The translations under genes were made by a program, and so were the position numbers. Source: Trichoplax adhaerens (lineage: Eukaryota; Animalia; Placozoa). From it: 64,000 nucleotides of DNA. This document shows, piece by piece, positions 1-64,000 of the stretch; position 1 is the stretch's first letter, and every line of letters starts with the position of its first letter. The notes below the pieces were generated by a model. The model had not been told where the DNA came from. It saw nothing but the letters and a program-made list of their open reading frames with translations, and did no database searches. Location of the stretch: assembly GCF_000150275.1 (NCBI RefSeq), contig NW_002060946.1:7608829-7672828 (forward strand). Direction: 5' to 3'.

Positions 1-11
1 TTTATCTTCAG

Positions 12-1914
12 ATTTCGAATCATTTGCAGAGAATCTATTAATAAATACATGGTGGATCCCCTTTGTAGTGCTCTGGTAAATCTTAAAATTTCTGTAATAG
101 ATAAATTCATACCATATAGGCCGTTACATTGCCCAAACTAACATCCATTTCTACTTTTGTATTAGGGAGATGCGAAGAAATTAAAGAACTTAAAGACTGA
201 GGATATCGCTTATTATTCATCTCTTTCCGAAATATTGCTCTTAATAGCTATTGATGACTGGTTTCGTGAACGTCTAGCAAAACAGACAGTTTTATGGTTG
301 GGAATTGGGCATTTGCTTGTAAGCTAGCTATTCCATTGCTAACTACGCCTGTAATGAACCAGTCTACACAATTTTATTCAACTGCCAACATTTGTATTAA
401 CATAACTTTAGAATATAGCTGCAAAAGCCCCAAAAAATGTTGAGAATTTACTCCATGCTATGTTAGGTTTAATGTTAAACCTTTGCGCCCAAGCGTCAGA
501 AAATGCAGCCATTCAGGTTTAATGATAAACAAATAATCATAAAATTTAAATTAGGAGTAGACCAGCTGGCCGAACTAAAATATCTTCATATATTCTTTTC
601 AAGATAGTCTTTCAAATGAACGCCGTTTTATTTGTCGCCTTTATGTCATAACTTCACTCGGATTAACATGACTTTGCGATATTTTTTAGAATTTTTCAAA
701 CGATTTCCTTCCTAGTCTTGTTAACATCTTAACCACGAAAAATGAAGATATTTTCGAAGTACGAGTAAATAACTATATTTGTAAAAGTCCCACTTTTACA
801 AGCAAAATCTGCATTTCATCTCTGTAATCTCTAATAACTAGTTACCTTTTGGCTTAATTACTACGCTGGATTATCTTACTCTCCACATCTAAAATTTTAG
901 CGTTTAACTAGATGCATTGCGCGTCTTATTGGATTTTGTACAAAGAAATCATGGTCCTTAGATTTGTTACCTAAGATCTGCCCAGCAATATTGGTGGTAA
1001 GAAATATCTTAGGTTGATATTTAGAACCGTATATAAACTAAATGAAGTAAATTAAAAAATTAAAGCCTGTCCATTTCTGATGTTTGAGCCTAAACATATG
1101 TATTTCAATGTATATGAATTGATAGAATCGTGGTCGTTCAGTCACACTTAAAGCTTTATCGACATGTCTGGCCTATTGTACAAAAAATGACCAGAAAGCT
1201 GCCATCGAGTTTTTGCTCGACTTCAAAGGTAGTTGAAAATTGTCGTTTTTATTACTCACCACTTATTGATTACATTACTAGCTTAGGCTTTTTAACTAAA
1301 AGATAATATATAAACTGCTTTAATTTTTTACAATTTTTGTAGATTTAGTCACAATCTTTACTATGATGATTAATTCGGATGATGATAGCATTGTTGGTAA
1401 TTCTAGTCTTGCCTGCAGCCACATAATCGGACAAGGTAAAGAGTAATAGATATAAATCACCGTCTGAATATAGTACTGTGCACAATAAGTACCGCACTAG
1501 TTAATTAAATTTTGTCTACTTTTATTTATTGCTATTCTCGAATCTCCTACCGATGGATAGCAAAAATAAGTCAATTATTTATTGGAAGCGATATCGTTGC
1601 TGATTTATTACGGATAGTGGATAGCAGTCGGAAAAATGTTACACGAAAAAATGCTGGGATTGCATTGGCTAAATTAAGCCAAAGCGATGCAAGGTAAGAG
1701 CAAGTTTGTTGATGCTTCTGGATTTTTTGACACCTTATAGCCTATAACAATTCAAGATAATATTAATGATATTTCATAAATGCCAGATTGCACGAATAAA
1801 AACACTAAGCGACAATTACTAATTGTTTTTCATTTAAGGCATCTGGAAAGGCTGCGGGATTTACATGGCGTAGAAATTCTTCACTCAGTTTTAGATTCAT
1901 TTGGAAAAATTTAA
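12..1914 (+). CDS. TTC12: 3' part of a multi-exon TTC12-like TPR/armadillo-repeat gene; the 5' end lies upstream of the window
   Basis: Series of short AG/GT-bounded exons. The last ones translate to DDSIVGNSSLACSH...RKNAGIALAKLSQSDAR|HLERLRDLHGVEILHSVLDSFGKI*, with TAA at 1912-1914. This matches the recalled TTC12 C-terminus (GNAALCL...NAGIALGKL...RKLHGLEIL). AATAAA at 1937-1942. Confidence 0.8.
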
Positions 1915-4900
1915 GCTTTTACAAATTTCTAGATTAAATAAATACTATAGAATAATTGAAAACGCAGAAATTAATAAGCGGTTTCTGTTAGATGAAGTTA
2001 AAGCACCGAGAACACTCCCTTAGACAAGCATTAATTCTACGACTCGACGAAAAGTACTATTTTTTGTACCGTTTCTGATGTATAGACAACAAGCAAACTA
2101 AGCAGTGGTAGTATTAGTTATCGATAACCATGTTCTATAGTAGTAAGTGAAATAAACTATTCTGTAATATTTTATTCGTGTTGAATCCTTATACCTTCAA
2201 ATAAAGTTTACTTTGTGTATTTTAATAACATTTTTTTGCAATCTGAACCGTCCCTGAATAAACCATTTAAGAATGAGAACGGTGTAACTATTTATATCCT
2301 TAAATAATATCAAATGAAATATCAGAAGTCTACACACTGGGCTCCTAAAAAGTAATTGTAAAAACGCCGAACACTTTAACTTTCAGCAGGTGCGGCGCAG
2401 TGTTTCGGTTACATGTTCACTGAAAATCGAGACATGCAAATATCGCTCAAGCCTGAATAAAATCAGACATACAGCGGTTCGAATTAATTGATTATTGTTA
2501 AATTGAGGGGCTTACGGTCAATACCATATTTTATTTATTTATTCCAAAATATTGCGAATACTTATTTATAATGTAAATCGTGATTTATAGAGAGAAACTA
2601 AACTATATGAGCCTTTTGATAGGCTAATCCTCTCGATGATTGCCCATAACGTCACTCAATACTGACGAACATCTATCGTTGGGGCCACGGTAACTGCAAG
2701 TCTCACTTAAACTAAACTTTAAAGTCATATTTACTAAATAATTCATCAATTTATAAACGCATCGTTATGCTATTTAATCTTAATTTATCATTCGGATGTA
2801 ATATTATAAAGTATGCGAGATATCCTAGATATAATCTCTATCGGTGAATTTCTAAGTAAGTTATGTAATGATAGCTTTGCTGCAGCTTCGATACTGAAAA
2901 ATAAAATTGCGATTTTTACCCCTGAGATTCACATTATAGGAAACTATTTTCCGTATGCAATTGCCATATATTTGTATCTAAACTAAATAGAAATTTTATA
3001 AATTCAAATAATCTAATATGTAGAATAAGGATAAGCATATACCGAAGTTCTAGAAAGAAGAAATATTTCAGAAAAACATCCGGTTACTATGTTGCTAAGG
3101 ATATCACTTTAGGAGAGTTTATAATCTGATATCATTATTTTATTATATATGGTAAGCATATTTGGCATATTATAATTTTAAACGCAAAAACTGTATTAGC
3201 TTTTAAATTGCAATCATAGGGTTAGTTATACGTTTTTTTTGCCGTATCGTATTAAGCTATTTTCTTAATCTGGCATCTGTGTGAGCACTGCGGATATCCT
3301 AATCAGTAATAAATACTATACCTTATTAAATTAGAAATTGGATGAGAAACTTAATGAATAATAATTCTTTAAGAGCAATACATCTCACTTAATAATAGCC
3401 AGTTAAGCTTAATGCAGATACGACGGGATAAAACAAAGTTAAAAACACAGGTTATTATTCATTATTATCGAATAGAACATCATAAATTAATTTATTTAAT
3501 CAAAACGCTTTAATATCAATCTGAAATATCAGTTCTAGAGTAAACATAGTGATGACGTTTTTGAATTATTACTAACATATAGGAACATGGCTTCTACTTC
3601 ATTTTGCCGCATAATTCTTCAGTCACCGAACTACCCACATAGACGAATCGAGTTATCTCAAATATATTAATATTACATATTTGTAACTTAAAATACCACA
3701 TACAGCATATGCAGTATGAAATATGTTTCTATAACGTGCATAGATTACAGTGAATCAGCTTAATTGCGGATACAAGCGTTCATAGTTAAATTGAAAGAAT
3801 AGAATAACCTGTCTTGGTTGCTAGTAATTTAAGGAAATAATGTCCTTGTCTAAACTTCATTTCTCTCTGCTAAATTCCGATTATATTACAGTATAAGCTT
3901 TCATTATACGGTATATTCAAGTATGCTACACGATTGTTTACTTTAAGTAAAGTATGCTTTATTTGTATAATTTTAGTGGCGATAAAACAATAATGCAATT
4001 TTTTCAAAAGGCGAAAGAATATTGATGAATCAGTACGAGTATAGCTTAATTTTCTCGCCGTACTAAAAATGGCAGCCCATCACGGTGGTAGCCAACTAGA
4101 AATGTAACTATATGAGCTACTGTTAATAGAACTACCATCAGTTATCTTTCTACCTGGTTTAACTAGATGCAGGAGATTAAATTATACTCCGATTGTAACT
4201 TTACTGATGTAATGCACGATATTACTAAATCAATGACAGACTAAATTGAAATAAGATCTGGTGCAGTTTAATTTTAATCAAATTGCGCGTAATCTCGGTG
4301 AATATTCTAGAAGGTGGATATTGGCTGATTTAAGAGACAGTATTGCATTGGCTGCAAAAAGGTACCTCAATATAGCCAACGTTACTTTGGAAAATGGCAG
4401 CCTTAGCCTAAGCTATTTATTATAAATAAATTTATAGTATGCTTATCAAAATCCTGAAATATAGTTAACAATGTTATTTTACATCTATATCTATTTGCTG
4501 TATTTTCTCTTATTCTGATTTGAAATGAGTTGATTAATACATATTACCGCCGGTTTGCCGTATTGCATCGGTATATAATACTATGGTCATTAACCGTTAT
4601 CACGGTAATGATAGAACGATAAACAACTTCGACAATTTAGATTGACGTAAAAACTGAAATCAAAATCCCTTTCATCAGTGCGACGGCTCCTGTGCTGATA
4701 GCTACTACGGTTACCGTATAATTTTAGAGATTCCCGATCTTATTGAAAATGCTCAGATACTTGTAAATTCTGAATGATTCCGAAATAAAAATAGATCAAA
4801 CCATATCTTAAAGTAATGAAATAATTAATATAAGGTACCGCACTGTTCTGAAATAGCAGATAAAAATACTCGGATGTGCTATGAAGGCAATTCCATTTGT

Positions 4901-5744
4901 CGATTGAAAGATTGGCAAGTATTACTATCGTCAATTCATATAATATTCAGAGCTACGAATTTTATAGTATGAACTTGAATGTTATACATATCAGGTTGTT
5001 ATTGTGCTCAGGCTCGGCGATTTATGAATTAATGATTTCATTTAATTTAGTTTACCTGATTGAGGATTTTACTCGCCGGACCGATCTCTTATACAATAAT
5101 TTATTGCATACGAGTACTATTGGTAATCTCCTGTAATTCGCGTTAATTGCCTTTATCCATAATTGTATGCAAGTTTTTAACGTAATCAAGAATCAAAACT
5201 GTTTTTGTATAGTCGTTCGTTCATTGATTATTCGTTAACAATTATATTATAGTAAGTATACTGACATTGCTTTTATTAATACTTTAATTCATTTGGGTAT
5301 TAGCTAGAACAATCATAGCTTGCTGGACGGTACGTACTTTAACCAATACATTGTTAGAATAAGTTATATTTTTATTTTGTTTAAACGCTAATTTTATCAA
5401 ACGTGAAACTTTGAACTATTTTCAAAGTTATTAGTCCCTATGAGGAAGAACTATATGATAAAAAACTTAGCGGAGGACTGTATAAAGGATGATCATACGA
5501 CCCAATAATGCAAAGTTAGATTTTTAATACTACTAGATAAGTTCCTACGCCGTAAGAATACTAAATTAACTGATCTTTTTCCTTTTAATTTTAGTTAGGG
5601 TTCTTACCAAAATTGAGCCAGAGACATTTACGGGCAATTTTGTTACATGTGTATTACAGCGATTTATTGATACTAAATTTGCTAAGAACTTTTATTTAGA
5701 CTTTAATAACTTAAATTCAAGATCTACTATCTTAATATTTATCT

Positions 5745-7325
5745 ATGGAATCTAAATACGAATTAAATCCCTCTGACCTCCACGTATCAATCAACAGTCT
5801 ACCTGGTTTGATAATTTTACAAAAATCTTCACCCAGTAATAACAATCATCAACAAGGTGTCGTCTACAGGACTCGTTTAATGGCGTATTATTGCAGAAAT
5901 GATTCTTTACCGAGTGTGTGTAAGCTTTATTATAACATTCCTACATTTACTCATACACAGAAAACTAAGCGGAGGCGTACGAGAGACTATAATCGCCATA
6001 CAGATATAATCCGTCGTTTCTTTAATAGTGATAGCGACGCTATCAACTATCCTGTTGGATGTTATTCTGTACGAATATTTGTCGATGATAATCAATCTTG
6101 TTTAATTACTAAAGATCGACGGCGAGATGCATATCATCCTATAGCGTTTCTACGTGATAACAAGCTAATCGGCGGTTTATATGCTAACTTTGATCGTTAT
6201 GTCCATCCGAGCCTAAGTGAAAAAGTTATTTCGATCGATGAAAAACCTATACGATCTATTATTACAGCTGTATGCCTGTATGGTTATAATTTGAAAGGCA
6301 TCGATAACTGCGAAAATCAATATCCGATAACGAGCGCAACTCATAATCTACAACAAGATCAAACTATAGAAAGAATAAAACTGGAATGCGATGAATGGCA
6401 TCCATACGAAAAATTAATTCATCAAACGCTCGAAAATATGGTACCATTTTTTTATGTTATAGGTAAAGGAACTATGCCTACATTATATTTTCATCTTCCG
6501 ATTGCAGAATATATTATAGTCGGATTACAATTATTTCTAACTAATTATATGACCAGAAAAGCTTTCGACGATTATATCGATTATATAACCGAACGTTCCA
6601 GAAAGCATCGTCAATGGTTAGATAATTACTCTTCTCGTTACAATATAACATTGATAACCGAAGCGCCTATTAGTAGATTAGTATTAGAAAGGAACGACGA
6701 ATTTTGTTTACAACGATTTATGGATGGAATCGATGTACCGTTAAGTCTTTTAAATGGCATCGATAAAGAAAGCGGTAACAAAATTGCAGAACATGTTAGT
6801 CAACGATGTTGGATATGGTTATGTGAAAGTCAAGTAGAGCCCTATCGTAGTGTGTGGCGATATATTAAGAGTCAGAAAGATCTTCATTGTAATGAAGAAG
6901 AATTATATAACGGTTATAGCTTGATATCGCTTAAGTATATCAGCTATATCGCTTATTTAGCTTGTGTTAAGCAAATGGAGAAAGTAGGCCAAGTGTTAAT
7001 GGTCCAGCCACTTGATGAAAAACAAGTATCGGTAGCTTATAAAAATTTATTAGGAGATAAATACGGTGGTATATTAGGATTTCATTGGATGGTGCCAATA
7101 GTATCGAATATATCTACGATGGACACTTTATTCACTCTAAAAGACTACTTAGCACCGTTAGATAATCTGATTGAGAACGGTATTATTAAGCAATGTTTCC
7201 TTGAGAGCGGCGCTGCAGCAACAAACTTAGATAAAAATAGTATAGTTTCTTATACAAAGATTAAAGAGCAGTTACTATCGAAACATCGGTATCTTCTTAC
7301 GCAGCAAATTGATTCGATATCTTAA
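5745..7325 (+). CDS. Intronless 526-aa protein of unknown function
   Basis: A 1581-nt stop-free ATG..TAA frame in very AT-rich DNA is far too long for chance. Composition is globular with no obvious TM helices. Basic patch KTKRRRTR at about aa 73-80. No animal domain recognised. Confidence 0.85.
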   Translation: MESKYELNPSDLHVSINSLPGLIILQKSSPSNNNHQQGVVYRTRLMAYYCRNDSLPSVCKLYYNIPTFTHTQKTKRRRTRDYNRHTDIIRRFFNSDSDAINYPVGCYSVRIFVDDNQSCLITKDRRRDAYHPIAFLRDNKLIGGLYANFDRYVHPSLSEKVISIDEKPIRSIITAVCLYGYNLKGIDNCENQYPITSATHNLQQDQTIERIKLECDEWHPYEKLIHQTLENMVPFFYVIGKGTMPTLYFHLPIAEYIIVGLQLFLTNYMTRKAFDDYIDYITERSRKHRQWLDNYSSRYNITLITEAPISRLVLERNDEFCLQRFMDGIDVPLSLLNGIDKESGNKIAEHVSQRCWIWLCESQVEPYRSVWRYIKSQKDLHCNEEELYNGYSLISLKYISYIAYLACVKQMEKVGQVLMVQPLDEKQVSVAYKNLLGDKYGGILGFHWMVPIVSNISTMDTLFTLKDYLAPLDNLIENGIIKQCFLESGAAATNLDKNSIVSYTKIKEQLLSKHRYLLTQQIDSIS

Positions 7326-8967
7326 AAGTAATACCGTTAATCTGTGGATCTTTACATTTTAGACACTGCAGAATTAGTAATATCGAGATTATAGTAGAAA
7401 CATCTATGTTAGAATAATTTTGTTGATTTACCCTTATACGAAGAGTTTCTTATTTAGATATATGATATTTAAATATAGCACTAGCTTTTATGGTGATATA
7501 TACAGCCTACTGAAATTAGTAGTTTAATTAGGGAATCGAGAATAATCTTCTTACAATTCAAATCACTGTGATTGTAATTTACTTATGGTAGATTATCGTA
7601 GAAATGTTCCGTGATAGGAAATATTGTAATCTGACAATTTTGTATTAGTTATTCGATGTCTATCTTGGTAAATACTGTTGTCTTCATTCGGTAGCAGTAG
7701 ATAAAATTAGCTTTTGATTCATTATCAGGCTTCAACGTTAATATTACTAACTAAGATGTCTTTGCTATTGTAAAAGAGTATATAAATGCGATAATCGTAT
7801 AATAAAGTTAGTTCTTGTGATTCGTGTTTAACGTAAGATCCGAGGTGTCTAAGTCATTTTGTAGTCTACTAGTATAGGAAAAGTGCTCCTGAAAGAGTAG
7901 ATATTGTTCCCTGATAAATGATTCAGGGAATCGACTGATTGATCTTGCATTACGTTATTTTGTAGCAAAGCTGTTTTGCAACAGTAATCTTTATCATCTT
8001 CTACACTACTACTAACTTGGATATGGCCAATCAGACGTTGGCACTTGTTACTGTTGCACTTGGATAGTGCACTATACAGAATGTTGACATATAGTATTTC
8101 GAACTCGAGATCATTTTTCCTTTTCTTCTCTCTTACCCTGCCACTCAATTAAAATCTATCTCTCACTGCACCTTGTACGTTAACTCTTAATAAGACTACA
8201 GAGTGTTATTCTTAGACTGAGTTATGGAATGGTAACATTCTTGGCTTGTTTAAATAGTAGTTCGTTGTTCAATTTTCTATGATATATTCCTAGTAATTTT
8301 ACTATGCTTGAACCTGTGGCATAACAACCTGTGATTAATCCGTAGTCTAAAGCATAGAAGTATCGACCCACATGCTGAACGTATTCGAAACAGCTATATC
8401 ACGCATCTTAGTATGGCGAATATAACATTCATATATAATTATAAATTGTAAGATAAACAGTTGCAAGGATTTTAGCAAATTACGGTAGTTACGTGTTACA
8501 TCAATTCAAATCTTTATTTCTCAGAAAAGAATAGCTAATAATAAAATACATTAAGATCCACTTCACTAAACTACTAACTAACTATAATATGTGTTATTGG
8601 GCTTCTAAAAAGAGAAATTTCAGTTTAGAATAGTGATATCAATTATTTATTATCAGTTATACTATCGCGAGATAGTATCAAATAGTTTTAATCCTTGAAC
8701 GATAATGGACAGTATTTCTAACACCAGAGGGCACTTTGCTGCACGCAATCAATAGTACAGCGTACAATTTCTCCATATTATCCTGATAGTATCTTGATAG
8801 ATTAGTATTAATAATTATTATTCTACCGGCAAAAATATAATATGCTCAGGCAGGGAAATTGTGGGTCAGCAAAACAATTTTACTATCAAGTAAACAGCAA
8901 AAGTATACGCGAGGTATAGTATAGGGAGCGAGCGATATACTAGTTATGATAGTATCAGAACTACACT

Positions 8968-9372
8968 TGATATTAGGAAGCATATATTCTAAGATAATCC
9001 TCTAGTTATATTCTGAATGTAACACTTTAAAACTTTATGGAGAATATATTTTCGTTGATTTAGATGGGATATCCAACTAGTATTAAGAAAAAATCTGATA
9101 GTTAACTCTAGTTTAGAAGTCTGATGAGTTGTTCAAGTTCGATGCATTCTGACTAGGTTATACTGTACTGATATTAGGAAGCATATATTCTAAGATAATC
9201 CTCTAGTTATATTCTGAATGTAACACTTTAAAACTTTATGGAGAATATATTTTCGTTGATTTAGATTGGATATCCAACTAGTATTAAGAAAAACTCTGAT
9301 AGTTAACTCTAGTTTAGAAGTCTGATAAGTCGTTCAAGTTCGATGCATTCTGACTAGGTTATACTGTACTGA
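8968..9372. repeat. Near-perfect tandem duplication, 2 x 201 bp
   Basis: TGATATTAGGAAGCATATATTC... starts at 8968 and again at 9169. I count 4 substitutions between the copies. Confidence 0.95.
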
Positions 9373-9588
9373 CGTAAATTGCAGTAAGCGATCAATACTG
9401 TAAGCGTTTATTCTGAGTCCTGATGATTGTACTGTATGGGAAAGACAATCCAGGCGTCCATACGTCTATTACGTACAGTATACAGTACTGTCATACTATA
9501 CTACATGGTACTGTACACTGTGGCAACGTACTGTACTACTTACTATAAAGAAGTTTCATATAGTATGAAGCATACAAAATTAATTTGA

Positions 9589-9602
9589 ACTGCGCATGTG
9601 CG
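9589..9602 (+). promoter_or_regulatory. NRF1-like motif in the putative INTS10 promoter
   Basis: ACTGCGCATGTGCG resembles the NRF1 consensus TGCGCATGCGCA. It lies just before a probable non-coding first exon (donor AG|GTAATT at 9702). Confidence 0.45.
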
Positions 9603-9774
9603 ATGAAGGTTTGCTGATTGTTGCTCGAGCTTAAATGGCAGTCTAGTGATCTGGTCGATAGTGGTGGTTGGAAATAGTTCAGAGTTGATTCTGCTGCTAA
9701 GGTAATTGCCTATTTAGAAGCTCTTTCCATAGATTAAATAGTATCTTACTGTGTTATCGTCTCAACGTAGTGTA

Positions 9775-12700
9775 ATGGAAACGATGGAAGAAGAAGATTG
9801 GCTATGGATGTTAGGCCAAGCTGAGCAAGCACAAGTATCCAACGATATCTATGGAGCTCGATCATGGCTAATTAGTTGTAAATCTTTATTTCCTGATAAC
9901 TTTCAAGTTCAGGTAATAAAGACATGATAATTCAGATAATGATGGAATACCAATTTTACTGATGTTAACTTAGAAATCCAGAGATAGGATACTATAGTCT
10001 ACTATATTCATATATGTATTGATTGTTGATTTATAACGAAAACGCGATATCAACGTTGAACATTAAAGACGTCTAGCTAGGTTAAAGTCGGTAGCGGTTT
10101 ACAGTGTTTACGAAATAGAGAATAAGAACTTTTTAAAATAAAGTGCATTGGGCATGATAGACACTATTCAGTAACATTTATTTGATGTTTGTCTATGTTG
10201 AGCTTGAGTTTGAATAAGGATATTATCGAATTAATGGTGTGCCATGCTGTGGATTCAATCTAATGATTCCTTTTCCTATTGAATTAGCTCTTTGCCTATA
10301 ATTTTGAAAAAAATTGCAAAAAGTACCGCCAAGCTGCAACTGTTTTAACAACGATGTATGTTTGCCATACTCTATCAGCCGTTCCTGTTTATGATAGAAT
10401 ATTTTAGAGTAAAATTGAAACCTATTGAGAAGATGCTATACAACTTGTACAGTATACCTGATTACAACTTAATATGTTTGTTTTATTGTATTACTTAAAT
10501 AATGCCTGGTACTCGTTCAACAGGCTAAATAAATTTACTAGCGAAGACAAGCTATGGCAACTCCTAAGAGACTCCTGCCTTGCCTTATTTGTTGGTAATA
10601 GTGAAGACAATGCAGAATTTGAAGGTGCAGATAAATACACCTATTTAGTGATATTTGAACTTACCGGATAAATTACTGCATCATCAACTATTGTTGCTTT
10701 AAAAGCTACCAGTATTACAGTATGCTTTTGAAGTAATTCCATAATTGACGTATAGTGTCCTGTGTCTTATCGCTATTTCCTTAAATTTTGAATACTTTAT
10801 AAAATGATATATTACTTCTGATAATTCGTGATATCTGGTTATCGTTTTAGAAATACTAAATGAATTTAGCGATGAAGAGAGGTTGGGTTTATTAACTGCT
10901 ACTGCAGGTAAAATAATTTAAAAAGTAATTATATTGGATGAGTTTTAGTTTGCTTCGATGATATGTAAGTTTACTGTAGCGATGCCTATAATTAATTGAA
11001 ATAGTTTCAATATTGCGAATGTAATTCATATTATCCAATTTAGATTCTACACTAGTTCATAGTAGAATTAATGTTACAACTGCCATTTATAATCGAACAG
11101 TATCACACACCTAAAAAATTTTGTCTCTGGGGGTATACTTGTAGACAATAGTCAACAAACTGCTGAAAAATGCAAACTGAAGCTGTTAATACTACGAAAT
11201 TATCCACAGACCATAATAACCCATGGCGTAAGCTCTAAGCATGAATTACGGAATGCATGTATCATTAACTATTTTGATTCTAGCAAAGTATAGGTGCTGT
11301 AATGTGTATGGTATTCATTTACATGAATACTTCGAACTTGCAACAAATTTTAATTAGTAGATATTCATATGGTTGTTAAAATATTTGTAATATCACATTG
11401 TTTACTCCGAAAAATTGAACAGAAAGAGCTAGTGAATACCTTAGAGGATGCATTAAACAACCCAAAAGATGATCGGTACTTAATGGAGTTCGAATCTTTA
11501 CTAGGTACATTATCCCACGCCTTATTTGCATTTTTTAATTTCTAATCTTAACAAACAGATATTATATAAGAAGCTCTTGACGTTACGTAGTATATATTTT
11601 TAAAAAGTCTATTGATAATTAAATGGGTGTGTATGTTAATTTATTACAGCATGCTCCGTTGTTCCTTTGATTTTAAAAAGCGACCGTACATTCTATTCGC
11701 TGACAACCCGGATGAGGTACTGATTAAATATCGCACAGTCAATTTCATTAATTGTCACATTTTTATAGCGACTACTATAAAGAGTAAAGTTGTCTTTAAC
11801 AGTAATTTACCTCTTAGTTTAATTGGAAATTATCACTATTTTTTGAAAGTACGATGCCGATAATATTGTATATCTACCTACGACTTCTCTATACAACTGG
11901 CTGGAATTGTCTATTCGTTACTTTCTGCTCAAAAAACATAGTGGAAACAGTGCGGCGCATTACAAAGATGTTATCGATACTTTGGTGTCTGTCGCATCTA
12001 AAGCAAATTGGGTTAATGATGGAAAGATTGAAGAGTGCTTTATACCATTGCTAAAGGGGTTAGTATCAACTATCATGCTGCCGTGAAATGGTAAATAAAT
12101 AAAAATACGTTTAAATAATATGTCACGTTGTGGTAATTAATCAATTTATAGTGACGTAGAAAAATGCTGGAAATTGCTACAGAACCTCAGTCAATCGGAC
12201 ATAACTAAAGAAGAAGTTTTGTACTCATACTTTGTGTTGTTATGCTATGCTGCATATCATTATAATCTAAATGCGACAGGAGGTTTACAATTTGATCGCC
12301 AAATTTCTAATTGCTGTGATGAAATTGTTGATCGTTTTCTTGATTATAATTCTTCTTTCATGTAGTATTTGAAATAGAAGATAGCGCAAACCTGGCTCTT
12401 GGTTCTGCCAGCAATAATGGATACGTTTTACTGCAATCGGTTTGCGAAGTCACAGCGTCTATAGAGGTGAGCTTTATTTCGCCTTTACTGTTGTATTGTT
12501 TTTAGAACAGAATAACATAAGTTAACATGAAGCTTATCTTAGCAGACATGTAGAAATTAAAGATACTGTTTGATTTATGCTTGAAACAATCGATCGCACT
12601 TACTAATCCGCTTTTATTGCTATTATATTTACGTTCCACAACTTAGGATAGCGATAACGAAGATGTATATATGGAACCGAAACCGCCCGGTAATTTATTC

Positions 12701-14617
12701 TTACAATATCGTGCGGTTATAATATTGCATCTATAATGTAATGGCTATGTTTGCCTAGTAAAGTTCACTGTGTTTGATTTTAATTTTTCCTGAATGTGAT
12801 AATTAAGCGTCTGAACCCCACTTTTATCCATTCTTGACGGTGGCTACTAAATGCTGGAAGGTATTGGCCGACTCCGATTACCGTTCTGGTAAATTTTTTT
12901 ATGATTGTCAGCCACTATTAAAAATTGAAATTCTATTGTCAGCTTATTTCAAATCATGCAAGTCATATTAAGCCCTTTCTGCATGTATTTATTTATTCTT
13001 ATTATTTAGACTTTAGACGAATACGAAAGAGACTACGTTTCGAATATTACTTTACTTCTCTCCGTGTTGATATGCTTATTTACGAAGTAAGAGTAAAAAT
13101 ACTTATTTTGGTACGGTTCGATATGCTATTAATTTCGATAACTTGACTAATCAACGCATACGTTTATATTAAGGGAGAATATGATGGAGCAATAAAATGG
13201 ATTAGTAGTCATTTATCAAAGACGGAATTTGACGAAGAAGATGCTCCACATGTGAGATTGTCGATAATTTTATTATAATCTTATTATCAGTTTTAATAGT
13301 TGACTGATGCATCTTAAGGAGGGGTAGAAATATCCATTTATTTCACTTTCGAATTAACATATACCAACCACTATTCGAAATAATCTTATAATTTACCTCG
13401 TTTGATGTAATAAATCGGATTATTAAACTCTTCTTTACAGTCCGTCATACGTTTCGTGTTACAACTTGCTAGTTGCTTACTTTGCATCAATAAGCATAAG
13501 GTAATTCTAATAATTTACAATTGCTAGATACTATTATAGAGGTACAGACAAATAAGATATATGTATTTAAGTATTATTCAATCTGCAAATATTACAGGAA
13601 GGCTGTAGGAATATTTTAAAATTTATGATGCTGTACGCTCCAGTAAATCACATTCAATCTTCCAGTGGAACAGACATGATTATAGACTTATCAAATGATA
13701 GTAAGTTTAAAGATTTATGAACTGTATCAATAACTTTGCTTCAAATTATGACTGCGTTGTAATCAACTTCTCGTAATTCGCTTGATCTAGGTAATAGTAA
13801 GCGATTTATAAAGTTCATTCCTTACATCGACAGCAATTTAATGAAGTTCTGTATTGAGCATCTACTATATTGTTTGCAGGTATCGTATTATCTGGCATCG
13901 TTATCCTTTCATAATATTTCTAAAAATGATTACATACTTTTCGATTTCGATAGAGAGGAATAACCAGAAGATCTGACGATACGGCCATGGGTCATATCAT
14001 CGTGTTATCGCAATATGACTGGCCAAATTACTCATCTTATTTTGACTTTGTGACTGAAAAAATCCTTGAATCTGGACAATTTACCTATCCATCGTTCTTT
14101 GATTACGTTATAAGTAAGTGATGTTTATGTGTTCCTATATAAGTTACAATAATTTTCAATGGCAGGCCAATATCGGACAATGCAATCTTGCATATCTTAA
14201 TGAACCATTTTGGACAAACATTGTAGATATTGATATTTTGGAAATATTCGCTCATTTTAATTCGACACAAGGGGGAGAAAATGATAAAATTAGGCTATCA
14301 TTGTTGGCTAAAACCTCAAGTTCTACAAGGTGCATCGTAATGTTTAGAAGTATCATTAATAGCTTCAATTTACATTTGAGACTTATAATTAATAACATGC
14401 AGAAATATCGTAATTCATGTGAAAATTTATAATCTAATTCCAAAAATTATGCCTGTTATATAGAACACGTACAGTTACTAGGGGATTAAATAAGGGCGCA
14501 AAGGAAGAGTTTCGCATCGCAATGGAACGCCAAATCCTCAAATGGAATGACTGCGTCAACGAAATTCTCCAAAACTTCTTAACTTCAGAACATCATTCCA
14601 TTCTATCTTGTTTCTAA
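9775..14617 (+). CDS. INTS10: Integrator complex subunit 10 (multi-exon)
   Basis: Exon 9775-9912 gives METMEEEDWLWMLGQAEQAQVSNDIYGARSWLISCKSLFPDNFQVQ (recalled human: [23 protein letters not shown]). Later exons give DDTAMGHIIVLSQYDWP, FFDYVINIDILE and TRTVTRGLNKGAKEEFRIAMERQI (human [20 protein letters not shown]). Stop TAA at 14615-14617, AATAAA at 14790. One junction (11650-11850) is out of frame; see findings. Confidence 0.9.
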
Positions 14618-14994
14618 CGTACGTACTGTTAATGTATCTATCTTCTCCCTTGTGCATATCAATTAATACTAATTAAAATCTGTGAACTTGCTGTAACGTC
14701 AAATTTTTTGAACAGCTTCCGAGATAAAGTACATCTATAACTTATATTGCAGCTTTGAACAAAAAGTTTAAAGTGGTTTATGAAATGTTAATAAATTCTT
14801 ATGCTACAATTCATTAATTTTTGCTAAATAATTCAAGTTACATGTCGAAATGATATTACTGCAAGTAAATCATTACCATATCATTATTGTTATAAGTTCA
14901 ACAAAAGTATACATTCTACTACTGTATGGGTTATCGATATTTGATACAAGAAAAATCTGTTGTGCAGTAGCTACATTAAATTGCTTGAAGCCTA

Positions 14995-17900
14995 TTATGC
15001 TTTTCGCGATCTTTTCGAGCGATCAATCTCGAATGGGTCATCGCTATCGTCTTCGTCAACCTGATATACCAAAGAACAGCTAATTAAATGAAGAGAAACG
15101 ACATTATTAATTAATTGGAGATATATAACGGTGCTTACAAGATTAATGACTTCCGATTTCTTGGATTTTAATCTATTGGGTAAAAAGTTAAAGTATTTCC
15201 TCATTCGAGATATTTAAGAACTCGTAAGTTTTAAGTCAAGATTACATTCAACAAAATTATAAACTTACGTAGAGCTAGCCGTAGCAGTTGCTGGCTTCCT
15301 CGTGAATACCTTCATAATTATCGGATTTAGAATACGTTGTTATATGTATTAAAACAGGAAACAATGATTGCAAACTGGTATCAATTAAATAAGTACATTA
15401 AAAAGGGTGCTATCTTGAGAAAAGCGGTACTTACAGAGCCTGAACTTGTAAGAGCTGCTGTTATTAGAAGATAATATGTATAAGTAAATTATAACAATGT
15501 TGACCGAAACTAAAATTTTAGATGTAAGTATTTACTGCCTCTGCCTCTGCCTCTGCTGGGCGTTCGAGAATTCCTATGGCCTCTTGTTTGACCTCGAGCA
15601 CGATCACGGCTGCGGTTACCTCTCCCGTTATTTTCTGGATTTGCGGAGGTAGATGGCTTAACAATATCTTCATCAGAATCACTGAAGTCCTTTTCATCGT
15701 CATAGTCTCCCCTGTGACGCCTTTTAATTTGAGCACCTTCGATCGCCTAGCAATCACAAGTGCAGGGGTAACATATAGTAAACATAACAGTTGAATTGAG
15801 TAAGAATTTGGTAATAGGTAAACTAGTATAAATTTAAGAACATGAGAACGAAATCTACTTTTCGCATATCTTCATTTCCGAAGACCGTTTCTTTATAAAT
15901 TTCCACCTTGATGTAAAATTAAGTCGATTAATACCTATTGTTCAGTACAAATAGATCTTGTAATTTATAGTAATCAAACATACTTGTTGATCCAACTGAA
16001 GGTCAGTCGAGCCTTGATTTTTCTTCAGCAAATTTTGCATCTTTTTCAAAGAATGGTGTACTAGTCTAAAATAGTAAAGTTAATGAAACATAGCGTGAAT
16101 TCCACAAATTAAAATTTATCAGCTTTAGAATATTTTCATACATACTCCTCAATAATATCATTTTCTTCCTTGTCTACAAATATCCTAACCGCATCTCCAA
16201 TAGCTTTTTCAGATAGAAATTTCATTTGATAAGACTATATAATATAAAAAAAAATAGCGATCCCTTGCAATTTAATTGATTAATAACGAGGATTAATTAA
16301 TTAGTTTATTGCATTCGATAATTTTAATCTCTATTGAGTCTACTTATGAAATACACTTATACCGAGTCATTCGCCAATAATTCAGTAATGATATTTTCTA
16401 TCTTGACGGTTCGCTCAAGTATACTTATTGGCAATTCCGCATTTTCGATTGATTCCATCTCTTCGTCGTCTAATATCAAGAATATAATGTGATCAACATT
16501 TTAAAGTGCGTTAGAAACAACAATTAGTGACACAATTCAATAAATAAACTGCTACATTCCTATATTACGAAGTGTTCCAATAAATCAGCAAATTCAGGCT
16601 TTTAAAATAATATATATTGTATGTACCTGTAATTTCCCTCCTGGTTCTTTTTTTATAAAAATGTACAATATCTTTAGGGTTTGCTACACGACCAACAAAC
16701 TGCTGGCCAAATCTCAATGAATTAAATGGAATATATCCACCACTATAATCAACCTATATTAGTAAGCATGATAATATTGTCAGTGAAATATAAGTGATAT
16801 AAGGATTTAGTAGTCTCACCGAATTGTAACGACCGCACCTTTAGTCTTATTAACGGCTCCGTAGGCTGTCTTGTACTGCCAGAATGCTCAGCTTCAGCTT
16901 TTGATATCATAGATTCGATCTATAGTTGAACAATTGTTGACAGTACAGATAAATAAAAGCAAATTGCGTCATTTAGTTTTAACATTATTCCAATCACCTT
17001 TTTTTTCACGTAAGATACAATCTCTTGTTCATGTCTTTCATCGCAAGAAATGCCAGTTTCTTGAAGACAAAGCTCATCGATGTAAAAAGGTCGGACAGTA
17101 TTTAAAGGAATCTCTTCTACTTTAAAAGTCTTGTTGAAGACTTTTAAGATCGCAACATGCCTATTTAAAAAAAGTTTAATAACAGCTTGGAGTTACAAGA
17201 GCAAGTTTAAGTACAGGAAAGGATTACATATTGAAGGGATTTGAAAATTATAAAGAATATATGTCATTTTCATAGTTGCTATTACTTTCTTTTAGCTTCC
17301 CCTTCAGTTAAAGATGTGGCAACTGTTGAACCCGGTTGACAAACAAAAAAGTTGGTTTTAGGATTCCATTCAGGAGTTATTAAGCTCTCGTGCTCATGAC
17401 CCCAAATGACTAAATCCAGAAAATCGCTTAAGAATTCTTCTGGGATATAGTTCTTTTCGCCGTGTTTAACCCTAGAGCAATAGTAGGTTATTTCGTATAG
17501 TTTTCCTTCATTAGACCAACGTGTTATCTCTATGACTAACCTGTTTTGGTGCACTACCATAATATTAAACCAGTTATCAGTGTCCATTTTCGGTTTTAAC
17601 ATTGTTATTTTTTCACTGGCAAAGAGTCGATGTAGGCGTTCATCTCGTACGGAACCTAACCCGTAAACTGCCAATTTTGACTTGCCTTTTTGCATCAACA
17701 ACGGACTAATTGAGATTTCATCAACGGAGCTTGTTTTTCCAAAGTAGTTGACTAATCCCGATGAACTAAGCAAGTCGATAGCTGATAAATTCTTGGAGCC
17801 GGAAGGATCATCATGATTACCATGTATTGTAAAAACCGGCGTAGAAATATTATAATTTGGATCTTCATAATTAATGACCGGGAAACTGAAACAATAACAT

Positions 17901-19842
17901 GAGTGATAACATTTTATTTTTTTCCTACATTAACATCATAATAATGTTTATTCTGTACGAAGAGTACGTAAATTGAGAAGTGATTTTAATATACTTTTTA
18001 ACGTATTTGATAGAGTGAGTTAATTTGAGCAGCTAAATACGCAAGATCTGACCTGCTGGACCAAAAATTGACGGACTGATCGCTCAAAAATTCCACTTGA
18101 CAAGGCTTATCACCAAGGCAGTATTTCCTTAGTATTTCGATACATCCGTGCAACGTAGCACGAGAAGGCTTATTTTCATGAAATAAGTCGCCTCCAAGTA
18201 ACACAAAGTCAACCTAACATTCGTAATCAAGAAAGAAGTAGGTATATTGTCATAGCTAGTGGTTAGGCATTGCCCGATATCAATTTGATTACAAATTTAA
18301 TTGTGCCTATCCGTTTCACTGAGATGGTTAGGTACGGACACTGCGAGCTTATTTCAATTATGAATATATCATTGGTCAATGAAATTAGTGATGAACTACC
18401 TCATGCTCTTTAGCTATTTCAAATACTTCTTCGAAGGTAACTAACGAATCATGGCCGCGAATTGGATCTTTTTCTTTATAGCCCAAGTGGCAATCTGATG
18501 CTGAAGAAAGCAATGGAAATATTGAGAGTTAAAAATAACAAATGATGAATTATTTACAAGTAGTTGGTTACTATTGAAGCTATTAATCTCTTTGATGAGA
18601 AGACTAGCAGAGAGCAATATTTCATAAGTAAATGTCTACAGTACAGTACAGTATTATCTAGGGTACATATAAACTGTATGAGACTACGTGTAACATGAAT
18701 TAATCATGTAATACCGTCATTCAAACATCATATCGATGCGCATTCGAATGAATAAGCTAGCATAATCGAAGTGCTCATGCATAGCATGAGTAAACTAGGC
18801 GAAAAGTGTTTTCTAGCTAGCCATAAATAATATCATTCAGTTTGCAGTAAGTTTACAAAATTATGTCGTTTGAGCTTTACAGTACCCCTATTTTGTAGAG
18901 TACGTATGAATATCTTAACAGCAAGAGTAAGTATGGATTATATCACTCATTTATAGAAAAACACAAAGTGAAGATGTTTTTTCTTTACAATACCAAAGTG
19001 TAAATTGTAATTTTACTTTGTCGTGTACATTGCATAGCACATCACTCTATTCCTCTTGGAATATGTGCACAACCATTGACTCCGTATATCAATAAGAATA
19101 CTGCAGTAGATTGCATGTACTGCTGGTATTTAAAATTGTATGATGTAAAATCAGGCAAATCTGTATCACTGCATGGCGTCTATTACTATCGTTAGCGGAA
19201 GTATACGATGCTTTCTTCTTGCTCCAGTTCTAGACATATTTGGAAACAGTGTAAGCTATAGACTGTAAAGATATCCTAGTTACAAATTTGAAGCTCAAAT
19301 AAGTAACTGTTATACAGTAGTGTAGTACCCCTATCGACGAGCTGTCGCATTGGATCACTACTGTAGTCATCTCGTTGTATATTACAACATCGTCTACACT
19401 AGAGGAAAATTGACAGCCAATTATAAAGTCCATCACTGCACTATACCAAGTCTCCTCTATCGACAGTATTGACTATACAGTAGAGTAAGATTGCAGGCGG
19501 ACTACTGTACAGTACTCAGTCATGCACTACCCCCGTAAATCCTATTTCATCATCTTAGCAAAATGTATTTCCTTGCATGTTGTCTAATATCAAGACTTAC
19601 CAATCAAGATGGAAAAGGTATCCTCTTCTTGCTTCCTATCATATTGAATTGAATTGATTATTATTATTATTATTATTTATTTATTAAGATGACATCATAA
19701 ATATAGCAAAAACTAACCCAACTAGTTGACTACATAGCTATATTAGAATAGGAATACTCAATTGCATAGTATTATCATAAGTTATCCAAAAATTCAATCT
19801 CCATTGCAACAACGAAAGGGAAACCTGCCTGTTTTGCTCCAT
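14995..19842 (-). CDS. MRE11: MRE11 double-strand break repair nuclease (multi-exon)
   Basis: Phosphoesterase motifs [40 protein letters not shown] and IWGHEHE. Gly/Arg-rich GAR-like segment ([11 protein letters not shown]...SRGRGRG, about 15530-15630). C-terminus [21 protein letters not shown]. Proposed start exon 19842-19829, exon 2 19635-19601, exon 3 18500-18400; the start exon is the least certain. Confidence 0.95.
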
Positions 19843-20054
19843 TTTCCTGACCTCGGTAGTCTTCGACCTGAGCAGATTGCAGAGTTTTGCCGCTTTGCAG
19901 CACACTGACTGCACACTCAGTTCAGTATTGGCTCCATTTCGTTACAGCAACACCGACCTCCAGTTTGGCTCAAAACTACACTCTAGTTAATAGCGTATCG
20001 TATTAACTTTAACATGTTCAAACGGTTACGCTAGCAAAACCTGTGGGTCCACGC

Positions 20055-21825
20055 CGTACTGTACCGGACTGGAACTTTCTGTACAATACCGTACAGTGTA
20101 CAGTGTACAGTGTACAGTACAGTAATGTCATGGGAAAAAATGGAACTAAAACTAGCGTGCAAATACACTAGTTTATATGGATATGTAATCTTTGACTTGA
20201 CTGTGTATGGCACCGTTCTGTACTGTACCGCGAAACCTCTTTTCCCCTTGTACTGTACTGTCCAGTATAAACACGATCAACATTCACTAAGTTGAGCAGT
20301 GTGCACTTGCGCAGTTCAAGGATAGTGATCCCCCAGAAAGAAATGGGCGCAGTTTACAATTTTTGGATGAAGATCATGGCGTTATCTTGCGTTGCGCACA
20401 GCCTCAATCTAGTTTAATTTGCTTGATTGAAGCGAGAATGCCTTGGAAAAGACTAAAAAACTTACAAAGAACGGTGAATGACGAGTTGAAAATAATTTCG
20501 ATGAATCCTGGATGACCTGATGGATATGCTGTCGAGACGAAAGGTTGATGGAAATGTTGTTCCATTTTGACGTATTTTAATTCAATTTCCGCAGTGTCTG
20601 GTTCACGACTGCGGTGTAGTCTGCAGAGGATGCTGCTGCTGTACTGCTAATCACACTACAGTGCTGTACAGTAGACGTACACTATATTATACAGTACATG
20701 TTTGCGAACATTAACTTACAGTACTTCATTTTGTGTTACTACCCTATTACAGCAGAGTCCGATGAGCATACCGTGATATTGGTATTGATTAGCATCGATT
20801 ACAAATTGACTTGAAATTGAAATGGGTCCATTTCACAAACTTGTAAAATGATGATTTGACCATATGGTCACCCCGACCCACTGTTGATGAATGGAGTGAA
20901 TGAGTCATGTATAGTAGTGTATAGTATATTTGCAGTAAATTAATCATCAAGTTGACAACATACGACACTGTCTGACTGCGTGAACGGCAGCCGAGAAATT
21001 TCTCACTTAAGCATCCTGCAAATTGGAACAGAAACTTTCAACACTTCAAGCAGGCCATAAGTACAGTACTGTACAGTAGGTACAAAAGCAATGCCAATGT
21101 TGTCCGATACGGTCACCTGATGCGATGGCACTCTGTCATGACACGAGTGGATCAGTGCCAACTTTTGATCGAATAAAACTGCCTGCAAAGAGAGAATTGG
21201 GAATGGATGTTTTTTATCCAAGTTGGGGACTAGTTTGGGACAGGGATATACCGAATTCAGTCTTTCCTGTGTATAGTAATATTAAAGCTCTGAAAAAGTA
21301 CAGACAGACAGCCGTTCGGTACAGCGGTCGATTGTTTTTGCCTCACCGTTGATACTGGTAGAACTGTTAAGTACAGGAGTAGGGTACAGTACAGTACAGT
21401 ACAGTGCCCAGTCCTGTATTGGCATGGAAGTGCACTTGTACTGTACACTGTACACTGTAGAGTACAGTCTTCTGTCACCATGAAATTGAACCGGTTCGAG
21501 CCGGACCGTTCTCAGGTCTAGTACAGTGCCGTAGTTTTGATCGTTGAGCCTGAATGCTGGGAAAAAAGTACAGACAGACATGCGTCATGACACCGTCCTT
21601 TAGCCACGACAGTACAGCGTATGCAATGAAAGGAAAATGGTAGGAAATTCAGTTTCAAATTTCAAGGGAAAACGCTGGACAGTCTGCAAAGACTTTGCAA
21701 TGACGCTGTACTGTACTTTACTGTCGAGTGTTTTTTGCCTGACCGTGGACACTGGTCGTACTGTACAGTCCTCTTTGTACAGTGTACAGTGTACAGTACA
21801 GTACAGTACTGTACTGTGCTCTACT
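20055..21825. repeat. Clusters of CAGTA/TACTG/GTACAGT low-complexity repeats in the MRE11-GSK3 divergent intergenic region
   Basis: Examples: CGTACAGTGTACAGTGTACAGTGTACAGTACAGT (20090-20123), GTACAGTACAGTACAGTACAGT (21384-21405), TGTACAGTGTACAGTGTACAGTACAGTACAGTACTGTACTG (21776-21816). Confidence 0.85.
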
Positions 21826-21875
21826 NNNNNNNNNNNNNNNNNNNNNNNNNNNNNNNNNNNNNNNNNNNNNNNNNN
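21826..21875. other. Assembly gap (50 N)
   Basis: Run of N directly after a CAGTA array. Confidence 1.
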
Positions 21876-22050
21876 CGTGGTTGGAGGGCACACCAAGCTT
21901 CATTGGTCCAACCCTGTCACGTGGGTCGGTCCCCCCGGCACCCAGCCATCTTTGCCCTGCAACAGCAAGCGACGGTCAGAACGATAGTACCGTGGGTGTG
22001 GTTTTGGAAGCATTAGTCTTCGGCTTGGATTTTTTTTTGTCCACCACACT

Positions 22051-22062
22051 AGCGCCATCTTG
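22051..22062 (-). promoter_or_regulatory. YY1-like motif near the putative GSK3 transcription start
   Basis: AGCGCCATCTTG has reverse complement CAAGATGGCGCT, resembling the YY1 consensus CAAGATGGCGGC. It sits in the GC-richest stretch of the window, and a GTAAGT donor follows at 22190. Confidence 0.4.
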
Positions 22063-24413
22063 CTGCCATCACGGCAAGCGCATTGCAGTCATTAGACCAT
22101 AGGCCGAGCTATCATTTAGTCAGTAGGACTTTCAAGTGGATTGCAAGTCCATTTCATCATCATCAACGCGGTACTATGCCAATGATTATGTAAGTTGGAA
22201 TCGGCTATGCATCTTTTTTTTTTTGTCCATGTCTTGATCAGTAGAGAGAGAAGATAGTCAGCAAGAAGTAGATGATACTTTCATGTTGATGACGGTATGA
22301 TTGGCTTTGGACAAGTCCATTAAATTAGTGTTAAACGAGGGGGCTATCAAAAGGATTGCGCTGACTGACGATATCTCCCCCCCAATTCGATCCATTGAAA
22401 GCACTGTAATTCGGTCTTTTCATCATTATTTCCAACATGGAGATATACTTTAGTCATGGCTTTGGTATTTATGGATGCCATTTTCTTCTACTGATCCATC
22501 ATGGTTGGTGTAGAAGAAGACTTGAGTCCATGTCTTTCTTGTTGTCCAAGATTGGCCTCTTACTCATCCATTGCAGGCTGAAAAATTGCGACGTACGTTT
22601 GGCATTTACTGCATGCAGTGGATGACTGTGGAAAGTCGCCTTCTTAGACTAGTTGTTAAAGCGCTTCTTCTTCATACTAGCTTTATTCATCCATTGAAAA
22701 GGCTTCTTTATCCATGCTCAAATCGAGTACAGCATCCTTGTTCATCTTTTCTTTTTTTTTTCTTCTTCTCTTCTTTCAAACTCTTCCATGACCAATTTCC
22801 AAGCTACATTGAAAAAAAAAAAGGGTCGTCCATTAGTCAGCAACATTTTCTTCTTCCAATCGTTCATCCTATGCTGATTTTAATTGTCATGAAGAAAGTC
22901 GTGGGAGAAAAAAAAAAATGGCCAACCCGTTGGTAAAGTCAGTGTAAGCTGTACATACACCAAGTCAAATTGGATGGAAAAGAATACTTGCAAAAAATAA
23001 AAATTACTTATTCTGATATTCTTTTTGACTTCCACTTGGAACATTACAATAACATCGTACTTTGTCTTAGCGTTACCATCATCGAGTTCTACCAATTTTT
23101 ATCCTAGCAGTACTGTATTGGACATCATTGAAAGGCTGCAACTACAACTCAAGACAGTTTTTACTACTCCATGATTCCCCACACTGATCCAGAGTTATCT
23201 TCCATTATATTTATGGAATTTGTACTATCTAGCCTTTTTTTTTATTGGTGAGGGGGGGGGGGGGGGGAGATGGTTCCAACACTACCTCGGTTACAGCAGC
23301 AGATTCCATAAAGACCACGCTGACTCGATCAATTTTGAATCATCCTTCTATCTGAAACCAAAAAAAAAGGTAGTTATAGTTCTCTTAGCCTTGCGGTATT
23401 CCTTTCTCGACCTTGGCATCATCCAAGCCCGTTAAGATACCATACTTCGCCATTTGTAAAATCGTCCATCAACGATCGATCAATCATTACAAGTACAATA
23501 CACTAGAATAACGCGTAGTAACAAATACGAGTACCCTCTCTCGGGGCCATCGCCATGCTTAACCTTAAGGATGTCCTTTTTTATTTGTTTTACCACTTTT
23601 TTGGGGGTGAACATATTATTTGAATGCTATTAAAGGGTCCCCCCCCCCCCCAAATTTTCCAACTGATAGTCACTCCTATGCGATTGCACCATTTTTTTTG
23701 CCCTTTCTAAATCCAATTGGATGTTTTACACGACCAAAATTTGATCGAAACTGCTAATGTTATGGCGGACCTATTGATGACTAGGATTAAATCAATTAAT
23801 GATGTACCTGAACTTGTCGTCACTTACTTCTAGTAGACTGAGTTGTCATATCCATGTTTGAATTTCTTGTAATTTGCATGTCCTTTTTCTCATTTGTATT
23901 TTGTCGCTTTGATTATTTTTAAATGGACGACAATTAAAGGTTAAGCAATTAAGCTACAAGAGAAAGAAATTGCATATAGAAGCGCTTCCAACGATAGAGT
24001 TGAGATACAAGAAGTGAGGTAAGAATCGATAATTGACACTGATGACTAATGCTCAATCAATTGAATCGGATCAATCGCCAGACTTAGTAATAAAATACAT
24101 TGAATATATTGCTTACCACTTGATCATGATTTAGTGAAAGATAGTCTACTGGTACAACATCGTACTCCATTGGAAACTTGGCTTGGATTCTTCAATAACT
24201 GCTTGACTGACATTTACTACACTCAATTGACGAACGACGAATTGATCTTAATTAGTATCTTGACGGTGTCATCTCTTGCCTGTCTATTTTGCTGACAAGT
24301 GATAGAACCCATTCTCATTCCTTGAAGTTCAATTTTACTTTAAGCCTTTTTTCATCATTTTTATCTCCTGCCTCCTTGCTCGATCGTAAGCGCTAACGAC
24401 ACCTTCTTACACC

Positions 24414-27400
24414 ATGAGTACTGGGAGATTGAGAACGACATCTTTTGCCGACAATCATGCCAAACCGCAGCATACCGTCGTTGGCGATCTGAAAGTAACC
24501 CGTAAGTAAGAATTATAATGCACCAATCATGTTTAAAATCTCTTGAACCATATGTACCTTGGAGCTACTTGCTATCATAGCATTTAAACTATGTCGCATG
24601 CATGAAAGTAGCAAATGATCCATCTTACTTTGGTTGTATCACTGTATGATGTGAAATGATGTACATATCAAATTGCTAACATGGAATGGATCGCTTTAAA
24701 AAGAAAGAAATAATAATACGTGGATACCCTTGGACTTGTTATTTAGTACAGTTACTAGTAAAGTAGGCGGCATTTTTTTTTCCCATACTTTACAGTCGGC
24801 TGAAAGGTTAATTCAGTAAAGTATATTGCATAAAAGCTCATTCACGCTTTTAAAGTTGTATCGTTGTCGATATTTCTCCATTCGATCCAATTCAATGTAG
24901 TTCATCCATATCGTAGAATTAAGTGAAGATGCGCCAACCTCAATTATCAATGATACTCTGTTAACGCCAATTGCTCTCCATTTACAACATGAAGTGGCTA
25001 GTAGAGTCAAGACTTTTAAGTGAGATTTTACAAATTATAAATTAGGATAATATCATTTCCATCTTTTTTATCTTCGACTCTTTTTTTTCCCCTACCGACT
25101 AGATGCCAGCTAAGTTACAGTAGCTTAACCGTCGTGTAGTTGAAGTCCAATGATGCAACTGAGTTATTGTATAAAACAACATCATTTCATATTCAATCAT
25201 ATTTGAATTATGTTTGATGAATATCTTTCAACATAAACTTCAACGTACAAGTACCCTTACTCTATTTTACAAACTCCTTTTGTTGTCGAAGCTAGTAATG
25301 ACCTTTTTTCCCCATAGTTCCAAGGATTCAATAGTTAATTAATCTTCATTCTCTTTTGATGGTAGATGGTTAAACTCAGTTTATCCACCTTTAGATGAGT
25401 AGACGTTTAAACTCTCGAATCATAAAACTTAAGAGAGTTATGACCATTGGAGAGATAAACTATAACACGAGTTACTGTAATATTGCAGGATAGTTGGGTA
25501 TTATCTATCTGTCTATGTTATTTTCATTAAATGCACGCTTTACATTCTGTAGCAGACGGACCTTTATCGCAGTAAATATACAGTAGAATTCAATGATATA
25601 TATATATATATATATACATAAAATAGGATAATGTAGGGTAAAATTGGATTTATACATGTTTGTATCCTATTTACTATTATACCTATCAATTGAAAGTGAA
25701 AAAGTTGACATGACTTCAATGCCATAGTCGCAGTACAAATAGCTCTAAAATCGCACTTTGTCTCGTACATAAATTAAACAGTACTGTATGGACAGTCAAT
25801 GAGCGGGAAATAACGTTCTTGAATGATAAACAAAATGAAATATTCATTGTATGGTGGCCTATATCACCATGATTATTATATTAATGTAGAAAAGAACGAT
25901 CGGAAAGATCATGATCTAGAGTGCAAGAGTAGTGGTCTGAAACTGTCAATTGAAGTAGCGATGAAGGAAACGATACTATAAAGATGATTCTGTCATTATA
26001 CTAACAATAGTCAAAGTATGCTATAAAAGTTTCCATTTCGATTAAGTTGAGAAAGAAAAAGAAAAGTGAATTACATAGTACAGTAATAGCCGTCTTGATT
26101 GTTTAAGTTTGTCTTATTACTATCAATCGAGTCTAGGTTGCTGACCATTTGTGTCAACGTTTAAAATAGGTCCAGGTTAAAAGATGGCATAACATGGAAG
26201 AATTAGAATTATTTAAATGGAGTTTATGAAAGAATATTGTAGATTGTGTTATGCCATAGTAATAAGATTCTAATCATGATGCTGGGACGTAACATTGTTA
26301 CAACAATAAATGAATCATGTTTAATTTATCATTTATTTAAGAATTTTTTTATTTTATATTGTTATCTTTATGAAAACGAAATGACATTCTATACTGTAGT
26401 GTATATTATAAATTGATGTCTAACGGAGTCAAGTTAATTCTATCCAATTTACCCTATCATTGCCCCTTTTCTCAACTTTATTCAAACAGTTCATTATTGT
26501 TCAAGGTATTTTTATTCTTAATATACAGTAGGTAGACACTATAGAAATGATCAATATCTGTTTTTAAATTCGAATAAGTCATCATTCAGAAATGATATTG
26601 ATTGACCATTGACAAGTTATACCTGTACCTTGCTCATGCAATAGGTGATAAGGATGGCCAACGAATTACAAGTGTTCAAGCAACTTATGGACAACTTCCT
26701 GATCGTAACGAAGAAATTAGCTATACCGATACAAAAGTTATTGGTAATGGCAGCTTTGGTGTAGTCTACTCAGCGAAATTGTTAGGCAATGAAACTGAAA
26801 TTGTTGCTATTAAGAAAGTATTGCAGGATAAACGATTCAAGGTTTGTCGTTTTAATTTAATTTGCAATTAATATTGATTTCTTTTCGACTTTAATCTTGT
26901 TAACGCTATTTCGTATTCAGATGGATAGTAATTTTATCGTACTTATTATCCTTAAGTGTACTTGATTAATTGTCGTTCTATACATCACTATAAAACCAAA
27001 AATATGATCATTAATCTACTTTTAAAATCTCTGCTTTCAATATTATTCTACAAGAATATTTCCTTCTTTGTTGTCTTGTTAAAAGGCTCCGCTATACTTA
27101 TTACTATTATATATTGTCGTAATTTGGGTACTTAATAATACACGAATGATCGCATGAAAACAATCGTTTAATATTACTCTTTCTGCCTCATTACTGCGGG
27201 TAAAAATAATGGTTATAGTAATGATAATAATGTTAGCTGGTTGGAATCATAATCGCTACTATCAACTAATAAATCGACAACCAGAACGATTGCAATAACA
27301 AGATACACTTTAATATCTCTATCTGATTCTTGATAACTGCACTAATTTTTGTTTTTTTTCATCCTTCAACTATTTTGCTACTGTTATCAATTACATTGAA

Positions 27401-29679
27401 CATTTCTTTTTGTCATTTTTATTTTTAAATCGAATAATTTTGATGATTGTTGTTTTTAATTAATCCATCAATTGATTCATGTTGCACTCAATAACAAGTT
27501 TGAGAAATAGAGAGCAATTTACTATTCCAAAAAAAGAATGTTTATTGCATTTTTGTAGATAATCACCTTATGTAATTGACATTCCTAAAGCTAATATTAT
27601 TGATGCATTATTTTTTGCTGATAGAATCGTGAATTGCAGATTATGAGACGATTAGACCACATCAATATCGTGAAATTGTTTTACTTTTTCTATTCAGCCG
27701 GCGATAAGGTCAGTATAGAAAATTAGTTCGATTCAAAATACTTAAATATAATTAATTGAATACGCAATCATATTAATGAACAGCGCAATGTTTTCTATAT
27801 GATGCCATTTTATAGCCATTAATTGGGCTTAAATAACTTGTACATTGGAAATTTTTATTCATTTTTTTTTTTATTTTTAATTAATTTTTGTAGTAATTGC
27901 AATATTTAACAAATTTATACTTGAAAAATTAGTCATGTTGTGTTACCAATTCACCTATTGCCTTAAGTTTAATGCGATGCACTAATTAATAATGATGATG
28001 ATAAATCTTCTTAATTATTCACAGAAGGATGAAATATTCCTCAATTTGGTATTAGAGTTTGTCCCAGAAACTGTCTATCGTGTTGCCAGACATTTTACTA
28101 AACAAAAACAGTCTATGCCAATCTTCTTTGTCAAGGTAAAAATCAAAATCAAAATGTAAATAAAATTCTTCAATTCTCCACACCCTCTATTTTGACATTT
28201 TGAAACACTTATTTATGACAGCTTCATCTGTATCAACTGTTTCGATCTTTGGCCTACATTCACTCTCATGGTATATGTCATCGTGATATCAAACCACAAA
28301 ATTTGTTGTTGTACCCAGATACCGGTCTTTTAAAGTTGTGTGACTTTGGAAGGTAACGATGTGACAGTTTTACTAATGAGAGTCAATTAAAGTTTGTGTA
28401 GTATTGTTGTAAAGTACGATCAATTTTATTTATCCCATATAATTGAAATTATGTATAGATATATATATATGTTAAATCATAATTTATTGCTATGTTGCTG
28501 TTATTATTCTGCAGTTTCAACGACTTGTATTACATACGAGTTTTTATCTTGTTAACAAGGGTTTAATCGAAAAAAAAGAGTTAACTAAATTGCAATTGAA
28601 TGTATTTTTAATATACAGTGCAAAGGTATTAGTCAAAGGCGAACCCAACGTTTCATATATCTGTTCACGCTACTATCGTGCACCTGAACTAATATTTGGA
28701 GCTACAGATTACACTGTGAAAATCGGTACGTTAATATTTTATATTAATTTATTCACCAGTATCGGTTATGTCACAGTAAACACATAGCTTTTATTCTAAT
28801 TTTGTCTTCTTTGTAACGCAAATAATACACACATTCGAATTAATGAGAGGATTTATTATATCTACTCGTACATTAGATACGTGGTCGGCTGGATGTGTTT
28901 TAGCTGAACTTTTATTAGGACAGCCCCTCTTTCCTGGTGAAAGTGGAGTCGATCAGTTAGTAGAGATCATTAAAGTTTTAGGGACACCAACCAGAGATCA
29001 AATTCGTGATATGAATCCCAATTATACTGAATTTAAATTTCCTCAAATCAAAGCTCATCCATGGGCAAAAGTAAGATCAATTATTTACAAAATTTTTTCA
29101 GTTAATACTCACTCTAGTGTTATTCTTTACATAATAATAACACTCCATCGTTTATTATCGATCGTCTGTTTTATCCTGTTGTAATATATCTCATTTATAT
29201 TATTCAGGTCTTTCGAACAAGGACCTGTAGCGAGGCAATTGCTTTAATAGGCAAACTATTAGAGTACACGCCATCCAAGCGATTATCAACATTGGATTGT
29301 CTAGCACATAATTTCTTTGACGATTTAAGACAACCGGGTTGCAAAATGCCAAATGGTAGAGAATTACCACCACTTTTTAATTTTACTCCTCATGGTATGT
29401 AATTTCTGCTCAATTAAAAGTTGAAGGACACCTTATTTTTTTTTTATTATAGTAAATTATACGCTGTCTATTATCGTACCCTAGAAGTACGATCTTGTCC
29501 ACTGCATATAATAATCAATTTAAAAATTTTTTTTCATCTTTCGTACTACAGAACTGTCCATTCAACCAAGTCTAAACTCTATCTTAGTACCTTCGTATAA
29601 GTCTTCAACAAAGACTGACGGCCCTTCTGCTGGAGCTAGTAATGACAACGTATCAAATGCTGCTGCTGCATCTTCGTAA
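24414..29679 (+). CDS. GSK3: Glycogen synthase kinase 3 (GSK3-beta/shaggy-like), 408 aa, 9 coding exons
   Basis: Exons 24414-24501, 26645-26841, 27625-27708, 28025-28135, 28222-28352, 28619-28725, 28877-29070, 29208-29394 and 29552-29679 are all GT-AG and sum to 1227 nt in frame. Motifs: [68 protein letters not shown]. Confidence 0.98.
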
Positions 29680-32600
29680 ATTTAATTGTATGTATTCTTG
29701 TTTGCACCGTAATACTGCTTTTACTAAGGCCGATTTGGTAGTGAATCATTTTTTGTTAAAAATTGTGTTGATAAAGATGCCTTCGATATTACAAAAATTC
29801 AATAGGAAGATAGATTTTTTTTTTACTTTCAGCGAGTTAACAGGTGCAAAAAATGAAACTTTAATAGATTATTTTGTACTTGTACAGTTTTATCCGGTTG
29901 GATTGGTATGATATTGCTAGCGCAATGATTATTTACCGTAATAGTGAATTGATTAATTAATTAATTATTATAAATTGCCAACAAACGTTCGTTGAAGACA
30001 TTCTGTAATCACACAGTTATAGCAGTACTCATAATATCGGAGTGCTGAAGTTAACTTTTGTTCTCGTTGCTGTGATATGTAGTTGCTATTGTTGATTATC
30101 GGTAATCTTGTACAGGAAAATATAATACGTGCCATGTGGGATACTGTAATGCAATGCTAGAGAATAGCTTTGTGTCTTGAAACTGATGAAGTGTAATAAT
30201 TTCGCTTAATAATAATATTGATGTATTTGTCATTGCAATTGCCATTTTGGCTGCAGTAGTGTATTACAGTATTTTTTTTTTTTAGTCATCACGGCAACAT
30301 TAAGCATTGTAAACTCATTTGGCCTTACCATTGTGTAAACAAATGTGTAAATTGTATGCTCTAATTTTAAAATCAGTGTAGTTGTGTATGAGGTACTTGG
30401 ATTGGTTAGGTTTTCAACAACTTGACAATCAATGTCGGATTATGTAAACCTGTTCTTTCGGCTAGAAATTAATCAATCGTTAGTTATATTCTAAATGGAA
30501 TGTTATCTTATACCCCGAAGTTATTCTTCTTATTATTAACATATACTGTAGCCTATTAATTATTATTAGATAGTTCGATCTTGCATATGGGAATACCTTG
30601 GTATATCCCTATAACTATATATTAATACGGTATATCTTTTAATCTTTTACTTTTCCCAGCTGACATTGTACAACGATTGTGTACCTATGCGAATCAGTAG
30701 TACTTGTCTCATTAGTCAGCTCATTTAATTCATTCTATTTGGCTAGTTTCAATGCAATTAGCAAATGGCATCAATTGTTATGAATAAGTATATGGTTTAT
30801 AACTATGATAATGCTAACTAATTGCTGAGCCAAAAATTATTGCTTGAATGTAAATCTGTTGTCTCTGTAAGAGTTATTGCCGTTGTATTCAATTCCCGTA
30901 TTACTTTTGACTCTAAGGAGAAAATGGATCGCTCATTTAATATTTCGTAGTTTGACCTTAACGCATTCAAGATTGGCATTATTACTGCTATTTGGCATTT
31001 ATTTTAACCCAATAGAATGATGATAAGATATTTCAAAGTTATTGTATTGCATTTTTAGATCACTCCTATACGCTGTACATTTTAATCTTTTTATGTTAAT
31101 GTTGCAATTTATCATCTGCACTGTGGTTGATGTCGATTATAATGATTGTACAATTTACAGTGGAATAAAGAGTTGTAACGTTAAACATAAAGTCGTAAAT
31201 TGAACCAGTTTTAAATCTTCTGTATCAATCATCCCTTTCATTACTAATGGATAGGTCAAGCTCAGTCGAATGCATGACACAAGTCAAGCCAAATAAGTTA
31301 CGACTCGTACTTCACAATAGTTTCAAAATAGATTAAATTTCCATTTCATCTAGTAATACTAATATAATCTGCAGTAGTTGGAGTAAATTCGTAATACGAA
31401 TGAAGTGATACATAGATTGTACCTGAGGAGTACATATCTTCGCCAAGATACAATTTCATACCCGTATTTTTGGATGCGGCTTCATAGTTAATACCTGGAT
31501 AGAGTAATAACCCAAGTTTCGAATGATCATGACTCAAATGCAGTTAAGATTTTGTATTGAGAAAGGAAGAAAAACTTAGCTAACACTGTTACTGCAGTAC
31601 AGAATATACGACATTTGAATCCTGACTCTTACAATATAGTGTTCTCGCTAATGACTATACAGAAATAGCAAAGTAAGCATCGTTACTGCTGATAAAGTAT
31701 TGTATTACTATACATTTTTCTACTGATAGTTTCTTAGCTCACATAAGCCATCGCTCCGCTCCGTTATCTTACTGTTGATAAGTTCGCTCATTTATTGGCG
31801 GATGTAAGTCGTTAAATAGCGCTATTCCAACCGTTCAATAGTTTATATAGTGACATTAAGGTGAAAATAGCAAAAGTTCAATCGATCAACTCTTCTAGAA
31901 GTATTCCCGTAAGACATATTTTTCTTTCTTTTCTTGTAACAAATTACCAATATTTTGAAATTGTAACAGCTACGATAGTGATTACAATCGATGTTGAATG
32001 AATTACAATTACAAACTTTAATTGGTAGGTACGATAGTTAAAGTTATAAGAAACGATAGCAGTCAAATTATGGATATTCAAAATTTGAATAGCAGCTTTT
32101 TTTCATGATAGAATTATATCATCACGTTATTATAATTAATTAATCATAACTTAATTGCCACAATTTTGACGGCAAATTATGCATATTATGCAGATATTAT
32201 TTTAATATGACTTTCCTATTAGAAATTCTAAACGTGGATATAGCTCAAATTATCTTAGCTTCATTAAATTAAGATTATAAGAAAATAAAGTACCGTACTA
32301 GGCCGATGGTATACATGGTGAGTTACATAACTATCAGTAAAAACCATTGGCTGTCGTAAAGTTTGCCAAATATATTATTCATTAAAGTGCATTACGTAGC
32401 TCGTTTTTTAACTGAAGAGAAATTATAGTAGATGCAATACACGTGTTATTATAATGTTGGGATTGTAAGTCCGTTAGACAGGTGAATATTATTCATGGAA
32501 TAACGATGATAACGATTTAGAAATACGTACTTGCTTAGCAATCTTATCTGTTTGAACACCGGTTAAAATATCAGAAAATAAAAATTTAGGCTTGGTCTTG

Positions 32601-32778
32601 CTACGATGATTGATTTGTTGCCGACGGAAAATCGATACTAAGTATGATCGATACCTACAGAATACTGTAGATTGCATTCTTAATCATGGTGGCACTTATT
32701 GTGAACACTGTTCACGGTAGCTAGATCTTTGGAATAGGTTTAGTGACCTTGATAATCTATGTCCATCGATTAGCAAAT

Positions 32779-33855
32779 TTACATTTCAGTGGCACTACTT
32801 TGATTTCCTTCAATTCTGCTACTATTATGGATTAAGCTTTGTTGAGTTATGGTCCGTTTAATTGCTGGCGATTGGCCAGGTGATGTTGGTAGGATTTTAT
32901 GATGAAATAGTTGCCATGTTGCATTTTTATAGGCATCACTTAACGTAACTAAGACTAATGGATTAACAACACCATAAACATAACCTAACAGATGAGCAAT
33001 AATGAAGAAAGCTCGAAAAGTACAAAAATTTTTCCGGATATAGGCCGTTGAAAAAGCAATTAATATCACACAAATAAAAATTGGTAGCCAACATAAGAAA
33101 AATGATCCTGAAAGTATCCATAAGATGTTTGTAACTTTGCGATTATTTTTAACAGCAGCCTCTCCTAATCGTTCACGGACTTCTATATTATGATGTCGTA
33201 GATTATAAGCTAAACAACTGTATAATAGCATGATAATTGCAAATGGTATCAAATATACAATCATCAATAATATACTTGTATATATTAAATTGTGTAGCTC
33301 ATAAGAATGAAATCTGTACGTACAAAAAATTGTAGTCTGAAGATCACGAAAAACTGGTGATATCACAGAGGGTAAAACGATAGAAATGCCAACCAGCCAG
33401 ATCACAACGATCCCAATGGAGGCTTGTGATTTAGTTAAGCTTCTGTTCCTGTAGTTAGCCACTGCACGATAGCGTTCTACTGTCATAAATTCCATAGTTA
33501 GCATTTCAACAATAGCTAAAGCATTGGTTAGAGATCCATAGAAGTAGCATAACGCATCATTGGCAAACCAGTAGCCTAGAATATCACGGCTTAATGCTAT
33601 GGGTAAACTAAGACCTGTTAATAGTAGATGAGTTATGGCTAAATTAAAAATCATCAAATGCATGGAAGTTCGAAATTTTCGATGAAAGTTCTTGATGATA
33701 ACGCAAACAATAACACTATTGCCAAACATAGCGAGGATAAAGACGATCACATAGAAAATGATTAATACTATAAAAGGCGCAGGTAATGTTGTTATGCTGC
33801 CGCAAATCCTTGCCTCTGCACCGGTGCTGCTGCTATTGTTAAAGGGGAAATTCAT
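32779..33855 (-). CDS. Intronless class A (rhodopsin-like) GPCR, neuropeptide-receptor-like, 358 aa
   Basis: Seven hydrophobic segments. Motifs: N-terminal sequon NNSS, TM1 GN, TM2 NLA, YWF...LC before TM3, ERY, TM5 YLIP, TM6 FFLCWLP, TM7 NPLV, and a Ser/Thr-rich tail. Confidence 0.93.
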   Translation of the reverse strand: MNFPFNNSSSTGAEARICGSITTLPAPFIVLIIFYVIVFILAMFGNSVIVCVIIKNFHRKFRTSMHLMIFNLAITHLLLTGLSLPIALSRDILGYWFANDALCYFYGSLTNALAIVEMLTMEFMTVERYRAVANYRNRSLTKSQASIGIVVIWLVGISIVLPSVISPVFRDLQTTIFCTYRFHSYELHNLIYTSILLMIVYLIPFAIIMLLYSCLAYNLRHHNIEVRERLGEAAVKNNRKVTNILWILSGSFFLCWLPIFICVILIAFSTAYIRKNFCTFRAFFIIAHLLGYVYGVVNPLVLVTLSDAYKNATWQLFHHKILPTSPGQSPAIKRTITQQSLIHNSSRIEGNQSSATEM

Positions 33856-36142
33856 ACTTGAATTAAAATTGTCGCTTGCAGATCATTAAATATGAAATAA
33901 GGCTTGAATCAAGATAAATCTATCTAAATCATAGCATTCTAATGACCAAATGACTGTTAATATCGCAATAAATTAGATTTTTGTGGCACAGTAACGAATT
34001 AATATTGAAACTGTTGTTGTGTTAGGATCCTGAATTTGCTAATTGAGAAAACCGTATCGGACGGAAATTTTGGATAATTAATTATATACGGTAAATAATA
34101 AACTTGCTTAGTCGATCAACTACATATACGAAAATTTATTGCCCTCATATATCAAATTGGTTAATGCTTTACTTGTATTTCATGTATTAAAAGTAAATCC
34201 CTAATATATGAAAAGGCTTGCTTGATTAGCGATTGAAGGAGTACACTTGTGGAGATATATATTTTCCGCTAAACGGAAGCGTGACTAGCAATAAATCCCA
34301 AAACTTATGTTATTTCGTCTTTATGGCGTCGGATAGCCGGCTGATAGTTGTATTAATAAAACTATTATTATGTACTCCCGTATGAGTACTGATTCAATAT
34401 TTTAATGTATCTGTTTGGATATCCATTGGATAAATAGATCGTTTCTAAATTATTAGTTCTATTAGCCTAATATCTGCGGTATCTTTTATTCTCTGGAAAT
34501 AACAGAAGGTCCTGATTCTGAAATAATCCAATCACCCAATTAACAAAAATATAAATATTGATTGTGGATTAACTTGCACTTATTGCTTTGAAAGTGCTAC
34601 AGGTAGATTAACACTTATATTCTCCAATGTTGTAAATTATTACGATTTTTTTTTTCAATCCGAATTGTATCAATACCAGCGGTGGTGCAGTGATAAAAAA
34701 TAAAGCCGGCTAATTAGATTTGCCTGAGATTCAACAGCAGCATCGCTGGTGTGGATGTAAACTTTCTTTAAGAGCAAGGTTTCTACCCTTTTACCTATAT
34801 AACGTATAGTACAAAGCCAACCGCAGGACTTGTTCGAGATAAACCAATTTTTTTTATGCTGTTTTGACAGAAATCGTTGTGCTAGTTTATTAGGACTGAC
34901 CAAAAATGGACTTCATGAGCACAGTTTTTTCCTCTAGGTCTAGATAAGAGAAAATAATAACACATTCAATAGCTTTTTTTTCCATTTTGTGTGAATAATT
35001 TCACTTGAGATTTAGATTAATTCACTTACGACACTAGTTAATGATTGATTTTATGGCTTAATTGTCAGTAGGCACGGCAAAAGTTATCTCTTAAGCATCA
35101 ATCAATGCCGAATGCAACTGGAAGCAAAATGGTAAGAGACACTGTTGCGTGTTGATTTTATATTGATAAGTGCCGATGATAGAATTGGACGAATAGGATT
35201 TCGTACAGTTACTTATTTACTGAATGCAGAATACATTACATTGGCTTTGCCAGTAATAATTATATCGATCACCTAGCATTATGTAGAAAATAAATATTTA
35301 TTATGTAGATTTAAAAATAAAACAAATTTGCTGTACTGTATACTTAATTGTACGTGAGCCATTAGAATAGCGAGTATTCATCGCTAGGGCTGATTCAACA
35401 ACCTTTTAAAGTATTCTTAACCGTAAATTAGTACTTGTAGAAAGCATTTCTGCTTTCACTATACGATTTAATTTTTGCTAATTCAGATGGTTGAACAAGG
35501 AAACAAGTTCTATTGGACGAACAACAATTTATAAAACGACTGGCTTGAATATATATTGTTCTCACAATAGAATTATAATTTACTAGAAGTCTCTTTGATC
35601 GCGTGCTTATTGCTATTTCGGTAAGCTTTAATTTACTATTCCAACAAAAGTTAGCGACCTATAGTGTCAATATCATGACACTAAATCACCAATCAGCTCT
35701 TCATCTTGAAATGAAGAAAGAGTGGTTATTGTCAGCTTCAATTAATGCAATAGTCAATGGCGAATAATGGTGTAATTAACTAAAAACTAAATTCTATTGA
35801 TCTCGGCATTTAATTCGGTATCAATACAGGAGGAGAGTTAGTAATACAACCAGTATAATTATAATGTAACTTATTAAATACATATTCCCGCATTCATTTT
35901 CTGCCTAGGAGTCTAACCGAGCAATTAATTCTCTTTGTTGGTAATCAGGAATTAAATCATGAATTGAACTATAGGATGCTATGGAAATAGTCTTTATAAC
36001 GGCGGAATCTTGCAGTCAGTAGCGAGAATATACGTGCATATACATTAGTTCGTTTTAAGATGCATGCGGCTTGTTTAATAAAAAAGTTACGATCGTTTGG
36101 CTGAGTAAGTAAAAATAGAGCAACTACTGGTATAGCTCTGTA

Positions 36143-36515
36143 TAGGATGGCAAAAATATAAAGTAATTAGTTTACTTAGCATATTGAGTGATGCTTTTAC
36201 CTATCCTTACGTCATCAAACGGGCATACTAATTATGAGGTCCGGAAAATGTTGAAGTTTACAGTATTGATTTGGATTTGACAGTGGGATCCACTGTTACG
36301 ACTAGAGCATAAGATTTGTAGTTAGTATTTGATAGGATACGAGGGTAAAAATATAAAGTAATCAGTTTATATAGTGTACTGAACAATGCTTTACCAATCT
36401 TTACGTCATCAAATAGGCTCTCAAATTGTGAGTGAGGAAAATATTAAAGTTTATGGTATTAATTGCGGCATGATAGCTGGATCTACTGTTATGCTTACAG
36501 CATATGATTTGCAGC
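36143..36515. repeat. Diverged tandem duplication, about 195-bp period
   Basis: AAAAATATAAAGTAA starts at 36152 and 36347. Both copies continue colinearly with ATGCTTT.ACC, TTACGTCATCAAA, GGAAAAT, AAGTTTA, GGATC.ACTGTTA and GATTTG.AG. Confidence 0.8.
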
Positions 36516-39500
36516 CAATATAATGACTAAAAGAAATGTCGATATTAATGGTATCACCTTCATTGCTGGTTGGATACCTATAAATATGTCATTCTGCTCT
36601 CAGATACGTCTAAAAATTGGGTTGCGAGTTAGATTTATAATGCAAACTAGTTCCATATTAGTTGATATCCGCAGTGGATTAATTATCTGATTCATAAACT
36701 CAATTTTATATTTACGGTGGGCTATAGACCAGATAGAACCTTTAAGGAAATTCATCAGCCGAAATTGTCAGCTAAGGTAGTAGAACTCACAATGGAAGCA
36801 ATGACTATAAGAAATTAGCTGAGTCAAAAAAACGTATATACTCGTAAAAGTCTTTTCATCGGGAGACATCGATCAAAGTACGCCCTAAAAATTTTCGATA
36901 TATTGTCATAACCCCATCATTTCATTACTACTGATCGCTAAGATGAAGAATTGAATGGCTGTGTCCAATCCAATTATTGATCATCAAATAATCCTTTGCC
37001 AAAGAAATCGCTGAGGACTCGATAAACATTGAGCACAGCCTAGTTGAGTGACATTTGGTGCGATTTGTTGACCTGAAATCAAGCATGTACATGCATAAAG
37101 TATCTCGATAGAAATGATTGCTAGTTCTTATTAGATGAAATAAAATTTGTAATCAATCTAAAATGAACTATGCGGATTCTATCTTTTTCTAATTAGAGAT
37201 AATTCGAAGTTATTATTATAGAGTTGTATGCGTTACTCAATTATAGCGTTATAATCTTCACAATATAACTCCATACAGATTGTGAATAAAATAAAATCTG
37301 TAAAACATTTCGTGTTTTCAATAAAAATACTCAAAGATACTGTAGATTGCATCAATATAGAAGATGATGTGATATTTGCTAGTTTTACACAACTACTGGA
37401 CTGATGATAATAATCTCAAAATTAAAAAGTAGATGGTGGCTAGGTATTAAATTTCCATATGATCGCCTTCGTAATCTTCAGTGTGTTAATATATTTTATT
37501 CCATGATTCAAGCTGTTGAAAATTAAGCTCATCATGGTACTTTAACCTAATAAAATAATAAAGGAGAATATAAGAGAGTGTTTGAAAACAATTTTAGGCT
37601 GAAACGATGTTAACTGATATATTAATTCATACGGATCCAGCCTGATCTGAAACACGAGGTCATCAATTTTCTATAGTCAATTGATGTACAATATATGAAT
37701 TTACTAAAATGGCTTGTCTGAATACTTATCATCACAATATTTATTTAACTAAAATAAATAATTACCGTTCCATATTGATCTAGCAAGAGAGTATACGAAC
37801 AGCAGGCATACTTTATTCCAACTGTGTAGATAAATCACTCTGTAATGTAATAGATCAATATCGAGCAACGTATATATTTACTTAAGACAATTAAATAAAC
37901 TGCGATGTTTATAATTATTTTTTAGACTTCCTTTCCCTGGTTGATGAGCAAGTTAGGGCAAGAACTAAATTTTTGGAAATTATTAAAGACTTAAATATGA
38001 TCAGGCTGGATAAATACTATTTAACAAAACTGGAATAAGTTTATCGAAGGGTCAGAGATCAATATGATTGGATACCGTTTCAACCCATAGGTTGTTGACT
38101 GCCTGCCGCCGGAGAGTTATATTATATTATAATAGCACAGATACAACTCTGCCTTCTGATATTTAGTCATCAAACTACAGTAATTTATTTTGATCTAGTA
38201 AATTTGTTCGTTGTAAATTTACTTCTGTACTGTTTCAAGAGGATTTCAAAATTGATAAAGGCTGGAGGATAATTTAAGGTGAATTCGATATCGTCAATCA
38301 TAGTCATACATTCGAACATGATTTAACGGCGGATGACAGCGCTATAAGTATAGAGCGGCAAATTAAAGTGTATTATAGTAGTTATCTTGAATTTCTTCTC
38401 TAGGATATTGCATAACATTTTAGGATTGCATTATAGCATAAGGTCTTCTATTGTCACTTATTGACGTATTATAATGCAATTGAAAGCTATTTTAACGATA
38501 ATGCCATAATTTTAAGACCGATAGTACAGAATAAGGTGGATATTTTACTTCTTTAGTAACACTATCAAATCCACTGGTAACATCTACCGAAGGATGATTA
38601 CAATAATAAATTTTAATTTCTGAAATTAAAACTTATAAATGGCTTCCAATACTATTGATGACCTTAAAAAGGTGCTCTACGTTACTTTAGAGTAATTAAG
38701 ATAATTTAAATTTTTATTGTATATCAATATTATTTCGCAATATGCGCATCTCTATCTAGGTGACCTTTTGTGATCACAATAGTGTAAAAGGCATTTTGAA
38801 ACAAGAATGCAAATAATTAATGCAAGATCAATTTCTATCTTCCCGATTGTGTTTGTACTCTTCCAGTACGTATCGAGTGGCTACTTAGAGCTAATAGTAT
38901 AGCACGCTCGTTTAATTAATTAAGTTAGTAGATTTTCTAAACGCACAACTATAAATTTATTTCTTCAGTACTTTCAAAGAAAACTGTGTGTGTTTAACTT
39001 TTGGGCTTTTGCGAAGTATTTATAAAACTGTATCACTATAATTTAATCAATAAATTCAATAGCGATTTGATTGATTGACTGAAATGATAGACAATCTGCT
39101 ACTTCTGGCTATTTAAGATAACCGGTAGGTAAGAAAGACTGTTGTTTAATACCGCCACTTGGAGCACCACAACATTTCACAAATTATTTGCATATCTACT
39201 TGCTTAGAAACCACCTAAATTGGCATCTATGTGAAAGATTTATTAACTATGGTTAATATATAGGACCGCATATAATGCTAGAAGTAATTAATTTAGATAA
39301 AAATGTTGTTTTACTTGATTGATCTTGATTTAATTCGTGCGATGGTACTTACTATAAGGTACAGTTACAATAGCATTTTTGCCTTGGAATCAATTCCTAG
39401 CAGACTAAACCAGCTATGGAACTATTACAACGATAATTATTGTGACAAACATATTTAAGACTATTTTCATACCAGGTAAGATTTTGTGTTAAATCGTTAG

Positions 39501-40903
39501 CAGGTCCATGGACTGCTAGAAAAAGATCATGGTAGGTCTTATTCATACTTAAGATCTCGTTAATTATAACCTGTCAAGCGATAGTACTGTACTGTAGTTT
39601 GATCCACAAACAACTCCTAATCTATACGAGTATACATGAAGTAGAACCAATTTTTTTGTAATAGCATCACGGACAAACGGAGAGTGGGAGAGGAAAATTA
39701 TGCATACCTTCTGCAAATGATTCTTCTAAGTGAAGTGCCTTAAAAGCAAGGCTAAAATTTATAACAAGTTTTCAAGCAATAGCAATTAGGCATTGAAGAT
39801 TAGTAGCATTCAGAATTTATTACTTTTTGTAGCACAAATTACCAGCAATTTACAATACAGGGATAACAGATATGCTGGTCGACAGCAAATAAATACGCAA
39901 CTTAGTACATTTTCGAATTATTTTATATAAATTTGTTAAGAATTGTATAATTATTACGCACAGTTATTAGTTTTAGTATTTGTTAGCCTTTTTTGGAGCT
40001 TAATGATAAGATAAATAATTAAGCTTTCTTATCACTTCGATGTTCATAAAGACTACTTTCGACTTTATTCTTTCTAAATTTGTGCTTTGCAATTTCATTT
40101 ACATAAAATTCAATTGAAGTTTAATATTTCGATTGCTTTATGGCATGGTTTAGAATAGGCAAAAATTTTTATGTCAATAAAATTTTTCAATATCAATATA
40201 TTCTGCAAGAGCGCGAATTTTACTTCTTATTTAAGTATTCTTGCAAATTGTACTTAATGAACAATTATAGCTGATATGCCCTTTAACAGAAGAAATGCTT
40301 TTCATATATTTATAATTTCGATTACAATAAATTTACTAATTGCCAATACGTAGCGTGTCTAATCGTCTTTTATGTTAACCATTGAATTAATTATTAAAAA
40401 TTCTCTATCAGATATATTGTGGAAAATTGGTAACCAACTATTAATAAGTGTCAAAAGTAACACAAAGATACAAGAGTCGTATTTTAAATTAGATTCTACT
40501 CTACTTATTCCTACGTTTGACTACTGCACCATATCATTTAATTAAATAATATCTTTTTTCTTGGATTGCGTTTAAAAATTATTTGATTCTAATGTCACAG
40601 AGACGAATTAAATATTTTGATGTAAGAAGAAATTTATCTAGTAATTACGTGGCGAAATAGTGATAAATTCAAGAATCAAATTTAATGGATAATTATCTAA
40701 TAGCCAATAAAATTCTTTTCTGTACGCGTATCGCAAACATTGCGAAAAATTTACTATTAAATAAGAAATAAGTGCATTTGGAGCCTGTAGGCCACGACTT
40801 CCATAAAATTATCGGGGTGTTTACAAGTGTTATGAATGAGGTCATGGACTTAATTTTTTATAGCTTGAAGTAAAATTCGGCCTGCTTATGAGATTATCAG
40901 GAT

Positions 40904-43900
40904 CTAATTAACGGTTGTACTGCGTGTAGCTTGCAGTATTTGAATGAATTCATCAAAGCTTATCAGGCCATCTCCATTTTCATCCGCAGCCTGAATGACT
41001 TTAGTGGCTTCTTCGCGAGTTATGGTGCTATTCATTTGACCCATGACAGAAACAAAGTCATCTACACAAATGTATCCATCGCCGTCTTTATCGAAGGTGG
41101 TAAAAGTTTCCTTTATAGCATCTTCGGAATCGATATCATAATCTAATAAAATAGAAAGCACGCATTAATTTTTAGAAATATTAACAATGTGATTCTATAT
41201 CCACGAAGTGAACGTACATTTAATTTTAATTATTAACATTGATAATCATCATTTGTCCTATTTGTTTAATGCGATCCTGTACATATTAAAACTGTGTAAT
41301 TGTAATGCAATCATACTGTAGAAATGACTTTTAGTTTTCTTATAGCACTTTGATTCAGACCGAGGTAGGATTTTTAGTAGTGTCATGTAATCAATGTACA
41401 AAAACGTTTTATTTGCAGTTTAATAGGTACTTATTACTTATAAAACCCTCTCTTAAAAATACTTCAATGTTAGACGAATTTATTCTTGATGAATCAAGCT
41501 TAGAACATTGCTCTTTTAAATGAATTGCAATAGCTTTTAAATACTTTGTCTCTTAAAGTACTGTTCGTCAGTTTAAAGATAATTCAATACTATCACTAGT
41601 CATTTTTAATTCATACTTAAATGATTTCCTCTAGTTATAGTCATTTAAAGCGATTGTAATCGCTTCTGGGAACCTTCTAGACGATAGAATTGACACTGCA
41701 CTACGTTATACTTTATAATCGGAACAAGAAAACAATTGATAGCGATAGTTGATGATATTTTAACCATATTAGCTAGGATTCAGGTATAACAACATTATAT
41801 TTAAACAACTGAAGTCTATTTTATTTAATTACTTACTGATTTATTACGTTGAATCATAGCAATAAACTATGCTATATACTGGGCAATAGACAACTTAGCC
41901 ATGGTTGCTAGTATACATATAAATAGTGCTTCAGAGTAGTCTAAAGTTGATTAAACCCAATATTATCCAAAAATTAAGCGCATTTTACATCTAGCTGTCC
42001 AATTTTTAACATGCAGCTAGGGATTCTAATTTTAACTATATTGTATTCTAAATAAGTCACGTTAGGTACAGTATTCACGTTTTGAAATATAATATTACTA
42101 AAAGTTGATTTGACTGTTATCATCCAAATACAAAATTATTTTACTGACTACCGATACCTTAAAGTTGAAACTGAATGCATCGAAATTAATCGCATCTAAA
42201 ATTTAGGATATGGTGTATAGCTATTAATAACATACTTTTCTTGGTATAACGCTATAAGAGACTACAAAGAAAAGAGAGTGATGATGAGATTATTATACTA
42301 GATTTCGCATAACAGTACGATAATTGTGATGTACTGTAACATAAAGGATATTGCCCCATATTACAGGTAAACTATTTACGTTGTTTTTCTCTACAAAAAT
42401 TTCATTTTTTCGTTGTGTCTTTAGTCCTTTGTTATGTTATACTGTGGTAAAGTACACTGCTTAATTTTGTTCACTAAGCTATTCCACTCTTTCGAGTACA
42501 TAACATATCTAGAAATCGACTTCCTATTATGGTATTTCAATATGCTTTTAACTTTGATCTCCATAGTAATTCCACTTGAATTGTGATATATTCATAGATA
42601 TAGGATAATGATGAGCGACAATACAAGCAAAGATATAGCGCATTTTACAATGGCTGCATTGTAAAATCTTACTAATATTCAATTCAGAAAAGGATCAAGA
42701 AGTTTAAGAAAAGAGATTTAATCAAAGCATCACGCAACTGTTAAAATAGATAATTCCATAAATTCGATCATTATTTAGTTGTTATAGGATAATGGACTAC
42801 TTCAGTCGTATTTAATTTTTTCCATGATTTACCATAACCTATTTGTTGTTACAATTAACTTCATTAGATTTCAATGTAGTAACAATGAGCATAAAGTAGA
42901 TCAACAACAACCATTGACTATACTTTCCGCCTGCTAGATCTAGGATTATCTATATTATAGCATTGATGAAAAAATTGTTTCCTTGCATACGTAAACACTT
43001 TTCGGAATCATAAATTGTAAAAGTGAATGATCATAAAATCATTACTTAGCAAAGAATAGTTATAATTTATAAGAAACTTAGAACTATTCGTTTATGTTTT
43101 TCATCAATAATTGAACTTAAACCCGACTCTCAAATTTATACTTTTATCTGATGTAGAAGTTTATAACTCTTAAAAGCATGTATTCAAATAATTGTAATAG
43201 TATAAAATAAAGGGGTTATGACAACAAAATAATCGATATATCTTGAATAGAATGTTTTTAATTCTGTAATCTAGTTTGTTAATAAGGAAGAAAATTGCTC
43301 CCTTTCAAAATAAATTTTGCAATCCGTGATATCGAGACGATATTTCGAGACAGCTAGTTCTATTTTGAAAATTATTTGACTTAAAAAAGATTTTAATTTT
43401 AGGAAAAAAGTTATAGCCTTAACAGAAGCTGTTTTGGAACTTGTTCTATAGTCAATAAATTAAATCCAATCATCCATTTCAGTAGAAAATTACCGAATTT
43501 ATATCCGGAAATGATACTATTTTGAAATGATAATAAACTGGTAAGTCATAGAATTATAATTACAGTTATAAGAGAGGTAACATCAAATTTTAAATTTAAG
43601 TAGAGCAGTAAATGATAGATTTAGATTACTTTCATGCTTCACTAAGAACTGGCTCAGCTGATTTAGAACCGAAAATCTAAGAAAAGAAAACTTGACTTCT
43701 TGTAAGGGAAAATCTAGCAAGGAAGTAAATAGCTGAGTCATGCGGAAAATTTATTGAACATAGTTACAAATCCAGCTTTAGTCTACAAAAAGTATCTTTT
43801 TTACTCGCGATAGAAGTGAGATAAAGCTCATCCTACAGAGTAAATAAAATTAGAATATAAAAGCCATACTAGCATGAAATGTATTTAAAATCAGTAAACA

Positions 43901-44492
43901 TCAATTTAAATAATATTAAGTGTTCAGAATAAGATATTGTCGTGATTGTAAAATTATCTCAGAATAATAAATGACCGGAATGTATGTGTATAATTTATTA
44001 GGATATTCTAATTTGGCCATGTCGTGTAACTGCGATAATCTAACAGCAAGTAAAGTTCATCATGCTATAAAGTAGATCAAATTTAGTTCTTATATCAGAG
44101 GATGGAGATATAAAAATTGTAAATCGTCTTGTATCTTAACGACTTAACGTACTCAGTAATGAATCCATAAATTTTGCCTATGGGCATACCAGGCTAGCTA
44201 TTATACAGTAAACTTAAGTAAAAGATCCTTACTAGCTAAAAAAAACGGAAAACTAACCTGAATCAACGTTAATCAGCCAGTTCAAGAGTTCATCTTGACT
44301 AATTAAACCATCACCATTTTTATCAATGTCCAAAATGACATCATTCAGTTTTTTATCAGCCCAGTTTTGATTTAAGTTTTGTAACACAGTTTTTAGTTCC
44401 GAATGGGATAGCATTCCATCTCCATCAGAATCTAATACCTGGAAAACTTCTTTAACACGTTTAACTTGATCAGTTTCAAATTTGTCCATCAT
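40904..44492 (-). CDS. Calmodulin-like protein with four EF-hands, 157 aa, two coding exons (44492-44258 and 41142-40904)
   Basis: Donor TCAG|GTTAG and acceptor TTTTATTAG|AT are phase-compatible (G+AT = Asp), and 235+239 = 474 nt. Loops are DSDGDGMLSHSE, DKNGDGLISQDE, DKDGDGYICVDD and DENGDGLISFDE. Too divergent to be calmodulin itself. TATA-like TATAAATA on the minus strand at 44903-44910. Confidence 0.9.
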
Positions 44493-47400
44493 TGCCTTGC
44501 TTTGAATTTGTTATTTGGGAAAATTTTTGCTAACTGTAAGAATCATACGATCAAAAAAATAATCCTTACATTTTATCTAAGTAATGGTTACGGTATCAGT
44601 TTAATCATGTGAAACAGTTTAATTTAAGTGAATCAATCAGTAAATGAATATAGATTCCGTAGAATAAGCATACTAATTGAGATATGAAAACAAAAAGTGA
44701 AAAACTGAATTCTAATCTTAAAATCAATCGACTATCATTTAATTTCGAATTTCGTATCATAGCTAAACAAAAATGGATCCATTTTCTCAATAATGGAAAA
44801 AGGGTTTGCTCTATCGTTGTCGATGGATGGAGACTAAATAAAATGTAGACAATCTACGATGTCGCAGACAGTTATAAGCTAAACAATAGATTTCCTCCCT
44901 TTTATTTATAGGCCTTCAGAATAGACTAATAAGTTAGTTGATAATCATTCAGCTAAGTCATCATCATCTCTATTTTTAGATATTATACAATTAGTCGTTA
45001 AAAATGCCTTCAATAATGACTGAAGGTAATTAGGATGATAGATCCCAAAAATAAATAGTGTAAAGGTTTAGTAATTATTATCATAGAACTTGATCATCTA
45101 CTTACGGGTATTACTGATTAAATGATTACTTTGATGATCGCTCTCTAATGATAATTGTATTGAACTATAGTAGATGTTTCTATAAATGATTTGAGTGCTT
45201 TAATGCCTATATTATGTTAATTATGTCAAGAAACAAAAAGAATTTAACATAAGGATGCCATTAATTATCTAATGGGATCGACCGAACTATTTTCGTTTGC
45301 TAATGGCTACCCTTGCGGTTATGTAAATTAATGTCTATAATAGTAGCTATAGATTAAAGCACTAGCCATGATAAAAGTAATATTGAACTTAGCTGTTGGC
45401 TATGGAGCTTATTGTGTTAACTAATATGATTTTCTATCAATCATCCTATTGAATTTAAATTTCCAAGACTATCTATTTGTATTATTTAGAGCACAATACA
45501 ATAAGTGCAAGCAATACATAGAAAATAAAAATAAAGAATAGCCAATAGGTTGATGAGAATTTGATTTTATTGCTATCAGTTCTATTTGCTACGATTGCCT
45601 TCAAAAGCAAATTTATAAAGCATAATGATTAACTAAAGAGAAGAAAGTTTCTTCCTGTAGACATAAACAGTCATATTAAGCTTAATTTTTATTCTTTTGA
45701 CAAATTTTAGCTTTTATCAAGACCTTTATTTTCTTCCAGTAATTACGATAGGTATTTTAACGCTGCTGGAAATGAAAAGGTTTCAAGTTGATAAAAGATC
45801 TCTAGAAATACGCTATTAGTCGTTTGTAAACTATTGTTACGGTGTTGCCTTGTCATCAGGATAGTTTTATAAGTACAGTAGTAGCTATTATGGAGAATAT
45901 CCATATTTGTAGTGCTAGGTAAGATAAGTAATGCCTTAACGTGGATGTTGTTTGTAATAGTTCATTACATATTTGATATTGATTGTTATTGTGTGACAGA
46001 TAGCAGTAAGATGATTCAAGTTCTAGTTGATGATAGTTGAATTAGACAACCTACGAGCTTAGATTAAGATTAAGTATGAGTAAGAGATTCAAAATATTTA
46101 CTGATAGAAAAGCTATGTAAGGAACATCGCAGTTCGAGATGTTTCTCCTAGTAAGGTATAATAATAATACTGTTGTTTACAAATTAGACGGTTCCTATAT
46201 AAACGGGAACATTTGAGTTGAGAGTGCTGGTAAAAAGTTGTAGATGTATCTTTGCTAAAAAAAGTTTTATCTTTACAGTCTTTTGCTATGTGTGTTTAAC
46301 GTTAAGTAAAAGGGCGTTTAAGTCAGTAGCTACTTATAGACTTTTACTGTACGTTACCTTGTCGCAGAAGTGAAATTGTGACAACTATACATTTTATCGT
46401 CTGACATATTATCAAAAATGAAATTTTAGAATCAAAAAACTGTATACGCTTATGTTTAAGTCTAGATTTCGAACGAACTATTGCAATTTAATATCTACAT
46501 TAATGTAATTGAAAGTGGTAAGTAAAGATAGGAATGCCGCCGATTAATATTCAACACGCAATCATTTTGATAGATTAATCGATCTATCATATACGACAAA
46601 TAGAAAAATGACGGCCGATAATACAGTGGCTGTTGACCATCTAAAATGCTCAAATAGCTTTTATACTAGTCAGAAACAAAGTGCAATTAAAATTGTAGAT
46701 ATTAAATTAATCCAGCTAGAGAACTATCAATAGTTTAAGAAGATATTTAATAAATCTCTAAATTTTTGACTTCTATCTAGTCTGAATACTATGCTAGGTA
46801 CAGCAGGAAATATATCTGTCGGCGTCGATAGTTTTTCTGAATAAATCCACTTACTTGACTAATTATAGCTTACTGATATACTATTCCACGCAAGTAAAAT
46901 TGTAAGGAAAGATATGTAATTATTGTAAAACTTAAACTGAATCCGATAATATCTCATGTGTGTATCATTATCCTATAATAATAATTATAATAATTAATCA
47001 TGATTTTAGGTACTTTGCAACTAGGCTGTTAGTGGACCTGAGTCCAGCGTTTAGAACATCTAGATCGCCGCCAAATACCATTTGGTATTCCAACTTAATA
47101 TTTTGAGATTCTTAAAGCTAAGGATCTTACATCCTTTTCTATTTGTATCTTACACTATATAATACTGCCATAAGAATAATCAAAATCGGTGAACATCGAA
47201 AGTAATTATTGATCAGACTACTACAGCAGAAGTTATTGTCACATGGATAACATTGCTGAAACGGCTGTTTACCTGTATAGCTTGTACTATTTGAAAACTT
47301 AATCTATTCTCGTAAGAAACCACAATAGAAGAGATGGCATACCGGTGTATTATGCTTTAGTATATATCTTAGTTGAATTGATTGGCAATTAAGGTTATCC

Positions 47401-50400
47401 TTAATAATAATCTTTAGTAAAAGACGATAACGCTGGTGTTGATAAACATTATCATTTATTCTTATTACGACAGTTTTCCCATCCTCTCGAGTATGAGCTT
47501 TAGCTGCCGCTGATATTACAGTATTCATCGAAAATGTACCGCTGTATGAACGCATGCATGTATTTTTGCTATAGGAAAACATTGACGGTGATTTTTTTCA
47601 TCAGATCTACGTTTCTCATCATCTCGTCGTACATTTCCTATCACTATCACTGTTATGTATTTGCGTTCCATCATTTTGAATGCACAAACTAAATTATCTG
47701 TGACGTTACTTTATCAAAACAGTAATATGAGAACAATTATAGGATACAATTTTCTGAGTTACCACGCTTTAAGTCAAATTTCTTGCTCAAGTTCTGATTT
47801 TCAAATCGGCAAGTCTGAAATTTGCCTTATTATGACACTTAAAGGTATTATTTTTAAATTGCATTAAAATGCGTCCACTATAAGGTACCGGGGTAACAAT
47901 CCACACTATACCCCGTCCATAGTATGTCTGATATAATAAAATCTAGTAAACTGTTGTTGTAAAATCATAATAACCAATAATCTGCGGATGTACTTTACTT
48001 TTTCTCTCATGAGGGAATTTTAACGTATTTGATTATCTAGATGCCAAGGCACAATTCTAATGAATCTGTAATATCTAGAAATGCAACTTTTTTCTAATTC
48101 ATTCACTTATATATCAATTAAAATAAATTCCCAATTGATAGCATCGATAGTCGACAATTTTAATGTTGTTCTTTTGTCTTACAGAGAAATTTACTCGTTA
48201 ACTATGTAGTTTGGTGAAGGTAACATTTAAACTAGTGATTACTTTTATTATTAATTTGAACTAAAGTGCTACATCTTGGTTTCATTCTCCCTAAATGATT
48301 TATTTAAATATTGCGGCAAAGAAGGTACCTTCTGAACTTGTCAAAGCGATTAAGTAAATTTTAACATCGGATTAGTTTGATAAAATAAAAGATAGGCTAG
48401 ACAACATATCGTATGAATTTCACTCTAAAATTCAAAATATAGCTAGCATACATTAGGTAGCATTAACTAGAACAGGAATTGATACAATAGCAGTTTAATT
48501 ATCATTATATGTCACAGTGTTGTAGTCGTAATGATCCACCTGCGAAGCACAGGGTATTTTTTAACTTAATAAAACTCGTAATTTCTGAACTATCTCAACT
48601 TTCAGTTAAAATGACAAAACGACGGAATCATTGAAACGAAACATGAAGTAGGTATATCAAATGATGCTTCCAAATAAAATGACACTTAATTCGAATTAAG
48701 AAGTTCCTAACAGTAAATAAAAGAGGGATGTACGTGAAACCAAAAACTAAGGCTTTAAGCTAAATATTGTAATATAGATAGCAATTTCACGATAAATTCC
48801 AAATTGGCATTTAATTTAGAGTTTGATGGAATAGTTACTAAAACGTTTGGAAGTCATCTAGGTCGATTTAAAATGTGATGTGCTATCATTTTATGACAAC
48901 ATAAAGTTCTATGCCAACATTTTATATTAAAGCAAGATTAACTGTGCTATTGGACAGAAGTCACGATGCAGACTAGAGAAGCATCTTTCTTTCAGTAATT
49001 GACAAGGACATAATATTCTAAATACCAATAAGCTCTAGTGTAAGAAATAAATATTACTATAGCCGTCATATTCAGTGCGAAGATTACGTCAATTCAGATA
49101 CAAATTAAAGCGATACCCAAAAGAAATTAGATATCAAATTGGTTAAAAATTTGAATTGCATTAAATCGAGACCCAAGTAATGTTGTATATCCAATTCATG
49201 CTTTTGCTTACCCAATAATTCACGTCAGTAAGGTAAATTTTTTAATACACAGTAAATCCCATAGTTAATCCATGCCATTTACAACAAATAATCACAACAT
49301 CACATGTCAGTATATCATATAACATGAATGATGGTGATTTCTTATGGTCCTTTCTAAAGTACTCGTAACCTGATTGCCTTCATACTGTTATTAAGAATAC
49401 CGTAACGGTATTAATTAGAGTGGAGATATAGCGGAGATAAATGGTTCATGATCTTTTAATCTCCGTTAATTAATAAATGCTAGCATTGGTTGATGCAGAC
49501 ACTTTTAAGTTTTCAACCGCCGCGGCAAATTGTTTCCTTTAGGAAAAAGAAAGAAGCTAATAATTAATATTCTAAGGAAGCCTTGCTTTAACTATCGTAG
49601 TTTATAAGTTTATTAGTCGAATAGGGTATAATCGATAGTAAGGTATTGTATTAGACCAGTTCCAAGAGGTAAATTAATACACGGTCGGGGTTGATTTAAT
49701 AGATTCATTTTCAGTTACAATTATTTACTGTACTTTGTATCATGATATACTTATATTATCGATATTGAGATGTTTAGAAATAAAAAAAACATATGATCAT
49801 TTAAATATAATTTGCCGTTAATATTAAACATAGTTCTGACCTTGTCTTCAAAGGGATGATCTGTGAGCCGCTTTCATTCAATTAACATTAAGTTTGCATC
49901 TTCAACTAAATATATACCACAACTATTGATTCAGATTACTTAAGTTTATTAAACCTATAGGCATAACTGTCCTTCCCTTTAAAAATAGAGTTGATTCTTT
50001 CCCTATTTAAACTTTATCTTCTTTAAAATGAGTCTCCCACCTCCTCATTAAGATATACGTTCAATATTGATTAGACAATTAGAAGATGTGAATGCATTTA
50101 AAATAAAAAAATTTATTAATGAATAATTTAATAAATTTGCTGATAGCCTCAAAGATTAACTCACCCAGATATGATGAATATACACTTAAACTAATATGAA
50201 TAATTTATTATATCTTTTTGATTGCATATCTTAAATTTCCATCTGTTCTACAGTTGATTATATTCTATAACAATAATTAATATTGTTTTGATCTAATACT
50301 ATAAAGTTCATCACCTTCAATTAGATATTTATATTACACGTGCTTTTCACCGGAAAGGATGTACTTTATTTTTTATCTTTTAAGATCTCTTTGTGACTTC

Positions 50401-53400
50401 CTATTTAATAGATTTGTTTCTATCACGTTTTTATCCGACTGGCTCATAAAGCCGTAATAGTTAAGGCACTCTCATCATTTTATTGATATTATTGTTTAAT
50501 TCAGCATAGTAACAACAGCAACGGCATAGACCGGTGTTATTGACAACAGTAAATACTTTTTCATCCTGACAATTACTACTATAGAAGCACAAATACAATA
50601 ATATCATTATCAAAAAGCCCTTAGGTGAATATATCGGCAATTCCTCAAGGCCACTCTTAGTAAATAAGTTCGCCTTTTGAATATCAATAGCATTCATGGT
50701 GATATCAATAATATTCATGCTTTAACTACTCGTAATTATGCTGCAGAGTGGGGAGGGGGGGAGGGGGGGAGGTAATTTTTTAAAGGTTAGGGTAACTTCA
50801 TAAGACAATTTTACAACTATTATAGAAATCAAGTCAAGAATTATTTACCTTAATTTACTAAACCAGCTATAATGTTAATAGCTTCTAAAAAAAATTAATT
50901 TATTTTAGGTTATTATTTATGGTAATAATCTGTAGCACGACCTTGAAGGGAACAATTAATATAAATTTAAGCATAACAAAAGAGGAATACAGGATATTGA
51001 TGTTATCATTCGATGCCTTTTGCTATTGAGCTGTTTTAGTGTAGAATTTAGATGTAATCTATATCAATTTTGTCATATTAGCTACAGTACTAGCGCAAAT
51101 TAGAGTGGATATTTAGAATAAGACGTTCTACAATGAGTAAATAGGCCAAAATGCAAGATAGATTAACTATTTAATATCATTTTGAATTATTCTCCTATTA
51201 CGTATTATAGTCTTTTAATAGATTGCGATTTAACGATTTAACATCTGAACTCCTTATTGATTTATATCGATGATACGGTTAATTGATGGACAATACACGA
51301 TGCCGTACTTAACGTAGTTTCAGACGGTTTACAAATAAGTCCATAAACTTAAGTTAGTCTTTATGATTATATTTATTTTGGTTTATATTCCGTAACGAGA
51401 TATGTTCAAATTTTTATACAATATATGAATATATCTTAGTTAATGGGGTGATGGTCAGAAAATTGCATAAATAATTTATAATAGAATCTATTTAGTACAA
51501 GGCAAAACATCTTTGGTCATCCATTTGCCTAGCACTGGTATTGGCAAAGGTGAAGGATGAACCATAGCTTACTGATCACAGCATAATTTATAAAGCATAA
51601 TTTCCTGTAATAATATTAAAAATTGGCTGGAGGGCTAACGATATGTTAAGAAAGAACTTTAGGCACATTATTAAGTATTGCCCGCAGCAAAGCACCAAGT
51701 AGAAGACTTTATAACCACTTCATAATAAGAATAGTTTTCCATTTGATTCTTACTAACCTTCCAGGCTGAATTTCTATGCTATCCCATTTTCAGTATTTTT
51801 CATTATTAAAGGCAGTTTATCTTGATCAACTATTATATAATTAGAAGCTTTCCGATTTTTGTTTAAAAATTTAACTTCTGTAGCAATTTGTATTGCGTAA
51901 TAATACAGTTTATGATACGTACTAGATTGAGAAAGTATAGATTTTAATGTAATGAAATATCTTAAATTTTTTATGAATTCGACTAAGTAAAAAATTGAAT
52001 AAAAATGTTTACTAGTTTATAAAGAATAAAGCAAATCATAAAGGAGATTTCAGATCAAAGATGCAAATAAAATAGTTTACTTTCGAAATTAAACTCTGAG
52101 TCATCGTTTGGTTTACCATTAGGGAAAGTAATAAATTCAAAATTAATCCTGGCTTAGCCAAAGGACGATGCTACCATAGGCAAAATGTAGTGTGATCTAG
52201 GAAATAAGGTTGTACTTCCTGCAGCGAGCTTGAGATTACGGACAAAAAAAAGAATATTCAAAAATATTTGGTTCTACTATGCTATAAATAGGTAATGTAT
52301 GAATCTTACTGCTACTAATAGTGTTTAGTATTCTTACCAGACCGTAAATATTTTCGATCCATTGTCTATTACGGTATTTAATATCTATACATTGATGGCT
52401 TCAAGCTCTATTATTCTATCGCAAGTCTTAGTCAAATTGTTTCTATTTGTAAAATAAGCCGCATCCTTCCCTATATGTTTAAGACAGCGAGATAACGAAC
52501 ATGCATAAATTGAATAAATAAAAGTAAGTAAAGCAGTTTATACAAAGTATATGGCATTATAATTTCACGATAAGATTTTATCATCAGCTACTTGGATATA
52601 CGAGTTAAATAACAGTTTCAGTTTCCCTCCTTGTTCTTACTTAGTGTTTCAGTGATGAAAATTTTAATAGCTACAATTTTTTCGCAAACAATTGGTGCCG
52701 CCACATACTTATATAATGTAATACTTAAGTAAGATATATTCGTGGTTTTATATGCCCTAAATCTATCAATTTTCTAGATAATTACAGTTGTAAGTATGAA
52801 TGTAAAAATTAATATCGTCTAATTTTTATTTCCTGATTATCTTTAGGAGTATCTGTTATTATTGCATCCGGGTTGGCACATTACGAGCCCAATTGTAGTA
52901 AAAATGCACAGCTGATGGTAATAATGGGCAAGTTACTTATCTATTTTGACTCCAAATCCATGATTGGCATTCAAAACAAATTTTGACTTGGAAAATAAAC
53001 GCTTGATCATCTTTTGTTGTTATTAATCTTAATTTTGAAAATTTCTACTAATTGACAACAAATACCCTACAGACGATTTAAAGAATTTTTTGTTGTACTT
53101 TTAACAGATTGCGGTACTTAACATAGACCAAAAACAATACTTGCTGTTTTAATATGGATGCTTCTTATCATTTTATTCGTTCTAGATGTTGATTAAACTT
53201 TAGATCATTCAGTATAACTAAATCATTTGTTATCATTTGGATACTCTAAATTCCCTCGATAGAACTTTTATGAGATAATAATTACCTTTCTAATAGAGTT
53301 AATAAATAATCAGAAGTAGCCTTTTAAATTTCTTATAGCAACGTTAATAATGATGCAGTTTCTTACTTATTCGATATTTACTATTGTTATAAAGTATTAT

Positions 53401-54666
53401 TAAGAATAATTCCTTTAAATTGCGAACCAATTTTTTTATGAATCTCTTAAGTAAAAATAACAGAATCATGAAGAGCCTTTGAAATACGTATTAATAGAAA
53501 GAATTTGTATGACTTTATTTTTTCAAGTGTTGCATCTTCTGAGACTTCACGCAATTTTTAAAAGTCTTGTGTGATACAATAGTTACATTACAAATTTTTA
53601 AAGCAAAAATTTTAAATATAAATCGGAAGAATATCAAGGTTACTTAATGCTATCATAAACTTTTCAAATCTACAACTTTATTTGCGATTATTATTATTCT
53701 TTGCTAATGCTTAGTCTTCTATTCGGAATGTAATAATCAAGAAAACAAGTTAAATAACATCGTATCCAGCAATTCAATTATTGATTAGTTCTACAGTGAG
53801 TTTGATAAATACCTAATAGGTATTATGACGTAAAAAAAGAAACATATAATAAGAATATATTATTTCGAGGCATTTATGACTTAATTTTATAAACGGCTCT
53901 TGCAGTATTTTTTATTAGCTATTAGAAAAATTTCTTTAGCAATGGTTATGAAGTAAAATATTTAAATATTTTTACATTAGAATAAGCTCACATTTGCCAT
54001 TATTAGGACTTTAAAATTACAATTACGATTCCAATCAAATTTTTTGATATATTTCATATCATGATATTAGTTAATGTTCTTTAAAATTTAACAATTGGTT
54101 TTCAATAAGTACCGGTATAAGTAAGTTGATGACAGGTTTGCCAGTTTTATCCTAAATCCTGACATCAGTTATGATTGATAGAAAATAATGCAGTTGAGGT
54201 GTTGTATTTATAGAAGAAATGGTTTCAATACAAATTCTAGAGATACTATAGTGGGTTTGTCATTTTCTAATTCTGTTTTTCTTATGACTATGAAAACGTC
54301 ATCAATCATATTTTAAAAATCAAATCTACAGGCCTACATACATAGTGTCATAGTTACACTAATGCCATTGATATTCATAACTGCTGTATCAATATTTAAA
54401 TGAAAGATATATAAAATTGCTTTTAATTGATTATGAAACTTCGACATTTTAACGTTCTCGTCACGTTATAATACTCTGAGTAATACTTGGTATAAGCAAT
54501 GGCGATTATATACGTATAACATTAGCTGGATGCTTTCCTGGATGCAAGAAATAGTAAGATCATATTGAATCTTAGTTTGCAAGAGTTAAATTAGGTAAAG
54601 ATCTCGCTTAAATTTAGATTACACTCGAATAATCCGTTCGAAATCTATATGAACGTAGAAGCTAAG

Positions 54667-55286
54667 TGTCACAACCACGTTTTTGTGACACAGGATCTCT
54701 ACTTATCGTGTAAAACTTAACTAAGTACGGCACAATCCCGACACTGAACAAGTGCTACTGGAACTACGCTTCCTATTAGAACACTAACTTCTCGGGTGTG
54801 GGACTACACTTCTTTGACCGTCACTAGGTTACTCGATTACACAAGTAGTTAAGCGTAGGCTTTTGAACAGATAACTATCAATACAGTTTATTCTCTTCTA
54901 TGCCTTTCTCCTCGTCCACATTACATCATAGTTAGCCTTTTTATACTTTCTAAGATATTTACTATTTACATTAATCTCACGTAGGAGATCTCACAACCAT
55001 AACCTCTTATCCAGTAATAATCTTACAACACGACTACAAATCGTGTCAGCATAAACAACTCTCTAACACAAAGGTTGCACATCATCAAGATTTATATTTC
55101 CCTAGTCTATCCTCCTATTCGAATACATACAAAATAACTAAGGACAGTTGATCATCAAAACACCTTACTAACAAACATCATAACACATCAATCTCCATCA
55201 ATAACAAACACCATAACACTTCAATTTCTATCAATAACAAACACCATAACACTTCTAACTCATCACGGCAAAAAGGTACCGTGACA
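54667..55286 (-). mobile_element. Solo LTR (620 bp) with a 5-bp target-site duplication
   Basis: Termini are TGTCAC...GTGACA, flanked by CTAAG at 54662-54666 and 55287-55291. On the minus strand, TATAAAAA (54945-54938) precedes AATAAA (54892-54887). About 2.6 copies of a 33-bp repeat (55169-55255) lie in the U3-like part. No internal ORF. Confidence 0.88.
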
Positions 55287-58200
55287 CTAAGTTAGGATTA
55301 ATTTATTTGAAGCTATATGCTCCAGTGATAGGCACTAGTTGTGAAGAAATAATATTATTAACATGTAAGCTGGTCCCCATATAAATGAAAACAATATGAG
55401 AAACCAAAGCTCTAAAAAATGCTCTGATTTAGAGTTCTTACGTGTGATAGTGTTATATGCAGTAAAGGAGGGGGGTTGACATATTAGAATATTAAATATT
55501 TGTAGCAGGCAAGTGTCAAAGCAATTTAGCTTACAGATCTATTTTACCTGGTCTTGTCACAGAGGTAATCTATAATTACTCAATAACTATCAAATCTAAA
55601 TATGGCATCGATAAAATAGCCTAAAATATAACACAATTAAATAGGCAGAACTATCAGCGAGACTATTTATAATAGCCTGGCAAAATGCTGATTTAGTAGA
55701 AGCAGCAGAAATTGAATTTATGCTCATCCAGTGCCATATAGGGTGTAGTGAATAACTTAACTGGATATTTTTATTATAGATACTTTACGCACATTAACGA
55801 ATATAACACATAGTATCAACCAGAATATGTATACTAAAAATAGTTATCTTCTTATAGTACAGTTTACAATATGCAGAGATTATGCATATATATCAAGATA
55901 ACTTATGCTGAATTATACTAACGTAGCTATAAAATTGATTACTATGTGAAATGTAGAAAAACATGGAAAATATTCGAGTCAATCTATTCATAAAAAATAA
56001 TAATTTTATTTAAAAATTTTTATTTACGCTTATAACTGTGTATTAATATAATGTAACCGCATGAAGCCAAAACCCAATTTCCAAGGCCTTGCCTATATAT
56101 TCAAATATTGTATACAAGTGATAGTTGTAATGCAGCAGAATCTCCATCGTGATTTTTCGTGTAATTCTTCCTATTAAATATATGAGTAAATAATCAAAAG
56201 AAAGCTTTTTATATCAGTACATGTTTGTTAAAATTATTAATGTAATAGCTTTATTGAGCTACTTATTGACATACTTTACGGAACAGATTTAATATGATAG
56301 CTAGTATAATGCAACATTATACTTTAACACGTTAATCTGTTAATTATATTAATTCTAACTAGTACCTTATTTACTACTAATCTCCTTACCCATGCTAGAC
56401 TCCGAGGACCGTTATATCTTTACTTTTATACTTGATAAGTCACGGTTACTTTGTATGATTTAATCACCTGTTCAATACATTGATTAGTCGGATATCAAAA
56501 AAATTACGCGATAAACGCGGTACAAGGGGTAATTTTAGGTAATCTTAAAAATTCTAATCTCTAACTCATTCGTGATTTTACGCAAAACTTTAGTAAATTA
56601 ATGAAAGTCAACGTTTTGATACCGATATTAGAACGTACTAATCACCATTAGTAAAGTGTTATAAATTCTCTTGCAACAAAATGAATATAGTTACGACGTA
56701 TATTTCTCAGTAAGTATATCCAATTTTAATACATCACAATTTTTAAACTAAATGAAAGCATTGACATTCATAGCGTCTAGCAACTTGATTGGCCCTTTTG
56801 TCGCAAATTAACTTTTACGTGGCTGCCATAATACAGATTCCGTTAGATATTTCGTCTAAGAATTTATTTAATTTGATCTATCCATGATATTTGACATATT
56901 TTTAATATATAACTGTATCGTTTCATAGTATTATAAATAAACTGAGAATTGATGTTTATGTTAATTGCCATGAATGGAATGATTTTTTAATGAGTTTTGA
57001 GTTCAGTTTGTCTAAGAGAGACAAATTATATTACTGACCCTACTGACGATAGGAGATGTAGCCCTTGATGAATATATGTATAACGTATATATGACTTGAC
57101 GTCGAGGTACTCCGGTAGAGGCTTAGGTATGAAGTAATATTTGTGTAATCTTTACAAATTACGTGTATTAACTTCTATCCAACTAGAATTAGAATTACTC
57201 TTAGGAATGTAAGAGGTTATATACAATTAATGTTCTCGCAAATAGCTATCTCAAGAACTTCGCTACTTGGATCGTATCTCTTGACACTGAAATCCTTAAA
57301 TAAGCGATTGCACGACGTGCACAGTTATAAGTACGTAGTCTTTCGGCTACTGGTTGGTTACAGATAAGTTAGATTACCCGACTGGATATAGTTCTCTTAT
57401 GATAGTAAATACCCAATACAGTTATCCCCTATCTTATGTTGTACAACAGAGTGATATCCATGCGTATTCGTAACATTACTAAGTTAGAGAATACAAAATA
57501 TACTGTAATAATACCAAATTACAATATGTAATGCGAAGGGATAAAATAGCAGGGGAATTAATTTAACAAAAAAACTAAGTGTATATGCTTAAATAGTAGT
57601 TGCATTGTACTGCAGTTTAATCAAATAGGATTTAAACTGAATAAACTGTGAAAAAACACTAGTTATGTAGGTTTGTTCTATTTGAGTCTAATGATAATTA
57701 CTATTATTCTACGGAATCTGAGCATTTGGAAAGCAAATAGCAGTTCAGCCCAGCAGTGTTCATCAACGAGTCTGCCATGATTCGAAAGATTGTAAGCCTA
57801 TAGTAAGTGCAAGGGTAGAATAAAATAAATAAAACAAGTAATGCCTATGTTGTTGCTATTTTGAGAAATGACTGTGTAAGTGTAATGTAACTAGTATTGT
57901 GATTGTAGACTGTTAGCCATGTTTAGTATAATGTACGGTAGATATTTATGCTGAGAGATATTTGGTTGCTAGGATATGGTTAATTCATTGTACTTTGGCT
58001 GATGTGAATAATGTCTACGTAAGTACTGTAGTCGTATCCATATTGGATTAATGATGGTCCGCAGTAGAATAGTCTTACTAAGAATAATTTAACTATGTGT
58101 AAAATAAGTTAAAAGGTTGCGTTACGGATTGTAGCTTCGAATGCTACGAAAAGTATAAAAGCATGCAACTTTAGATTATTCTGTTAGTTCGTTGTAGAAG

Positions 58201-60746
58201 TCTTTAGAAGTAGTATTCGGCTAGAGTAGAGCTGTGTGTAGTTAATCTTTGTATAAGATTCAATAAATCCCATATTTTTCTAAAATTTGGAATCTCGTGA
58301 TCGGTATATTTCACAGTAAGGTAGAAATTTAGCCTACAAACTTTCCGTGTAAGTAACACAGCTAGCTAAAAGGGTACATGATAAAAAATCGCTGATAGAA
58401 TGAGGAAAAATATAGTCGAAGAATTAATTTACGAGGAAGAAAAGTTGATTATAATGAGTTACATCGATGTCAGGTTTCTCTTCAATACAATCAATATAGG
58501 ACACAATTGGAATTCTACCGAATAAAGTACTACATTTAGATCTTGCACACCTAGAAGTATGATATATTACCATAGAAATGGATTTATATGAAAATGAATC
58601 ATTTCGTCTATGGTAATATACGCCACAGTTCGCGAAAATTGTCAATAACCTAGTTTTCTGCTTAATTTACCGACCGAACATATTTATATTAACCCAAATA
58701 CTGGTATGCTTGCCCATCAATCTTACGTAGGTAACCTTCATAATTAGATAAATAGAAACATTGTACAGGCGGCGGGTGCTTTTCAATGGACAGAAAATAA
58801 TAATAAGCGGTTTGAAATCCTTTCTGCATTTGGTTTAGAAAGTTCTAAATAAAAGCCAAAGGATTATATCTTAACCGCATAGTCATCAATTAATGGACAT
58901 ATTGTATGTGTTAAATAAAGATTACTTTATTAATTAGGATTAAAAATGAGAAATTTCATGATTTTGTAAACAGAATAGTACTATTAGAGAAATAAGAGTT
59001 GATTTGGCGTTAGATTACGATATAATTCTATGGATCTACGGTATTTGTTTTGCTGGCCAGAAAACAGCTTCAACTCTGTACTGCTACTGTAATTGAAAGT
59101 AAATTCGAAATAGGAATTACTCCTTGCCGTTCAGAACCGGGTGCGTGCTGTTTTTGTAACAGTGTAAGTAAATATACCCTTACAAAAAATACCTGCTCTT
59201 CCATCATTACTCGACACGTAATTTACGCGTACAAATTTATAATTACAGGTTTTATTACTGATTCTCTATCGATTTGAGATAGTGTATAATAGTATAACAA
59301 GTTCTTTTACACTGATACAGCGGCAGGGACTAAAAATTAAAGAATTATTTCTACAGCAATGACTGCGACTTAAAAATGATGCTTAACTTTCTTACAAAGT
59401 AGAGATTGAGAACAAAATTGCCTTGAACATACAGAACTTACTATTCGTATTCTTCATACAAATAAAATTCTATTATTAGTACTACCATATGTTAGGCTGA
59501 GACCAAAATGTCTGAATTACAAGAAAAGCATTGCGTTTGCATACCTTTTATTCCAGTTTTGTTATTATTTTTCAGTTACATCTAATTCTAATCTGCACCA
59601 GATGCTGACAAAATAATCTACAAACAAATTTACCACAACCCTATTGAGCTTTATTTTCTTACGGAGAGAAACTTCCATTTTGTACAGAACGTTAAAAGTT
59701 TGGAATCATATCTGGAATTTTCATGATTATATTTAATATATTATCACCGCAATGAGTCAAGGTAGGTAATAAGTAATCTCATCGTATTTGCAAAGTTAGC
59801 AAATATAAATACTTTCATCCCTCTATGATTTTAAATTATTTGTTCTGGTGGGGGATTTGTAAAGGACTATTAGTAAATATAGTATTGCTAGTTACTACAA
59901 AAATTTGAAGTCATTCCATTTATTTAAGTAGCTTAATAGATAATTGGTTTATTGCTAAACTATCTAAAGAGTAAGCTTTTACGTTGTAAGTTACAAAATT
60001 TAGGCTTGTTTTGAGTTCGTAAAAAGCAAAAATTTGTCTATCTAAGATTTCGAAAAAAATTTAGGAATTAGATATATTGGAATTTTCACCGATATTTAAA
60101 TCCATATATTAGCTTTTACGATAATAATTATGATCTTAATGTGTAAAAAAGTTTCGAAAACTTTATTGCCAGATGAATATCGTGTCGATGAGGGTAATTA
60201 ATTTAAATTGGAACATTTCTTGAAAAGTATTTATAAAGTAGGTGGAGCAGTGGGCGCTGACTTTTGCATGACTAGACTCTTTTCATAAATGCTAAAAAGT
60301 TAAAAATTAAATAATTAAATGTAATTATTGGGCTTATGCATAGAGAGACAATGCAAAGAATGAGCCTATGCTATGATTAAATATTTATCATATTGTAATA
60401 TTGTAGACTATTTAATTTTAAAAATTATGATTATTATGCTAGGATAATTGCAATTAAGTTGTTGGTTTCGATAAATTATTGTAATTATAACGAAAGTAAA
60501 TACTCGTCTTGGCCTAAGAATATAAACATATTAATTTTTAACATATCTGGTTTGACATCCAATTTGAAAATAGAAAAACTACATGTAATATTAATGACAG
60601 GGGGAGAGGAATTGGTGATAGTTGTTTTTTCCGCATTAGACATCTACAGTAATGATCCTGTTTATTCAAGCAAAAAAGTTGTGAAAGGTATGTAAAGATT
60701 TGGCGATTGAACTCAAAGAGTGACAAAAGTTTAAAGATTAAAATAA

Positions 60747-61760
60747 ATGGATCATTTACGAATAAGCGATCGTAATCCTACTTCAATTAATATAAATCAC
60801 ACCACTATTGGCAATTTTCCATCAGTCCAGTGGATTCAATTTTATGTAGGACTGGCTGGATTGATAGCGAACTTCACATTATTACTTCTAATATCAACAT
60901 CAAGGAAAGGCTTAAAGGATAAATCTTACGTCTTTATTAATAATATAGCGCTTTCAGATTTTTTAATATGTTTTTTAATGTGCCTTATACATTTACCATT
61001 TAAAGGTTCTGTTAACATTTCAATTTCCCTCGGAGGAGTTATTTGTAAAATACTGTTTGCCACGTTTCATCTGTCATTTAATACTTCTGCCTACAGCTTA
61101 ACGTTTATAAGCATGTATCGATTAAAAATTGTTATCCATCCCCTGTCGTACAGGGTTAAAACTACCCTGTATCGACACACTAAAATTGTTGCTGTTGCAA
61201 TATGGATATTTAGCCTTGTTATAGCCATTCCAAATGTTTTCTTATCTGAAGTTGTAACACTTGGATTATTTTGTGATGTTGGATATCCGTATGGACAGGA
61301 CTTTAATCAAATTTACTACACGATTGTTTTTACAATTTCTAGTATTGTACCTATCTTAGTTATGTCTATCAATTATATTCGTATTGCTAAAGCTCTATCT
61401 TGCAGCGTATTTAGTAGACCAAGTTTCGCTCGTAATACCACAGTAAATTCCAAAAGAACCTATCGATATCGATCGAAAAATGTGGTTGAATTTTTGATCT
61501 GTACTACTGGTGTTTACATGTTTTTATCATTACCTTTTCTCACTGGATTTTTAATTATGTCCCTCTTAGGATTATCATTCCATGCTATTTATTCTAATAA
61601 TGACGGCTTTAGAATCTATATGATCGTTGCTTCTTCTACTTTTATTTCAGTAACAATATTTAATCCAATTCTATTTCTATTTTGCGATAGAAATATTCGA
61701 TTAGAAATTTGCAAGAAAAGAAATCATTTATATTATTTCATTCTAAGCCATATTCGATAG
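60747..61760 (+). CDS. Intronless divergent class A GPCR, 337 aa
   Basis: Seven hydrophobic segments. Motifs: sequon NHT, TM1 AN, TM2 NIALSDF, TM3 CK, YRL in place of DRY, TM4 W...P, ECL2 Cys, TM5 P...Y, TM7 NPILF. Confidence 0.9.
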   Translation: MDHLRISDRNPTSININHTTIGNFPSVQWIQFYVGLAGLIANFTLLLLISTSRKGLKDKSYVFINNIALSDFLICFLMCLIHLPFKGSVNISISLGGVICKILFATFHLSFNTSAYSLTFISMYRLKIVIHPLSYRVKTTLYRHTKIVAVAIWIFSLVIAIPNVFLSEVVTLGLFCDVGYPYGQDFNQIYYTIVFTISSIVPILVMSINYIRIAKALSCSVFSRPSFARNTTVNSKRTYRYRSKNVVEFLICTTGVYMFLSLPFLTGFLIMSLLGLSFHAIYSNNDGFRIYMIVASSTFISVTIFNPILFLFCDRNIRLEICKKRNHLYYFILSHIR

Positions 61761-63181
61761 TTTAATAATTTGCTGTTTATCACGAATTATAAATTTATAA
61801 CTTAATACCTTGGTGATGCATAGTAGCTACTCGATCACTTTCAACCTAAGAATGTAGTATAGCAGTATATCTAGTGAAGTTTTCTTACTGATAACAGTTT
61901 ATACCATTAATTAGCTAGGGTAGCTCATTAGCGATCGTAATATGACATACAACAGTAGGTATATTTACTGAAAATCTAGATAATTTCGATCTAACATCAA
62001 AGCTAAATAGGCGTACCGTTGAAGCAGTCATGATGCAATTACGCAATTAGAAGCAATAAATTTACACAAATATAAGTGCAAAAATTTTCTTCAAATATTC
62101 TAGTTTTAGACTATACACTCACTTGATAAGTTGCTTAAATTAATTCTAGATAAATAATGCCATATTAGTAAAATTTCGAACGGCTTTATAGCCATATAAT
62201 TTTTATTTAAATCATTGATTTTCTTGCTAAATTAAATAAGTGCGCTTAATAAACAGTAACTGCTTATAAATTTTAAATTGCTTTATATTCTATAGATGGA
62301 ATAGTAATTCATTCTCAGTGATTTTGTTACTTCTTTATAGATTTAATTACTTTAAAGCCTGTGGTTTAAGCGAATTTACAATCATAGCAGTATTTATAAA
62401 ATCACTTATACGTTTAATAGATATGTCATTTAAGATCAATATTAATATTTACAGATTGAATTATTAACATTGGTTAAGAAGTCATAATCAAATAAGGGTC
62501 GCAATCACAAATTCAAACTACCCAAATTTTCTACATTTGCGGGTAAATGATGAGAATAAAATGTTAAAAACCTATCTAAGTTTTCAATTTTAATCGTGCA
62601 ATATGTTAATATATAAAGAAGTCTCGCTGACTAAAATTTTACTGCAACGCTTTGCCTCAACAATCTAAGGTTAAAAAATACTTAAAAGTAAACAGAAAAT
62701 ATCGATTTTTTTAACTAATAATTGCGAAACTTCTATATCTCTATTTATATGTAGTATAAAATTGAAACTGACGATTATTAGAGATTCTTTTGAAATAGAA
62801 ATCGAAATATACTTTGTTCTGACAACATGACCATACTTGTGCTTGTATAATAAAACAGTCTCACAAATAATTGTCTAAATCAAATAAGATTTTCTATAAG
62901 ACTATTATTACAAGGTTTTAGGAATAGTAGAAAAATAATTAATTACTCAAGAATCTAGTTTAAAATCTAAAATATTCCGAGCTCAAAGTGAAGTGAAGTT
63001 TCTAATGTCAGCTCAACTCCGTAGTTCTCGAATACATTTTGTTAAATCCATTTATGACAACATTATTAACCACAATCAGACTTGAATCATCAAACAGGAT
63101 ACTTTTCCCGAATAGAAAATCGTAATCTTCCTCAATCCGCATCATTTAACTTAAGATATCACTACTTTTCTTTTCAGGTCC

Positions 63182-63554
63182 NNNNNNNNNNNNNNNNNNN
63201 NNNNNNNNNNNNNNNNNNNNNNNNNNNNNNNNNNNNNNNNNNNNNNNNNNNNNNNNNNNNNNNNNNNNNNNNNNNNNNNNNNNNNNNNNNNNNNNNNNNN
63301 NNNNNNNNNNNNNNNNNNNNNNNNNNNNNNNNNNNNNNNNNNNNNNNNNNNNNNNNNNNNNNNNNNNNNNNNNNNNNNNNNNNNNNNNNNNNNNNNNNNN
63401 NNNNNNNNNNNNNNNNNNNNNNNNNNNNNNNNNNNNNNNNNNNNNNNNNNNNNNNNNNNNNNNNNNNNNNNNNNNNNNNNNNNNNNNNNNNNNNNNNNNN
63501 NNNNNNNNNNNNNNNNNNNNNNNNNNNNNNNNNNNNNNNNNNNNNNNNNNNNNN
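63182..63554. other. Assembly gap (373 N)
   Basis: Run of N. It is preceded by a strong acceptor-like CTTTTCTTTTCAG ending at 63177, so an exon could be hidden in the gap. Confidence 1.
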
Positions 63555-64000
63555 TATATGTTAATTAGATGTTTGCTTATTAATACTGTAAATTAATTTT
63601 CTGAGAATTATTACAAAATGTAGATAAAATGTGGGGAATTTATTATGGATATAAGCTGCGATGTTGTATGTTCCTGGAATTGTCCACCAATCATAAATAT
63701 TGTACGACTATTTATGCGAATCTTACTACTATCGCTATTTCATTAGGTTGTAAAATTTCATTATGTTTGATGATAAGTAAATGGAACTAAAAAAAAAAAA
63801 TATTTAATACGTTTGTACAGTGCTTTATTCGTTTGTACTGGTATGAATTCATTTCTTTCATTTAGATTTAATCCATATAATAACTGTATAGAAATTAAAC
63901 AATTTGCGAAAAACTGACGTTATAGTATCTGATTGAATTACATAATTAGGCATCGAATAAGATTTTGTAAATATTAAGCAAAGAAATTATCCCAATAATT

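Follow-up and report, generated by a model that had tools for sequence, protein, structure and literature searches.

A 526-codon open reading frame (ORF) of Trichoplax adhaerens, located at 5745..7325 of the window (the whole 64,000-nucleotide stretch of DNA analysed here), is most likely a bacterial gene that was acquired horizontally by the placozoan nuclear genome, as judged from comparative sequence analysis. When all lines of evidence are combined, we consider it likely that this bacterial gene has been kept intact and under constraint, and that its product is an enzyme of the aaRS/CDPS fold that would handle an activated aminoacyl group. In this scenario, the gene would have entered the placozoan nuclear genome and would have been kept intron-free between two ordinary spliced host genes. 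The finding adds a well-supported bacteria-to-animal transfer in an early-branching animal, and it exposes a sizeable bacterial family that lacks coverage in Pfam, NCBIfam, PADLOC and the PDB.

An intron-free gene in an ordinary host locus

The long single-exon ORF that an earlier note on this DNA had described is real. It starts with ATG, encodes 526 aa without internal stops and is the sole long ORF in the ORF listing; the runner-up in window positions 1-14000 reaches 99 aa. Two features define the locus:

5745..7325, plus strand: complete intron-free CDS (526 codons plus stop) of a bacterial-type protein with a predicted class-Ic aaRS/CDPS fold, delimited by the ORF, 213 homologs and the ortholog of Trichoplax sp. 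H2
7188..7359, plus strand: unit of about 172 bp that comprises the 3' end of the gene and a 34-bp trailer, single-copy in the H1 window (blastn of H1 against H2, matches to contig C216)

We recognised the TPR and INTS10 genes on either side from individual exons and from the H2 annotation, in agreement with the host-gene flanks proposed earlier. Upstream lies a spliced TPR gene, and INT10 exons were detected by Pfam at window positions 13939-14115 and 14450-14602. The annotation of the collinear H2 region (contig NOWV01000126.1) lists a 693-aa TPR protein, the ORF, INT10 and Mre11, the same order as in the H1 window. The H2 ortholog is identical to the H1 protein in 519 of 526 residues, and contig C216 represents a second haplotype of the locus, apart from which there are no paralogs in the genome. 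Both the H2 allele and C216 carry tandem copies of the 172-bp unit 3' of the stop codon. The GC content of the ORF (0.347) lies in the range of its flanks (0.30-0.35), and the H1 scaffold measures 8.16 Mb. Around the ORF we found no other bacterial gene, no tRNA, no clear polyadenylation signal 3' of the frame and no obvious eukaryotic signals.

Rickettsial symbiont DNA is known to be present in Trichoplax assemblies (PMC3641634), and a close bacterial homolog resides on a Rickettsiales contig, so a symbiont or environmental ORF could in principle have been introduced by contamination or mis-assembly. We regard this as highly improbable. As the earlier note had argued, the flanks are gap-free, and the same host-flanked arrangement is shared by two independent assemblies, H1 and H2, with flanks that are 98-99% identical. 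Moreover, the ORF is embedded in 3.8 kb and 2.4 kb of host-like non-coding DNA with no bacterial gene nearby, a second haplotype exists, and the nearest bacterial homolog has just 35% identity to the Trichoplax protein.

A bacterial protein family without annotation

The protein had been called an orphan, a view that did not hold. An exhaustive HMMER search retrieved 213 relatives (15 at E<=1e-30), and at 50% identity the family forms more than 200 clusters. Members measure about 470-600 aa, and the Trichoplax protein and its bacterial homologs align end to end, starting at Met1. A minority of the 213 homologs carry taxonomic labels, and further eukaryotic members may be among the others. All contigs with interpretable context are bacterial, save one AT-rich, gene-poor set that looks placozoan; among the relatives, most of them unlabelled, only P0003 and P0007, on placozoan-like contigs, look non-bacterial. 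Contigs of the nearest homologs are plainly bacterial: they carry an ATP-synthase operon or a dsr cluster, or belong to the genomes of Azotobacter and Aquabacterium. The family was present in 11 of 401 genomes evenly drawn from one proteobacterial class, and genomes with family members also carry normal TyrRS and TrpRS genes. The cassette is strikingly AT-rich within GC-rich bacterial genomes, which suggests that it is laterally mobile and fits a jump into an animal.

The sequence blocks that the earlier note had singled out (IITAVCLYG, HPYE, YFHLPIAEYIIVG and QPLDEKQVSVAY) are present and fall on the most conserved columns of the family. Likewise, the bacterial motifs given there (ITAVG / YHLPYxDY / LPLSEKQ) match the family consensus FVTAGCxFG / YHLPxxDYILxG / LPxxEKQIQxxY. 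The suggested link to Legionellales, on the other hand, found no counterpart: named family members come from Azotobacter, Aquabacterium and Litoribrevibacter, and one near copy lies on the Rickettsiales contig.

No Pfam match was obtained for the Trichoplax protein or 60 family members, and NCBIfam, PADLOC, PHROG, and PDB sequence and profile searches gave no matches for the members tested. A Pfam match of the Trichoplax protein to GH123 was sub-threshold (E 0.046) and was dismissed. The ESM Atlas returned nothing for the animal protein or one Azotobacter member. A word-indexed homolog search with a single sequence or the 50-sequence alignment recovered the query itself, which reflects a limit of sensitivity and not absence. 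Locus searches of GTDB genomes (based on P0005) and of JGI metagenomes (based on P0003) yielded nothing. A transposon or viral ORF family, considered in the earlier note as another source of the gene, was not encountered. There were no tblastn matches to plasmids or phages and no PHROG or PADLOC family; the ORF is not flanked by a convincing TIR or LTR, and the genome has no paralogs beyond C216.

Phylogeny and presumed donor

In an unrooted, site-heterogeneous maximum-likelihood tree (LG+C20), Trichoplax and P0003 group together (100/100) within a clade that also holds P0004, P0005 and P0006 (99/99); at the next level, this clade falls within a group with Azotobacter, Aquabacterium and P0010 (99/97). 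The LG+G4 tree agrees with this nesting. Provided that the root lies off the placozoan stem, the Trichoplax sequence is nested two levels deep among bacterial sequences, a pattern that the earlier note had tied to transfer. Host synteny, the 213 homologs and the nested tree together lend good support to the horizontal acquisition of a bacterial-like gene proposed there.

Vertical inheritance of an ancient eukaryotic gene that was lost from almost all other eukaryotes would require very many independent losses. Nothing speaks directly for such a history, apart from the fact that most homologs are unlabelled. We consider it very improbable, as all interpretable contigs are bacterial, the gene lacks introns and, in the unrooted tree, the sequence is nested among proteobacterial ones.

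The horizontally acquired gene probably came from an AT-rich bacterium that may have been intracellular. Of the three bacterial copies closest to Trichoplax, one is found on a Rickettsiales contig, and AtpD on the P0005 contig shares 89-91% identity with Rickettsiaceae and Ca. Megaera. Rickettsiales is the order of known placozoan endosymbionts, and the intracellular-bacterium route suggested previously is plausible.

The closest relative, P0003, has an intact 526-codon frame like Trichoplax, and the DNA of both has about 33% GC. Its contigs are probably placozoan, as suggested by their AT content, by flanks poor in ORFs and by a single shared element of 90 bp. An apparent similarity of the L004 upstream region to Trichoplax proved to be AT-rich low-complexity sequence. 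In the probable second placozoan-like organism, extra copies of the gene are decaying; in L046/L047, part of the interior is deleted and the reading frame has changed.

Coding constraint

Coding constraint on the gene is visible, with dN/dS values of about 0.2-0.34. The H1-H2 comparison gives a dN/dS of 0.20, derived from just 16 substitutions, and a divergence of 1.0% in the gene that is not clearly lower than the 0.6-2% of the flanks. Between Trichoplax and P0003, which differ at about 36% of nucleotides, dN is 0.45 and dS is 1.34 (saturated), corresponding to an omega of about 0.34 or less; the identities at codon positions 1, 2 and 3 are 0.58, 0.72 and 0.51. The Trichoplax protein retains 24 of the 31 positions that are at least 80% conserved (27 by similarity), including all core residues. 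Both GC and GC3 of the gene match the host DNA, which indicates long residence in the genome.

One might argue that the gene was acquired from a bacterium but has no function and persists as neutral cargo that has not yet decayed. Such a fate would be in line with the lack of introns and of obvious eukaryotic signals, with the absence of the bacterial partner gene (see below) from the animal, with the decaying copy in L046/L047 and with the unremarkable H1-H2 divergence. Yet it appears quite unlikely, because Trichoplax and P0003 have both maintained open frames of 526 codons despite their divergence. Furthermore, the second codon position is more conserved than the first and the first more than the third, omega is low, the conserved core is retained and the base composition points to long residence. 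Retention of the bacterial gene under constraint is the reading that we prefer.

Predicted fold and conserved residues

An AF2 model built from a 50-sequence MSA reached a pLDDT of 89.7 and a pTM of 0.91 (single-sequence pLDDT, 35). The model shows a Rossmann-type catalytic domain, in keeping with the alpha/beta catalytic-type fold that the earlier note had surmised, and a class-I topology is predicted for it. The protein can be divided as follows:

5745..6239, plus strand: N-terminal beta-rich part with a long basic helix, aa 1-165 (AF2 strands 14-49 and 99-152, helix 72-92)
5958..6020, plus strand: basic helix, aa 72-92, including KTKRRRTR; candidate nucleic-acid-binding surface (helix in the AF2 model)
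6240..7109, plus strand: predicted Rossmann/HUP catalytic-type domain with large insertions, aa ~166-455 (VIA-align Z 8-11.6, conservation table)
6273..6275, plus strand: codon of Cys177, candidate catalytic nucleophile (98% conserved, two residues past the first Rossmann strand, 169-175)
7110..7322, plus strand: C-terminal helical region, aa 456-526 (AF2 helices 459-525)

A VIA-align comparison of the predicted model with 48,161 chains placed TyrRS, TrpRS and CDPS at the top (Z 10-11.6). In a second look, 86 chains scored Z>=8, and all 50 listed belong to these three groups. CDPS chains also head the Foldseek list, with a weak E of 0.05, and MshC was among the VIA-align matches (Z 6.7). Many structural alignments to TyrRS, TrpRS and CDPS start at residues 165-170 and end at 449-453; 200-278 residues are aligned to TyrRS/TrpRS. 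The N-terminal region is conserved across the bacterial family and lies partly inside TrpRS/TyrRS structural alignments that start at model residues 16-110, whereas the C-terminal region is covered by TyrRS alignments up to model residues 513-526. The proposed link of the family to aaRS and CDPS is structural, sequence and profile searches having been empty.

Near-invariant residues of the Rossmann domain are C177, G180, I208, E222, H250, P252, Y256, A273, W371, E425, K426 and Y432. The first Rossmann strand ends in a conserved T174-x-x-C177, and the segment past the last strand reads P-x-x-E-K-Q. Going by secondary-structure register alone, Cys177 may correspond to the catalytic Ser of CDPS, enzymes that also have conserved Tyr/Glu/Tyr pocket residues; E425, Y256 and Y432 are conserved in the family. 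The basic helix (aa 72-92) is a candidate nucleic-acid-binding surface. In 50 family members, K+R make up 22% of aa 68-95 vs 11.5% of the whole protein, and among the closest bacterial homologs this stretch carries a net charge of +5 to +10. Since the KTKRRRTR patch, formerly read as a possible NLS, is kept in bacterial homologs, it is a family feature rather than a eukaryotic addition.

Bacterial gene neighbours and proposed function

In the two bacterial clades nearest to Trichoplax, a gene resembling hydantoin/allantoin racemases usually comes next after the family gene. This Asp_Glu_race gene is the immediate downstream neighbour in six contexts, drawn from two clades; its product has two invariant Cys residues and the allantoin/hydantoin racemase 3QVJ as its best PDB match. 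One locus additionally encodes a further racemase, a PF06032 (S-methyl-thiohydantoin-desulfurase family) protein and a TonB-dependent receptor. The family gene of a distant clade adjoins PAS sensor kinase genes, and that of Aquabacterium a gene for a RiPP-modifying enzyme. Recurring partners are of three kinds: an epimerase resembling hydantoin racemases, a PAS sensor kinase and a RiPP enzyme. Near the Trichoplax ORF there is no racemase remnant, and no PF01177 gene occurs anywhere in the Trichoplax genome. The animal and some bacterial members lack the partner, so the chemistry of the animal protein may differ.

From the predicted fold and these neighbours, we infer that the family protein may be a small-molecule aminoacyl or cyclic-amide synthase. 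Such an enzyme would act on an activated aminoacyl group; its substrate could be aminoacyl-tRNA, as for CDPS, which make a 2,5-diketopiperazine from two aminoacyl-tRNAs, with the conserved basic helix as RNA-binding surface. Cys177 would be the nucleophile that takes up the acyl group, and E425, Y256 and Y432 would act in acid/base catalysis or line the pocket. The product might be a small amide or a cyclic amide resembling a diketopiperazine or hydantoin, and in bacteria the downstream racemase-like enzyme would epimerise either the product or the substrate. The animal would have retained the synthase-like gene alone. Taken together, the fold, the missing ATP motifs (see below) and the partners make the family a concrete target in the search for novel chemistry of aminoacyl groups or cyclic amides.

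In the classical hydantoinase process, a racemase feeds the correct enantiomer to the enzyme, and by analogy the family could have a catabolic role, the stereospecific opening or conversion of hydantoin- or diketopiperazine-like cyclic amides, with the racemase supplying the enantiomer. Trichoplax would then digest cyclic amides of its bacterial or algal diet with the enzyme alone. The partner's resemblance to hydantoin/allantoin racemases and the locus that adds another racemase, PF06032 and a TonB-dependent receptor agree with this proposal, although the PF06032 neighbour fits a synthetic role just as well. However, the top structural matches were to synthetases and synthases rather than to hydrolases, and we know of no cyclic-amide hydrolase with a class-Ic aaRS/CDPS fold. 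The sensor kinases of the distant clade and the RiPP enzyme of Aquabacterium would also better fit signal or natural-product synthesis. Hence, we deem catabolism unlikely.

Alternatively, the protein could be a conventional adenylating ligase that depends on ATP, an aaRS paralog comparable to MshC or GluQRS whose nucleotide-binding motif has diverged. It would couple an amino acid, which might be a D-amino acid made by the racemase, to a tRNA, a protein or a small molecule. This idea is unlikely but tenable, since TyrRS/TrpRS lead in both Z and coverage, MshC is among the matches and T174-x-x-C177 is, in our view, reminiscent of TxGH/TIGN-type variants. It is weakened by the absence of HIGH from all 50 family sequences and of a KMSKS-like pattern from 49 of 50, by a partner closer to hydantoin/allantoin than to amino-acid racemases, and by the tighter superposition of CDPS (rmsd 3.3-3.5 A over ~185 of ~215 residues).

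Going beyond the preferred synthase function, one may speculate about a further class of such enzymes. Aminoacyl-tRNA-dependent synthases have been described in two classes, bacterial CDPSs and fungal RCDPSs. The family could represent a third class of aminoacyl-tRNA-dependent small-molecule synthases, operating through a Cys thioester and either convergent-looking or very distant, that was captured from a Rickettsiales-type intracellular bacterium, a proposal that we regard as doubtful. If true, placozoans would themselves make a cyclic dipeptide of bacterial style or a related amide, for example as a signal to, or as control over, endosymbionts or prey microbes.

Comparison with known systems

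Earlier bacteria-to-Trichoplax transfers comprise BPL_N (two), DapF, MurA, RsmE, PhrB (four), GNAT (two) and MhpC (PMC3641634, Driscoll et al. 2013). Like the gene described here, these are intron-free bacterial-type genes on a large eukaryotic scaffold, and several have rickettsial affinities (PMC3641634). The 526-aa ORF is not on that list (PMC3641634); belonging to a family without annotation, it was not recognisable by name or by similarity searches of that time.

TyrRS and TrpRS (PF00579) share the top Z scores of 10-11.6 with the model, of which residues ~101-521 match residues 1-319 of TyrRS (up to 264-278 aligned residues); TrpRS alignments span model residues 16-523. In contrast to these enzymes, the HIGH motif (H[ILVMA]GH) occurs in none of the 50 family sequences, with no equivalent conserved motif in the conservation table, and a KMSKS-like pattern occurs in a single one. 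In hhalign, the family profile matched the TyrRS profile with a probability of 0.15%, neither Pfam nor PDB sequence and profile searches gave a match, and an anticodon-binding domain was not recognised.

CDPS (PF16715) yielded the tightest superpositions of the matched families, with Z 9.8-10.6 and rmsd 3.3-3.6 A over ~178-196 residues of ~215-230-residue chains (about 85%). The matched chains were 2x9q, 6ez3, 3s7t, 3oqh, 4q24, 9j61 and 6ztu, among which 4Q24 is AlbC, 3OQH YvmC and 2X9Q Rv2275. Family and CDPS both lack HIGH and KMSKS, and both may have a small nucleophile past the first strand, Cys in the family vs Ser in CDPS, according to the inferred register. Unlike CDPS, however, the family is more than twice as large (about 470-600 vs about 220-250 aa) and adds the N-terminal beta-rich domain, the basic helix, large insertions and the C-terminal helical region. 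There is no sequence or profile similarity (PF16715: 0 matches in the query and 60 members), and CDPS genes were too rare in the 401 sampled genomes for building a profile. The pairing with an Asp/Glu-racemase-family gene in bacteria has a parallel in the nocardioazine CDPS pathway, where NozR, an Asp/Glu-racemase homolog, epimerises CDPS-made diketopiperazines (PMC10156859).

The genetic arrangement of the family also resembles a system from another context. Together, EpmA (PoxA), an aaRS paralog, and EpmB, an amino-acid isomerase, form a pair that acts on EF-P. While EpmA is a class II enzyme and EpmB a radical-SAM aminomutase, unlike the family and its partner, the logic is similar in both systems: a synthetase-fold enzyme is encoded beside an isomerase of its amino-acid-derived substrate.

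An intact gene integrated among host genes

The gene is real, intact and integrated in the host genome, and it is common to two Trichoplax species, T. adhaerens (H1) and Trichoplax sp. H2. In the T. adhaerens source assembly (105.6 Mb, 1414 contigs) it forms, as the earlier note had described, one long single-exon ORF between host genes; the runner-up ORF within the first 14 kb of the window measures 99 aa. Both the spliced neighbours and the host nature of the flanks are confirmed by Pfam INT10 exons and by the H2 annotation, which was transferred from the collinear contig for the TPR protein, INTS10 and Mre11. Positions in the window are:

~1,900: approximate end of a 693-aa TPR protein (H2 annotation)
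5745-7325, + strand: intron-free gene, ATG start, 526 aa, the sole long ORF in the ORF listing
~9,785-14,625: INTS10 (H2 annotation)
13939-14115 and 14450-14602: Pfam INT10 exons of the spliced host neighbour
beyond INTS10: Mre11 (H2 annotation)

With a GC content of 0.347 (GC3 0.278) against 0.30-0.35 in the flanks, the composition of the gene is host-like, and around the ORF we found no convincing terminal repeats, tRNAs or transposon features. In the intergenic stretch towards INTS10, a 201-bp unit is tandemly duplicated in perfect register (8968-9369, copies 98% identical).

H1 and H2 share the arrangement at this locus, with flanks that are 98-99.4% identical. Bacterial contamination, already considered unlikely, is thereby effectively excluded. 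C216, a 1,150-bp contig of the H1 assembly (L002, 1-1150), is 99.9% identical to the H2 allele (L003:11133-12279), compared with just 96-98% for the H1 main scaffold (window 6877-7678). The H1 assembly therefore includes, at this locus, a second haplotype resembling that of H2. A ~172-bp segment made up of the gene's end and its trailer (window 7188-7359) is single-copy on the H1 main scaffold; in the H2 allele (L003:11618-12436) and C216 it forms a tandem repeat downstream of the stop codon, the extra copies being degenerate and one containing in-frame TAG stops. The gene is not among the 12 LGT candidates published for Trichoplax (PMC3641634).

Homologues and phylogenetic position

Pfam, NCBIfam, PDB sequences, the ESM Atlas and a word-indexed protein search yielded no relatives other than the protein itself, whose 90% cluster includes RDD39669.1 of Trichoplax sp. 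H2 (519/526 identical). An exhaustive phmmer search against 1.84 billion cluster representatives revealed 213 proteins at E<=1e-3, 87 of them at E<=1e-10 and 15 at E<=1e-30, so that the protein can no longer be called an orphan. The best homologues are P0003 (46% identity, also 526 aa), P0004 (36%), P0005 (35%) and P0006 (30%). Aligning end to end from Met1, the Trichoplax protein is a full-length homologue of a bacterial family. The family consensus (FVTAGCxFG, HPYE, YHLPxxDYILxG, an invariant Trp and LPxxEKQIQxxY) is the bacterial motif pattern that the earlier note had pointed to. Of 31 positions conserved to at least 80% across the 48 remaining aligned sequences, 24 keep their residue in Trichoplax (27 with conservative changes), including C177, G180, I208, E222, P252, Y256, A273, W371, E425, K426 and Y432. 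The family matched no defence-system or phage family.

Two unrooted trees (36 rows, LG+G4; 23 rows, LG+C20 PMSF) agree on the nesting of the Trichoplax clade. Trichoplax and P0003 group together with support of 100/100, within a group comprising P0004, P0005 and P0006 (99/99), which in turn falls within one containing Azotobacter P0008, Aquabacterium and P0010 (99/97); the remaining bacterial clades lie outside. Trichoplax is thus nested among bacteria, assuming that the placozoan stem does not carry the root. This assumption is reasonable, since the family is broad in bacteria and has a single narrow eukaryote-like clade. From a phylogenetic perspective, the trees argue for the proposed horizontal acquisition.

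Codon comparisons point to detectable coding constraint. The H1 and H2 genes differ by 8 synonymous and 8 non-synonymous changes (dN/dS 0.20, low power); between Trichoplax and P0003, dN is 0.45 and dS 1.34, which is saturating and makes the omega of 0.34 an upper estimate. Identity at the three codon positions is 0.58/0.72/0.51, and the 526-codon frame is intact in both.

The P0003 contigs (L004, L005) have 31% GC and are ORF-poor. In their flanks, a complex 90-bp element (L004:3996-4085) has counterparts at four nuclear loci of Trichoplax, with 87-89% identity. There, a ~150-bp non-low-complexity element occurs in four copies, 92-93% identical:

C1413:3545135-3545285
C1410:7368889-7369037
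C1410:7818286-7818434
C1414:5667875-5668009

Comparison of the shared element with tRNAs and Rfam gave no match, so it could represent either a short interspersed repeat or a gene for a placozoan small RNA. The organism carrying P0003 has at least two further gene copies: a degraded paralog from the same samples (L046:72-1075/L047), with ~aa 197-283 missing and a frame change, and a partial copy at the end of L004 (L004:4885-5045), which sits in inverted, tail-to-tail orientation 1.4 kb downstream of the intact copy. From copy behaviour and composition we infer, short of proof, that this genome is eukaryotic and probably placozoan.

Bacterial carriers and gene partners

Plainly bacterial contigs carry P0005 (ATP-synthase operon), P0006 (dsr sulfur-oxidation cluster), P0008 (Azotobacter chroococcum genome), and P0011, P0014 and P0021 (other dense operons). 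Named members are A. chroococcum, an Aquabacterium MAG and Litoribrevibacter albus. The distribution is patchy, as 11 of 401 genomes drawn evenly across Aquabacterium's GTDB class carry the family. The ATP synthase beta subunit encoded on the P0005 contig shares 89-91% identity with Candidatus Megaera and with MAGs of Rickettsiaceae/Rickettsiales; therefore, one of the three closest bacterial copies is in Rickettsiales, an order with known placozoan endosymbionts (PMC3641634).

An Asp_Glu_race-family gene follows within a few to ~170 bp in six contexts (P0004, P0005, P0006, P0008, P0011, P0014), all belonging to the two clades closest to Trichoplax. The pair has a GC content of 39-41% versus 63-74% in Azotobacter, and 40-44% versus ~60% in the dsr contig. 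Such a strongly AT-rich two-gene cassette in GC-rich hosts is a signature of lateral mobility, and the cassette seems to have moved between bacteria recently and more than once, starting from an AT-rich source. Plasmid and phage searches found no copy. The donor was probably a bacterium with this cassette; an intracellular one of Rickettsiales type is an attractive but unproven candidate, and none of the members that could be named supports the Legionellales link suggested earlier. The Trichoplax genome contains no PF01177 gene, nor does a racemase remnant adjoin the ORF. At three loci (L010:8001-10399 of A. chroococcum, L008:600-2708, L009:2133-4153) cassette GC is 37-44% and that of surrounding host genes 51-74%.

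The best solved relatives of the partner are allantoin/hydantoin racemases (3QVJ, E 4e-15), and it has two invariant cysteines, in DMDMCG and VFGCSGF, at dyad-like spacing. At L048:6686-9667, two Asp_Glu_race genes flank a PF06032 (S-methyl-thiohydantoin desulfurase-like) gene with an adjoining TonB-dependent receptor, a hydantoin-type metabolic context for the family. A rival reading is that the protein is catabolic, acting on cyclic amides.

Downstream of the Aquabacterium copy lies the gene for a RiPP precursor-modifying enzyme of the MbnB/TglH/ChrH type (L011:6596-7783, + strand, PF05114, E 2e-66). In a distant clade, a PAS-HisKA-HATPase_c sensor histidine kinase follows the gene in place of a racemase:

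L013:1-1485, - strand
L017:2-751, - strand
L020:1-1146, - strand
L021:2981-4213, + strand
P0021 contig

This consistent neighbour suggests a pairing of signal synthase and sensor.

Predicted fold and proposed function

AlphaFold2 with a 50-sequence alignment gave a model with pLDDT 89.7 and pTM 0.91. Foldseek matches were weak (best E 0.05), led by cyclodipeptide synthases (CDPSs), TyrRS and isonitrile synthases. In a VIA-align comparison with 48,161 representative chains, TyrRS, TrpRS and CDPS scored Z 10-11, ahead of other class-I aaRS and of universal stress proteins; in a second look, 86 chains reached Z>=8, and 50 of the 50 matches listed were TyrRS, TrpRS or CDPS. TyrRS alignments cover model residues ~101-521, and CDPS superposes at an rmsd of 3.3-3.5 A over ~85% of its chain length. 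The enzyme-like alpha/beta fold anticipated earlier is thus predicted to be class-Ic aaRS/CDPS-like.

At the sequence level, hhalign against the TyrRS profile detected no link (probability 0.15%). HIGH occurs in 0/50 family sequences and a KMSKS-like motif in 1/50. Therefore, the family belongs to neither PF00579 nor PF16715 and, on the predicted model, is a distinct family on this fold. CDPSs and the family alike are without ATP signatures. A conventional adenylating ligase would be a further rival function.

The KTKRRRTR patch lies within a helix (aa 72-92) that is basic family-wide (K+R 22% versus 11.5% overall), its net charge ranging from +5 to +10 in the closest bacterial homologues. Since bacterial members share this helix, a nucleic-acid-binding surface would suit it better than a eukaryotic targeting signal, and the NLS assignment falls. 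Of the earlier interpretation, horizontal transfer and the enzyme-like fold stand; 'orphan', 'NLS' and 'Legionellales' do not.

We propose that the protein would act as an enzyme on an activated aminoacyl substrate, aminoacyl-tRNA being likelier than ATP plus amino acid, with Cys177 as putative nucleophile. A small amide, perhaps cyclic and of a type that the partner racemase epimerises, may be its product or substrate. A published precedent for such synthase-plus-racemase logic is the pathway of NozR, an Asp/Glu-racemase homolog modelled on 3QVJ, which epimerises CDPS-made diketopiperazines via a Cys/Cys dyad (PMC10156859). Bacteria-to-animal transfer and the aaRS/CDPS fold are known kinds; what is new is the family on that fold.
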